From NCBI RefSeq assembly GCF_004010195.1, contig NC_057749.1, positions 5,923,344-5,987,343 of the forward strand: 64,000 nucleotides of DNA, given 5' to 3'. The translations under genes and the position numbers were made by a program. Below the pieces are notes generated by a model. It had not been told where the DNA came from. It saw only the letters and a program-made list of their open reading frames with translations, and did no database searches. This document shows, in pieces, positions 1 to 64,000 of this stretch; within the stretch, counting starts at the first letter, position 1, and every line of letters begins with the position of its first letter. This DNA comes from Chiloscyllium plagiosum (taxonomy: Eukaryota).

Positions 1-139
1 GACACCGCGTCTCCTTCTCCAAGGACACCCCGGGCCCTAACGTAACCGCGGAAGAGGGGCAGGCAGTCAGCCCTAACGACCCCCTCCACAAATCCCCTGT
101 TTATTTTTTTTTCTCTTTTTTTTCTTTTTTTCTTTTAAA

Positions 140-212
140 TCCCCTGTTTATATCAGTTAGCAGAACTCCCTGATTGGTCCAGTCATTAAGATCCACTGGT
201 TCCAATCACACA
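140..212 (-). mobile_element. Fragment of solo-LTR-like family L1
   Basis: cctgtttatatcagttagc...ctccctgattgg...tccaatcacaca resembles 32330-32445. Confidence 0.4.
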
Positions 213-699
213 ACCTCAAATATTGTTTCTTAAGCAGCTGCATAAATAGTGCTTGCAATGAGTTTCTTGTTTTCAAACATGCAATGGTCCTCCAGCCATT
301 CTTCATTATGAGGAGTTCTGGTTCTGGTTCTAGTTCAGATATGCTCTTTGTAAATGTGATCAGCAGTGGGAGGCCCTGGTAATTCAACTAGCCTTGTGAG
401 CCAGTGACTTGGCCATTCTTCTCATCAGGAATACCCTACTATGAGATAATGTCTCTGGGGCTCTAGAATACTGGGTCCAAAACATGGGATTGTTAACATG
501 ACTGATAATATTTTGCCTTCGGTTTTCCGCTTAGTAACCTGGTGTCACATTAGTTATAATGCCCTAATGATCACCCTTCTAGACTGATTGATTAATTCTA
601 TGTGTTAGTCTATTTGGTTCAAATAGAGCATCCTGGCTGTTGTTAGAATTTTAACTCATACCATGCTTTTGGATTTTAAGCGTAAAATGTATAGTTAGT

Positions 700-935
700 C
701 TCTCTAATGGTTGATGTGACAGCTATCATTGATTATTGCAAAAATAAATCTGATTCACGAAAGTTCTTTGGGAAACCTGCTGATTTGTGGTGCTGGACTG
801 GCCTGCATGTGATTCCAGATCCATGTCAATATGTTTGACCGTTAACTGTCCTCTGAAGTTGCCTGGCAAGTGAGTCAATTCAAGGGCAGTTATGGATGCG
901 CTGTCAGCTTCCCATGAAAGAATAAAGAAGGGGAA
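700..935 (+). mobile_element. Old partial tRNA-derived SINE (family B)
   Basis: Similar to 38805-39135 and 39245-39612 (ctggcctgcatgtgattccagatcc...caattcaagggca). Confidence 0.55.
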
Positions 936-2302
936 AAAATAAGTTTGCTTGATTCCTTTGGGATGATGAACAGTAACTTCTAGAAACGTTTCTCCTAGTT
1001 GGCTGCAGAGTTTTGCCTTTTTACTACCTTTTCACAGAGACCATGTTAACAAGAATTAGAAGGCTGAGGTTCGGTTGCCTACTGGATATGATGACATGGT
1101 TAAGCCTAATCATCCTCACTTTCATTTTATTCTCACAGGTACTCATCCATCTTGATAGAGATGCAGTTTTTCCACATCTCCACTAATACAATTTGGCTGG
1201 CAATGACAGGACCAGGTGTTACTTTGCTTTTAAGAGAGTTCGCCTTTAAGCTCTCCATGTCCTGTGCATATACAATGTCATGACTCTGCCTGACAGTTAG
1301 TCTGCTATGTCATATACACAAGCCAAAACGAGTTGTTTCCCTCTAATGAACTGCTCCATAGCTTATGATGTGGTTTACTGTTTTAAATAAGCTCATCCAC
1401 AGAATTAATCGATCTATAATGGGTGATGATTAGACCATTATAACTAATTGGACACCAGGTATTAGGCAGAAGACTGAAGGTAAAATATTACCAGTCATGT
1501 TAACAATCCCAGGTTCTAGACCCAACATTCCAGAGCCCCGGAGCCATCATTGCACAGTAGGGTATTCCTGTTGTGAATAATCACATCTTTGATCAGTAGA
1601 ATATTCATTTGTGCAATTTAAGATTCAAACTGCTTTTTTTGTTTTGCTGTTATGTTAATGATGTATACCAACTATGAATTTAAGCGTCTTTGAATTATTA
1701 TTGTAATAAGACTTTATTTTATTTTTAGACTCTATAATATACTGGTATTCAGGTCCAGTGTACCAACTGTAGGCAGTCCATTATTTAGAAGGAATTTTTC
1801 AATTGTTTGTTAAGAAGCAGCAGTTTAGTTATAATACAATTGTTAATGAGACAGAAAAGTTGCATTACCCAAGACAATTGAGGATGGTTCACTGATAACA
1901 GAAGATGGTCAGGCTGTTGGCATGGAGTGTGTTGACCTCATTAAAGTTGCAGTGGCAGCATCTTGCTCTTTAGCCAAAGAGCTAGGGAGCTCTTCCTAGG
2001 GCAATTCACCTCCTCTTTTGTAGATCAGAAGGAGACAGTTGCTTGGTGAGCACGTCTACCTGACAGGGATTGTGTCCTGACCCTGAGTACTTGTTGATAT
2101 ATTCTATTTCTGGTGTTTTCTCTATGACAATCACCTATTTCAATCTTTCTATGAAATGGACATGGGACAACTACTCACAATTTCAGAATAGCTGATAGCC
2201 CCTTGCCCCCACCAGCTTGTATAATGTAAGAACAGACCTTTCTGTTCCTCCTGAACAACTTGATGACATGAGGTGTCAGTGACCAGGTAACTTTTGTATT
2301 TT

Positions 2303-2612
2303 GTAGAATCCTTACATTATGGAAAGAGGCTATTCCACTCACTGAGTCTGCACTGATCCTCCAAAGGGCACCCTCCCAGACCTATCTCCATAATCTTGCA
2401 TTTCCCATGGCTAACTCATCTAGCCTGCACAGGGCAATTTAGCATGGCCAATCCACCTAACTGCACATGTTTGGAGCATGGGAGGAAAGCAGAGTGCCTG
2501 GTTAGAAACCCAACAGACAACATACAAACTCCACACAGTCACCCAAAGCTGGAATTGATTCCAGGTCCCTGACACTGTGGGGCAGCAATGCTAACCACTG
2601 AGCCACTATGCC
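2303..2612 (-). mobile_element. HE1-like V-SINE
   Basis: Core caatttagcatggccaatccacctaa; reversed tRNA head ctaaccactgagccac. Confidence 0.85.
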
Positions 2613-2689
2613 ATCCTTTAACTTTACCTATGTTCCTGTTTGTTAGCATTGTTTACATTTACTGTAGCAACAGTTTTAAGAAGTGTCCT

Positions 2690-2775
2690 ACCAGACTCAA
2701 AACATTAACTCTGTTTCTCTCTCTTTAGATACTGCCAGACCTGCTGAGTTTCTCCAGCATTGTCTGGGTTTATTT
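2690..2775 (+). mobile_element. Old PLE terminal fragment (family D)
   Basis: aaaacattaactctgtttctctc...ctgccagacctgctgagtttctccagca, shared with 15630, 36175 and 57231. Confidence 0.6.
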
Positions 2776-3339
2776 TAAAAATCTTGTGCTACTCAGAACA
2801 TACCAGAGCAACTACAAAATATTTGGTTTCTCAAGGAATTCCATTTTCTAAGACCAGCACTTATAACCTACACTTTCGACAAAAGCATGACAAAAGTTTC
2901 CTAACTTGGGACATCTATGACTAGCAAGTGGGAGATTTCCTGAGACATTTTTGGGATTGATGTTGTTAGATCAGGTTTAATTTGTTCCTTTCAGAGCAAA
3001 GTTTGTGCCTTTATGCTGCAAATTCATCCAAAGTGTTCAATTCTCAAAATAAAGCAACTGTTAGAATAATCAATTCTAAAATGAGCAGTAGGTCAATCTA
3101 ACCATCAGCCTTTTAAAAGGTAAAATCTTGCAAAGAATGGTTTCATTTGGAAGCAACTTGCGGTTGATGTTTAGACCAACTCCTATGCAGATCTGAAAAT
3201 TCAGGCTGTCCATTGCAACTTAAAAATGGTTTCTAGATTCTTACAAGGGCAGAATTTATATTTGTCTGTATTAGAATGACTTCATCTGCAGGCACTTTTC
3301 CTTGTCGTTAAATCAAAAACAAGACTTGATTTCGAGCAT

Positions 3340-3600
3340 GCACTTATTATTGCCATAAAACTCACAGTATTCCGCTTCACTGCTTTTCATTCTGACAAAG
3401 TCTGAGCTTGTTCATTTGATCTTTTATTGTTTACAGCCTCATCCATTATTTCTTCACTTGTCTTAATACCACTCCATTTACCCATTTAATCACTCCTTTT
3501 CACAACCCTGTAGCTGTGCTTTTGTCCTCCAATACTGGCTCCTGAACAGCTCCAACTTTAATCGCTTTGGCAGCTATGCCTTAAGAAGCCATGGTCTGAA
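3340..3600 (+). mobile_element. Degenerate L2-like LINE 3' region
   Basis: Pyrimidine-rich, with L2-like ggcagctatgccttaag segment; interrupted by CR1. Confidence 0.35.
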
Positions 3601-3604
3601 GTGG

Positions 3605-4197
3605 ATAAGAGTGGGGAGGTCATATTGCAGCTTTACAGGGCATTAGTTAGGCCACTATTGGAATATTGTGTGCAGTTCTGGTCTCCCTGCTATTGGAAGG
3701 ATGTTGTAAACTTGAAAGGGTTCAGAAAACATTTACAAGGATGTTGCCAGGGCTAGAAGATTTGAACGATAGGGAGAGGTTGATTAGGCTGGGACTATTT
3801 TCCCTGGAGTGCCGGAGGCTGAGGGGTGACCTTATAGAGGTTTATAAAATCATGAGGAGCATGGGTAGGGTAAATAGACATGATCTTTTCCCTGGGGTGG
3901 AAAAGTCCAAAACTAGAGGGCATAGGTCTAAGGTGAGAAGGGAAAAATTTACAAGGGACCTAAGAGACAACTTTTTCATGCAGAGGATGGTGCATGTATG
4001 GGAAAAGCTGCCAGAGGAAGCGGTGGAGGTTGGCATGATTACAACATTTAAAATGCATCTGGATGAATATATGAATAGGAAGGCTTTAGAGGGATATGAG
4101 CAAAGAACTGGAAAATGGGACTGGATCAGTTTAGGATACCTGGTCGGCACGGATGAGTTGGACTGAGGGGTCTATTTCTGTGCAGTATGACTCTATG
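3605..4197 (+). mobile_element. CR1 LINE 3' fragment
   Basis: ORF2 C-terminus LERVQKTFTRMLPGL...FFMQRMVHVW; 3' UTR ending tgactctatg. Confidence 0.92.
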
Positions 4198-4700
4198 GTT
4201 GCCTCACAGCCTCTCCACCCTCTTTCCTCCATTTGAGATGCCTCTCCTTTTACTGCATTCAAAGACACTATACAAATATAATTTATATTTTGTCCTTTCT
4301 TTCCCTCTTTACCCTCACTCCGTTGGTTTTGGCTCTGCACTAAAATCTATTAAATCTCCATTTGCTTCCAGCTCTAAGGAAAGGTCAGTGATCTGAAACA
4401 TAACTCTTTTTACACACTCCACATATGCTGTGTGCCCTTGAGTGTTTCCAATGTATTCTGTTGTTACTCACGAAAGGTTGATACTGTATGCCAACCGAGA
4501 GGCAGATAATCAACAAACCTGTATTAGGTGGCTTTTGTTTGAAAGACCATATTAAACCTCGTCCTTGGTCACCTCAAGACAACAATTCACCGCATTGGAT
4601 GAATTGCAAGGAGAAATATTTCATTACTTAGCTTCACTACTCTCCAGCATTGCTGCTAAATTCAGGGATGTTCTTTAAAACTGTGAGTGGTTTTGACTGG

Positions 4701-5376
4701 ATAGACATAGAACATAGAAGAGTACAGGGTAGGAACGAGCCCTATGGTCCATGATGTTGTGCCAAACGTAATGGAAAATTAAACTAATCCCTTCTGCCTG
4801 CCATTACTCCATATTCCTCCATTCCTTGCATATTCATGTGCTTATCTAAATGTCCCTTAAACACCCCTATCGTACCTGCCTCCAGCACCATCCCTGACAG
4901 TGCCTTCCAGACTCCTATCACCCTCTGTGTAAAACTCATGCCCCCTCACATCTCCTTTAAACTTTCCTCCTTTCACCCTAAATAAACTCACCTGTGTTTT
5001 AGACATTTCAACTCCAAGGCAAAGGTCCTGACCGTCAACCCGACCTGTGAATCTCATAATTTGATAGACTTCCATCAAGTCTCCCCTCAGCCTCTGCTAC
5101 TCCAGAGAAAACAACCCATTTTTTTCTAGACTCATCTTATAGCTCATACCCTCTGATCCGGGCAGCATCCTGGTAAACCTCTTCTGCACCCTCTCCAAAA
5201 CCTCCACACTTCTCCTACAATGTCACGACCAGAATTAAATATAATATTCTAAATATAGCCTAACCAAAGTCTTTTCAAGCTGCACCATGCCATTCTGACT
5301 GTTTATTCAATACCCTGACCAATAAAGGCGAGCATGCCAGAAGTCTTCTTTGCCACCCTATCTACTTGCGTAGCCA
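4701..5376 (-). mobile_element. CR1 LINE 3' fragment (CTATGTT-tail subfamily) inside an older CR1
   Basis: Reversed tail catagaacatagaa and degenerate ORF2 end; an older + CR1 resumes at about 5377-5650. Confidence 0.85.
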
Positions 5377-5732
5377 TACAGTGGATTTTCCCATTTGGAG
5401 GGAAAATCAGATTTAGAGTCATACACGTAAGGTAGACAGTCATAAAACCAACAGTGAATTCAGCTTCTTTACCCAGAGAGATATTAGAATATGGAGCTCA
5501 TACCACAATGTGCTGTGGAGACAACTTTGAAGTTAAGAGAAAGCTAGAGAATTGTATTAGGGGTGAGTATAGATAAAGTCCAGCTTAGATGCAAAAACTA
5601 TGGAATGTAAACACCAGCATATACATATTGGGCCAAATGGCTGTGTTGTAAATATTTAATGTAATCATCATTAACCTTACAATGACAAGACTGTGGGAAA
5701 ACTGCTGGAAAATGGGAATAGAATAGTTAGGT

Positions 5733-5896
5733 GGTCAGGCAACATCCAAGGAGCAGGAGAATCGGCTTTTCGAGCATAAGCTCTTCATCAGTAATGCTTG
5801 AAGCTTCGATTCTCCTGCTCCTCGGATGCTGCCTGACCGGCTGTGCTTTTCCAGCACCACACTCTTCGATTCTGATCTGCAGTGCTCACGTTCTCC
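5733..5896. mobile_element. PLE-derived palindromic element, family A (degenerate)
   Basis: Inverted arms gtcaggcaacatccaaggagcaggagaatcg / cgattctcctgctcctcggatgctgcctgac. Confidence 0.8.
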
Positions 5897-6157
5897 CATA
5901 GAATCTTGAGGTGGCTATTTTGGACTGGCATGGAAATGATGAACCTTTTTCTGTGCTGTCCTTATGAATCCAATTTCTTTGCAATTTGTACTATTTCCTG
6001 ACCTCTAAATCCCACAATTTTTATCCACATTTTGTGTTTGAATAAGATAAATAGATAGAAGGAAATAGGTTTAAAGGGATATGGGCAAAGGACAGATACA
6101 TTAACAGTATAATGTATAGTGTTATGATCCTAATAGTGACAGATAGCTTTCAAAAAG

Positions 6158-6680
6158 AGAATATTGTGTGTAATTCTGGTCTCCCAATTTAGAAAGGATG
6201 TTGTGAAACTTGAAAAGGTTCAGAAAAGATTTACAAGGATGTTGCCAGGATTGGAATGTTTGAGCTACAGAGACAGGCTGAATAGTCTGGGGCTATTTTC
6301 CCTGGAATGGGGGTGACCTTATAGAGGTTTATAAAATCATGAGGGGCATGGATAGGGTAAATGGACCTGGTCTTTTCCCTGAGTTGGGGGAGTCCAGAAT
6401 GAGAGGGCATAGGTTTAGAGTGAGAGGGGAAAGATTTAAAAGGGACTTGAGGAACAATTTTTTCACACAGAGGGTGGTGTATGTATGGAATGGGTTGCCA
6501 GAGGAAGTGGTGGAGGTTGGTACAATTACAACACTTAAAAGGCATCTGGGTGGGTATATGAATTGGAAGGGTTTACAGGGATATGGGCCAAATGCTGGCA
6601 AATGGGACTAGATTAATTTAGAATATCTGGTTGGCACAGACATGTTAGATTGAAGGATGCTGTACATCTCTATGGCTCTA
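6158..6680 (+). mobile_element. CR1 LINE 3' fragment
   Basis: MRGMDRVN...FFTQRVVYVWNGLPEEVV...GKWD. Confidence 0.92.
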
Positions 6681-7344
6681 AATTTCCTGAAGAGAAAGAA
6701 AAAGGTAGGAAAGGGAAAGATTTTACATTTTAAGACATTTATGTAACAAACAAGCTCTAACTTATTAACTTATACTAACTTAATGTTAATTAACAATAAA
6801 CTATTACACCAAGGTAAAGAAAAGACATTTTCCTATTGCTATCCAATACAATTGAGATGGAGCTTATAATGTCTTTTGCTGTGAACTGCACTCTGGGAGG
6901 TGCTTGGCTTTACAAAAACAATTCCACTGTTGTTTCTGCTTCAGCAGCAAGCTCACATCATTCTATTACACCGGGTCAAAATGTTCACTGACTTCCAAAG
7001 GTCATTCCACTTAAGCTTGAGTCTTGCAGCTCTGACTTCCTACAGGAAGGCACATCTCAACAACTCGTTCTTTAAAAGCCTTTCTTTTTATAACAGAAAC
7101 AGAACAACTCTCACAAACACCCTGCGTTTTGTTCAATCATTCCTCCTACCTCTCCACAGCAGTAACTGCTTTTGCTTTTTCAGAGTACTTTTTGCTTTCT
7201 CCCTCTCTATGTCTCAAGAAGTACATTTCCTTTACTGTGCGGTAACTGTCACTTAACATTTCAGTCAGTAACTATTAGAATTTCTTTGTGGGTACCAGCC
7301 AGGTTACATCGACCTGCCTCTAAATGGAGGTGTCCAAATAAGAA

Positions 7345-7518
7345 CATAGCATAAGAACTAGGAGCAGGAGTAGACCATCTGCCTCCTTGAGCCCACTCCG
7401 CCATTAAATAAGACCATAGCTGATCATTTCGTGGCCTCAGCTCCACCTACCCACCCTCTCACCATAACCCTTAATTCCTTTACTATTCAAAAAATCTATC
7501 TTAGCTTTAAAAGCATTT
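7345..7518 (-). mobile_element. Older CR1 3' end
   Basis: Reversed tail agaacatagcataagaactaggagcaggagtagacc. Confidence 0.7.
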
Positions 7519-7696
7519 CCCAGATTTTATGTTTCACTTTGAATAAATAGAGACAGTTTAAAACATAATCGCCTTGTCAAGTCCAAGTGTTTGTAACAGG
7601 AGATAATCACCAATGTCAAAAGTAGTATTGCAGTTTGTAGTATTCCATGTTGTAATTCCCCACTAGTGGTGAAACCTGCAGTCACAGGATCAAAGA

Positions 7697-7822
7697 GTCA
7701 TAGAACCCCGACAGTGCGGAAGCAGGCCATTTGGCCCATTGAGTCCGCACCGACCCTCTGAAGAGCATCCCACCCAGACCCACCTCCGACCCTACCCCTG
7801 TCACCCTGCATTTCCCATGATA
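7697..7822 (-). mobile_element. HE1-like SINE 3' part
   Basis: acagtgcggaagcaggccatttggccca...cccacccagacc. Confidence 0.75.
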
Positions 7823-7879
7823 AGGACTAGAATGCGTGTCTGCATTTTCAGAGGAACACGTCATTGGAGCTTGCGTTTA

Positions 7880-8165
7880 AGTCTCTTTTAAGGTGTGATG
7901 GGAGAAATACAAAAGGGACATAGGAGCAGTTTGATCACACAGTAGGTGGTGAGTGTCTGGAACTGTGTGCCAGAGGTAGTGCTGGATGTGAGTACAATTT
8001 CACCATTTTAAGAAAAATTTGATGATGTACATGGATGGGATAAGGATGGAGGGATATGAACCAAACACAGGCAAACGGGACTAGTTCAATTGTGAAAACT
8101 GGGCGGCATGGATCAGTTGGGCTGAAGGGCTGTTTCCATGCTGTAAACCTCTATGACTCTATGAC
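7880..8165 (+). mobile_element. CR1 LINE 3' end
   Basis: Degenerate ORF2 end and ctatgactctatga tail. Confidence 0.8.
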
Positions 8166-8352
8166 ACTAATCCACCTCGTCTGCACATTCCTGGACACTA
8201 TGGGGCAATTTAGCATGGCCCATTCACCTAACCTGCACATCTTTGGACAGTGGGAAGAAACCGGAGCACCTGGAGGAAACTCCACTCAGATCATCCCCCT
8301 GGGGATGGAATTGAACCTGTGTCCCTGGCACTGTGAGGCAGCAGCACTAAGT
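8166..8352 (-). mobile_element. HE1-like SINE, partial
   Basis: gggcaatttagcatggcc...ctgtgaggcagcagcactaa. Confidence 0.8.
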
Positions 8353-8639
8353 ATGTTTTTTTCTTTGAATCTTCACATTCAATTTGTGCAACAGTCTCTT
8401 TTCTACTTCGTCAAATATATACCTCCAAAAACCAGATGTGCTCTGAAACTCCACAACTTGCCTCTAATTACTATCCACTCCTCTTCCTCAGTCTTGCTGA
8501 CTTCTATTGCCTGCATAACCATGTCAATTTTATCATCCTGTCTGTACGTCTGTGGTCTGTTTCTCCCTGCTCCGCCATTTTATTCAATCTTGCCGCTCTA
8601 CCCTCTCTGATCTATTTGTACGTAGACTGTAGATTGTCC

Positions 8640-9090
8640 TGTTTCCCCGCACAGTTCAAAGATGTGCAGGTTAGGTGGATAGGCCATGCCGCATAGTGTC
8701 CAGGTATGTGTGGGTGAGGTGGGTTAGCCATGGGGAATGCAAGGTTATAGGGATAGAGTATGGTGGGGGGTGGGGGGGTCTGGGTGGGATGTTCTTGAGA
8801 AGAGTTGGTGTGGACTCAATGGGCTGAAGTCTAGACCAGAGTGGTGCTGGAAAAGCACAGCAGGTCAGGCAGCATCCGAGGAGCAGAAAAATTGACGTTT
8901 CGGGCAAAAGCCCCGTCATTCCTGATGAAGGGCTTTTGCCCGAAATGTCGATTTTCCTGCTCCTCGGATGCTGCCTGACCTGCTGTGCTTTTCCAGCACC
9001 ACTGTAAGCTTGACTCTGATCTCCAGCATCTGCAGTCCTCACTTTTGCCTCATTGAGCTGAAGGGCCTGTTTTCTGCACTGTAGGGATGT
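8640..9090 (+). mobile_element. HE1-like SINE split by a PLE family A insertion
   Basis: caaagatgtgcaggttaggtgg...; resumes gaagggcctgttttctgcactgtaggga after 9063. Confidence 0.8.
8830..9048. mobile_element. PLE-derived palindromic element, family A, with hammerhead core
   Basis: CTGATGA(8922)-A-GGGC TTTT GCCC-GAAATGTC; TSD ctcaatgggctgaag 8815-8829 / ctcattgagctgaag 9049-9063. Confidence 0.85.
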
Positions 9091-9551
9091 TATTGACTGC
9101 AAAGCAACTTGAAGCTTCCAATGGTCATGAGAAAATTGTAACATAAATGGAAACCCTCCTTTTAAAAATTCCTTAACATGAACCATAATGATGAAAGCAT
9201 CATTGAAGAGTCCTGTGTTTATATCTCCAACCCCTGGTACTCGTTTCATTTCCTAACATTACACTGTCAAGCTCAATAATATTCCCTGTTAGCTTTCCTC
9301 AGTGGTGTCAAAAATATTCACAAAGACTAAAGAAAAAAAAGATATGAACAGGGAAAAACAAAAAGAATAATTTAATTCTCTTGATTTATAAAAGAGTTAA
9401 TGATGGCAAGGATTCATTTCTAAGAAACTGCTGGAATGGAATGAGGCAATCGTTATGCTCTTTGCAAGTAATTTTCCCTAAAGTGCTGCAGCAATCTTTG
9501 TCATTTCAACTGTGATCCTTCATTTGATTATTTCCAGTGGTGGCAAGATTA

Positions 9552-9861
9552 TTAGATTAGATTAGATTACTTACAGTGTGGAAACAGGCCCTTCGGCCCA
9601 ACAAGTCCACACCGCCCCGCCGAAGTGCACCCCACCCATACCCCTACATTTACCCCTTACCTAACCCTACGGGCTATTTAGCATGGCCAATTCACCTGAC
9701 CCTGCACATCTTTGTGACTGTGGGAAGAAACCGGAGCAAATCCACGCAGACACGGGGAGAACGTGCAAACTCCACACAGTCAGTCGCCTGAGGCGGGAAT
9801 TGAACCGGGTCTCCGGCGCTGTGAGGCAGCAGTGCTAACCACTGTGCCACTGTGCTGCCCA
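9552..9861 (-). mobile_element. HE1-like V-SINE, near full length
   Basis: (TTAGA)n tail, V-core and tRNA-derived head. Confidence 0.92.
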
Positions 9862-10329
9862 CCATAATGTTGCAAAGTGCCTGAGACCCTAAACAGTGAA
9901 AGAAGAATAAATAAAATAATATTGATTATCAAATGTATAGAGTTCTTGCAAAATAAACAACTTTGCTTGCTTGTTGAATGTAAAGATTGCAACACATTTT
10001 TTACTGATTAACTTCTGTTGTGCTCAAGAAGATAGATGACAGTGCTTGGAAATTAAATATTCTTGACACGTAAAGGATCAGTTTTTTATGTTTTTGAATA
10101 TGAGTTTCACCTTTCCACACCATGCGCCTGGTAATGAAACATGAGCCTAATGTCTGGTCCCAGTAGATAAAGTTGGGAGAACTCTTTATCCCATTCATTC
10201 TCATCTCCTGGCTTTTGCCACGTTTGGTGCAGAACCAGACAACTACAGGATGAAACTCTCTTTGAATTATCTCAGTCACGGACTAATGGTGTTCATTATG
10301 GGCTTCCTGTGGTTAACAGATATTTGGAA

Positions 10330-10671
10330 GCTCAGTAGTTAGCACTGTTACTTCACAGTGCCAGGGACCCGGGTTCGATTCTAGCCTCAGGTGATTGTCT
10401 CTGACGGGTATGCACATTCTCCCTGTGTTTATTTGGGTTCCCTCCAGGTGCCCTGGTTTCCTCCCACAGTCCAAAGATGTGCAGGTTGGGGTTGATTGGC
10501 CATGCTAAACTGCCCCATAGTGTGCAGGGATGTGTGGGCTAGATGGATTAGCCATGGGAAATGCAGGTTATGGGGATAGGATAGGGGGTGAATCTGCGTG
10601 GGATGCTCTTCGGAGGGTCAGTGTGGACTTGATGGGCTGAAAGGCCTGCTTCCACACTGTAGGGATTCTAT
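10330..10671 (+). mobile_element. HE1-like V-SINE
   Basis: gctcagtagttagcactg...gggttcgattc (A/B boxes), core and tail. Confidence 0.9.
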
Positions 10672-10739
10672 GGCATCACTCGGCAATACTTCTACTATGT
10701 GCTTTAAACCCATTTTCAACTTGACTGATTTGATTTTTT

Positions 10740-11068
10740 TTACTCATTCATGGGATGTGGGCAGCACTGACTGGGCCAATATTTATTGCCCATCCTTAAT
10801 TGCCCAGTGGGCAGTTAAAAGTCAACCAGATTGCTGTGGGTCTAGAGTCACATGAAGATCAGACCAGGTAGGGATGTAAGTTTCCTTCCCTAAAGGACAG
10901 TAGTGAACCAGATTGGCTTTTTCCTGACAATGGATTCATGGTCATCATTATTCCAGATTTCCAAATGCACCATCTGATGTAGCAGGATTCAAACCCATGT
11001 CCCCAGAACATTACCTGGGTCTCTGGATTAACAGTTCAATGATAATACCACTAGGCCATCATCTCCCC
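10740..11068 (-). mobile_element. tRNA-derived SINE (family B)
   Basis: Minus-strand head gatggcctagtggta...ggtttgaatcc; tail shared with the LINE at 21050 and 32685. Confidence 0.75.
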
Positions 11069-11387
11069 TTATATAAGCAGTGTTTCAAACACCAGTCATT
11101 CTATATTTTTGAGGTAGATGGGAGTTTATTGAAATCACCTTCTTCAGATGCATGCCTGAAGGCTGGTCCAACACTCAGTACCATGTCAACTACCGCCCAC
11201 CACCCACTCGCTCACCTCCCCCCTACCCCTCACCAAACTACCACCACCCCGCCCCTCCAGACAGGTAGGCAAGGAGACAGGAGTTGCGTCCATCCCAGCT
11301 AAGTCAAGGATATAATGCCTGGGCTCTTGGTACCAATCTGATTCACACTGATTACACATCTCAGCATCCCCCATCAAGGCAGTCTGA

Positions 11388-11401
11388 GTTGCTATGGCAA
11401 C
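11388..11401. promoter_or_regulatory. Candidate RFX X-box
   Basis: GTTGCTATGGCAAC, one base from the perfect palindromic X-box GTTGCCATGGCAAC. Confidence 0.3.
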
Positions 11402-11484
11402 ATGCATGTTTGTAATTTGGGGCTGTGAGTAGTCATAAAGCAGATGGGGAGACATCAAGTTACATAAAAACCTATAAGATTTTA

Positions 11485-13131
11485 TCAGAACTGGGAGAAG
11501 AATGGGGTACGAGATATCAGACTAAAAAGGATCGAGGTTAGTTATGCACAGGTGTTATCAATTCTAGAAGGAGTGAAAGTAGACAGGTCCCACGGGACGG
11601 ATGGGATTTATCCAAGGATTCTCTGGGAAGCTAGGGAGGAGATAGCAAAGCCTTTGGCTTTGATATTTGAGTCATCATTGTCTACAGGTTTAGTACCTGA
11701 GGACTGGAGGATTGCAAATGTTGTGCCCTTGTTCAAGAAGGACAGCAGTGATGACCCAGGTAATTATAGACCAGTGAGCTTACTTCTGTTGTAGGAAGGG
11801 ATTTGGAAAGGATTATAAGAGATAAGATTTATAATCATCTGGCAAGCAACAATTTGATTTCAGATAGTCAACATGGTTTCGTCAAGGGCAGGTCGTGTCT
11901 CACAAACCTCATTGAATTTTTTGAGAAGGTGACCAAGCATGTAGATGAGGGTAGAGTAGTTGATGTGGTATACATGGACTTCAGTAAAGCCTTTGATAAG
12001 GTTCCACATGGTAGACTGATGGAGAAAATGCAGAGGCATGGAATTGAGGGTGATTTAGCAGTTTGGATTAGAAACTGGCTTTCTGAAAGAAGACAGCGAG
12101 TGGTTGTTGATGGAAAATATTCAGTCTGGAGTCAGTTACTAGTGGTGTGCCACAAGAATCTGTTTTGGGACTACTGCTGTTTCTCAATTTTATAAATGAC
12201 TTAGACGCAAGCATAGGTGGATGGATTAGTAAATTTGCAGATGACACTAAACGTCGGTGGAGTAGTGGATAATTTGGAAGAATGTTACAGGTTACAGGGG
12301 AACTTGGATAAACTGCAGAATTGGGCTGAGAGGTGGCAAATGGAGTTCAATGCAGCTAAATGTGAGGTGATGCACTTTGGGAAGAATAACAGGAAGGCAG
12401 AGTACTGGGTCAATGGGAAGATTCTTGGTAGTGTGGATGTGCAGAGGGATCTTGGAGTCCATGTACATAGATCCCTGAAAGTTTCCACCCAGGTGGATAG
12501 TGCTGTTAAGAAGGCATACGATGTGTTAGGTTTCATTTGTAGAGGGATTGAGTTCCGGAATCGTAATATCATGCTGCAACTATACAAAACGCTGCTGCGG
12601 CCACACTTGGAATATTGTGTACAGTTCTGGTCGCCCCATTACAGGAAGGATGTGGAAGCATTGTAAAGGGTGCAGAGGAGATTTACCAGGATGTTGCCTG
12701 GTCTGAAGGGAAGGTCTTATGAGGAAAGGCTGAGAGACTTGGGTCTGTTCTCATTGGAAAGAAAAAGGCAATGGGGGGGATTTGATAGAGACATACAAGG
12801 TGATCAGAGGATTAGATAGGGTAGACAGTGAAAGACTTTTTCTTAGGATGATGATGTCAGCTTGTACGAGAGGGCATCACTATAAATTGAGGGGTGATAG
12901 ATTTAAGACAGATGTCAGAGGCAGGTTCTTTACGCAGAGAGTGGTAAGGGCGTGGAATGCCCTACCTGCTAATGTAGTCAACTCAGCCACATTAGGGAGA
13001 TTTAAACAATCCTTAGATATGCACATGGATGATTTTGGGATAGTGTAGGGGGACGAGCTGAGAATGGTTCACAGGTCGGCATAACATTGAGGGCCAAAGG
13101 GCCTGTTCTGCGCTGTATTGTTCTATGTTCA
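11485..13131 (+). mobile_element. CR1 LINE, 5'-truncated, frameshifted reverse transcriptase
   Basis: NYRPVSL, QHGFVKGRSCLTNL, YMDFSKAFDKVPH, KFADD region and FFTQRVV in broken frames; ctatgttc tail. Confidence 0.95.
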
Positions 13132-13235
13132 AACATTAGAGGCAGGATGGATGATGCTTGGGGGAGGGGGTCAAAAACCAGATCATAGTTTAAGGATAAG
13201 GGACTTTTTAGGACTGAACTGAGGAGAGCCTTTTT

Positions 13236-13426
13236 CTTCCCACAGTCCAAAGATGTGCAGCTTCGGTGAATTGGCCATACTTAATTGCCCACAGTGTTCA
13301 GAGATATGTAGGTTAGGTGCATTAGTCAGAGTAAATGTATAGTAATAGGGGTAGGGGAATGGATTTGGGAGGGTCAGTGTGGACTTGGTGGGCCAAATGA
13401 CCTGTTTCCATGATGTAGGGATTCTA
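13236..13426 (+). mobile_element. HE1-like SINE 3' part within an older CR1 (13135-13570, 14192-14245)
   Basis: cccacagtccaaagatgtgcag...gtagggattcta. Confidence 0.8.
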
Positions 13427-13579
13427 AGATTCAGAGTGGTGAGCAAGGGGAATGGTTGAGGACAACACATTGTGTTTTCAAGCAGGAAGTAGATATAGTT
13501 TCTATGGCTAAAGGGGGAGGGTGAATTAGGACACTGAGCTTGATGATTAGCTATGATCATAATGAATAGTGAATGACAA

Positions 13580-14192
13580 TGAAGAAGGGATTTGGTATTC
13601 TTGCCTTTATCAGTCAGTGCATAGGAGTTGGGAGGTCATGTTGCAACTGTACAGGATATTGATTAGGCCACTTTAGGGATACTGTGTGCAATTGGGTTTC
13701 CCTGCTATTGGAAGGATGTTATGAAAATTGAAAGGGTTCAGAAAAGATTCACAAGGATGTTGCCAGGGTTGGAGGGTTTGAGCTAAAAGGGGAGACTAAG
13801 TAGGCTGGGGCTACTTTCCCTGGAGCATCAGAGACAAGGGGAGACCTGACATAGTTTTATAAAATCAGGAGGGACATGGATAGGATGAATAGACAAGGTC
13901 TTTTCCCCAGGATGGGGGAATGCAAAACTAAACCTCTTAGGTTTAAGGTGAGAGGGGAAAGATTTAAAAGGGATCTAAGGGCCAACTTTTTCACACAGAG
14001 GGTGGTGCATGTATGGAATGAGCTGCCAGAGGAAGTGGTTGGAGGCTGGTACAATTATAATATTTAAAAAGCATCTGGATGGGTGGATGAATAGGAAGGG
14101 TTTATAAGAATATAGGCCAAATGGCACTAGATTAGTTAGGGTTGGCTGGTCAACATGGACCGAAAGGTCTGTCTCCATACTATACATCTCTA
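13580..14192 (+). mobile_element. CR1 LINE 3' fragment
   Basis: MDRMNRQGLFP...FFTQRVVHVWNELPEEVV. Confidence 0.9.
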
Positions 14193-14269
14193 TGAATGGT
14201 AGAGCAGGCTCTAAGGGGTCGAGTGGCCTACTCCTATCTTCTACAATGAGTCTCCAATTTTTCTTTCTG

Positions 14270-14480
14270 CCTTGTGGCTGTACAGCAATCACTCCTGCCT
14301 TTATTTGCCTTCCAATGGCATATGTTGGAAGGATTCACAGATTGCTATTTGACCTCTTTGGCCATGTTGGTGATCAGACATTCCTGGACCATCAGGACCC
14401 ACAGTGGGACTTGAACCCAGAGCTTCTAGTTTAGAGTCCGGGGTGTTATCCAAGACCCATTGAGCCACAAGAGCTCCCTA
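14270..14480 (-). mobile_element. Short tRNA-derived SINE (family E; also 22765-22870, 58695-58805, 61450-61550)
   Basis: Head cttgtgg...ctgggttcaagtcc(c/t)ac recurs at four sites. Confidence 0.55.
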
Positions 14481-14484
14481 AGAT

Positions 14485-14847
14485 TATTCCAAAAGTGGCT
14501 TAATCAATGTCCTGTACAGCTGCTCTTGCACATCTTTAATGTTCTCCTCCTACAACTGGTATCCCAGCTCTCAGCTGCCTTTTAGGCTCTGGAATTCCCT
14601 TCTTAGATATTTCCTCTTCTCCCCTATCCTTTGAAACTTAAAACATTTCTCTTTGCTGAAGCTTTTGGTCATCTGTCCTAATAGCTCCTACGGTGGCAAA
14701 GGTGTCATTTCCTTTCTGATATTGCTTCTGTGAAGTGTCTTAGAACATTTCATTAAATTAAAGATGCTCTATAAATCCAAGTTGCTTTTACAATTTCCTT
14801 TTTCAAAGTCCACACATTTCATTGTCAGCTGGCTCAAAAAGCATTTT
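14485..14847 (+). repeat. Local direct duplication, copy 1 (copy 2 at 16631-16997)
   Basis: Collinear from tattccaaaagtggc to gtcagctggctcaaaaa, crossing CR1, L2-like and unique-sequence junctions. Confidence 0.9.
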
Positions 14848-14869
14848 ACTTAAACTTAAATCTTCATCA

Positions 14870-14996
14870 TTCCTGTTGAAGAGCTTATGCCCAGAATGTC
14901 GATTCTCCTGCTCCTCGGATGCTGCCTGACCGGCTGTGCTTTTCCAGCACGCAATGTTGACTCTGATCTCCAGCATCTGCAGTCCTCACTTTTGCC
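14870..14996 (+). mobile_element. PLE family A single arm (degenerate hammerhead)
   Basis: cctgttgaagagcttatgcccagaatgtcgattctcc...ctgcagtcctcacttttgcc. Confidence 0.8.
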
Positions 14997-15629
14997 TTAG
15001 ATCTTCTTTACATTCCCTTGAATTTCTCCAGCCGCTCCAATGCAGCAGCATATGAAGAAACTGGAAATGAATTTGCCAGCAAACCAATCGGTGTATGTGG
15101 CTCACAGCAAGGAGGCCTTGCAAGTGTCTTGGCCTCACACTTGCCAACCATGGACAGGCAGAGCTCAATTTATTTAATTTAATGCTTCCTCCCCCAGACG
15201 GCAGAGAAAGATGTTTATCCAATCTGCCTCTATAATGCATCAGTTCATAACACAGCCAAAGTTGGATCTCTTTGAATCAGATTGTCAATTCCATGCCAAT
15301 TTCTGCTACATAGTCAGTAGTTGTGCATTGTTGACCTACAGCCATAGAAATATCGCTTCAGATTTTCCAATCATACTTTGGCCTTAACCACTCAGCCTTC
15401 ATTCAGTCAGTCAGGACTGGATTTGTATTCTAATCACATAGCTGAATGGCTACTCTGTTGAATACACTCAGTGCTCGTAAGTACCACGATTTTTCATTTG
15501 TCATCACCATGCTCTGTTCGCCAGTTCTGGCCTCTTGCATGTCACCTCAATTTTTAACGTTTTTAAGCTTCTCTTCCCATCTGAGCTCTGCACTCTCCTC
15601 CTGCCCCCAACCCCCCCATCGACAAATCT

Positions 15630-15812
15630 CTGATGGTGGAAACCTGAAACAAACACAAACTGCTGGAGAAACTCAGCAGGTCCGGCAGCATCTGTGAAGA
15701 GAGAAACTGAGTTAAATTGAATCATATCAGACCCCAAAACATTGTTTTCTCTCCCCACGGATGCTGCCAGACCGGTTGAGTTTCTCCAACATTCTCGGTG
15801 TTTGCTACAAAT
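15630..15812. mobile_element. Old PLE palindromic element, family D
   Basis: Inverted arms ctggagaaactcagcaggtccggcagcatc / gatgctgccagaccggttgagtttctccaa. Confidence 0.7.
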
Positions 15813-15845
15813 CTCTGGATTGCTGAGCCTTTTCCAGTTCATACG

Positions 15846-16666
15846 TAGAGTCATAGAGCCATAGAGGTGTATGGCATGGAAACAGATCCAACGGTCCAAC
15901 ACCAGATATCTGAAATTAATCTAATCCCAATTGCCAGCATTTGACTCATATTCCTCTAAACCCTTCTTATTCATATACTTGTCCAGATGCCTTTTAAATG
16001 TTGTAATTGTATTAGTCTTAACCACTTCCTCTGGAAACTCATTCCATATACACACAACCCTCTGCATGAAAACATTGGCCCTTAGATCCCTTTTAAATCT
16101 TTCCCCCCTCACCTTAAACCTATACTCACTAGTTTTGGACTCCCCTACCCTGGGGAAAAGACCTTGTCTATTCATCCTATCAATGCCCTTCATGATTTTA
16201 TAAACCTCTATAAGGTCACCCTCCGTCTCTCCAGGGAAAATAACCCTGGCCTGTTCAGCCTCTCCCTGTAGCTCAAACTCTCCGACCCGAGTAACATCCT
16301 TGTGAATCTTTTCTGAACCCTTTCAAGTTTTCAAAGTTTGTGAAAAGATTTGTAGCTCGGGTGCTCGATGTTGTGGTTCTGTTCGCCGAGCTGGAAATTT
16401 GTGTTGCAGATGTTTCGTCCCCTATCTAGGTGACATCCTCAGTGCTTGGGAGCCTCCTGTGAAGCGCTTCTGTGATCTTTCCTCCGGCATTTGTAGTGGT
16501 TTGAATCTATGTCACCTAGACAGGGGATGAAATGTCTGCAACACAAATTCCCAGCTCGGCGAACAGAACCATAACCTTTCAAGTTTCACAACATCTTTCC
16601 TGAAGGGGGGGAGACCAGAATTTAACACAGTATTCCAAAAGTGGCCTAATCAATGTCTTGTACAGC
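15846..16666 (-). mobile_element. CR1 LINE 3' fragment with nested PLE
   Basis: Minus ORF MKGIDRMNRQGLFP...GNWD; reversed tail tagagtcatagag. Confidence 0.9.
16331..16574 (-). mobile_element. PLE terminal element (family B) with inverted partial copy and hammerhead core
   Basis: Minus gca-CTGAGGA-T-GTCACC TAGATA GGGGAC-GAAACATC-tgc (16406-16445); inverted arm 16510-16574; TSD cctttcaagttt 16319-16330 / 16575-16586. Confidence 0.8.
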
Positions 16667-16997
16667 CGCTCTTTCACATCTTTAATGTTCTCCTCTAACA
16701 ACTGGTACCCCAGCTCTCAGCTGGCTTTTAGACTCTGGAATTCCCGTCTTAAGTATTTCCTCTTCTCCCTCCTCTTTCAAACTGTCATTTAAAACATATC
16801 TCTTTGCCTAAGCTTTTGGTTATCTGTCCTAATAGCTCCTACAGGGGCAACAGTGTCACTTTTTCCTGATATTGCTTCTGTGAAGTGTCATCGAATATTT
16901 CATTAAATTAAAGATGCTCTATAAATCCAAGTTGCTTTTACAATTTCCTTTTTCAAGGTCCACACATTTCATTGTCAGCTGGCTCAAAAAACATTTT
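16631..16997 (+). repeat. Local direct duplication, copy 2 (probable donor)
   Basis: Matches 14485-14847 and is continuous with the CR1 at 15846-16666. Confidence 0.9.
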
Positions 16998-17667
16998 TCA
17001 AAATTCACTCATGGGACATGGGTGTCGCTGGCTGGGACCATATTTCTTGCCCGTCTCTAGTTGCCCTTTGAGAAATTAGCGGTGGGCTGCCTTCATGAAC
17101 TGCTGCATTCTGTGAGAAAAGTGAATTTTCAGAACCTTCAGATCATTTGATAGATATGTTTGTCCTTAATAAGTAAAGCAGATTGGCTTGAGTTGTTTGG
17201 TTTCAGGAGAATCATTAGGAAAAGATCTTTTTATTCTGTAAAATCACAAGGATTAGACAAATCAGACGAAGATTTCCTGCAGCATTGAAGAGTCTGGCTT
17301 GTGTAATCTGATTTGTCCTTGTTTTGTTGCTGTTTCTATAGTAATAGCAGGAAAGAGAGGAAATTGAGAAATTACAGACAGACACAGACCTTGCAATAAC
17401 TAATATAGCAAAAAATGAAATAGATAGAAGACGAGGATAAACATTGTTTGTGAACACCCACGCTCCCTCTCATTTTTCCTGCTACTGCACAGACCTCTGA
17501 CATGCATGGCAACAACTTCCAGAACCTGGGGTCAAAGTGTCCCAATATCTACTGGTTTGTGGGGACTCTACAAATTCTGCATAGTAGAATAAGTAAATAA
17601 ACAGCTAGTGAAATAACATTTTAGCCCAATATCTCGGAAGGAGTTTGTGAGTCATTTTCTGTGTGAT

Positions 17668-19475
17668 GAGGCACCATCTTTTATTTCCACCTTCCCATGG
17701 TTGATGCACCATTTATATTTTCCCCTTTCTGTGCTTGGTGCACCATTTTATATTTTCCCTTTTCTGTGCTTGGTGCACCATTTATATTTTCCCCTTTCTG
17801 TGCTTGGTGCACCATTTAATATTTTCCCCTTTCTGTGCTGGGTGCACCATTTTATATTTTCCCCTTTCTGTGCTTGGTGCATCATTTTATATTTTCCCTT
17901 TTCTGTGCTTGATACACCATTTATATTTTCCCCTTTCTGTGCTGGGTGCACCATTTTATATTTTCCCCTTTCTGTGCTTGGTGCACCATTTTATATTTTC
18001 CCCTTTCTGTGCTTGGTGCACCATTTTATATTTTCCCCTTTCTGTGCTTGGTGCACCATTTTATATTTTCCCCTTTCTGTGCTTGGTGCACCATTTTATA
18101 TTTTCCCCTTTCTGTGCTTGGTGCACCATTTTATATTTTCCCCTTTCTGTGCTTGGTGCACCATTTTATATTTTCCCCTTTCTGTGCTTGGTGCACCATT
18201 TTATATTTTCCCCTTTCTGTGCTTGGTGCACCATTTTATATTTTCCCCTTTCTGTGCTTGGTGCACCATTTTATATTTTCCCCTTTCTGTGCTTGGTGCA
18301 CCATTTTATATTTTCCCCTTTCTGTGCTTGGTGCACCATTTTATATTTTCCCCTTTCTGTGCTTGGTGCACCATTTTATATTTTCCCCTTTCTGTGCTTG
18401 GTGCACCATTTTATATTTTCCCCTTTCTGTGCTTGGTGCACCATTTTATATTTTCCCCTTTCTGTGCTTGGTGCACCATTTTATATTTTCCCCTTTCTGT
18501 GCTTGGTGCACCATTTTATATTTTCCCCTTTCTGTGCTTGGTGCACCATTTTATATTTTCCCCTTTCTGTGCTTGGTGCACCATTTTATATTTTCCCCTT
18601 TCTGTGCTTGGTGCACCATTTTATATTTTCCCCTTTCTGTGCTTGGTGCACCATTTTATATTTTCCCCTTTCTGTGCTTGGTGCACCATTTTATATTTTC
18701 CCCTTTCTGTGCTTGGTGCACCATTTTATATTTTCCCCTTTCTGTGCTTGGTGCACCATTTTATATTTTCCCCTTTCTGTGCTTGGTGCACCATTTTATA
18801 TTTTCCCCTTTCTGTGCTTGGTGCACCATTTTATATTTTCCCCTTTCTGTGCTTGGTGCACCATTTTATATTTTCCCCTTTCTGTGCTTGGTGCACCATT
18901 TTATATTTTCCCCTTTCTGTGCTTGGTGCACCATTTTATATTTTCCCCTTTCTGTGCTTGGTGCACCATTTTATATTTTCCCCTTTCTGTGCTTGGTGCA
19001 CCATTTTATATTTTCCCCTTTCTGTGCTTGGTGCACCATTTTATATTTTCCCCTTTCTGTGCTTGGTGCACCATTTTATATTTTCCCCTTTCTGTGCTTG
19101 GTGCACCATTTTATATTTTCCCCTTTCTGTGCTTGGTGCACCATTTTATATTTTCCCCTTTCTGTGCTTGGTGCACCATTTTATATTTTCCCCTTTCTGT
19201 GCTTGGTGCACCATTTTATATTTTCCCCTTTCTGTGCTTGGTGCACCATTTTATATTTTCCCCTTTCTGTGCTGGGTGCACCATTTTATATTTTCCCCTT
19301 TCTGTGCTTGGTACACCATTTTATATTTTCCCCTTTCTGTGCTTGGTGCACCATTTTATATTTCCCCTTTCTGCACTTGGTGCTCCATTTATATTTTCAC
19401 CTTTCTGTACTTGGTGCATGACTTGAAAGCTTTTCCTTTCTGTGCAGTGGTGCACCATTTTACATTTACCCCTTT
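17668..19475. repeat. 35-bp minisatellite, about 50 copies
   Basis: Unit CCCTTTCTGTGCTTGGTGCACCATTTTATATTTTC; the lines at 18001 and 18421 are identical (420 = 12 x 35); degenerate edges. Confidence 0.97.
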
Positions 19476-19765
19476 ATTTAATATTTTCATTCTTTATGTT
19501 TTTGTTTTCCTTCCAATGTGGGTGGAATATTCCCACAAAAGAAGATCCAAACTCAAGTTATTATTTTCAAATTGCGATCGGTGGATTTTAGCTGAATAAG
19601 GGTAACAAACAACATTCAAGCAAGAGTAGAAGATAAAGATACAAATCATCTGTGACCTAACCATATGGCAGTGGAACTGCCTTGATGGGTTGAAGGGCCT
19701 CCTGATGTTCCCATGTTTCTATGGACTGTATTGTACATTGATGTGGTAGGCCTGCATATTGTGGT

Positions 19766-19962
19766 TGTAATGAAGTCAACCAGATGGACCTCATAAAATA
19801 TGATGGGGCTGTTAATCTGGACCAATTAGGAGCCCTGGCTGATGTATAAAAATGTGAGGTGCCAGAGATACTCTGAATAAGGCAGCACTAAAGTTGAGGA
19901 CTGTTCCTGTGTTAATAAAGGATGACTTGGTGTTGGCTACTGGCCTCTGTGGAGTCCTTTCA
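19766..19962 (+). mobile_element. Solo-LTR-like element (family L1)
   Basis: TG...CA ends, TATAAAA then AATAAA; homologous to 32213-32445 and 57190-57525. Confidence 0.6.
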
Positions 19963-20008
19963 TTGCCCCATAGATAAATTCTGGGAGTGAGCTCTATTCT
20001 AGTGTGTT

Positions 20009-20295
20009 ATAGAGTCAGAGAATATGGAAACAGACACTACAGTCCAAATAGAATGTGCCAAACATAATCCCAAACTAAACTAGTCCCACCTGCCTACTCC
20101 TGGCCCATATTCCTCCAAAAGAGAAAGTAATGATTGCAGATGCTGGAAGTCTCTTCTGACTCATATCTCTCCAAATCTTTCCTACTCATGTGGCCTATCC
20201 AAATGTCTTTTAAATGTTGTAATTGTACACACATCCACCACTTCCTCAGGAATTTTATCGCACATGCGAACAACCCTCTGTGAAAACATTTGCTC
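20009..20295 (-). mobile_element. CR1 3' end with a tiny PLE family A insertion (20120-20161)
   Basis: Insert gagaaagtaatgattgcagatgctgga flanked by catattcctccaaa / catatctctccaaa. Confidence 0.75.
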
Positions 20296-21049
20296 CTCGT
20301 TTCCTGTTGCGTTGACTGATGATTTATTGACTTAAACCATGACCATGGCCCCTCAGAAACAGGAAATCCAACCTCTGAGAACTGGCTGTTGATCAAAGGT
20401 TGGCAGTTTTTCTAATACCAGCAGCGCCACCAGGAGCAATGGCTACTGCTGGTATTGCAGCAAGGACCACAGAAAGATGTGCTGTGTTGGAGGCAGACCA
20501 GAGGTAGGTTGGGGGCCAGGCTCGCAAATTTTACCTATGGGGGCAGGATTATCATGCCTGTTGTAGAATTCCATCCGTAGGAACAGAGGAAGCCATTTAA
20601 TCTCTCAAGGTGAGGTGAGGGGTGATGGGGTGAGGTAGAGAGACTAGTGTAGACAGACTAGTGAGGGAAACTGGGTCAAAGAAGGACTTGGGGCTCTATC
20701 CCCCCACCAACCATTATAGTGAAAGTTGCTTTACCCGCTATTGGGTACAGCAATAGTGGCAGGTTTAAACTCTCAATTGCCTATTGAGTATCATCCATTG
20801 ACTCACAGTGAGCAGATCACTCACATCTCTTATTCCACTTGGGGTCGGGGGAGCAGAGGACAGGCAAAAAGGCATTTCACGTCAACCCCTGCCAAATGGG
20901 TACAATACAATCCAGCTCACTGTTCCCACAATCAATATTTTCTGACCAAAATAAAACCAAGCCTTTTGCAATAACCTGAGTTTGTGAAAGATGCAACATA
21001 AAGCAATTAATTGCGAGTGAAGTACTTTTGTACTGTAGTCACTGCCAGT

Positions 21050-21810
21050 CACTGGCTGGGCCAACATTCCTAGTTGCCCTTGAAAAGATGATGGTGAGCT
21101 TGTGTTCTTGAACTGCTCTGGTTAGTCCATGCGCTGTAGGTTGATGCACAATGCTATTAGAAGGGAGTTCTAGAGTTTTGACTCAATGATGCTGAAGATA
21201 TTTTCAAGTCAGGATGGTGAGTGGCTTAGAGTGGAATTTGCAGATGGTGCATTCACATGTATCTACTGTCCTTGGCTTTCTAGATAGTAGTGGTCAAGGA
21301 TTTAGAAGGTGCTGTCTAAGGAGCCTTGGTGAACTTCTGAAGTGCATCTTGTAGATAATGCACATTGCTGCTACTAAGCATCATTGGCGAAGGGATGTGG
21401 TGTCAATCAAGTGGGCTGCTTTGTCCTGGCTGCTTTCAAGCTTCTTCACTGTTGTTGGAGCTGCACCCATCCAAGTAATTGAGGAGTATTCCATCACACT
21501 CCTGACTAGTGCTTTGCAGATGGTGAACAGGCTCTGAGGAGTCAGGAGGTAAGTTACTCACTACCCACTCCAAGATTCCTAACCTCTGATCTGCTTTCTT
21601 AATGGTGGTATTCATATGGTTAGTCTATTTCAGTTTCTGGTCAATGGTGACCCCCAAGATATTGTTAGTGGGAGATTCAGTGATGATAAAGTAATTGAAT
21701 GTCAAAGGATGTTGGTTAGATTCTCTCTTTTTGGAGCTGGTCATTGTCTAGCATTTATGTGGCATAACTGTAACTGGCCACACAAGCCTGGATGTTGTGC
21801 AGATGTTGAT
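21050..21810 (-). mobile_element. Old LINE 3' region (tail shared with SINE family B)
   Basis: Same sequence family at 17005-17110, 32685-33040, 50720-51570 and 53790-54090. Confidence 0.7.
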
Positions 21811-22451
21811 GCATTTGGGCAAGGACTAGTTATGGGGCATCATTGTGTCACAACAAATACTCAGCGTGTGAAATAGGGTCAGTTAAACTGTTGACAAGAA
21901 TGATGAGTGCTTAATGCATTTCTACTCAGTACTTAACAGATGGAAACATGCCATTTAACCAGAATTAGTGTCCTTGCGTTCCTAGAAATGGCTTCTGGTA
22001 CATTCTGAACATGCTGGCCTCACCATACATCGGATAATGTATTGATGAATCTCCCTGTGTCTCATTGCTTATGCTAAAAGCTCCTAAGAGTGACCTAGAA
22101 TTTCTGAGCATTGTAACTGTTCGCAACATCATATGAGAGGAAGGAAGGCCAGACCTCAGGGCTAAATATAAGTGGATGTTAATGGTGTCACTAGCAGCAT
22201 CTGATAGTCCAATCAATCAATGACATCCTTGAAATTCTTACACCTTTGACCCCAAAAAGCTATTCTATTCCTCCTGTCCCAATGTGCTGAATACACAGGA
22301 GACTGCATTTGGTGAATTGAACAAGTGAATTTAATAAAACAATGCTGGTTGCTTCCTCTGCATGTGTATGACCCAATCATTAACCTCCTAATCAATAAAG
22401 ACCTGTCTCAAAAGAAGCTAACAAATTGTACCATTTTGTCTGATTGGACAG

Positions 22452-22613
22452 ATCTTCCACATGACCTACGACCTGGCAAGTGCAGTGGTGCGCATTGTTA
22501 ACCTCATTGGGATGATGCTGTTGCTATGCCATTGGGACGGTTGCCTCCAGTTCCTGGTTCCTATGCTGCAGGAGTTCCCAGCTGACTGCTGGGTGTCTCT
22601 CAACAACATGGTG
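22452..22613 (+). CDS. HCN4: Internal coding exon (exon 3 equivalent) of an HCN channel, HCN4-like: [54 protein letters not shown]
   Basis: Acceptor ttttgtctgattggacAG|ATC and donor GTG|gtgagt; 162 nt = 54 codons, phase 0/0. The peptide is the conserved HCN S4-S5/S5/turret segment. [11 protein letters not shown] plus VPML matches HCN4 better than HCN1/HCN3 (RIFN) or HCN2 (VMRICNLIS). HCN family is near certain; the paralog is less certain. Confidence 0.9.
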
Positions 22614-23060
22614 GTGAGTAGCTCTTGGCATACTACAAGAATATGCATCAATGTAATGTATTAGTGATTCGAACTTTGGGTACTACATGAGAGCCACATT
22701 TCATACCTGGATTTATTGTGCTCAGGTGAAGCCATTTAGAAAGGATTCAGACTAGACTCTCAAGAGGGCACTTGTGGTGCAGTCGTAGTACTCCTCCCTC
22801 TGAGCCAGGAGGCCTGGGTTCAAGTCCTACCTGCTCCAGAGTTTGGTAATAACATCTTTCAAGAAGTTGAGTACAAAGTATCTAATAGACTCATGAGAAT
22901 GGTTCCAGGGATGCAGATAATTTGGAACAGTTTTCTTTGGAAAAGAGAAGATTCATAGGGGTTTAAATTGAGGTAGTCAAAATTATTAAAGGTCTTGAAG
23001 TAATAGCCAAATCTGTACTGGAAACAGAAGGAAAGACATTTTGTTTTGGCACGCGTTAAG

Positions 23061-23216
23061 GTTTGGTATGTGCAGCCCTTGGTAGGGTCTGGTATGTGCT
23101 GTCCATGGTAGAGTTTGGTATGTGCAGCCCTTGGTAGGGTCTGGTATGTGCTGTCCATGGTAGAGTTTGGTATGAGCTGCCCATGATAGGATCTGGTATG
23201 TGCTGCCCATGGTAGG
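23061..23216. repeat. 26-bp tandem repeat x6 with a 52-bp higher-order unit
   Basis: gtttggtatgtgcagcccttggtagg alternating with gtctggtatgtgctgtccatggtaga. Confidence 0.9.
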
Positions 23217-23830
23217 TTTAGATTCAATCGAAGCATTCAAAAGAGGATTAGATTATTGTCTGAAAATGAGGAATGTGAAGGTTATGTAGACACAATGGTG
23301 TGGAGCACCAAGCACACTGTTCATTTGCAGAGTCACATAGACATGACCAGTGGAATGGCCTCTTTCTGTGCTGTAATAATACTGAGATTTTGGTTGCTAT
23401 CAGTTTATTCAGGCATAGAGAAGTGTCATCGAAACAAGGTAAGCACTCATTTCTTTGCGCTCTTGACAATGGCTTTGAGATGACAAGAACATAGTGAGTC
23501 ATCGTCACATTGGATAAGATATAAAGACACTATTTGTCTCATTGCCTTTGCTAAAACATCCAAAAATAAATCGAAGCAGCACTTTGAGATGGGAGATCAA
23601 GGTTTTCGCTTGAAGTTTTCACCAAATACCTGAGATGAAAATGAAGAACTGATGTGCAAAGTTTTTTTTTGTACAGGAAGATACGATGGATTAGCCTTGA
23701 AAAAGAGTTGGAGCACAGCAAGGTGTGATTATCCCATGCCTGATGAGTGCCATGCTGACTGAACAGCAACTTGGTGCACGCTCTTTGTAATGATTCCTGT
23801 GGTGGTCAGCTCAAAGTGTTCTGTTGTTTG

Positions 23831-24337
23831 TGTTATGGACCAGACCAAACCTCTTCAGACTATTTTAAGAAGGTAGTCTATACCCCAACTTTTTTCTTAT
23901 TTTAAAGGCAAATCTAACATGCTGTGTTCCAGATGCAATTTGCCTGGTCAAACTACTTGATGTTTAAGCAACACACAATTTATTTAAACATTATAGTTAA
24001 AATACAACAAAAGAAAGAAGAACTTAGAATAACTTAACCCTTTTGGAAAACTTAACCATACAAAAGATGTAGTAACTATTACTAACTAACTGTTCCAATA
24101 TAGTGACATCCCATAAATGCACCCGTTGGCAAAAAGGCAAATTCATAAAAATAGATTTGTCTCACAGGTCTGTGAGGGCACACCACACCCATCCAGGCTG
24201 CTTCTATTGTTCCAAATACCCCAACGCCTCCCAAGCTGTTTACTTTATGGATCTTCATTAGCCATCCCAAACTCTGTCTTAAAATCTCTCTTTTAAAAAA
24301 AAACAAAATAATCTCTTAAAGCCACAGCATCATCACA
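23831..24337 (-). mobile_element. Probable solo LTR (Gypsy-like)
   Basis: Termini TGTTATG...CATCACA; 4-bp flanks tttg/attg; AATAAA on the minus strand. Confidence 0.55.
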
Positions 24338-25306
24338 ATTGGCAACATTGTCAGCAGACCACCCTGATGTCTTTGGGGTTAGCTGCATTATCTCAAGGAA
24401 AGGGGGCCTGGTCTCTGGTATTGGCATTATATGTCATGCAGGAAGTCAACTTTATCTGGGACACTGTAAACGTGGCACAACACGAGGGAGCTTCCAAGGT
24501 TTGAAGATAATGCACTGGTGTCTTGGGTGAAAGAGAATTGAAAGTAGATTGTTTTGTCCGCATGCGGTCTTTTCCAGGCAAGCAGCCAAAAGGCAAATGG
24601 AGGAGATAGCCATTGAGGTTAATGCCAGGGGTCAAGGCCTTTGTACCTGGATGTAGTGGCGCAAAGGTCATTTGATGTCCTATCATACTTGGTCATGGTC
24701 ATTGGACTCATCTTCAAATTTCATGTCCTACCAATGGCTTCATTGGCATAACAGATTCTCTGAACCTCCATCAGTCACTTGTCAACAATCTCTACCAATC
24801 TGGACTCAAGCCACTGCATGCCTTCTGTGCTTCACACTGTGGTAAACCTTGGAACTTTCACACCCTGGCTATTCAACTAAGACAGGCATGTCACCCAAAC
24901 ACATTCTATAATGCACATTCATACATTTCCAATTTTTTTAGAGGACAAGGCATCACGCAGTGGGAGGTGGGAGAAGCTTCCCAGATTGGGTACAAGTTTA
25001 TGGGTGACCAAACCCTGATGAAAGAGGCAGGGCCAGGCATTACTTTGTCGGTGAGGCCAAATCGATTGAAGGTGATGGCATCCGCACCTCAAGCTTAATG
25101 CTCCTTGGAGAGTATGCCTACTTTGTACCAGAATTTCTTCTGACTTCAAATGTTTCAGCACGGGCCATTTACATTCTCCCTAACTCCCTGCATCCCCTCA
25201 GAAGGAATCTGTCCAAGAAGGTCAACCTGGACGGGCAGTAGAGGAGTGGCAAAAAGAAGAAGAATGATCAAGAAGCTTAATTGTTCAAGCACAGACTGTA
25301 TGTGCG

Positions 25307-25791
25307 TGTGGATGTAAGTTTGCTCACTGAGCTGGAAGATTTGCTTTCAGATGTTTCACAACCATGCTAGGCAACATCATCAGTGAGCCTCTGGTGAAGC
25401 ACTGGTGGTATGGGCCCGCCTTTTATTTATGTGTTTAGGTTGCCTTGGGTTGATGACATCATTTCCTGTAGTGATGCCATTTCCTGCGGCGATGTCACTT
25501 CCGGTTATTTTTCTCAGGGGGTGGTAAATGGGATCCAAGTTAATCTGGCTGTTGACAGAGTTCTGGTTGAAATGCCACACTTCTAGGAATTTTTGTGGGT
25601 GTCTCTGTTGGGTTTGGCCTAGGATGGATGTGTTGACCCAGGTGAAGTGGTGTCCATCCTCATCTGTATGTAAGGATCCTAGTGAGAAAGGATTATGAAT
25701 TTTTGTGGCGAGTTGATGTTCATGTATCCTGGTGGCTAGTTTTCTGCCTGTTTGTCCAATGTAGTGTTTGTTATAGTTCTCATAAAACTGT
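25307..25791 (-). mobile_element. Penelope-like retroelement 3' end: GIY-YIG endonuclease remnant plus terminal repeat with hammerhead core
   Basis: Minus translation KHYIGQTGRKLATRIHEH...ILG...FLEVWH...N; downstream tca-CTGATGA...GAAACATC-tga (25347-25386); flanks ctgtatgtgYg at 25296 and 25792. Confidence 0.88.
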
Positions 25792-26030
25792 CTGTATGTG
25801 TGCATGTCTGTATATGTGTTTGTCTCTGTGTGTGATGTGAATGTGTTTGTGTGTGTGTATGTGTGTGTGTCTCTGCATGTGATATGAATATGTCTGAGTG
25901 TGCCTGTATGTGTGTGTCTCTGCGTGTGATGTGAATGTGTCTGTGTGTGAGCGTGTCTGTGTGTGATATGAATGTGTGTGTGTGCGTGTGTCTCTGCATG
26001 TGACGTGAATGTGAGAGTGTGTGTGTGGGC
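25792..26030. repeat. Degenerate (TG)n microsatellite
   Basis: TG-rich low complexity; explains the His/Thr-rich ORFs. Confidence 0.9.
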
Positions 26031-26839
26031 TGTGATACAAGGCTGATCTGCAACCACAGCAGAAAGGCAAGGTCAGTGCAGGTTCCAATTTGGAGGAAAT
26101 TTCATGCCTCCTCTGCTGCAGTGGACTCGGGTAAAAACTTCGACTGGGTTGACTACAAGTGAAGATTGACAGGCTCAAACACTGGAATGTTTGGGCACTG
26201 GAAAACCTGTCAGAAAGTCTGTTGGTTTCTGATGAGAGAGCATATACTGTGACCAGCCTCTCTTTGAGCAGAGATTCTCAGTGATCTTCCTTGTACAAGA
26301 GAGGACAGTGGACTGCGATGCGTGAAATCTCCATCTCTAGCATAGTCAGAGCTAGAAATAAGAAAGGTCATTTTGAATGCTTAACTTCATTGCTTGAATG
26401 CTCTGAGCTTACAGTCATGGCTGCTCCAGGTGATAGAGTTCAATGAAGACTGAAACGTAGATGCCCTGATGCAGTCTTCCTGGCTGTTCCCTGAATGTTC
26501 TGGGCATATCGAGCCTCCTACTGTGGTGCAGGCTCGAAGGGCTGAATGGTGCATCAGTTTTCTATGTTGACAGAGTGTCCATCTGCACGGTTCCTTCCCC
26601 TCCCTGTCACAGCCACTTATCCTACTTTGCATTTCACGGCGAAGACCTGCACATTTGCCCAGATCTGGGTTCAGAGATCTGTGCAGAGGACTTGAAATCA
26701 GGTGAAATGTTTCCCATCTGTCTCATCTGGGCATTTACAGGTTGAAAGAACTGCAGAAAGCTCCAAGTGTGTGTGGAAAATCTCACCCACGCCAACCTGC
26801 AACGAACCCATATGGAATTGACAATCACGTTACATCCAA

Positions 26840-27195
26840 CTTATAGAGGTCTATAAAATCACGAGGGGAGTAAATAAGGAGAATAGCCAAGGTCTTTTCC
26901 CCAGGGTGGGGGAGTCCAAAACTAGAGATACATAGCTTAAAGATGAGAGGGGAAAGATTTAAATAGGGGCTAAGGGGCAACTTTTTCACAGAGGGGTTAG
27001 TGTGTAAATGGAATGAGCTACCAGAGGAAGTGATAGAGGCTAGTACAATTATAACATTTAAAAAATACATTTGGACAGGTACATGGGTAAGAAAGGGATA
27101 TGGGCCAAGAACACCAAATGAGACTAGTTCAGTTTGGTCAAAGTTGGTTTCCATGGATGAGTTAGACCTTGCTGTTTGATTCTATTACTCTATGA
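26840..27195 (+). mobile_element. CR1 LINE 3' end
   Basis: cttatagaggtctataaaatc...ctctatgact. Confidence 0.88.
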
Positions 27196-27377
27196 CTTAG
27201 CAAGCAAACCTTGGGTTTGCTTCCTCTCTGGTTCAATTAATTCAATTAATTCTGAGGTAATTAACAAGACCAATGCAAACTATACTATTCATGGGGCAAG
27301 TAACAACTCTGGTCACTTGATGATTTATGTGCTCCCTCTGATTCTTTGACTTTGCCCGGACTTCTTCCTGAGCAACC

Positions 27378-27425
27378 AGGTGAAAGTGAGGGCTGCAGAT
27401 GCTGGAGGATCAGAGACTCCACTCT
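27378..27425 (-). mobile_element. Tiny PLE family A end fragment
   Basis: ggtgaaagtgagggctgcagatgctgga; flanks ttcctgagcaa at 27365 and 27428. Confidence 0.6.
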
Positions 27426-27472
27426 CATTCCTGAGCAAACCTCTCAAACGGTGCGCAGCCTTCCCGCCTAGC

Positions 27473-27790
27473 TGCCTGAGGAAAGAGCGGGGACTCCGAA
27501 AGCTTGTGGTTTCAAATAAACCCGTTGGATTACAGATATCCCCCGCTATCCCAAAGTAGAGCATTCCTATGAAACCTTTTGTAAGCTGATATGGAGAAAG
27601 AAAAGAAGGATTAATTTATCTGGAAAATTTCGCCTTTTCTCATAAAGGCGAAAATCCTCTTCGGATTTCTTTTGGTCAGTGAAAACAGGTACTAACGTAG
27701 GTCTTTTGTAAAAGCGAAGTGGGGTGAAGCGAACTTTCAAAAAACAGGGGATAACTTTATTACCCAGTGTCGTGTAATTTTTTACTTTTT
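27473..27790 (+). mobile_element. PLE family C arm, split by a MITE
   Basis: CTGAGGA...ctccGAAAGCTT...aaataaacccgttggatTA|MITE|TAttacccagtgtcgtgtaatttt. Confidence 0.6.
27533..27757. mobile_element. Tc1/mariner (Tigger/pogo-like) MITE
   Basis: TA-CAGATATCCCCCGC...CAGGGGATAACTT-TA imperfect terminal inverted repeats with TA duplication. Confidence 0.65.
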
Positions 27791-28770
27791 CCTGACTGAG
27801 GCCTCTCCACGCAGATCAGTCACGCTAAAGCCAGGGGCTCCCCTGAATCTAGCAGGATGGGCCTTTCTCCAACTGAATCACCATGAGGGAGGAAGAGAGA
27901 CAGGGTGGTGGGCCCCACATTGTCAGAGGCTGGCACTGATTCGCTGTGCAAGCTGCCTGGTCTTTGGGTAGATGTTACCGATCCCTGGCTAGTGGCTTTG
28001 CTGTTGTCGTTTTCTGCATTTGGAGCAGCTGCAGTTCCAAAGCAGCACCCCTAGCACCTCTGGGTGTCAATGAATGACTGAATTTCGCATGAATGGCCCT
28101 GCATTACTCTACGCGGCAATGTCAGAATGGATTTGCTGGTTAGTATCTTCCAGAAACGGAGCCTCTTTCAAAGGTTTCCACTTTTTCTCATTCACACTGA
28201 TGGCCATTATGACACTGACCAGGCTGCTTGATAACCAGCTTGTTACACGTTCCTCTGCTCCAGCAGCCCTCATACATTTCTCTGGTACCTCTGCCAGAAT
28301 CCTGATAAGCACAGGAATTAAGTGGAAGAGATAATGGCCACTGACAGGCTGCCATTTTACAATAAGCACCTTCTGTGGATGCACTGGACACTTTTTTGTA
28401 GCACTCACTCAATCAATCCTTCACCCTTATCTAAACATCTAAACATCTTCAAGGTGTTAGAGCTTCCAAGAACACAATGTGTATGTATAACAGTAACACT
28501 TTCTGGACAGGGCTTTTGAACCAAACATTATCAGACAGCGATGTGATTGGTGGACGTTTTATTTTCTCGCAGAGTCAGCTTAACTCGTGTCATCGTATGC
28601 ACTATTTAACCTCTCGCACCCCTAAAAAGGAACTGTTTATTTGAACCAGAAGCTTGTGGGTAGAAGCCTAGCGATCTGAGCACTACTTCCAGATGACGTT
28701 GCTCTGAAATGCTGAGGCAGTGTTACGCTGATGGAGATATCGCCTTATGCATGAGCTGTTAAGTGATCTT

Positions 28771-29116
28771 AGGTAAAAACAAGGACTCTGCTGGAAACCA
28801 GAGTCTAGATTAAAGTGGTGCTGGAAAAGCACAGCAGGTCAGGCAGCATCCGCGGAGCAGGAAAATCGACATTTCGGGCAAAAGCCCTTCATCAGGAATA
28901 GAGGCAGGGTGCCTGCAGAGTGGAGAGATAAATGAGAGGGGGGTGGAAGTGGGGAGAAAGTAGTATAGAGTACAATAGGTGAATGGCGGGGGGGCAAATG
29001 AAGGTGATAGGTCAGAGAGGAGGGTGGGGGAAGGTAGCAAAGAGTACAATGGGTAAATGGGGGTGGGGATAAAGGTCAGAGAGGAGGGTGGAGTGCATAG
29101 GTGGGAAGGAAGTTCC
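28771..29116 (-). mobile_element. PLE family A, longer non-palindromic terminal repeat
   Basis: Minus ttc-CTGATGA-A-GGGC TTTT GCCC-GAAATGTC with pyrimidine-rich upstream sequence; TSD ctgttaRgtgatctt 28756-28770 / 29117-29131. Confidence 0.85.
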
Positions 29117-29276
29117 CTGTTAGGTGATCTTGCCCACTTAGATTCCATGCTGCCAGTTAATTTTTACTCTTTGGCCAACTTCACGAGTAAACAAATAATT
29201 TGGATTTTTTTCATATTGCTCTTTATGGGAGCTTGCTGTGCATGATTTAGCTGCCATGTTTTGCCCATTATACCTT

Positions 29277-29670
29277 TGAGTATGGGAGTTGGGACATCAC
29301 GTTGAGGTTGTACAGGTCATTGGAGAGACCTCTTTTGGAGTACTGTGTCCAGTTCTGGTCAGGTGTTCAGAAGAGATTTACCAGGATGTTGCCAGGTATG
29401 GAAGTTATAAGGAAAGGCTGGGACGTTTTCAATGGAATTTAGGGGGTTGAAGGCTGACCTTATAGAGTTTTGTAAAATCATGAGGGGTATAGATAAGGTG
29501 AATCACAGGTGTCTTTTCCTAAGGGTAGAGGATTTCAAGACTACGGGGCCATTTTTAAGGTGAATGGAGAAAGATTTAAGAAGGACATGAGGGGCAAGTT
29601 TCTGACACAGAGTGTGTTTTGTGTGGGAATGAATTGCCAGAGGAAGTGGTGAATGCAGGTATAGTTGCAA
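29277..29670 (+). mobile_element. CR1 LINE fragment
   Basis: Degenerate ORF2 C-terminus, joined at gcaacat to the next CR1. Confidence 0.8.
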
Positions 29671-31190
29671 CATCAGTATTTGCTGTGGAAAAGGATATGG
29701 AAAATATAGACTGTAGGGAAATAGATGGTGACATCTTGCAAAATGTCCAGATTACAGAGGAGGAAGTGCTGGAGGTCTTGAAATGGTTAAAAGTGGATAA
29801 ATTGCCAGGACCTGATCAGGTGTAACATGGAACTCTGTGGGAAGCTAGAAAAGTGATTGCTGGGCCTCTTGCTGAGACATTTGTACCATTGATAGTCACA
29901 GGTGAGGTGCCGGAAGACTGGAGGTTGGCAAACGTTGTGCCGCTGTTTAAGGAGGGCGGTAAAGACAAGCCAGGGAACTATAGACCAGTGAGCTGACCTC
30001 AGTGGTGGGCAAGTTGTTGGAGGGAATCCTGAGGGACAGGATGTACATGTATTTGGAAAAGCAAGGACTGATTCGGGATAGTCAGCATGGCTTTGTGTGT
30101 GGGAAATCATGTCTCACAAACTTGATTGAGTTTTTTGAAGAAGTAACAAATAAGATTGATGAGGGCAGAGCAGTAGATGTGACCTATATGGACTTCAGTA
30201 AGGCATTCGACAAGGTTCCCCATGGGAGACTGATTAGCAAGGTTAGATCTCATGGAATACAGGGAGAACTAGCCATTTGGACAGAACTGGCTCAAAGGTA
30301 GAAGACAGAGGATGGTGGTGGAAGGTTGTTTTTCAGACTGGAGGCCTGTGACTAGTCGGGTGGCACAAGGATCGGTGCTGAGCCCTCGCATTTGTCATTT
30401 TGTCATTTACATGAATGATTTGGATGTGAGCATAAGAGTTACAGTTAGTAAGTTTGCAGATGACACCAAAATTGGAGGTGTAGTGGACAGCGAAGAGGGT
30501 TACCTCAGATTACAACAGGATCTTGATCAGATGGGCCAGTGGGCTGAGAAGTGGCAGATGGAATNNNNNNNNNNNNNNNNNNNNNNNNNNNNNNNNNNNN
30601 NNNNNNNNNNNNNNNNNNNNNNNNNNNNNNNNNNNNNNNNNNNNNNNNNNNNNNNNNNNNNNNNNNNNNNNNNNNNNNNNNNNNNNNNNNNNNNNNNNNN
30701 NNNNNNNNNNNNNNNNNNNNNNNNNNNNNNNNNNNNNNNNNNNNNNNNNNNNNNNNNNNNNNNNNNNNNNNNNNNNNNNNNNNNNNNNNNNNNNNNNNNN
30801 NNNNNNNNNNNNNNNNNNNNNNNNNNNNNNNNNNNNNNNNNNNNNNNNNNNNNNNNNNNNNNNNNNNNNNNNNNNNNNNNNNNNNNNNNNNNNNNNNNNN
30901 NNNNNNNNNNNNNNNNNNNNNNNNNNNNNNNNNNNNNNNNNNNNNNNNNNNNNNNNNNNNNNNNNNNNNNNNNNNNNNNNNNNNNNNNNNNNNNNNAATG
31001 AGCTGCTAGAGGAAGTGGTGGAGGCTGGTACAATTGCAACATTTAAGAGGCATTTGGAAGTGTATATGAATAGGAAGGGTTTGGAGGGATATGGGCCGGG
31101 TGCTGGCAGGTGGGACTAGATTGGGTTGGGGTATCTGGTCGGCATGGACGGGTTGGACCGAAGCATCTGTTTCCATGCTGTATGACTCTG
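29671..31190 (+). mobile_element. CR1 LINE reverse transcriptase region spanning the gap
   Basis: QHGFVCGKSCLTNL, DFSKAFDKVPH, KFADD; 3' end follows the gap. Confidence 0.93.
30565..30996. other. Assembly gap (432 N)
   Basis: Run of N within a CR1 copy. Confidence 1.
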
Positions 31191-31795
31191 TTACAGCAAT
31201 GACTGCATTTCAAGAAGTAATCCATTGGCATTAAAGCCTATTAGGCTGTCCTGAGGACATCAAAGGCACAACATAGATACAACTCTTTCTCTTTTCTTTT
31301 TATTTCACTAAACTTACTTTGATTGTGTATTATACAATACAGCTGGAAGATTTCTGGCAGGTATTACTAATTTCAGAGTAGAAGGTTAATATCTCATGAT
31401 GTCCTTTTTCATTGTAGTGATTAAGGATCAGAAATGACTTCTACAATGTGCTTTTTTTTTTGCAATTGCTTTAGTTTTCAGCATCTTTCTGAAGTCCAAG
31501 CGCTTGAAGTCAGTTAGAAAGAGGTTTGAAAGTGACAGCAAGGATTGTAAACCCAGTTTGTTCAGGAGCTAATATGACTTAGCAAAGGCAGTTGTGATGG
31601 ATGAGTGTGCCAGACTACAGACTGCAGAGTCTTTGGCAAGTGAAGCTTTCCTGAACCGGGATATGGTGGCAAAAGTAATTAATCGTGAGGTAACAATTCC
31701 ATGACCCAAGTACATAGCTTCATAGAAGGACAAAGCCATCAGGTACAGGGGATGTTCTTGTGAAGTGCAGATACCTTTTGAATTGGGCATACACA

Positions 31796-31865
31796 GAATC
31801 CCTATAGTGTGGAAGCAGGCCTTGGCACTGTGAGACAGCAGTGCTAACCACCGAGCCACTGTGCT
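31796..31865 (-). mobile_element. Internally deleted HE1-like SINE
   Basis: Tail agaatccctatagtgtggaagcaggcc fused to head ctgtgagacagcagtgctaaccaccgagccac. Confidence 0.65.
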
Positions 31866-32212
31866 GCTCTGAGTCTTTGAGTTTCATCTCCAAGTCACTT
31901 GGTAGATTTTGGGAAGATTCACAGCTTTGTATGACTGACCTGGGAGCAAGTGGCTCCAGAGACACAACCATCTTTCCCGGGAATGGTTGTGGGATGCAGT
32001 CATGCCAGTCAACAGAAAGTTCCAAAGCAGCCACAGAGGCAGTCAGGTATAAAGCTAGACTACCTAAAACGCTTAATGCAATGCTGTGGAACTTCATGTC
32101 CCACACCCCTCACATTCTCTCATTAGCTCACATGCTCCTTATCCATGTCACACTCTGACAATTCCATGACCATGCCAAGATGATGTAAAAAGGTTTAGTT
32201 GAGAGACCAGTC

Positions 32213-32445
32213 TATAACTCCATGAAGGCTGGTGTCCCATCATCAAGTCATCCTTTATTTACACGTGCATAGTACATGACACTGACCCAGCTAGCTCTGA
32301 GCCAGCTCCTAGTATGAGCAGAACCCCTGACACTCCTGTTTATCTCTGTCAGCCAGGGCTCCCTGATTGGATCAGGTAGACAGCTCCAATCAGGGAACTC
32401 ATATTCTATGAGATCTACCTGACTGACCTCATTCCAATCACTACA
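32213..32445 (-). mobile_element. Solo-LTR-like element (family L1)
   Basis: Reverse homolog of 19766-19962 and 57190-57525; begins TGTAGTG on the minus strand. Confidence 0.6.
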
Positions 32446-32684
32446 GCCTAAAGACTGGACTCTTGAAGCACCTGAGCATGATTCACAGACAGTTCTGGTT
32501 CATCTGTCAATTGCACAATGTTTATTTCCTCAAGTTATATATCTTGCAGGTACTTGACATTTCTATTATTGAGACTTAAACTGTCCTGATGACTGACAAT
32601 GCAGTAAAAGGATTATTTTTTAAGAGAGTGGAAAATACTGAATGAATTAATGATTATTTATTTGAATTCTCTTTGGTCTTTGTT

Positions 32685-33040
32685 TAATTCATTCATGGAA
32701 TGAAGGCATTGCTGGCTAGGACAGCATTTATTGCCCATTCTTAATTGCCATGGATAAGATGGTGATGAGCTGTGTTCTTGAACCATTGCAGCCCATGGGG
32801 TGTAGGGACATCCAATGGTGTTCTCAGATATTGTCCCAGTGGCTGTAAAGGAGCATGATAGTATTTATAGTCAGATTGGGGTGTGGCCTGGAGGGGAAAG
32901 TACTGGTGGTGATGTTCCCATCCACCCACTGCCCTTGCCCTTCTGGCTGGTGGTGTTTGTGAGTTTGGAAAGTGCTGGGTTACTGCAGTGCATCTTGTGG
33001 ACAATGCACAGTGCAGCCAATGTGGGTCAGTGGTGAAGAG
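32685..33040 (-). mobile_element. Old LINE 3' region
   Basis: attcatgg...cagcatttattgccca...gtgcatcttgtggacaatgcaca, as at 21050. Confidence 0.7.
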
Positions 33041-33664
33041 AGTGAAAGAGGAAAGAGGTGAGTGTGGTTCCTCTAATGTTAATCCGAAATCCTCAGGAAT
33101 GGAGTCAGGAATGCTGGAATAAGGGCCTGTCTGCCATTCTAACCATGTATTAATTTGGTATTTAATTGTACTCTGGTGCATCCTATATTCATCACCTATG
33201 CTCTAACATTAGGGGCAGTTGAACTTGTTGGGTTTGGAGATGTATAACACGATTGGAGATATATGATAATAATCGCTGCATAAATAAATCTTGTATATAG
33301 ACCACTTTCCGGTTAAATACTCTCCAGTTTCCTGAACTGAAATAAGTATTGATGTTTCTTCAGTGTCACTAAATAAAATCCTCAACCTCACTTTATTGAA
33401 AAGGATTGTTAAAGTTCCTTTACCTCAGGGAATGCAGTGGAAAAACAACCTTCACCTTCTCATGGATGGATAGAGAAAAGCAATGTATCATTTTCACTAA
33501 ATCTATAAAATGAATTTTTTAAGAAATTTAAGTCAGAGTTAATGTAGGACTAGATTGAGGCAGGTGGGAATATTGCATCCATGATTTTGCTCAGAATAAT
33601 GCAGATGGCACTAGTTTCTAAGTTTTTTTTTAACAGGTTTTACTTACAGGAGGTTGAAAGCATG

Positions 33665-34005
33665 GAATCCCCATTGTGTGGAAACAGACCGTTCAACCCA
33701 TTGAATCCATACCGACCCACCAAAGAGCATCCCACCCAGACCCACCTCCCAACCCTATTGCTGCATTTTCGCATGGCTAACCCACCTCGTCTGCACACCC
33801 TTAGACACTATGGACAATTTAGCATGGCCAATCCACCTAACTTGCACATCTTTGAATTGTGGGTGGAAACCGGAGCACCCAGAGGAAACCCACGCAGACA
33901 CGGGGAGAACCTGTAAACTTCACACAGTCAGTCACCTGAAGGTTGAATCGAACCCAGGTCCCCAGAGCTGTGAGGCAGCAGTGCTAACCGCTGAGCCACT
34001 GTGCT
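33665..34005 (-). mobile_element. HE1-like V-SINE
   Basis: Tail, core and head all present. Confidence 0.9.
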
Positions 34006-34204
34006 AATTTCTGTATTGTTGCAATCATAAAATATCTGCAATGCTCTTCAGGTCTAGCTTCCAGAAACTTCTGTGGTGTTGGTATTCTTTAGCTGTGAGT
34101 CAATGCCCAGGCCAAACCAGTCAAGCACAGTTGTCATGGATCAGTTTCTGGAATAACGTAGTCTAACTCAGAACTACTGAGCCATTCAACACCACATGAC
34201 CCTT

Positions 34205-34420
34205 TGGGTGCTTGGCTACCCAGTATGCCTGGACGGTTTGTGACAAATGTGATATCAACAGCGTGGGTTCAGTTCTGGCACCAACTGTGGGCACCATGAA
34301 GGTCCCACCTTCCCAACCTTACCCTGTCACCTGGGGTATGGTGACTCTCAGGTTAAACTCAGCTGTCGTCCTCCCCTTCTAACAAGAGAGCAGCTCTAGG
34401 GCACGACAGCAACTTTATTT
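34205..34420 (+). mobile_element. tRNA-derived SINE (family C; second copy 49118-49320)
   Basis: Shared cacctg(g/a)gg(t/c)atggtga...gttaaac...ctaa...gagag and tRNA-like head. Confidence 0.55.
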
Positions 34421-34467
34421 GCTGCCCTGAATTTGGAGGTTTGAAGCTTGGTGGTGGTGGAACAAGT

Positions 34468-34660
34468 TGAGAGTGTGTTGCTGGAAAAGCGCAGTAGGTC
34501 AGGCAGCATCCGAGGACCAGGAGAATGAAAGGTTCCTGAAGAAGGGCTTCGGCCTGAAATGTTGATTCTCCTGCTCCTCAGATGTTGCCTGACCTGCTGT
34601 GCTTTTCCAGCAACACACTCTCAACTCTGTTCTCCAGCATCTGCAGACCTCGCTGTCTCC
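34468..34660. mobile_element. PLE family A palindromic element
   Basis: Inverted arms; CTGAAGA-AGGGC TTCG GCCT-GAAATGTT; flanks ggaacaagt on both sides. Confidence 0.82.
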
Positions 34661-34801
34661 TCGGTGTCGGAACAAGTGTCAACATTTTATCCGATTTGAT
34701 TTTGTCTGTTTGTGGCTGAGCAAGGCTAATAGAGTTATGTGTAGCTTTGATAGACCACCAAAAAGAAAAATAATGTTACCTGCCCAATACATGATTCTAC
34801 G

Positions 34802-34884
34802 CCTGAGGAAGGAGCTGAGCTCTGAAGGTTTGCAATTTCAAATAAACCTGTTGGACTATAACCTGGTGCTGTTTGATTTTTGAC
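34802..34884 (+). mobile_element. PLE family C arm (degenerate)
   Basis: cctgaggaaggagc...aataaacctgttggactataacctggtg. Confidence 0.65.
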
Positions 34885-35478
34885 AAATGCAGTGAGTCAT
34901 CTCCAGTATTCCAAAGGCAGTTGCAGACTCGAAAGAGACGGAGGTGAGCCAGTGTCAGTTTCCATCAGCGTGAATGTGCAAGTTGACCGTATACACGGAG
35001 ATGATTTCCCTGAGAGACAGAGATCAGGTCCGAAAGCAGAGAAGGCCAGAACAGGCCATTGGGTAATTATAATGGTCATCGTACAGAGATGGAAACAAAA
35101 GCCATTAATGAATGAACACTGATATTTATAAACTGGTACGGTAAAGAATTTCGAGCAAAGTTGTGTGTGACAAATATTGCAATGTGGAATTTTAATTTGG
35201 GGGGATATCTGCCACATTTCCACGACTTGATTCAACACTCCCTCAAAGAATCTTCCTTCACAACAAAAAGCATCCTTTGGCTAATGTCGGCATATATCCA
35301 AAAGCAATTATCTTGTTGATACGCTCTCATGGGGGACCAGGCTTGAAATCAAGGCCACTAAACCTGAAATTGTCACAAATGGTAAAGATTTTATAAAAGT
35401 AAGCAAAATTTCCCAATTTACCTGTCTTTGAGACCCAGGTTGTTTATTTATGCACAGATTTGATTCTCGCTACAGATA

Positions 35479-35697
35479 CAGTCAGTTCTTCTATAATGCA
35501 ATGTTTGTATTGTTGTGTAACCCCGCATTATAGAAAAATCGCACTTCAGAAACAGTGTTTAAAGTGTTGGCGATGTAATTGCATTACAGCCAACACATGT
35601 TTTAAAAGTTTGCACTGAAGAAACAGTGTTGCTAATTGATCAATTGTGTTATGGCATGTTCATGTTGACAAAATGCATGTTATAGCAGAACAACTTG
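35479..35697. mobile_element. Tc1/mariner-type MITE (family M1)
   Basis: TA-CAGTCAGTTCTTCTATAA...TTATAGCAGAACAACTTG-TA. Confidence 0.8.
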
Positions 35698-35777
35698 TAA
35701 ACTATTATAAACCTTTTCATATAGCTCTATTAGTTAAACTTTGAACACACTAATGGAACTCTGCCTAAACACACATA

Positions 35778-35983
35778 CAGATCGTTCTTCTGTAATGTGA
35801 TGGTTGTATTCTTGTGCAACCCTGCATTATAGAAAAATCACAGGTCTCAAAGTGTTGATGACGTAATTGTGTTACTGCCAACTATGTTTTAAAAGTTTGC
35901 GCTTTAGAAACAGTGTCCCCAATTTGTCAATTGCGATACAGCAAGTTTGTGTTAACAGAACAACATTATAGCCGAGCGACATG
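35778..35983. mobile_element. Tc1/mariner-type MITE (family M1)
   Basis: TA-CAGATCGTTCTTCTG...GAGCGACATG-TA, homologous to 35479. Confidence 0.78.
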
Positions 35984-36174
35984 TACAGTCAGACTGTATT
36001 TTAAAAAAAAAATTGGTGTTGTGGGTAGAGGAAAGACTGGGAAGGCGGTTCAATGATTCCTGTCCACAGGAGTTTCCAGGGATGATCCAGCTATTAGTTC
36101 ACACTTACAATGTCTCTGATTTATTGGTTAAAAACTATAGCTTGCAGCAACTGATGAAAGGAATTTTTTAAAAA

Positions 36175-36350
36175 ATAACACAAAGAACTACAGATGCCGG
36201 TAATCTGAAACCAAAACAGAAATTGCTGGAGAAACCCAGCAGCTCTGGCAGCATCTGTGGAAAGACAACAGGGTTAATATTCTGAACAAGGGTCACTAGA
36301 CCCGAAACCAACACAGATACTGCCAGACCTGCTGATTTCTGTTTTTTTGT
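36175..36350. mobile_element. Old PLE family D element
   Basis: Inverted arms; degenerate core CTGAACA-A-GGGTC ACTA GACCC-GAAAC. Confidence 0.7.
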
Positions 36351-36387
36351 GTGGTTGAGGGGAAATGCTGGCTTCTTTCAGGCTGAT

Positions 36388-37115
36388 AGAGTCATACAGC
36401 ACAGAAACAGACCCTTTGCTCCAACCAGTTCATGCCGACCAATCTCCCAAACTAAACATGACCAACCTGCCTGCGCTTAACCCATATCCCTCCAAAATTT
36501 TTCGTTACTTATTCAAATGTCTTTTAAACATTGTAACTGTACCCACATCCATCACTTCCTCTAGAAGTTCATTCCACACACAAACCACACACTGCAAAAA
36601 GTGTTGCGGCACGGTGGCTCAGTAGTTAGCAGTGCTGCCTCACAGCACCAGGGTCCCAGGTTTGATTCCAGCCTTGGGCAACTGTCTGTGTGGAGTTTGC
36701 ACGTTCTCGGTCCGGGTTCTCCAGTTTCCTCCCACAGTCCAAAGATGTGCAGGTCAGGTGAATTGGCCATGCTAAATTGCCCGTAGTGTCAGGGGTGAAT
36801 ATATGGTAGGGGAATGGGTCTGGGTGGGTTACTCTTTGGAGGGTCGGCGTGGACTTGTTGGGCCGAAGGGCCTGTTTCCATACTGTAGGTAATCTAATCT
36901 TGTACCTTTTTTAAATCTTTCTCCTCTCACCTTTCGAGACTAAGGGGCATAAATTTAAGGTGAGAGGAGAAAGATTTAAAAAGGACATGAGGGGAAACTT
37001 CTATACACAGAGTAGTTAATATGGGAAAGAACTGCCAGAGAAAACAATGGATGCAAATACAGTTATAATGTTTAAAAGACATTTGGATAAGTTCATGAAT
37101 AAGAAATGTTTGGAG
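36388..37115. mobile_element. Head-to-head CR1 3' fragments (minus 36388-36934, plus 36935-37115)
   Basis: Reversed tail tagagtcatacagc; junction palindrome tttaaatctttctcctctcacctt / aaggtgagaggagaaagatttaaa. Confidence 0.8.
36607..36900 (+). mobile_element. HE1-like V-SINE inserted in CR1
   Basis: cggcacggtggctcagtagttagc...taatctaatct. Confidence 0.92.
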
Positions 37116-37639
37116 GTGATTTCACTGCAGAGAGAAGGATGACTCTATGACAGTTCCTTTCCCTCCAATGGCTTCCGACATAAAAATCCACCCTGATCAA
37201 CTATCGAGAGCCAATCACACAATTGTTGACAGAAAGTCTTTGCCAGCAATAATGTGTCATCATTTCCCAGACAGTTCAGCTATGTATTGCTGACTGAATC
37301 ATTATTGGTGCATACCTGCCTGGCCTCGAACCTAACTGCAACTAGACATCCCCGCTGCTTGAATCAACAACAATGTAAACAGCACTTACAATGAGTGTCA
37401 GGTAGCTTGCTTTTAAAACATCCAGTAATCCTTCAACAATCCTTGGTTTTTAAAACAGTGATTTACCCATTTCAGTCCAGAATCAAAAGTACGGAAAAGT
37501 AAAAAGATTTGGTCTTTATACTGTGAGATTCATCAATGCCATTGAAAGTAATAGAGAAACAGGAGAAGGTTATTTAGCTTCGTGAGCCTAATCCGTATTC
37601 CACCTCAATCCCAACTGCCCACCTTTTCCCTGTATCAAA

Positions 37640-38050
37640 GGAGAAAGAACAGTATAGCACAGGAACAGACCCTTTGGCCCACCAAGACTAGCCCGACACA
37701 TGATGCCTTTTTAAACTAAATACCTTTACCATTACATGGTCTGTAGCCTTCTATTCCTCGCCTAGTCTTATTTTCCGGCTCCTCGGATGCTGCCTGACCT
37801 GCTGTGCTTTTCCTGCAACACACTCTCAACTCTGCTGTCCAGCATCTGCAGACCTCACTGTCTCCTATTCTTATATCTGCCAAGATATAAACATTCCAAT
37901 GCCTCCACTACCTCCGGTGGCAGTACATTCCAGGCACTTACCACCCTCTGTGTAAAAGTTCTATCTTGCAAATCTCCTTTAACCTCTTTTTACCTTAAAC
38001 CTGTGTCCCCAAGCAATTGATATTTCCCGCCCTGGGAAACAGAATCCCCA
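37640..38050 (-). mobile_element. CR1 3' end with a PLE family A fragment (37772-37863)
   Basis: Insert flanked by cctagtcttat 37761 / cctattcttat 37864. Confidence 0.72.
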
Positions 38051-38804
38051 TCCTTTCATACTTTTGGTGAACTAATATTAATCAATCCCAGATTGAAAAT
38101 TAAAAACTCACCTCATAATGAGTTGAAATAATGGAAGAGAATTCTAAACATTTAAAGGGACAGGCTCAATTATGGATAATGAATATTCTGTCTGAGACCT
38201 TCTGCTGAAAAGCATTCTCCAGTTAACCATGAGCAATGGCAAAGGACATCCATTCTAATCCCCATATAATTTCAGCACAGGAAGATGTGAGAGGCTATTA
38301 TGTAAGGCTTTGAAACATCAATGGAAATAATCCATCATGTCAGAACATAAATTTGTCAGTTTATTGTATGTAGAAATTTCTTGCCCACTTGTCAAATTAA
38401 GCTGTAACTATGAGGGGAAGTGTATAATGTATGCAGAGGAAGCTCGGCCAAAGGCAGTTTGTACACAAGTGATAAATATTAAAGTAGAAAATGATAATTA
38501 ATACTATAAAGGATTTGACAAAGTGCTGGCTTTATAGAAAATTTATAACCCCTGCTTGAGGCAGTACCATGTACTGAATGGCCCAGATAAAAATACAGTC
38601 GGCATGCGACCAAAGCAAGGCCAATTAAATCAACGCATTTGCAGAACTCTTTACATCTCTGCAAGGAACTGGCTCAGCACTTTACTTATATATGTAAAGA
38701 TAAGCATTGTCAGAAGTTTGAAACGTGGGATGGTGAATCGGAGGGACCATTAGATCTCAAAACAATAAGCAGGCATCTTCCAATTTGGTCATAACCTTTA
38801 CTGG

Positions 38805-39135
38805 GAGGTGATGGCCTAGTGATATTATTGCTGTGAATCCAGAGATCCAAGTAATGTTCTGGGGACCAGAGTTCAAATCTTGCTATGGCATGTGGTGGCA
38901 TTTGATTTCAATAAAAATATCGAATTGAAAGTTTAGTTATTGATTATTGGAAAAACCCATCTGGTTCATTAATGCCCTTGAGGGTAGGTAACTGCCATTC
39001 TTACCCGGTCTGGCCTACATGTAACTCCAGACCCATAGGAATGAGATTGACTCTTAAATGCTCTCTGGACAATTAGAGATGGGCAATAAATTCTGTCCTA
39101 ATCAACGACGCCCACATCCTTTGGATGCATATTTT
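38805..39135 (+). mobile_element. tRNA-derived SINE (family B)
   Basis: gaggtgatggcctagtga...gagttcaaatc head; tail gatgggcaataaa...cccacatcc. Confidence 0.75.
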
Positions 39136-39244
39136 AAGAACTCCAAATTCAGGGTGAAATGAAGAACACAATCCTTCTCTGTAGAGGCAACAGCCCTCCA
39201 AAAGTGATTTTCCCTAAATTGACCAATTATTGGCTAGAGAGTGG

Positions 39245-39612
39245 AAAATGATGGTAATATCACTGGACTCATTGCACAGAGGCCCAGATTAATGCTCTGT
39301 TGACAAAAGTTCGAATCCCACCATTATTCATGGAATATAAATGCAATTCAGAGATCTAGAATGTAAACATTTGCCTCAATAATGGAGACCATGAAAACCA
39401 ATGTCACTAGTTTACTAATGCCTTTCAGCGAAGAAAATCTGCCGTTCCTACATAGTCAGGTCTATATATGACTCCAGACTCTCAACAATGTTATTTATTC
39501 TTAACTGGCCTCCAAAATGCCAAAGCAAGCCAACCAATTCAAGGCCAATTGCAAATGAATAACAAATGCAGTCATTGCCGACACTGACTGCTTCCATCAA
39601 AAAGAATAAAGG
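39245..39612 (+). mobile_element. Older SINE family B-related copy
   Basis: agttcgaatcccacc B-box; gactccagac...caattcaagg. Confidence 0.6.
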
Positions 39613-39670
39613 AAAATGTTACATTTAGCCTCTAACATTGGCTTTCAGTACCCTTTAGTGCCTTTAGCAT

Positions 39671-39983
39671 AGTGTGGAATCAGGCCATTTGGGCCCAACA
39701 AGTCCACACCGACCCTCCAAAGAGTATCCCATCCAGACCCATTCTCCTACCCTATTACTCTACATTTACCCCATGACTAATGCACCTCACCTACACATCC
39801 CTGGACACTATGAGCAATTTAGCATGGCCAATTCACCTAACCTGCACATCATTGGAATGTGGGAGGAAGCCCATGCAGACACAAGGAGAACATGCAGACT
39901 CCATACAGGCAGTTTCCTGAGGCTGGAATTGAACCCAGGTCCCTGGCACTGTGAGGCAGCAGTACTGACCACTGAGCCACCAC
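39671..39983 (-). mobile_element. HE1-like V-SINE
   Basis: Core and head motifs. Confidence 0.88.
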
Positions 39984-40024
39984 CTGCTGACTGACTGCAG
40001 TATAGTTGCCCATCTCAGTACCTA

Positions 40025-40625
40025 GAATATAGAACATAGAACATTACAGCGCAGTACAGGCCCTTTGGCCCTCGAAGTTGCACTGACCTGTGAAACCAAT
40101 ATGAAGCTCATCTAACATACACTATTCCTTTATGTTTATCCAATGACCATTTAAATGCCCTTAAAGTTGGCAAGTCATTCCATGCCCTTACTACTCTCTG
40201 AGTAAAGAACTTACCTCTGACATCTGTCTTATATCTATCACTCTTCAATTTAAAGCTATGTCCCTTCGTGCTAGCCATCACCATCTGAAGAAAAAGTTCC
40301 TCACTGTCCACCCTATCTAATCTCTGATCATTTTGTATGTATCTACTAAGTCACTTCTTAACCTTCTTCCCTGTAATGAAAACAGCCTCAAGTCCCTCAG
40401 CCTTTCCTCATAAGACCTCCCCTCCATACCAGGCAACATCCTGGTAAATCTCCTCTGCAGGGAGAAAGTGAGGACGGCAGATGCTGGACGCAGGTGCTTC
40501 ATTCCTGATGTAGGACTTATGCCCGAAATGTCGATTCTCCTGCTCTTCGGATTCTGCCTGACCTGCTGTGCTTTTCCAGCACCACACTCTCGGACACAAA
40601 TCTCCTCTGCACCCTTTCCAATACT
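40025..40625 (-). mobile_element. CR1 3' fragment (CTATGTT tail) with nested PLE
   Basis: Minus QRRFTRMLPGMEG...FFTQRVVRAWN; reversed tail tagaacatagaaca. Confidence 0.9.
40460..40597. mobile_element. PLE family A rearranged insertion
   Basis: Perfect 14-bp TSD aaatctcctctgca 40446-40459 / 40598-40611. Confidence 0.85.
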
Positions 40626-40744
40626 TCTGTACCTGTTGCCATTAGAGGCTCAAAGTTCCGCCCAGTGTACCTGAACAAGTAAATGCAGCAAGGATGTTCC
40701 CGTTGATCGGATTGTCCTGAACAAGGGGAATCACAGTTTAATGC

Positions 40745-41792
40745 TATCTGGATTCAGAATTGGCTGGGCCTGCAGGTCAGTGTTGAGTGGGGTCCTGCAG
40801 GGCTCTGTTCTTGGGCCTCTGCTCTTTGTAGTTTTTATAAATGACTTGGATGAGGAGGTTGAGGGGTGGGTTAGTAAATTTGCAGATGACACAAAGGTTG
40901 GAGGTGTCATCGATAGTATAGAGGGCTACTGCAGGCTGCAGCGCAATATAGACAGGATGCAAAGCTGGGTTGAGAAATGGCAGATGGAGTTCAACCTTGA
41001 TGAATGCGAAGTGATGCATTTTGAAAGGTTGAACTCGCATGCTGAATATAGGATTAAAGACAGGATTCTTGGCAGTGTGGAGGAACAGAGGGATCTGGGT
41101 GTGCAAGTTCATAGATCCCTTAAAGTTGCCACCCAAGTGGATAGGGTTGTTCAGAAAGCATATGGTGTTTTGGCTTTCATTAACAGGGAGATTGAGTTTA
41201 AGAGCCACAAGGTTTTGCTGCAGCTCTACAAGACCCTGGTGAGACCACACTTGGAATATTGTGCCCAGTTCTGGTCACCCTACTATAGGAAAGATACAGA
41301 GGTTTTGGAGAAGGTGCAAAGAAGGTTTACCAGGACACTGCCTGGACCGGAGGGCCTGCCTTATGAAGAGAGGTTGAATAAGCTCGGACTTTTCTCTCTG
41401 GAGAGAAGGAGGAAGAGAGGAGACCTGATCGAGGTGTACAAAATCATGAGTGGAATAGATAGAGTGAATAGCCAGAGATTTTTCCCCAGGGCAGGATTGA
41501 CTGGTACGAGGAATCATAGTTTGAAGATATTAGGAGGAAGGTATAAAGGAGACATCAGAGGTAGGTTCTTTACACAGAGAGTTGTGAATGAATGGAATGC
41601 ATTGCCAGCTGTGGTGGTGGAAGCAGAGTCATTGGGGACATTTAAGCGACTGCTGGACATGCACATGGATAGCAGTGAGTTGAGGGGTGTGTAGGTTAAG
41701 TTACTATATTTTACATTAGGATCAAATCTCGGCACAACATCGTGGGCCAAAGGGCCTGTTCTGTGCTGTACTTTCCTATGATCTATGTTCTA
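40745..41792 (+). mobile_element. Young CR1 3' half, open for about 310 codons to the natural stop
   Basis: GVLQGSVLGPLLF...KFADD...FFTQRVVNEWNALP; ctatgatctatgttc tail; inserted in an older CR1 (40690-40740, 41793-41920). Confidence 0.95.
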
Positions 41793-41920
41793 CATACAGG
41801 GTTGGCCATTTAGGACTGAAATTAAGAGAAATTTCTTCACCCAGAGAGTGGTCAGCCTGTGGAATTTTCTGATAGCGGTTGAGGCTAAAACAGTGGATGT
41901 TTTCATGAAGGAGTTAGACA

Positions 41921-42565
41921 GGTACATAGTTTAGTGAAGAAGGCATTTGGTATGCTTTCCTTCATTGGTCAGAGCATCGAGTATAGGCATCGGGAGATCA
42001 TGCTGCAGCTGTACAGGACATTGGTTAGGCCACTTGTGGAATGTTGTGTGCAATTCTGGTCTCCCTCCTATTGGAAGGATGTTGTAAAACTTGAAAGGGA
42101 TCAGAAAAGATTTCCAAGTTGGAGGGTTTAAGCTACAGGGAAAGGCTGAATTGGCTGGGACTGTTGTCCCTGGAATGTCTGAGACTGAGGGGTGACTTTA
42201 TTGAGGTTTATAAAATCATGGGGTGTATGGGTAGGGTAAATAGACAAGGTCATTTCCCTGGGGTGGGAGAGTCCAGAACTGGAGGGCATAGGTTTAGGGT
42301 GTGAGAGGAAAGACATAAAAGGGACCTAAGGGCTAACTTTTCCACACACAGGGTGGTGCGTGTATGGAGTGTCAGAGGAAGTGGTGGAGGTTGGTACCAT
42401 TACAACATTGAAAAGGCATCTGGATTGGTATATGAATAGGAAGGGTTTAGAGGGATATGGGCCATGTGCTGGCAAATGGGACTAGATTGGGTTGGAATAT
42501 CTGGTCGTCATGGATGAGTTGGACCGAAGGGTCTGTTTCTGTGCAGGGCATCTCTATGGCTCTGT
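41921..42565 (+). mobile_element. CR1 LINE 3' fragment
   Basis: LYRTLVRPLVECCVQFWSP and downstream ORF2 motifs. Confidence 0.9.
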
Positions 42566-43039
42566 GACCTAGCTTTTGGTGCTAAGGGCATGTGAGAAGC
42601 ATGTGAGGAGATTGTAGGAATAGGGCACAATGTTGGAGACATGATCATACTGAATGGCGGAGCAGGCTTGAAGGGTCTACTCCAGCACATACTTTCTATG
42701 TATCCTTGGGGTTGTTCGCTGATAAGATGGTTTTAATAAAAGCCTCAGGACAAGATAACTCTGGAGGACACTGGTATTAAGATTACCCTTGTAATGCTTT
42801 CCAAAATTATGGAAAATTTATTTACCGGGAATTAATTATACCACACTGCTCAATGTGAAGAAAGAACTTGTATTTTTAAATTGAGTTTTACATGTCCACA
42901 GGATACCTCCAAGGGATTTACTGCCAATTATGTACTTTACAATCTTCCTTCAGCCTCCGTGAAATATAAGGCCCAGAAAGGGTTACTTAGAATTTAGAAT
43001 TAGAATTAGATTGTTATTGTCACATATACTCAAGTAGAG

Positions 43040-43507
43040 TATAAAAAAGATAGGTGGAGGCAAAACTATGGTAATTTGAATGGGAGATCGGGAATTTTAA
43101 AATGGAGGTATTTCCAGATGGAGTCAATGCCACATGGCATGATGGATGAACAGAACTTGGCATGAGGAGGGATTGGGCAGCACAATTATAAATGACCTCA
43201 TGATATGAAACATGGTAGATGGGAGGTCCTTGTTCTCATCCAAGATCAGCTCTGGGAATTTCTAAGGTGTTTACTTTGTGATGCTGGCACCTTTAACGTT
43301 TACTTCTGAATTCAGCCGGCAGATTGGCAAGAGACCGAAAGAAACATTCCCAGCACAGATTTGGAGTGAACTTTCATATTGTTTCAAGCTCATTTGAACT
43401 CCTCGAATCACGAAACCAACAATTCTGTCAAAGCATATTACGTAGAGTCTCCCAGAACCATTTGCCAATATTTCATAGAATCAAACGCGAGTTAAAACAT
43501 AAAATGG
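43040..43507 (+). repeat. Inverted duplication arm 1 (partner 44686-45168)
   Basis: Reverse-complement match, e.g. tgttctcatccaagatcagctctgggaatttctaaggtgtttac vs gtaaacaccttagaaattcccagagctgatcttggatgagaaca. Confidence 0.92.
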
Positions 43508-43510
43508 GGA

Positions 43511-43591
43511 GGTGCTGGAAAAGCATAGCAGGTCAGGCAGCATCCGAGGAGCAGGAGAGTCGACGTTTCGGGCAAAAGCCCTTCATCAGGA
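43511..43591 (-). mobile_element. PLE family A single arm with intact hammerhead core
   Basis: Minus CTGATGA-A-GGGC TTTT GCCC-GAAACGTC (43562-43589). Confidence 0.85.
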
Positions 43592-44084
43592 ACATGTACT
43601 CATACATGAGTACGGTGAAAGGTGTATAATGTTGCCATTTCCGGCGCTATCTTAGGTACAAAGGCACCTAAGTACAAAATAATAGTTAGAAAAATAAAGA
43701 AACAAAGTTAAAAGTTAAACATTACAGTCCCTTTTTGTGTAAAGCTGCCTTGTGGAGCCCATTCTTGTCAAAACCACTTGTGCGTTATCTGTCTAAAGAA
43801 TGGTGTTACCTGCGTTGCCATGGCTCAGACCTTGCAGACAGCTGTTTCTGCTCCAGCACTGTCACTGTGTCAGAAACATGGTGAAAATCATATGAAAGGG
43901 ATCACTGCTGCCCTTCTGATTGAGTTATAGAGAAGGGAAGAGAAGCTGCAAGGATATTGCAAGCTCATGAATTTTCCATCACCTTTATAAGCTTCAACTG
44001 TCAAATTATCAAATTATCAAATCCAACTGTCACAATGTACACTGGAGAGCCCTCATCCATGAATTAATGATCTTCTCTTAATGT

Positions 44085-44200
44085 TCTTGCCTACATTACC
44101 ACAGTGACGATCCTTCCAAAGTATTTAATCGACTGGAAGGTGCTTTGGGACTGCCTGAGATTGTGAAAGGTGCTTTAGAAAGGCAGGTTCCTCCTTTTTG
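44085..44200 (+). mobile_element. Old SINE/L2-type 3' tail (Deu-SINE-like; relatives at 31190-31290, 51590-51700, 53120-53480)
   Basis: gtgctttgggactgcctgagattgtgaaaggtgcttt tail motif. Confidence 0.5.
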
Positions 44201-44685
44201 TAAGAACTCCATGTGTGGTGAGCTGTTGGGAGGTGGAGGGGGTGGCGGCAGGTTGGGGGGCGGAGGGATTGTTGGGGGAGTGGGGTTGGTGGGTAGGTTG
44301 AAAGATCCCGATGGATGAGCACCAACATCCATGGAGCTCTGTGCTATCAGCTCCTGACTGCATGTGAAATTTCTACTCATAAAAGAAGACAAACAAAATT
44401 ATTAAAAGTCAAAGCTTGAAACACTACACATGCCGAATCTTTAAAGAAAAGGCAAATATAACAGGTGAGGCTTGGGGTAATATTTTGAGATGCTTGTTAA
44501 CAAAGGCTTATTTATCTAAACAGCTCACCCCATGTATTTTATTAAAAGAACAAACTGATTGTTTTTGTCAGTTGATTCACGCCCATTGTTCCTCTAAAGT
44601 GAAAAGAATGGCTTTGTTCAATTGTGAAGATCTTCTGTTTTTACAACAGAGATCTATGCAGTGTTCATTTCTTCCTGGACAATTG

Positions 44686-45168
44686 CCATTTTATGTTGTA
44701 TCTCGCGTTTGATTCTATGAAATATTGGCAGATGTGTCTGGGAAACTCTACGTGTTCTGCTTTGACAGAAGTGTTGGTTTCGTGACTTGAGGAGTTCAAA
44801 TGAGCCTTGAAACAATACGAAAGTTCACTCCAAATCTGTGCTGGGAATTTTTTTTTTCGGTCTTTTGGCACCCTGCTGGCTGAATTCAGAAGTAAACTGT
44901 ATTTCCGTCAACGTTAAATGTGCCAGCATCGTAAAGTAAACACCTTAGAAATTCCCAGAGCTGATCTTGGATGAGAACAAGGACCTCCCACCTACCACGT
45001 TTCATATCATGAGGTCATTTATAATTGTGCTGCCCAATCCCTCCTCATGCCAAGTTCTGTTCATCCATCACCCCGTGTGGCATTGGCTTCGTCCAGAAAT
45101 ACCTCCATTTTAAAATTCTCTCTCCCATTCAAATGACTATAACTTTGCCTCCACCTATCTTTTTCATA
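44686..45168 (-). repeat. Inverted duplication arm 2 (probable donor)
   Basis: Reverse complement of 43040-43507 with scattered substitutions and a short indel. Confidence 0.92.
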
Positions 45169-45204
45169 TTTTATAATGGAATGGTGATCATTACCTTCAG
45201 TCAG

Positions 45205-46592
45205 GCATTTGACAGGTTCCTCAAGACAGACTGGTAAGCAAGGTTAGATCTCATGGAATACAGGGAGAACTAACCATTTGGATACAGAACTGGTTCGAAG
45301 GTAGAAGACAGAGGGTGGTGGTGGAGGGTTGCTTTTCAGACTGGAGGCCTATGACCAGTGATGTGCCACAAAGATCGGTGCTGGGTCCACTACTTTTCAT
45401 CATTTATATAAATTTGATTTGGATGTGAACATTGGAGGTATAGTTAGTAAGTTTGCAGGGAGAAAGTGAGGACTGCAGATGCTGGAGATCAGAGCTTAAA
45501 AATGTGTTGCTGGAAAAGCGCAGCAGGCCAGGCAGCATCCAAGGAGCAGGAGAATCGACGTTTCGGGCATAAGGCCTTCTTCAGGATTCCTGAAGAAGGG
45601 CTTATGCCCGAAACGTCAATTCTCCTGCTCCTTGGATGCTGCCTGACCTGCTGCGCTTTTCCAGCAACACATTTTTCAGCTTAGTAAGTTTGCAGATGAC
45701 ATCAACATTTGAGATGAAGTGGACAGCGAAGAAGGTTACCTCAGAGTATAATGAGATCTTGATCATGTGGGCCAATGGGCTGAGAAGTGGCAGATGGAGG
45801 TTAAATTAGATAAATATGAATTGCTGCATTTTGGAAAATCAAATCTTAGCAGGACGTATACACTTAATGTTAAGGTCCTGGGGAGTGTTGTTGAGCAAAA
45901 AGACCTTGGTGTGCAGGTTCATAGTTCCTTGAAAGTAGAGTCACAGGTAGATAGGATAGTGAAGGTGGTGTTTGTATGCTTTCCTTTATTAATTAGAGTA
46001 TTGAGTACAGGAGTTGAGAGCTTGTGTTGTGGCTGTACAGGACATTGATTAGGCCACTTTTGGAATGTTGCATGCAATCCTGGTCTCTTTCCTATCAGAA
46101 AGATGTTGTGAAACTTGAAATAGTTCAGAAGAGATTTACAAGGTTGGAGGATTTAAGCTATAGGGAGAGGCTGAATAGGCTAGTGCTGTTTTCTTGGAGT
46201 GTTGAAGGCTGAGGGGTGACCTTATAAAAGTCTATAAGATCATGAGGGGGATGGATAGGATAAATAGACAAGGTATTTTCCCTGGAGTGGAGGAGTTCAG
46301 AACTAGAGGGCATAGGTTTAGGGTGAGAGGGGAAAGATATAAAAGGGACCTAAGGGGTAACATTTTCACACAGAGGGTGGTATGTGTATGGAATGAGCTG
46401 CCAGAGGAAGTGGTGGAGGCTGGTACAATTTCAGCATTTAAAAGGCATCTGGATGGGTATATGATTAGAAAGGGTTTAGAGGGATATGGGCCAAGTGTTG
46501 GCAAATGGGACTAGATTAGTTTGGCATATCTGATCGGGCTGGATGAGTTAGATTGAAGGGTCTGTTTCAGTGCTATCCATCTCTATGACTCA
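45205..46592 (+). mobile_element. CR1 reverse transcriptase and 3' end, with a PLE inserted at the FADD codons
   Basis: gcatttgacaggttcc...ttagtaagtttgcag|PLE|ttagtaagtttgcagatgac...GKWD. Confidence 0.93.
45459..45680. mobile_element. PLE family A near-perfect palindrome with hammerhead cores on both strands
   Basis: + CTGAAGA(45590)-A-GGGC TTAT GCCC-GAAACGTC(45617); perfect 15-bp TSD 45444-45458 / 45681-45695. Confidence 0.9.
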
Positions 46593-46604
46593 ATTATTCT
46601 ACTT

Positions 46605-47240
46605 GCAAGGCCAGCATTTGCTACCCAACTCTAATTGCCATTGAACTGGGCAACTACGATTCATCCCCATCGCCACTGGTCTGGGGTCACATGTCAGTCA
46701 GAGTTGATAAAGACAGCAGATTTCCTTCCCGAAAGGACATGAGCAAATCAGGTGGGTTTTCACCACAATCTGGTAAAACTCAATGAATTTATGTAATTGA
46801 TGGTTTTTGTCATGTTCCCATGACTAGGTGAGAGGGTAAAGATTTAAAAGGGATTTAAGGGGCAACTTTGTCACACAGAGAGTGGTGCGTGTATGGAATG
46901 AGCTGCCAGAGGAAGTGCTGGAGGCTGATAGTAATACAACATTTAAAAGACATCTGGATGGGTATGTGAATAGGAAGGGTTTAGAGGGATATAGGCCAAA
47001 TGCTGGCAAATGGGACTAAATTAATTTAGGATATCTGGTCGGCGTGGATGAGTTGGACTGAAGGGTTTGTTTTTGTGTTATACAACTCTATTTCTTTATG
47101 ACTAAGTTCAGATTTATATTCTAGAATAATTAATTGATTTTAATTCCACTAGTATTGGGATTTGAACCCACGGCCACACAGCCTTAGCCTGGATCTCTAG
47201 GCCACTAGCTCATTGACATTGCTTTTATGCCATCACCTCA
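46605..47240 (-). mobile_element. SINE family B split by a CR1 3' end (46825-47105, + strand)
   Basis: ggccagcattt...ctaattgcc tail; head gggatttgaaccc resumes after the CR1. Confidence 0.65.
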
Positions 47241-48414
47241 AAAAGAGGTGGGAACTTTGAAGAAATGCATGTTTCCTTTTCAAAATGCCAGCGTGCCACT
47301 AATACAGACAATACGTGCCTCTGGACTCAGCTAAAATGTCTGCCCGATGACTCAGCGATGCTGAAGTTTCGATAAAAAGTCAAACATTTAATAAATAAAT
47401 AAACTTTTTGCTGGGTCATTAGCAGCAGGTATGAAGGAAACTATGTGGTTCAATTCCTTGTGCTTTTGACGAGAGGCACGTGACTGTGTGAGGTCTGTCA
47501 CGTAACCTCACACAGTCTTGGGGAAAGAACAAAGGATAACAAACAGCCTGCCTGCACAGTGTCAGAAATGCAAATACTTCAGATCCCTGGTAGAAGTGAT
47601 GTGTGACAGGTGATCACAATCTGCTTTGCTGACTCCTGATAGCCACGAGGCGTCTAAAAAAAAGCAGAAAATGAGAACTGCTCAGTGCCTCTGCTCCTGA
47701 GGTGGCATTCTCTTTGTCAACGCTGTACAATGCTTGCTCGAGGTCAGGTGGTGCAGAGAGTTGCAGGCCTACCAATGGGGCTGAAGTTCAAGTTCCATCT
47801 CAGGACTTGATGGATATGGGATGTCATGTGGCCTAATACATTGCATTATCAGCCCCGAAGACCTTATGAACCAACCATGCCTAGTGATAAGCTTGGGAGA
47901 GTTTCCTGGACCAGTCAGCACCCATGCAGAAACTGCAACACAATGGCTTCCATGGGTTTGAAGGTTCTTATTGTGAGCAAGTACTCCCTTTATTTTGAGG
48001 GGATTACCAGACACACCAATGATTTAGGGGGCGCTAACCGCATGAAATCAGTCAACGTTTCACCAATAAGGGGCAATGGTTAGAAATACTGGAAGGAATT
48101 CGCTAACCATTGTTTAGAACTTGTCCATCAAGTTGCATTAGCCTTTCATACACCCATGTCGTATTGTTGAGGTACAGGGACAGCAGACAGGAAGGGAAAG
48201 GAAGAAAATCCTGTTATCCAGATCCCATTACCTCATGTGTCCAAAGATGTGGTCAGTCACATGAAGGCCCAGAGCTGTTGCTCACAATTCTGATTAGATG
48301 TCACTATCAAGTCAAAGGACCACCGATCAGATTGAGGGACAGTATGCAGCATGGAGAGTATGTGGTTTCCCTGGGCCAGGAGGAGGGGATACTGTGAATT
48401 TCTAAAATATAACA

Positions 48415-48892
48415 GGGCAGCACATTGGCTCAGTGGTTACCATTGCTGCCTCACAGGGGCAGGGAGATGCTTTCGATTCCACCATCAGGTGACTGCTTTT
48501 GTGGAGTTTACACGTTCTCTCCGTGTCTGCGTGGGTTTTCTCCAGGCGCTCCGGTTTCCTCCCACACTCCAAACATGTGCAGGTCAGGTGGATTGGCTGT
48601 AGGAAATGAAGGGTCACAGGAACTGGTTGGGGTGCTCCTGAGAGGGCCAGTGTGGACTCAATGGGCTGAATGACCTGCTTCCACACTGTAGGGATTCATA
48701 GAATTATAGAATACCTACGTAGTGGGAACAGGCCATTTGGCCCAATAAGTCTATACCAACCCTCTGAAGAGTAAACTTCCCAGAACCATTCTGCTATCCT
48801 ATTACTCTGCATTTACCCATGACTACACATCCCTGAACACTATGGACATTTTATCTTGGCCAATTCACCTAACCTACACATCTTTGGATTGC
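48415..48892. mobile_element. Two HE1-like SINEs tail-to-tail (+ 48415-48698, - 48699-48892)
   Basis: cacactgtagggattc directly followed by atagaattatagaatacc...gaacaggccatttggccc. Confidence 0.85.
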
Positions 48893-49467
48893 GCATTTTT
48901 ATTACCCTTTTTTATGGTAATCTTTGGAATGTAGTCACTGTTATAATTTAGGAAACCCTGCAATAAGTTTGCACAGAGCAAGGTGGCACATATGAAATAA
49001 TGCCTAGTTAATCTGATTTAGCATTGTTGGTCGAGGGGTAAATGTAGACCAGGATAATGAGGAGAACTCTCACTCTTGTAAAAATACTGTGGTATCTTGC
49101 TCATTGACCTGAAAGAGGGTCGGTTAGCTCAGTTGGCTGATTTGTAATGCAACGTGACACCAACAGCAGGATTTGATTCTCACACTGCCTGAGGATATGG
49201 TGAAGATCTCACTTTCTCCACCATTTTCTTCACCTGAGGCATGGTGATCCTTGAGTTAAACCACCACCAGCTGTGTCTTGCTCTCTAATGAGAGGGCGGG
49301 ACAATGGCTGCTTTATCTATTCATCTGAAAGAGGGTTTGGGCTTAGGTTTAGTCTCTTACCTGACAGGAAAACCTGCCCTCAGTACTCAGAATTTTGCCT
49401 TTGATATTGTACTCCGGTCTGATAGCTGGTTGAGATGGATCAATATTATTGCACCAAAACATAAGCT

Positions 49468-49659
49468 AGGAGAAAGTGAGGAGTGCAGATGCTGGAGATC
49501 AGAGTCGAGAGTGTGGTGCTGGAAAAGCACAGCAGATCAGGCAGCATCCAAGGAGCAGGAGAATCGACATCCGGATGAAGGGCTTACACCCGAAACATTG
49601 ATTCTTCTGCTCCTCAGCTGCTGCCTGATCTGCTGTGCTTTACCAGCACCACACTCTTG
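49468..49659. mobile_element. PLE family A palindromic element (degenerate core)
   Basis: Inverted arms; flanks accaaaacataag / accaaaatatagg. Confidence 0.82.
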
Positions 49660-50294
49660 ACCAAAATATAGGATCAGGGTTAGCCGAGTAGGGATAATAT
49701 TCCCAAACATCATATGTGTGATGAGGTAGAGGTCCAACTGACAACAGGGACCTCTTGTTGATCCCTGCCTCAAGTCCTGAGCATGGGGTTGTTTGTATAA
49801 AGGTGGGTCTCTGACCTTGAGACCAGGAGGATATGAAAAGTGACTTCAGAGAAGCATGTGCGGAAGCTGGAAGTGGGGGACGAAGGGAGTAGTGTGAGGT
49901 GAATGGGTGGGGCTGCTGAATTCAATTGCAAGAGCTGTCCCTTTAAGATTGTTGAACTCAGTCCACACCAGGATCAAATCGTGCCTCCCTTCTTCGCACA
50001 GAATATGGAAGCTGCCAGTTTAGGATATCTGCTAAAATGCCCACACATCGATCTGAAGAGAAGCTGAGAGGTGTCCTGCTAACACCTCCACCCTCCTCCA
50101 ACATTATGGAAAGAGTATTCGGTAATTCTCTGTTTAACCGAATACTGCCACCTTCCACCCAAATGAAAAGAAAAAAGCAGATAGAAATTCAGATGCTTGA
50201 GAAGGGAGAAAAAAGGTTAAGTAGGAAAGAAGAGGAGAAGATAAGATGCAATAGAGATGCATGATTCAGCAGTATTAAACCATCAGAGACATGA

Positions 50295-50685
50295 ACAGGG
50301 TGGGGCTATTTTCCCTGGAGCTTCGGAGGCTGAGAGGTGACCTTATGGAGGTTTATAAATTCATGAGGGGCATGGACAGGGTAAATAGTTTTCCCTAGGG
50401 TAGGGGAGTCCAAAACCAGAGGTTTAAAGTGAGAGGGGGAAAGGGACCTAAGGAGCAACATTTTCAAGCAGGGGGTGGGTGTGTGTATGGAATGAGCTGC
50501 CAGTGGAAATGATGGAGGCTGGTACAATTATAGCATTAAGAATGCAACTGGATGGATATATGAATAAGAAGGGTTTAGAGAGATATAGGCCAAAAGCTGG
50601 CAAATGGGACTAGATTAATTTAGGATATCAAGTTGGCATGGCCAAGTTGGATCAAAGAGTCTGTCCCTGTGCTGTACATCTCTAT
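50295..50685 (+). mobile_element. CR1 LINE 3' end
   Basis: ggggctattttccctggag...gtgctgtacatctctat. Confidence 0.88.
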
Positions 50686-50856
50686 AAAGCTACATTTCCC
50701 AAAAGTACTATGGCTATAACAGGAAATCAGAGGATGGGATATCTTCAGTGAGAAACTCATCTCCCCTACCCCTAGAGCTTGTTCACTACCAACAAGGCAC
50801 AATTGAAGGATTGTGGAAGAATACTGGCAACTTTCCTGGATGGGTGCAACTCTGTT

Positions 50857-51155
50857 TAGATTAGATTCCCTACAGTGTGGCAACAGGCCCTTCGGCCCAA
50901 CAAGTCCACACCAACCCTCCGAAGAGTAACCCACCCAGACCCATTTCCCTCTGACTAATGCACCTAACACTATGGGCAATTTGGCACGGCCAATTCACCC
51001 GACCTGCACATCTTTGGACTGTGGGAGGAAACCGGAGAACCCGGAAGAAACCCACGCAGACATGGGGAGAATGTGCAAACTCCACACAGATAGTCGCCCT
51101 GGAATTGAACCTGGGTCCCTGGTGCTGATAGGCAGCAGTGCTAACCACTGAGCCG
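50857..51155 (-). mobile_element. HE1-like V-SINE inside an old LINE (50720-51570)
   Basis: ttagattagattccctacagtgtgg...ctaaccactgagcc. Confidence 0.92.
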
Positions 51156-52025
51156 AAGATCGACATCATCCAGGATGGCCCACTCACTCTCTCCGTCATC
51201 AGTGCACAGTGACAGTGCTGAGTACCACTTACGAGTTGCAATGCAAGAACTCACCAAGGCTTCTGACTAACATCTTTCAAACCTGCGACCTCGACCCCCT
51301 GGAAAGACAAGGTCTGCAGATGCATGGGAGCACTAACACCAGCCAACTCCCCTCCAACCACACCCCATGCTGACTTGGAACAGTGTCAGTGCTGTTGCTG
51401 AGTCAATCTTCTACACCTCCCTTTCTCACAATGTTATAGGTAAACTGCACCACATGGACTGCAGCAGTTCAAGAGGTGACTCACCAACAGCATCTCAAAA
51501 ATGATCTCAGGATGGATGAAAACCATCCTGGCTTAGCTGTCGATATTCACTTCCCACGTTAGAATTAAAAAACTAATTTCACTGAGATTGTTTGCCCACT
51601 AAACAATAGCAAATACACTTCATGACTACTTTACTGATTGTCAGGCACTTTGGTGAGAGTTCTGATGACATGATGGTGAATGTAAGTATCTTTCTTGCAT
51701 AATTATATGGCTCAACTGCATGCTAACTAAATTGCTAAAGGCTCTCTCACACAATCCGGGTGTACACTTTATAACTACTTGACAAGGTGGAGGAGGCTAT
51801 TTTCCAAAATATTTATGGTGCTGCAAATGTCTTCGGCATTTTGATTTCTTGTAGAACATAAAGGCTTTGTGCCAGCGCTGTTGGATAAAAATTCATTCAT
51901 TTACAAAGTGTGCACTCATCATTAATTACAGACACCCCCAAGGTATGATTTCACAGGTTCGCTTCACCCTCTGCTTTACATGAAACAAGGACAGTGTCTT
52001 CAGAAACAAACAAGTTAACAATGAT

Positions 52026-52335
52026 TTAGATTAGATTAGATTACATTATAGCGTGGAAACAGGCCCTTCGGCCCAACAAGTCCACACCAACCCGCCACCC
52101 ACCCATACCCCTACATTTACCCCTAACCTAACACTACGGGCAATTTAGCATGGCCAATTCGCCTGACCTGCACATCTTTGGACTGTGGGAGGAAACCGGA
52201 GCACCCGGAGGAAACCCACACAGACACGGGGAGAATGTGCAAACTCCACACAGTCAGTCGCCTGAGGCGCGAATTGAACCCAGGTCTCAGGCGCTGTGAG
52301 GCAGCAGTGCTAACCACTGTGCCACCATGCCGCCC
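52026..52335 (-). mobile_element. HE1-like V-SINE
   Basis: (TTAGA)n tail, core and head. Confidence 0.92.
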
Positions 52336-52377
52336 ATGGTGCTGCATGAAGATGCTTGTTATTTGTGGAGGGAGATG

Positions 52378-52583
52378 CAGTCGGTTCTGCTATTATGCAG
52401 TAGTTCCATTCCCGTGCAAAACCATGTTATAAGAAAATTGTGTAATCGTAGCACCATTTAAACTAATGGGGCCGGAATCACATCCTAACCAATACATGCT
52501 TTAAAAGTTTGCACTTTAGAAACAGTTAATCGTGTTATAGTGAATTTACATTAACAAAACACGTGTTATAGCAGAACAACCTG
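52378..52583. mobile_element. Tc1/mariner-type MITE (family M1-related)
   Basis: CAGTCGGTTCTGCTATT...TTATAGCAGAACAACCTG-TA. Confidence 0.75.
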
Positions 52584-52644
52584 TACAAGAGGAGGCTTAG
52601 ATATATAAAGTACCTTTCTCAACCTCAGGATGTTCTGTCAATGG

Positions 52645-53118
52645 GCTTATAAAATCATGAAGGGCATGGAGAGGGTGAATAGCCAAGGTCTGTTGCATAG
52701 GGCAGGGGAAGTCCAAATCTAGAGATCACAGGTTTAAGGTGAGAGGGGAAGGATTTAAAAGGGGCCTGATACCTTTTGCACACAGAGGGTGGTGTGTGCA
52801 TGGAATGAGTTTCCAGAGGAAGTGGTGGTGCAATAATAATATTTAAATGAATAGGAAGAGTTCAGACCTGATGAAGAGTCTTCTAGACTTGAAACATAAG
52901 CATGCTTTTGCTCCACGGGTGATGTCTGACCTGTTGTGATCTCCAGCACTTTCTGTTTTCAGTTCGGATTCCAACATCTGCAGTAATTTGCTCCAACAGA
53001 GTTTAAAGGGATATGGGCCAAATGCTGGCAAATGGCACTAGGTTAATTTGAGGTGTCTGGTCAGCATGGACTGGTTGGACTGAAGGGTCTGTTGCCATGC
53101 TGTATAACTATGACTCTA
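52645..53118 (+). mobile_element. CR1 3' end with a PLE family D insertion (about 52863-52996)
   Basis: Insert carries CTGATGA(52868)-A-GAGTC TTCTA GACTT-GAAACATA; agagtt on both flanks. Confidence 0.8.
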
Positions 53119-53544
53119 AGTACTTTAGAAGCACAGTGACAGTTGTAACCCTAATGCAATTTGTGTTCTAGAGGTATGATAATATCCAGGTTGGTTAGCA
53201 ATGATCTAAACTACCACAAACAAAGTGATAATGATGGGATAATTTGTCTTGGTAATGTTAATGAAGTGATAAAGTGTGGCTAAGTCTCTGGGGAAAATAA
53301 CCCTCCCCACATTTTCAAAAATATTGCCAAGGAATCTTTCCATTCTTTGAAAGAGCCTTCACTTCATGAGTCACCTGGAAATCAGTAGCTCTGACTATTG
53401 TTCTCACTCAGTACCACATTTCAGCATTAACTTGGGTCTTGTTTTGAAGTGCTCAGAGTGGATTTGAAGACACAACTTTTTGTTTAATGATACTGACAAA
53501 ATTGTTGCCCTGCCTTAGGTTTTCCATTTTCAGTTTGACGCTTA

Positions 53545-53763
53545 CAGTCAGTTCTTCTATAACACCATGATTAAGTTCTTGTTCAATCCTGTATTGAAGA
53601 AAAATCACACATTAGAAACAGTGTTTAAAGTGTTGGTGCTGTAATCATGTTATAGCCAACACATGTTTAAAAGTTTGTGCTTTACAACCAGTGTTCCCCA
53701 ATTCATCGATCGTATTACTGCGAAATTGTGTTGACGAAACGCAGGTTAAGACAGAACATCCTG
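53545..53763. mobile_element. Tc1/mariner-type MITE (family M1)
   Basis: TA-CAGTCAGTTCTTCTATAAC...CAGAACATCCTG-TA. Confidence 0.8.
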
Positions 53764-54829
53764 TATTTAATTTCAAGAGGAAATCCTTGCCAAGGCTCTT
53801 TGAATCATTGCACCTTTCGAGCTCACAACCTCTGCCACCCAGGTGGGCAAGGTGCAGCAGATGCATGGGAACACCACCACTTGCAAGTTCGCAACCAAGC
53901 CACGCACCGTCCTGACTGGGAAATATATCACTGTCTCTTCACTGTCACTGGATCCAATTCTTGGAACTTGCTCCCAAACAGCGCAGGGGGTGTACCTACA
54001 TCCTGGGGACTGCTGGCCTTCAAGAAGGTGGCTCACCATTGCCTCCGAAAGGACTGTTTAGGATAGGCAATGGCTGTTAGCCATGAAGAAAATTCAAGGA
54101 TTGTTGATGCCCAAATGGAAAGCACTGACTATGGAGTGTGAATGTTGCTGTGATTCCTTTTCATAAAGTCCATGTTGCTTTATGTACTTGCACACATTAG
54201 CAACAAAATGCTTTTTGTCCGAGGATAGTGTTCCTTTAAAACCACCTCCAACCTTAATTCTGCACAGCGAGAAGAACATTACACAAACCATTGGCATTAT
54301 CTTCTGAAGCCCATGGAGGTGCAAATGAAGAACTGAGCTTTGCAGATTTTTAATATTGCAATGTCCCCATTCCATTGACTAGCTGTGAAAATAACCTGCA
54401 CCATATTACACTGATAAGAAGTCTGTTTGATTTCCCCCCTACTGACTGCTCAATCATGCATCAATCGCTCTGTGATGGTTACCACGGGAGACTGTACTAA
54501 AGGTCCAATGATAACGATAATTGTACTAAAGGTGCAATGGATGGCTGAATTGAAGCATACTTTTGCACTGACACTTCATGTGAATTGGAATAGCTTGTGT
54601 TGGATGATGGCAGTGTGTTAAATGAGGCTGGCAATGGCCTTTATCATTTGGACATGGTTGGAATTGGCAGATAGTCCAAGTGCTTGATGCATTTAAAAGA
54701 GGATTGAGTTGGAATGAAGGATGAGTGGAATCCTGGTGACATTGTGATTACCAACCCACTTATTGATTTTGGGCATGAATAAGGATATGTATATTTCAAA
54801 TGTACATAATGAGCCATGTGTTGCAGTGT

Positions 54830-55100
54830 TTAGATTAGATTAGATTCTCTACAGCGTGGAAACAGGTCCTTCGGCCCAACAAGTCCACTCTGACCCTCCG
54901 AAGAGTAACTACCCAGACCCATTTACCCCTGACTAATGTACCTAACACTATGAGCAATTTAGCATGGCCAATTCACCTGGAGCACCCTGGGGAAACCCAT
55001 GCAGACACGGGGAGAATGTGCAAACTCCACACAGAGGCTGGAATTGAACCTGGGACCCTGGCACTGTGAGGCAGCAATGCTAACCACTGAGCCCACCGTG
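54830..55100 (-). mobile_element. HE1-like V-SINE
   Basis: (TTAGA)n tail, core and head. Confidence 0.9.
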
Positions 55101-55204
55101 TTCAGGGGGTTCAGGTGATGACCCCCAGAATGTAAGGCAGTTGTCCTATAGTTTGCAATTGTTTTTACAAGTGACCAGTTCTCTGCGAACAACAGGAAGC
55201 TGCA

Positions 55205-55422
55205 GAGGATGGTATGTGTATGGAATGAGCTGCCAGAGGAATTGGTGGAGGCTGGTTCAATTGCAACATTTAAAAGGCATCTGGATGGGTATATGAACAG
55301 GAAGGGTTTGGAGGGATATGAGCTGGGTGCTGGCAGGTGGGACTAATTTGGGTTGGGATATCTGGTTGGCATGGACCGGAGGGTCAGTTTCTGTGCTGTA
55401 CGTCTCTATAACTTTATGACTC
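55205..55422 (+). mobile_element. CR1 3' end
   Basis: tggaatgagctgccagagga...tatgactct. Confidence 0.88.
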
Positions 55423-55585
55423 TCTGCTCAAGCCTTGTGCCTTTTTTGCATTATCCGAGAGCCTGGCTCTCCTTTAATTTCCCATTTCTTTCTCCATGAT
55501 AATTCTCTGGCCAATGAAAATCAACTTGGCAACCAATCCACAACCTATTCTCCTATTAAATCAATTGTGAGCATGCTAAATTTCA

Positions 55586-55589
<4 letters not shown>

Positions 55590-55618
<29 letters not shown>
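55590..55618. repeat. (TG)n microsatellite
   Basis: About 14 perfect TG units. Confidence 0.95.
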
Positions 55619-55619
<1 letters not shown>

Positions 55620-55816
55620 CTAAACAAAAAGCTTTAGCAATAAATATCTCTCCTCATTGAAAAATGCTTTTATTTTTACAGAAAAGTGATAAGCACACTT
55701 GTTGATTCAATAATGGACTATTCAGATCCTGCATCCTGTGCGGGAAAAATTCCTAACTTCCCACACACCAGAGGACAATGTCTCTCCAATAGATCCTGGC
55801 TGAATTGCTCAGTCCA

Positions 55817-56055
55817 TGATTTGGAGATGCCGGTGTTGGACTGGGGTGGACAAAGTTAAAAATCACTCAACACCAGGTTATAGTCCAACAGGTTTAATTG
55901 GAAGCACACTAGCTTTCGGAGCGACGCTCCTTCATCAGGTGGTTGTGGACACTATCACCTGATGAAGGAGCAGCGCTCCGAAAGCTAGTGTGCTTCCAAT
56001 TAAACCTGTTGGACTATTACCTGGTATTGTGTGATTTTTAACTTTGTTCAGTCCA
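55817..56055. mobile_element. PLE family C palindromic element with two intact minimal hammerhead motifs
   Basis: + cac-CTGATGA-A-GGAGC AGC GCTCC-GAAA-GC-TA-gtg (55956-55990); minus cac-CTGATGA-A-GGAGC GTC GCTCC-GAAA-GC-TA-gtg (55907-55941). Confidence 0.85.
55956..55990 (+). ncRNA. Putative minimal type I hammerhead ribozyme motif
   Basis: Full core CUGAUGA/GAAA/UH, 5-bp stem II, 3-bp stem I, palindromic AGCU in place of stem III; activity untested. Confidence 0.65.
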
Positions 56056-56442
56056 GTGTGAAAACAAGAAATTTCAAAGGTGACTTCCACTTCAAACATT
56101 CTTACTTGCCTCAATGGAATGTAAACAAACAAAGTTAACACTGTATCACAAAAGGAAATAACAGCTGACCAAACATGAATTGAAAGGGGTGAGTATTGAA
56201 GGACTATTTTAAAAGGTGAATCAGAGCAGCTGAGAAGTTTAGCAAGGGAATTCCACAGCCGAGCCAACTGAAAGCACAGACACCAAGTGTTGCAGTGGTC
56301 TGGAAAATCCAAGGAATTTGTCACTGTGATCCAAAATTGGCTACGATAGTTGTGAGGAATGAGGAAAACTTCAGGTTTGTTCTGGGGATGATGATTCCAC
56401 CACCACCACCTCCCCCCCACCCACCCCCACAGGGACCGTGTA

Positions 56443-56621
56443 CAGAGCAGCCTTGGTTATGCAAACAAGACTGGCGGGGGGGGGGGGATTTTGTTCGGAT
56501 AACTGAGTATTTAGATAACTGATTTTTAGGATAACGGATAGCATTTTTACAGGACCTTGAGATCTTGTTTGGATAATCCAAAATTTGGATAATTGATGTT
56601 CGGATAACTGGGGTTGTTCTG
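56443..56621. mobile_element. Tigger-like MITE
   Basis: TA-CAGAGCAGCCTTGGTTAT...ATAACTGGGGTTGTTCTG-TA; internal GGATAA repeats. Confidence 0.7.
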
Positions 56622-57189
56622 TATACGTTGGCTGCAACTTCACACCTACCAAATACAACCAGAAGCATGAGGATGGGGCACCGATCAGCAATTGCCCCAC
56701 CTCACATGCCCCAAGGCTGCCATCTTACAGTGACATCCCTTCCATGTTAAACCTGGCACCTGATGAAATCCTTAGTATCATATGTTACTTTGAGGAAGGA
56801 TACTTGAATCCCCTCTTTGTGAAGCTTTGCCCCTTTAAGATCACTCTCTACCTCTTCTAGTGCTAGTGCATTTCAGGAAATTTCCACTATTAATGTAAGG
56901 GATCTGCTTCGAGACTACCATGATCTTGGAAAAACATTGCCTCCAAGATTGAGGAAGATCTGTAGCCAGGCTATTTGCCACCAGAACTCAATCATCCGAA
57001 TGGGTAGGATTCCAAAGGGAATTATCGTATAGATTCCAAAGGGAATTATCAACTTGCAAATACCATGAAGAACCTTAAAATGTCTTGGCTTTCCTGTATC
57101 TCCCATTATTTTCCATTCTCTGCCTGAGAGTAATTATTCTCTGAAAATCAGCAAGTCATTGTGAGGTTTTTACTATGAACAGGATAAGT

Positions 57190-57525
57190 TTAGTGATTGT
57201 AACAAGGTCAGCCAGGCACACCTCATAGAACCAAAAACAGAAATTGCTGGAAAAGCTCAGCAGGTCTGGCAGCATCAGTGACTAGAAATCGGAGTTAACA
57301 CTTCGGGTCCGATGACCCTCAGAACTGGATCTCGTAGAAAATGAGTTTGCTCATTGGGTCTGTTAATCTGGTCCCATCATGGAGCCCTGGCTGACAGATA
57401 TAAACAAGAGTGTCAGAGGTTCTGTTTACCCTGCAAGCAGGCTCTGAGGGACCAAGACCAGTGTCAAGGACTCTCTAAGCGTCAATAAAGGGTGACTAGG
57501 TGATAGGATACTTGCCTCTGTGGAG
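57190..57525 (+). mobile_element. Solo-LTR-like element (family L1) with a PLE family D insertion (57231-57330)
   Basis: TATAAA and AATAAA; insert flanked by ctcatagaa 57222 / ctcgtagaa 57331. Confidence 0.62.
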
Positions 57526-58146
57526 GAAGACCTTGAATCTCCCTCATTCTGAAGAGGGATTTGAATGCTCTGCTATTGGTATCAATCTGATCCACACACT
57601 AGCCATCTCTTCAACTGAACTAACTGGGTCCCCACATATTACTTTGCAGCAATGATAGGGTTCACCAAAAGAAACAAAAGAGACTAATCCCACAATATTA
57701 ATAGTTCAACACGGATTAGCTTTTTCAATTGGAGGCCATGGTCATGGAAAATGGATAGTGAACTAAATTTTTATCTGATAAACCTTGTTGGGAGCAGAGT
57801 AAAAGGTGCTTCATCTGGGGTCTTACTATAACACTGAACACCGGAGATGAGAACCAGTCACATTTCCCAGCAGTGTAACAGATAGATAAAGGCTTGCTTC
57901 ATTGAAAGATCATCATGATGACAGGCCTCAATTGTGATTACAATACAAATAAAGCAAGTAACTGTAATTCATAATATCGTTATAGATAATTATTAAAATC
58001 CATAATGTGACATGAAAATAAATGATAAAATTAGTGTTGCGCAGTGTGAACATGCAGGCAAATAATTATAGCACATTTCAAAATGCGTGCCTGAATTTAC
58101 AGAATAAGATTGAAAGTTTTACTGACCTCTGCTTTTTGTATCCCAG

Positions 58147-58332
58147 ATGTGGAGATGCCGGTGTTGGACTGGGGTGGACAAATTCAGAAGTCACGTAACA
58201 CCAGGTTATAATCTGGCAGATCTTCTGAAATCACAAGCTTTCAGAGCCTAGCCCCTTCATCAGTTTGGTGAAGGAGCAGCACTCCAAAAGATTGCAATTT
58301 GAAAAAACCTGTTAGACTATAACCTGGTTTTG
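58147..58332. mobile_element. PLE family C palindromic element (degenerate)
   Basis: ggagatgccggtgttggactggggtggacaaa identical to the 55823 region; decayed cores. Confidence 0.75.
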
Positions 58333-58814
58333 TATTAAGGTCTATAGATCATGTATTTTCAGGTCAAACTCATTAAATTCACAATCAATTACATAAAATA
58401 GGAGTTTTATAAAGTAGGGGATTTTCACTGTCTGATAGTTGATTCGTTCTGTATTTTACATACACAATGGTGTCTTTTGTCCAAAATTCCATTGTAGATT
58501 GAGAGACTAGTTGAAGGTGGGATTCAACGGATTTCTAGTGAAGCCCAAATAAACATTCTGCACTGGTGCAAAAATCTGGAGCAGTGAGAAAGAAGTAATT
58601 AAAATATTTCCATTTCTGAGATTCCCAATAGAGTGGTGAAGGAAGACATTTTGGGTAATTTGATTTCATGGAATTCCTTATCAGCTCAAGTGTAGTAGGA
58701 CCTTTGTGCTGCCATGGTATTGTCACTACTTCTGGGCTGGGAGCCCTGGGCTCAAGTCCCACATACAGCAGAAGTATGTAAACGCAACTCTGAACAAGTT
58801 GTTTAGAAAGTATC

Positions 58815-61275
58815 GAGTCATACAGCATGGAAACAGACCCTTCAGTCAACTCATCCTCACCGATCAGATGTCTCAAACTGGTCTAGTCCCCTTTGCCAGC
58901 ATTTGGCCTGTACCCCTCTAAATCCTTCCCATTCATACACTCATCCAAATGCCTTTTAAATGCTTTAATTGTACCAGCCTCCACCATTTCCTCTGGCAGC
59001 TCATTCCATACACCCACCAGCCTCTGCCTAAAAAAACGTTGTCCCTTAGGTCCCTTTTAAATTTTTCTCCTCTCACCTTAAACCTATGCCCTTTCACTTT
59101 AAACCCATGGACTCCCTTACCCTGGGGAAAAGGCATTGGCTATTCATCCTACTCAAGCCCTTCATGATTTTATAAATCTCTATACAGTCATCTATCAGTC
59201 TTCTACACTCCAGGGAAAATAACCCCAGTCTATTCAGCTTCTTCCTTTCGCTCAAGCTCTCCAACATTCTTGTAAATCTTTTCTGAACCCTTTCAAGTTA
59301 AAATCTTTCCTGTAGCAGCGAGACCAGAATTGAATGCAGTATTCCAAACGTGGCCTCACCTGTGTCCTGTACAGTTACAACATGACGTTCAAACTCCTAT
59401 ACTTAATGCGCTGGCCAATGACGGCAGGTGTACCAAATGCCTTCTTCACCACCCTGTCCATCTGCAACTCCATTTTCAAGGTTAACTCTGTACCTGCACC
59501 CCTCGGTCTTTTTGTGCGGCCACACACCCCAGGGCCCTACCATTAATTATATCAGTCAGCCCTTGCCTTATCAAAATGCAACATCTCACATTTATCTAAA
59601 TTAAATTCAGTCTGCCCCTCCTTGGCCAATTGGCCCATCTGATCAAGGTCCTGACATAACCTTCTTTGCTTTCCATTATGTTATCTATCTTGGTATCATC
59701 TGCAAACTTACTAACCATACCTCCTATATTGTTATTGAAATCATTTATCTCTATGATGAAAAGCAGTAGACCCAGCACCAATCCTTGCAACACATTGCTG
59801 GTCACAGGTCTCCAGTCTGAAAACGAACCCTCCATCACCACCACTGTCTCCTACCTTCAAGCCAATTTTGTATCTAATTGGCTAGGTCTGCATTGATTCC
59901 ATGTGATCTAACCTTGCCAACCAGTCTACCATGCGGAACCTTGTCAGAATCCTCTCCAACAACTTACTCACCACCGATGTAAAGCTTACCCACTGGTCTA
60001 TAGTTCCCTAACTTTTCCATATAGCCTTTCTTAAACAATGGCACCACGTTAGCCAACCTCCCATCTTCTGGCTCCTCATCTATGGCCGTTGATGATACAA
60101 ATATCTCAACAAGGGGACCAAACACCGCCACTAGCTTCCCACAAAGTTCTGGAGTACACCTAATCAGATTCCAGGGATTTATGTACCTTTATGCATTTTA
60201 AGATTGCCAGCACCTCCTCTTCTATAATATGGTCACTTATCAAGACATCACTAATTATTTGACCAAGTTCCCTAGCTCCCATGTCCTTCTCTACGGTAAA
60301 TACTGATGCAAAACATTTGTTTAGTATCTCACCTGTCTCCTGTGGTTCAACACATAGATGGTCTCGTTGATTACTAAGGGGCCCTATCCTCCTGCTAGTT
60401 ACTCTTTACCCTTAATGCATTTGTAGAATCTCTTTGGATACTCCTTAATCTTATTTGCCAAAGTTATCGCATGTGCCCTTTTTGCCCTCCTGATTTCCCT
60501 CTTCGGTATACTCCTCCTGTCTTTATACCCTTCAGGGATCCACTCCATCCCAGCTGTCTTTACCTGCCGTATGCCTCCTTCTTTTTCTTGACCAGAGTCT
60601 CAATTTCTCTAGTTATGCAGCATTCCCTACGCCCACCAGCCTTGCCCTTCACCCGAACAGGAATATTCTGTGTCTGGACTCACGTTATCTCATTTTTAAA
60701 GGCCTCCTACTTTCCAACCATCCCTTAACCTGTAAATAGCCTCTCCCAGTCAGCTTTTGAAAGTTCTTGCCCAATACCATCAAAATTGCCCTTTCTCTAA
60801 TTTAGAACTTTAACATTCAGATCAAGTCTATCCTTTTCCATAACTGTTTTAAAACTAACTGAATTATGATTATTTGCCCCAAAGTGCTCCTCACGTGATA
60901 CCTCCCCCACTTGCAGTAGCTCAGTGGTTAGCACTGTTGCCTCACAGCACCAGGGTCCCAGGTTTGATTCCAGCCTCAGGTGACTGTCTGTGTGGAATTT
61001 GCACATTCTCCCAGTGTCTCCATGGGTTTCCTCTGGATGCTCCGGTTTCCTCCCACAGTCCAAAGATGTGCAGGTCAAGTGAATTGGCCATGCTAAATTG
61101 CCCGTAGTGTTCGGTGCATTAGTCAGAGGGAAATGGGTCTGGGTAGGTTGCTCTTCAGAGGGTCGGTGTGGACTGGTTGGGTCGAAGGGCCTGTTTCCAC
61201 ACTGTAGGGAATCTAATCTAATCTAATCATTTCCCAAGGTCAAGTTTTGCTCCTTCTCTAGTCGGTACAACCACA
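58815..61275 (-). mobile_element. Long degenerate CR1 LINE (about 2.1 kb plus inserted SINE)
   Basis: Minus DWRPVTS..QGLVLGLLLF..KFADD; 3' tail at 58815. Confidence 0.9.
60915..61228 (+). mobile_element. HE1-like V-SINE inserted in CR1
   Basis: gctcagtggttagcactg...(AATCT)n. Confidence 0.92.
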
Positions 61276-61282
61276 TGAAATC

Positions 61283-61420
61283 ATAGAATTACAGTGTGGA
61301 AGCAAGCCATTCAACCCATTAACTCTGCGCCAACCCCCCGAAGATCATCCCAACTAGACCCTCCTCTATGCCCTATTTTGGTAACCCTGCACTTCCAATG
61401 GTTAATCTACCTAACCCATG
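61283..61420 (-). mobile_element. HE1-like SINE 3' part
   Basis: atagaattacagtgtggaagcaagcc. Confidence 0.65.
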
Positions 61421-62319
61421 TTCCCCAATATCTATAAATACAAGTGTAAAGTTCTTGTGGTATAATAGTAGTGTCCCTGCCTTTGAACCAGGAGACCTGC
61501 GGTTAAGTCCCGCCTACTCCAGGGGTGCGTACTAGTACATTGATTAAAAGAAAATAGTTTCTCTAATGGGGTACAGTACTAGGGAGGGTTACCTTAAAGT
61601 TAGAGTTTAGCAACAGAATCTGTATAACTAATGAACAGTGTGGACAATGGCAGGAAACTTTGGAAAATTAGATAAGATGTCCAGCAAATGCCCATTTTCT
61701 AACCAAGTGTTGAACATTAAGAGGAGTGGTGAAGAATCGAAGGAGATGAGCCTGTGTGGGACAGTTGTTAGTACTGGCACAGTTGCAGGGATGATAGTGA
61801 GGTGTTGTGAGTGAATGAGAAGGCAGTACAGAAGGCATGCAGCATTAGTAAGGTGGAGGAATTGGGATGGGCAAGAGCAGGTGGGGGGTCGGCACCGTAT
61901 GAGCCTTTGGTGGGAGATGGGTGCAGTAACAGAGTTAGATTGAGTGTGAGGCAATGGAGAGAAGAGGGTGGCACTTTGCCTGGCAGAGTGAAGGAGATAG
62001 TTACTTCTTACATACCTGGGAATTCCTCCAGATGATAGAGAGTAGGTGGCATCCTTGGAGCAGGCCGGCAGGGTATGGTACTGAAGTAAGAGGATGCCCC
62101 CTACTCTGCACCATTTCAGGATCTCCAGTTCCCCGCCCGAAAAGCAGGATAACCATTTCTCCTCATCTACCATGACAGGGACAAATGAATCAAACTGTAC
62201 AGGGCAGCACCTGATTGACAACACTTGACTGGGACATGAACTTTTAACTGTGGCATCCCAGAATCCCCTGATTCCTAAGATGGCAGGACTGATGTACAAA
62301 CAGAGACTGGATCGGGCAG

Positions 62320-62705
62320 GACTATATTCACTGGCATTTAGAAGAATTGCATAAAAGCCTATCAAATTCCGACAGGACTAGACAGAGTAAATGCCAGAAG
62401 GATGTTTCCAATGACTGGGAAGCCCAGAAGCAGGATCACAGTCTAAAGATATGGGCCAGGCTGTTTCGAACTGAAACTTCTTCACCCTAGGAGTGGGGAG
62501 CCTGTGGAATTCTCTGCCATGAAAAGTGTTTGAGGCCAAAATATTGAATGTTTTCAAGAAGGAGTTAGATATAATTCTTAGGTCGAAAGGGATCAAAGGA
62601 TGTGGGGAGAAAGCAGGATAAAGGTACTGAGTTGGATGATCAGCCACAATCATATTGAATGGGGGAGCAGGCTCAAATGGCTGAATGGCATACTCCTGCT
62701 CTTTT
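62320..62705 (+). mobile_element. Older CR1 3' end
   Basis: ttcttcacc...ctgtggaattctctgcc...gaatggcatactcctgctc. Confidence 0.78.
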
Positions 62706-63442
62706 TTGCTGTTTCTCTGAGACATCGCTAGCACATGGATCTGAGCTCCTTTGCCACTTTCCTGCTAAAGAACAGGCAAGATAACTTTGTGCAAGGGTAT
62801 TATAATGTTACAGATGGAATGATTTCACCCCTGAAGCACCAATAATATGAAGGTTGCAGTGGGAACTGTAAACAGAGATGGAGACTTGATGTGCAATGCC
62901 TGGCAACCAAATGAGCCAGTGACTAACGCAGTCAGATTGTTAAGTCAATCCATGTCATTTTTTTTTTCTGCTCAGGAGCTCAGACCTGGCACACGCGGTG
63001 ATAATCACAGAGCCTGAAATATAAATGTCAATCCATTTGATATTGACATCTTTGTCGTTTGCAGCAGAACTGCACAAAATCTGGCGTGGCAACTCCTCCT
63101 ACCTAATTATGGTACTTTACTACAACCGATTCATGGATTCAGCCTTATCAGCAGCTCTCCGTGCCTGCTTCCTCAGAACAAAGAACACTGATGGTTAGGA
63201 GGTGCAGGGCCACAGTTCAGAGAGTCTCAATGGAACACCTTCCTGTGAGAGGACTGGCCATCACCAGAAGCAAAAGCAAATATGGCCGTTCTGAAACGGT
63301 TTGCTGAAAATATCATCAACGTCAATTTTGGGAAGATTGTCAGTGACCAGTGAGGAACTGCAATGTTCAAAGTTTGGCAGATACCACTTAACAAGAGCTT
63401 TATATATCACCGTTCAGAACCTCCTGAAATCTCCGATTGCTT

Positions 63443-63770
63443 TGAGCCATGCAGCACAGAAACAGACCCTTCAGTCCCACCAGTCCATGCTGACCATAAT
63501 GCCAAACTGAACTAGTCCCAACTGCCTGTGCTTGAGCCATATCACTGCAAACATTTCCGATTCATCTAAATGTCTTTTAAACATTGTAACTGTACCCTCA
63601 TCCACTCCTCTAGAAGTTCATTTCACACACGAACCACTTTCAGTTTAAAAGAAATTGCCCCTCATCTTTTTTAAATCTTTCTCCTCTCACCTTAAAAATA
63701 TGCCCCCCACCTTGAAATTCCCCCAGCCGAGGGAATAGACACCTGTCATTCACCTTATCTATACCTCTGC
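63443..63770 (-). mobile_element. CR1 3' end
   Basis: cagcacagaaacagacccttc...aaatctttctcctctcacctta. Confidence 0.82.
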
Positions 63771-63819
63771 TTTAAAGCGATTTTAAACTGTAATCACTGT
63801 TGCAATTTAGAAATGTAAT

Positions 63820-64000
63820 TGAATCCCTACAGTGTAGATGCAGGCCATTCGGCTCATACCAATCATCCTGTGGGCATCCCACCCAGACCCAGCTCCCTAC
63901 CTCATCCACATAACCCAGGACTTACCCTGGCCAATCCACCCAACCTACACATCCCTGGACACTATGGGGCAATTTAGCATGGCCAATCTATTTAACCTGC
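63820..64000 (-). mobile_element. HE1-like SINE, truncated by the window edge
   Basis: gaatccctacagtg...caatttagcatggccaatc. Confidence 0.85.

Follow-up and report, generated by a model that had tools for sequence, protein, structure and literature searches.

A 231-nt fold-back insertion with two minimal hammerhead motifs, probably of Penelope-like origin, downstream of an HCN4-like exon in Chiloscyllium plagiosum

The insertion and its hammerhead motifs

The stretch of DNA analysed here, referred to as the window, spans 64 kb of Chiloscyllium plagiosum and contains an HCN4-like coding exon and, further downstream, a short insertion at 55817-56047. The insertion is 231 nt long, has no coding part and consists of a 33-nt tail, present on one side only, followed by two inverted arms. 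The features of the locus are as follows.

22452..22613, plus strand: HCN4-like coding exon of 162 nt, bounded by AG..GT (E 4e-32), 33.2 kb upstream of the element
55809..55816: left target-site duplication, 8 bp exact, or 12 bp with one mismatch when taken from 55805
55817..55849, minus strand: one-sided 33-nt tail, the 3' end of the element, with no partner arm
55850..55949, minus strand: tail-bearing arm, a 5'-truncated copy of the terminal repeat beginning 11 nt upstream of the core
55893..55898, minus strand: ATTAAA hexamer; a common family letter at 55897 gives AATAAA
55907..55941, minus strand: minimal type I hammerhead with loop GUC, predicted cut between 55910 and 55909
55946..55953: fold-back junction, two letters short of a perfect palindrome and seldom found in the family
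55950..56047, plus strand: inverted tail-less arm, beginning 9 nt upstream of the core
55956..55990, plus strand: minimal type I hammerhead with loop AGC, in sense orientation to the HCN4-like gene; cleavage is predicted after 55987
55999..56004, plus strand: ATTAAA in the host-sense arm, a variant of the poly(A) signal by sequence
56048..56055: right target-site duplication, a copy of 55809-55816

An earlier note on this DNA had described an element of about 240 bp at 55817-56055. Its inverted arms were recovered, whereas its right end had to be moved to 56047, with 56048-56055 now assigned to the target duplication. On the minus strand 26 of the 33 tail letters are A or C. The two 98-nt arms pair at 91 of their sites and differ at seven, and only three clearly private changes were counted across both; by this measure the copy appears to be young. 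A likeness was also noted between the target site at 55805-55816 and the tail-less end of the element at 55833-55853 (common TTGT/TTGC..CAGTCCA), which could reflect microhomology-guided priming or a preference of the enzyme for its own repeat.

Both motifs carry the hammerhead core, CUGANGA / GAAA / UH together with helices I and II. Both are made up of a 3-bp stem I (CAC/GUG), CUGAUGA followed by one unpaired A, a 5-bp stem II (GGAGC/GCUCC) closed by the G10.1-C11.1 pair, and then GAAA; the palindromic AGCU replaces helix III and H17 is A. The extra base after A9, the G10.1-C11.1 pair and the palindromic 15.2-16.2 positions are traits of minimal hammerheads, and all four hallmarks of those from Penelope-like elements (PLEs) are present here or across the hammerhead families of the window, in agreement with the Penelope-type assignment made in the earlier note. 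The motifs lie head to head, 14 nt apart, and the statement that they differ only in the stem II loop holds within the 35-nt motif, where they are identical outside AGC and GUC. Both cores and all of their CpG sites are intact, as is expected of a young copy. The ATG within the core opens a frame that stops after 8 codons in the sequence.

A strict hammerhead descriptor, composed post hoc after the motif had been seen, matched the 64-kb window twice and none of 100 shuffles, and a looser core pattern gave 10 matches against 2.07 expected, a number reached in 0 of 100 shuffles. Together with inspection of the motifs, the strict scan upheld the proposal of two intact minimal hammerheads at these positions. 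Rfam returned 19 matches in the window at E<=5, with hammerhead families absent among them, and the element itself matched only a microRNA model below threshold, as is usual for hairpins. An alignment of six local arms had 93% of stem cells paired and zero double-sided changes, which was not above shuffles, with a gap inside stem I in four rows.

The pairing of the two motifs had been considered special. This view was abandoned: any fold-back carries one motif per strand, the arrangement has already been published, and a dimer in cis is ruled out because the motifs lie on opposite strands. Co-folding in ViennaRNA, which is unable to model the dimer hammerhead core, gave another structure, with only -2.5 kcal/mol for the AGCU duplex.

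The plus motif is sense to the HCN gene, as had been stated, and the HCN4-like exon likewise lies on the plus strand. No further HCN exon was found among 294 frames of 44-99 aa and 73 frames of at least 100 aa, and no Pfam HCN domain in sets of 4, 90, 78 and 122 window frames, which did not include repeat-masked frames or 80 of the short ones (40-43 aa). Since no later exon was seen in the inspected frames, the element would lie in the intron that follows the HCN4-like exon. The fold computed for the plus transcript is a hairpin of -166.5 kcal/mol (z -20.6). The pair probability of stem II is about 0 in this hairpin and 0.97-0.99 when the arm is folded by itself; even then, stem I is not predicted (0.0003). 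The claim that the inverted arm buries the ribozyme was thus supported for read-through RNA, on the computed loss of stem II pairing. The further claim that burial protects the transcript was not, as single minimal hammerheads are uncut in vitro and the anole one requires its protein. With one sense motif per fold-back, no possible dimer in cis and inactive monomers, sequestration needs no adaptive account, and on the folding model the burial of the ribozyme would be a by-product.

Relatives in the window and the family at large

The earlier note had also pointed to decayed relatives at 27473, 34802 and 58147, and all three were recovered, two by blastn (at 71-79%) and the one at 27473 by motif scan and alignment only.

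58146..58333: older fold-back of the same family (blastn), with the same tail end, a centre 19 nt shorter and a decayed core
34802..34884, plus strand: single decayed arm of the same family, without tail (blastn)
27473..27530, plus strand: short decayed arm of the same family (motif scan and alignment)

In both local fold-backs (2/2) the AGC loop lies on the tail-less arm. The window also holds other hammerhead families, which by eye share the core and have different stems.

5733-5897, 8828-9050, 34467-34662, 45458-45680 and 49466-49660: fold-backs of a second hammerhead family, each with a tail on one side
14869, 28776, 37770, 40501 and 43511: single arms of the second family
25300-26072, minus strand: third family, where a remnant GIY-YIG-like frame lies immediately upstream of the hammerhead core at 25383
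16342-16575: fold-back relative of the third family, with a candidate duplication of 13-14 nt
15630-15810, 36184-36338, 2705-2766, 57235-57298 and 52868-52960: short arms and fold-backs of a fourth related family

All five fold-backs of the second family have different centres. In four of the five the mate ranked 1st or 2nd of 14 arms, and in the remaining one only 6th of 14; the mate arms hold letters absent from other insertions. Candidate target duplications of 7-16 nt were found at 9 of 10 fold-backs tried, several of them with a mismatch or an offset. The third-family frame was assigned at 0.95 to a GIY-YIG cluster in Atlas and was blank in Pfam. Rfam scores the fourth-family hairpins as sub-threshold microRNA precursors. 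By eye, 27368-27443 is a mini insertion consisting of a second-family tail alone; it has a duplication of 13-14 nt and lies just upstream of the arm at 27473.

About 44% of the window is self-repeated. It includes a near-perfect 35-bp tandem array of approximately 47 or more units (17617-19600), many decayed LINE-type reverse transcriptase fragments (3569-4200, 11468-13048, 29984-31190, 40675-41694, 45971-46590 and others), of which 40675-41691 gave a Pfam RVT_1 match, and a run of 432 N near 30560-30995.

Family-wide data were obtained by mapping 55630-55958 (left flank, left arm and centre, with the right arm left out) in 4 of 24 listed runs, three of them DNA-type and one RNA. The DNA-type runs, from three organisms, gave 81,418, 60,828 and 58,451 contig records on this stretch, which are records and not copy numbers. 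The family is very large and has a fixed tail end: in run X1, 3,791 contigs (1251+1533+1007) leave the element at 55815-17 into unlike, AT-rich flanks. Two classes of end recur family-wide, at 55815-17 and at about 55852-58, and the tail and the tail-less end are therefore features of the family. A few contigs join the 55815-17 tail end to the 55853-70 tail-less end on opposite strands; these joints represent either fold-back units in tandem or insertions of new copies at the ends of old ones. Depth declines toward the 5' end, with the core at 0.18-0.32 of the arm peak in the DNA runs, which is what 5' truncation would give and to which older subfamilies failing the 80% cut-off contribute. In all three DNA runs the bin at the centre had 1.4-2.0% of the depth of the preceding bin, a value partly due to the edge of the mapped stretch, and in each run 239-269 contigs pass at 55949 into a different sequence; no dominant centre fold-back was present among the 15 joints listed of 164. 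Among the positions listed, changes affect 9-12% of family DNA depth at G12, 9-11% at the adjacent stem CpG and 17-46% at a tail CpG.

Scans of viral contigs (two) and genome contigs gave 0 same-family copies. The only metagenome locus matched looks bacterial and is regarded as a 20-mer match arising by chance. Neither the window nor the viral, genome and metagenome contig scans yielded a reverse transcriptase or endonuclease frame linked to this family, and the upstream body of the family was not found in the window, where 3 near-matches compare with 2.7 expected.

In the RNA run, the reads of which may derive from any copy, poly(T) occurs at the place matching 55878 in 592 of 3,005 reads and at that matching 55881 in 461 of 3,005. 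These 1,053 poly(T)-ended reads, from places matching 55878-55881, show that hammerhead-sense family RNA is polyadenylated 12-15 nt after AATAAA/ATTAAA. As this RNA ends before the tail, it would offer no template for tailed insertions; such pre-tail ends would fit internal initiation on read-through RNA. The poly(A) hexamer in host-sense arms may, as a separate matter, be of more consequence to introns than the ribozyme. Depth over the predicted cut site is flat, with no pile of ends, the 3' product of about 30 nt being likely lost from such a library. No RNA match to the unique stretch of the locus was present among the runs listed. Places with A>G or T>C changes numbered 20 of 72 in RNA run X21, as against 4 of 36, 4 of 41 and 7 of 47 in the DNA runs (p 0.02-0.08), and non-editing changes in the RNA run attain the same shares of 10-15%. 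This mild excess is explained equally well by A-to-I editing and by expressed divergent loci.

Origin of the fold-back and rival readings

The insertion is best explained as a single retrotransposition of the 3' terminal module (pseudo-LTR) of an abundant Penelope-like element, with the mirror half made during integration, a reading to which we give a probability of about 0.8. The ends, tail, duplication and variable centres are observed; the enzyme, the priming route and a Penelope-like coding body are what we infer. The GIY-YIG endonuclease of the element would make a staggered cut at the target, giving the 8-bp duplication; reverse transcription, by analogy with the system of Frangieh et al., would begin at the tail end, within the element RNA, and halt approximately 10 nt upstream of the hammerhead; and a second copy, lacking the tail, would be made on the opposite strand and joined to the first head to head, in keeping with the structure seen. 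The hammerheads would then be passengers, which in the source element may be self-cleavers dependent on a dimer or on protein. Each transcript of the present copy would hold one sense motif preceded by its own antisense and form a long hairpin in which cleavage is not expected, and the copy would afterwards decay neutrally. The one-sided 33-nt tail, the inverted tail-less arm and the duplication match the published form of PLE insertions, and they agree with the pair of reverse transcription start sites between which the tail of the anole element lies: as in endonuclease-bearing (EN+) PLEs, the insertion is 5'-truncated with an inverted pLTR copy, has its tail at one end only and within the 30-40-nt range, and belongs with target duplications of variable length. 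The third-family frame, read as GIY-YIG-like and located upstream of a hammerhead, would also count for the Penelope reading.

Several observations count against this explanation. As described above, the scans linked no reverse transcriptase or endonuclease frame to this particular family, and the low depth at the centre is in part an edge effect. Three of the seven arm differences are family dimorphisms, of which a single-template fold-back predicts none and a two-armed master would predict them; the AGC loop lies on the tail-less arm in both local fold-backs; the opposite-strand tail-to-tail-less contigs are such as tandem palindromic units would give; and in one of the five second-family fold-backs the mate took only that 6th rank. 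At the places matching left-arm 55942, 55925 and 55924, the alternative letter accounts for 33-72% of family DNA depth, and it is this alternative that the right arm carries. A crude post hoc chance of about 0.001 for three such differences is overstated, as two of the sites are adjacent and the sites may be hypermutable. Since a fold-back from one template should start with identical arms, these differences fit it poorly; they may stem from an event that drew on two templates, from gene conversion at a later stage, or from a two-armed fixed master that has lost its centre.

It is possible, though on balance doubtful, that the two arms were copied from two RNA templates, held either in a dimeric protein-RNA complex or as two repeats of one tandem transcript. 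Two RNAs in one dimeric complex might be paired via their hammerheads; the two target strands, once nicked, would each prime a copy, beginning at the tail end on one and at the tail-less start on the other; and the copies would meet head to head, with the opposite letters at the three dimorphic sites as a footprint. RNA recombination at the cut site was considered as a source of the mixed arms and is unsupported, because the 3' letters common to both arms are those of the majority, and this combination of letters may be a frequent one. This two-template reading is the only part of the analysis with a chance of being new. If true, the share of mixed-arm insertions among tens of thousands of copies would help to tell self-priming fold-back from twin priming.

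A quite unlikely alternative makes the palindrome itself the non-autonomous unit, a two-armed master transcribed whole and mobilised by PLE proteins, of which this copy lost or altered a longer centre. It would account for the near 50:50 family splits at 55942, 55925 and 55924 with opposite letters on the two arms, for the position of the AGC loop in the local fold-backs and for the rare tail-to-tail-less joints, although the splits are equally explained by two subfamilies. A master of this kind is at odds with a centre at no more than about 2% of adjacent depth, with two local centres differing by 19 nt, with the existence of single arms (34802 and 27473), with the fall in depth toward the 5' end, and with the five different centres of the second family, in which the arms track their own insertion. 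Most copies do not share the same centre, as judged up to 55949. The proposal that the palindrome is the family unit could thus not be maintained, as centres differ between copies and the present one is rare family-wide; with centres varying and centre depth low, the palindrome was most likely built anew at each insertion and is no mobile unit of its own.

A host function, in which the inverted arm silences a poly(A) switch or attenuated ribozyme carried by the HCN4-like pre-mRNA, is highly improbable. The intact cores and CpG sites, the sense orientation of the plus motif and the very stable hairpin would be compatible with it, and the flank-tail junction seems common to a second organism, in a record reaching only 10 letters into the element, which is less than the overlap required to count as bridging. 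Such fold-backs are, however, common in the window, the copy is young by its private changes, monomers show no cleavage in vitro in the portions of PMC4209133 available, and G12 has decayed in the family to the same extent as the adjacent stem CpG.

The chance that the element is a MITE (of hAT type, given the 8-bp duplication) with a hammerhead-like string arisen by chance is next to negligible, as the inverted arms and the duplication that suggest it are accompanied by termini that are not inverted repeats (33 nt are unmatched on one side, so that they do not extend to both ends), by duplication lengths that vary among fold-backs, by arms found singly and truncated, and by a core common to families with different stems. 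The assignment to a retroelement rather than a MITE was thus upheld by the one-sided tail and the variable-length target duplications. A non-LTR retrozyme was rejected as well: head-to-tail units with same-strand hammerheads are not seen in this insertion, where the arms are inverted and each strand has one sense motif.

Within the single-retrotransposition reading, hairpins of this type are to be annotated as truncated Penelope insertions and not as MITEs, microRNA precursors or paired ribozymes. A large family with diagnostic dimorphisms also constitutes a data set on how Penelope elements build inverted copies, and on whether selection removes poly(A) signals or solitary sense-strand hammerheads from introns.

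Comparison with known systems

In the portions of the literature available, PLE insertions are described as 5'-truncated; a truncated copy in inverted orientation often lies beside them, and one end bears a 30-40-bp tail (PMC8557442; PMC8969392). PLEs are present across vertebrates (PMC4350176) and abundant in the introns of the whale shark (10.1101/443036), and dsRNA and siRNA are known to arise from inverted Penelope copies (PMC3681739), as given in the accessible parts of these papers. No published account of the present family was found in the literature on Penelope, hammerhead, shark and inverted pLTR, a mostly open-access body of work that does not include Repbase and Dfam. The insertion is a further lineage example of the PLE fold-back pattern already described.

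The closest likeness is to the complex insertions of EN+ PLEs. According to the parts of the source available, rotifer copies combine an inverted pLTR with a palindromic junction, a tail of 31 bp and duplications of 8-10 bp; self-priming was proposed there, without proof, as the origin of the inverted pLTR (PMC3846280). Head-to-head arms, a palindromic junction and a tail on one arm are shared with these insertions (PMC3846280; PMC8557442); the tail is 33 nt here and 31 bp in Pen2a_Av, and the duplication 8 bp here and 8-10 bp there. Unlike them, the whole insertion here consists of two truncated arms, 231 nt and noncoding. Differences between arms at family-dimorphic sites, as observed here, are not described in the available text of either paper.

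Minimal hammerheads are general in the repeats of metazoan PLEs, and their monomers do not cleave, as far as the available sections report (PMC4209133; PMC6765202). Cervera and de la Pena (2014; PMC4209133, accessible parts) describe dual opposite-strand motifs 100-700 bp apart and mostly solitary truncated copies; the available text names no shark. The present motifs agree with theirs in being of type I without helix III, with the extra base A9/10.1, the G10.1-C11.1 pair and the palindromic 15.2-16.2. Their stems are shorter than those of the Schistosoma motifs in that text (stem I 3 bp as against 4-5, stem II 5 bp as against 7-8), and the spacing of 14 nt contrasts with the 100-700 bp of the dual motifs. 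The stem III palindrome is AGCU with H17 = A, whereas other window families have ACGU or its decay product.

For Poseidon of Anolis, the available portions of Frangieh et al. (2024; PMC11167929) report that both target strands are cut and extended, that reverse transcription starts at two internal sites bounding the tail, and that the hammerhead cuts only with the protein and is dispensable for insertion. A terminal-repeat hammerhead, an AC-rich end, a tail bounded by two ends and AT-rich targets are common to Poseidon and the present family. The Poseidon reading frame starts at stem II, whereas the ATG in the present core is followed by the early stop described above.

Non-LTR retrozymes are PLE-derived tandem units reported in one chondrichthyan, according to the accessible part of Li et al. 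(bioRxiv 10.64898/2026.07.22.740005). The present insertion resembles them as a short non-coding hammerhead repeat related to PLE pLTRs; in that text, however, retrozymes are head-to-tail tandems with same-strand ribozymes, whereas this insertion is inverted, with one sense motif per strand.
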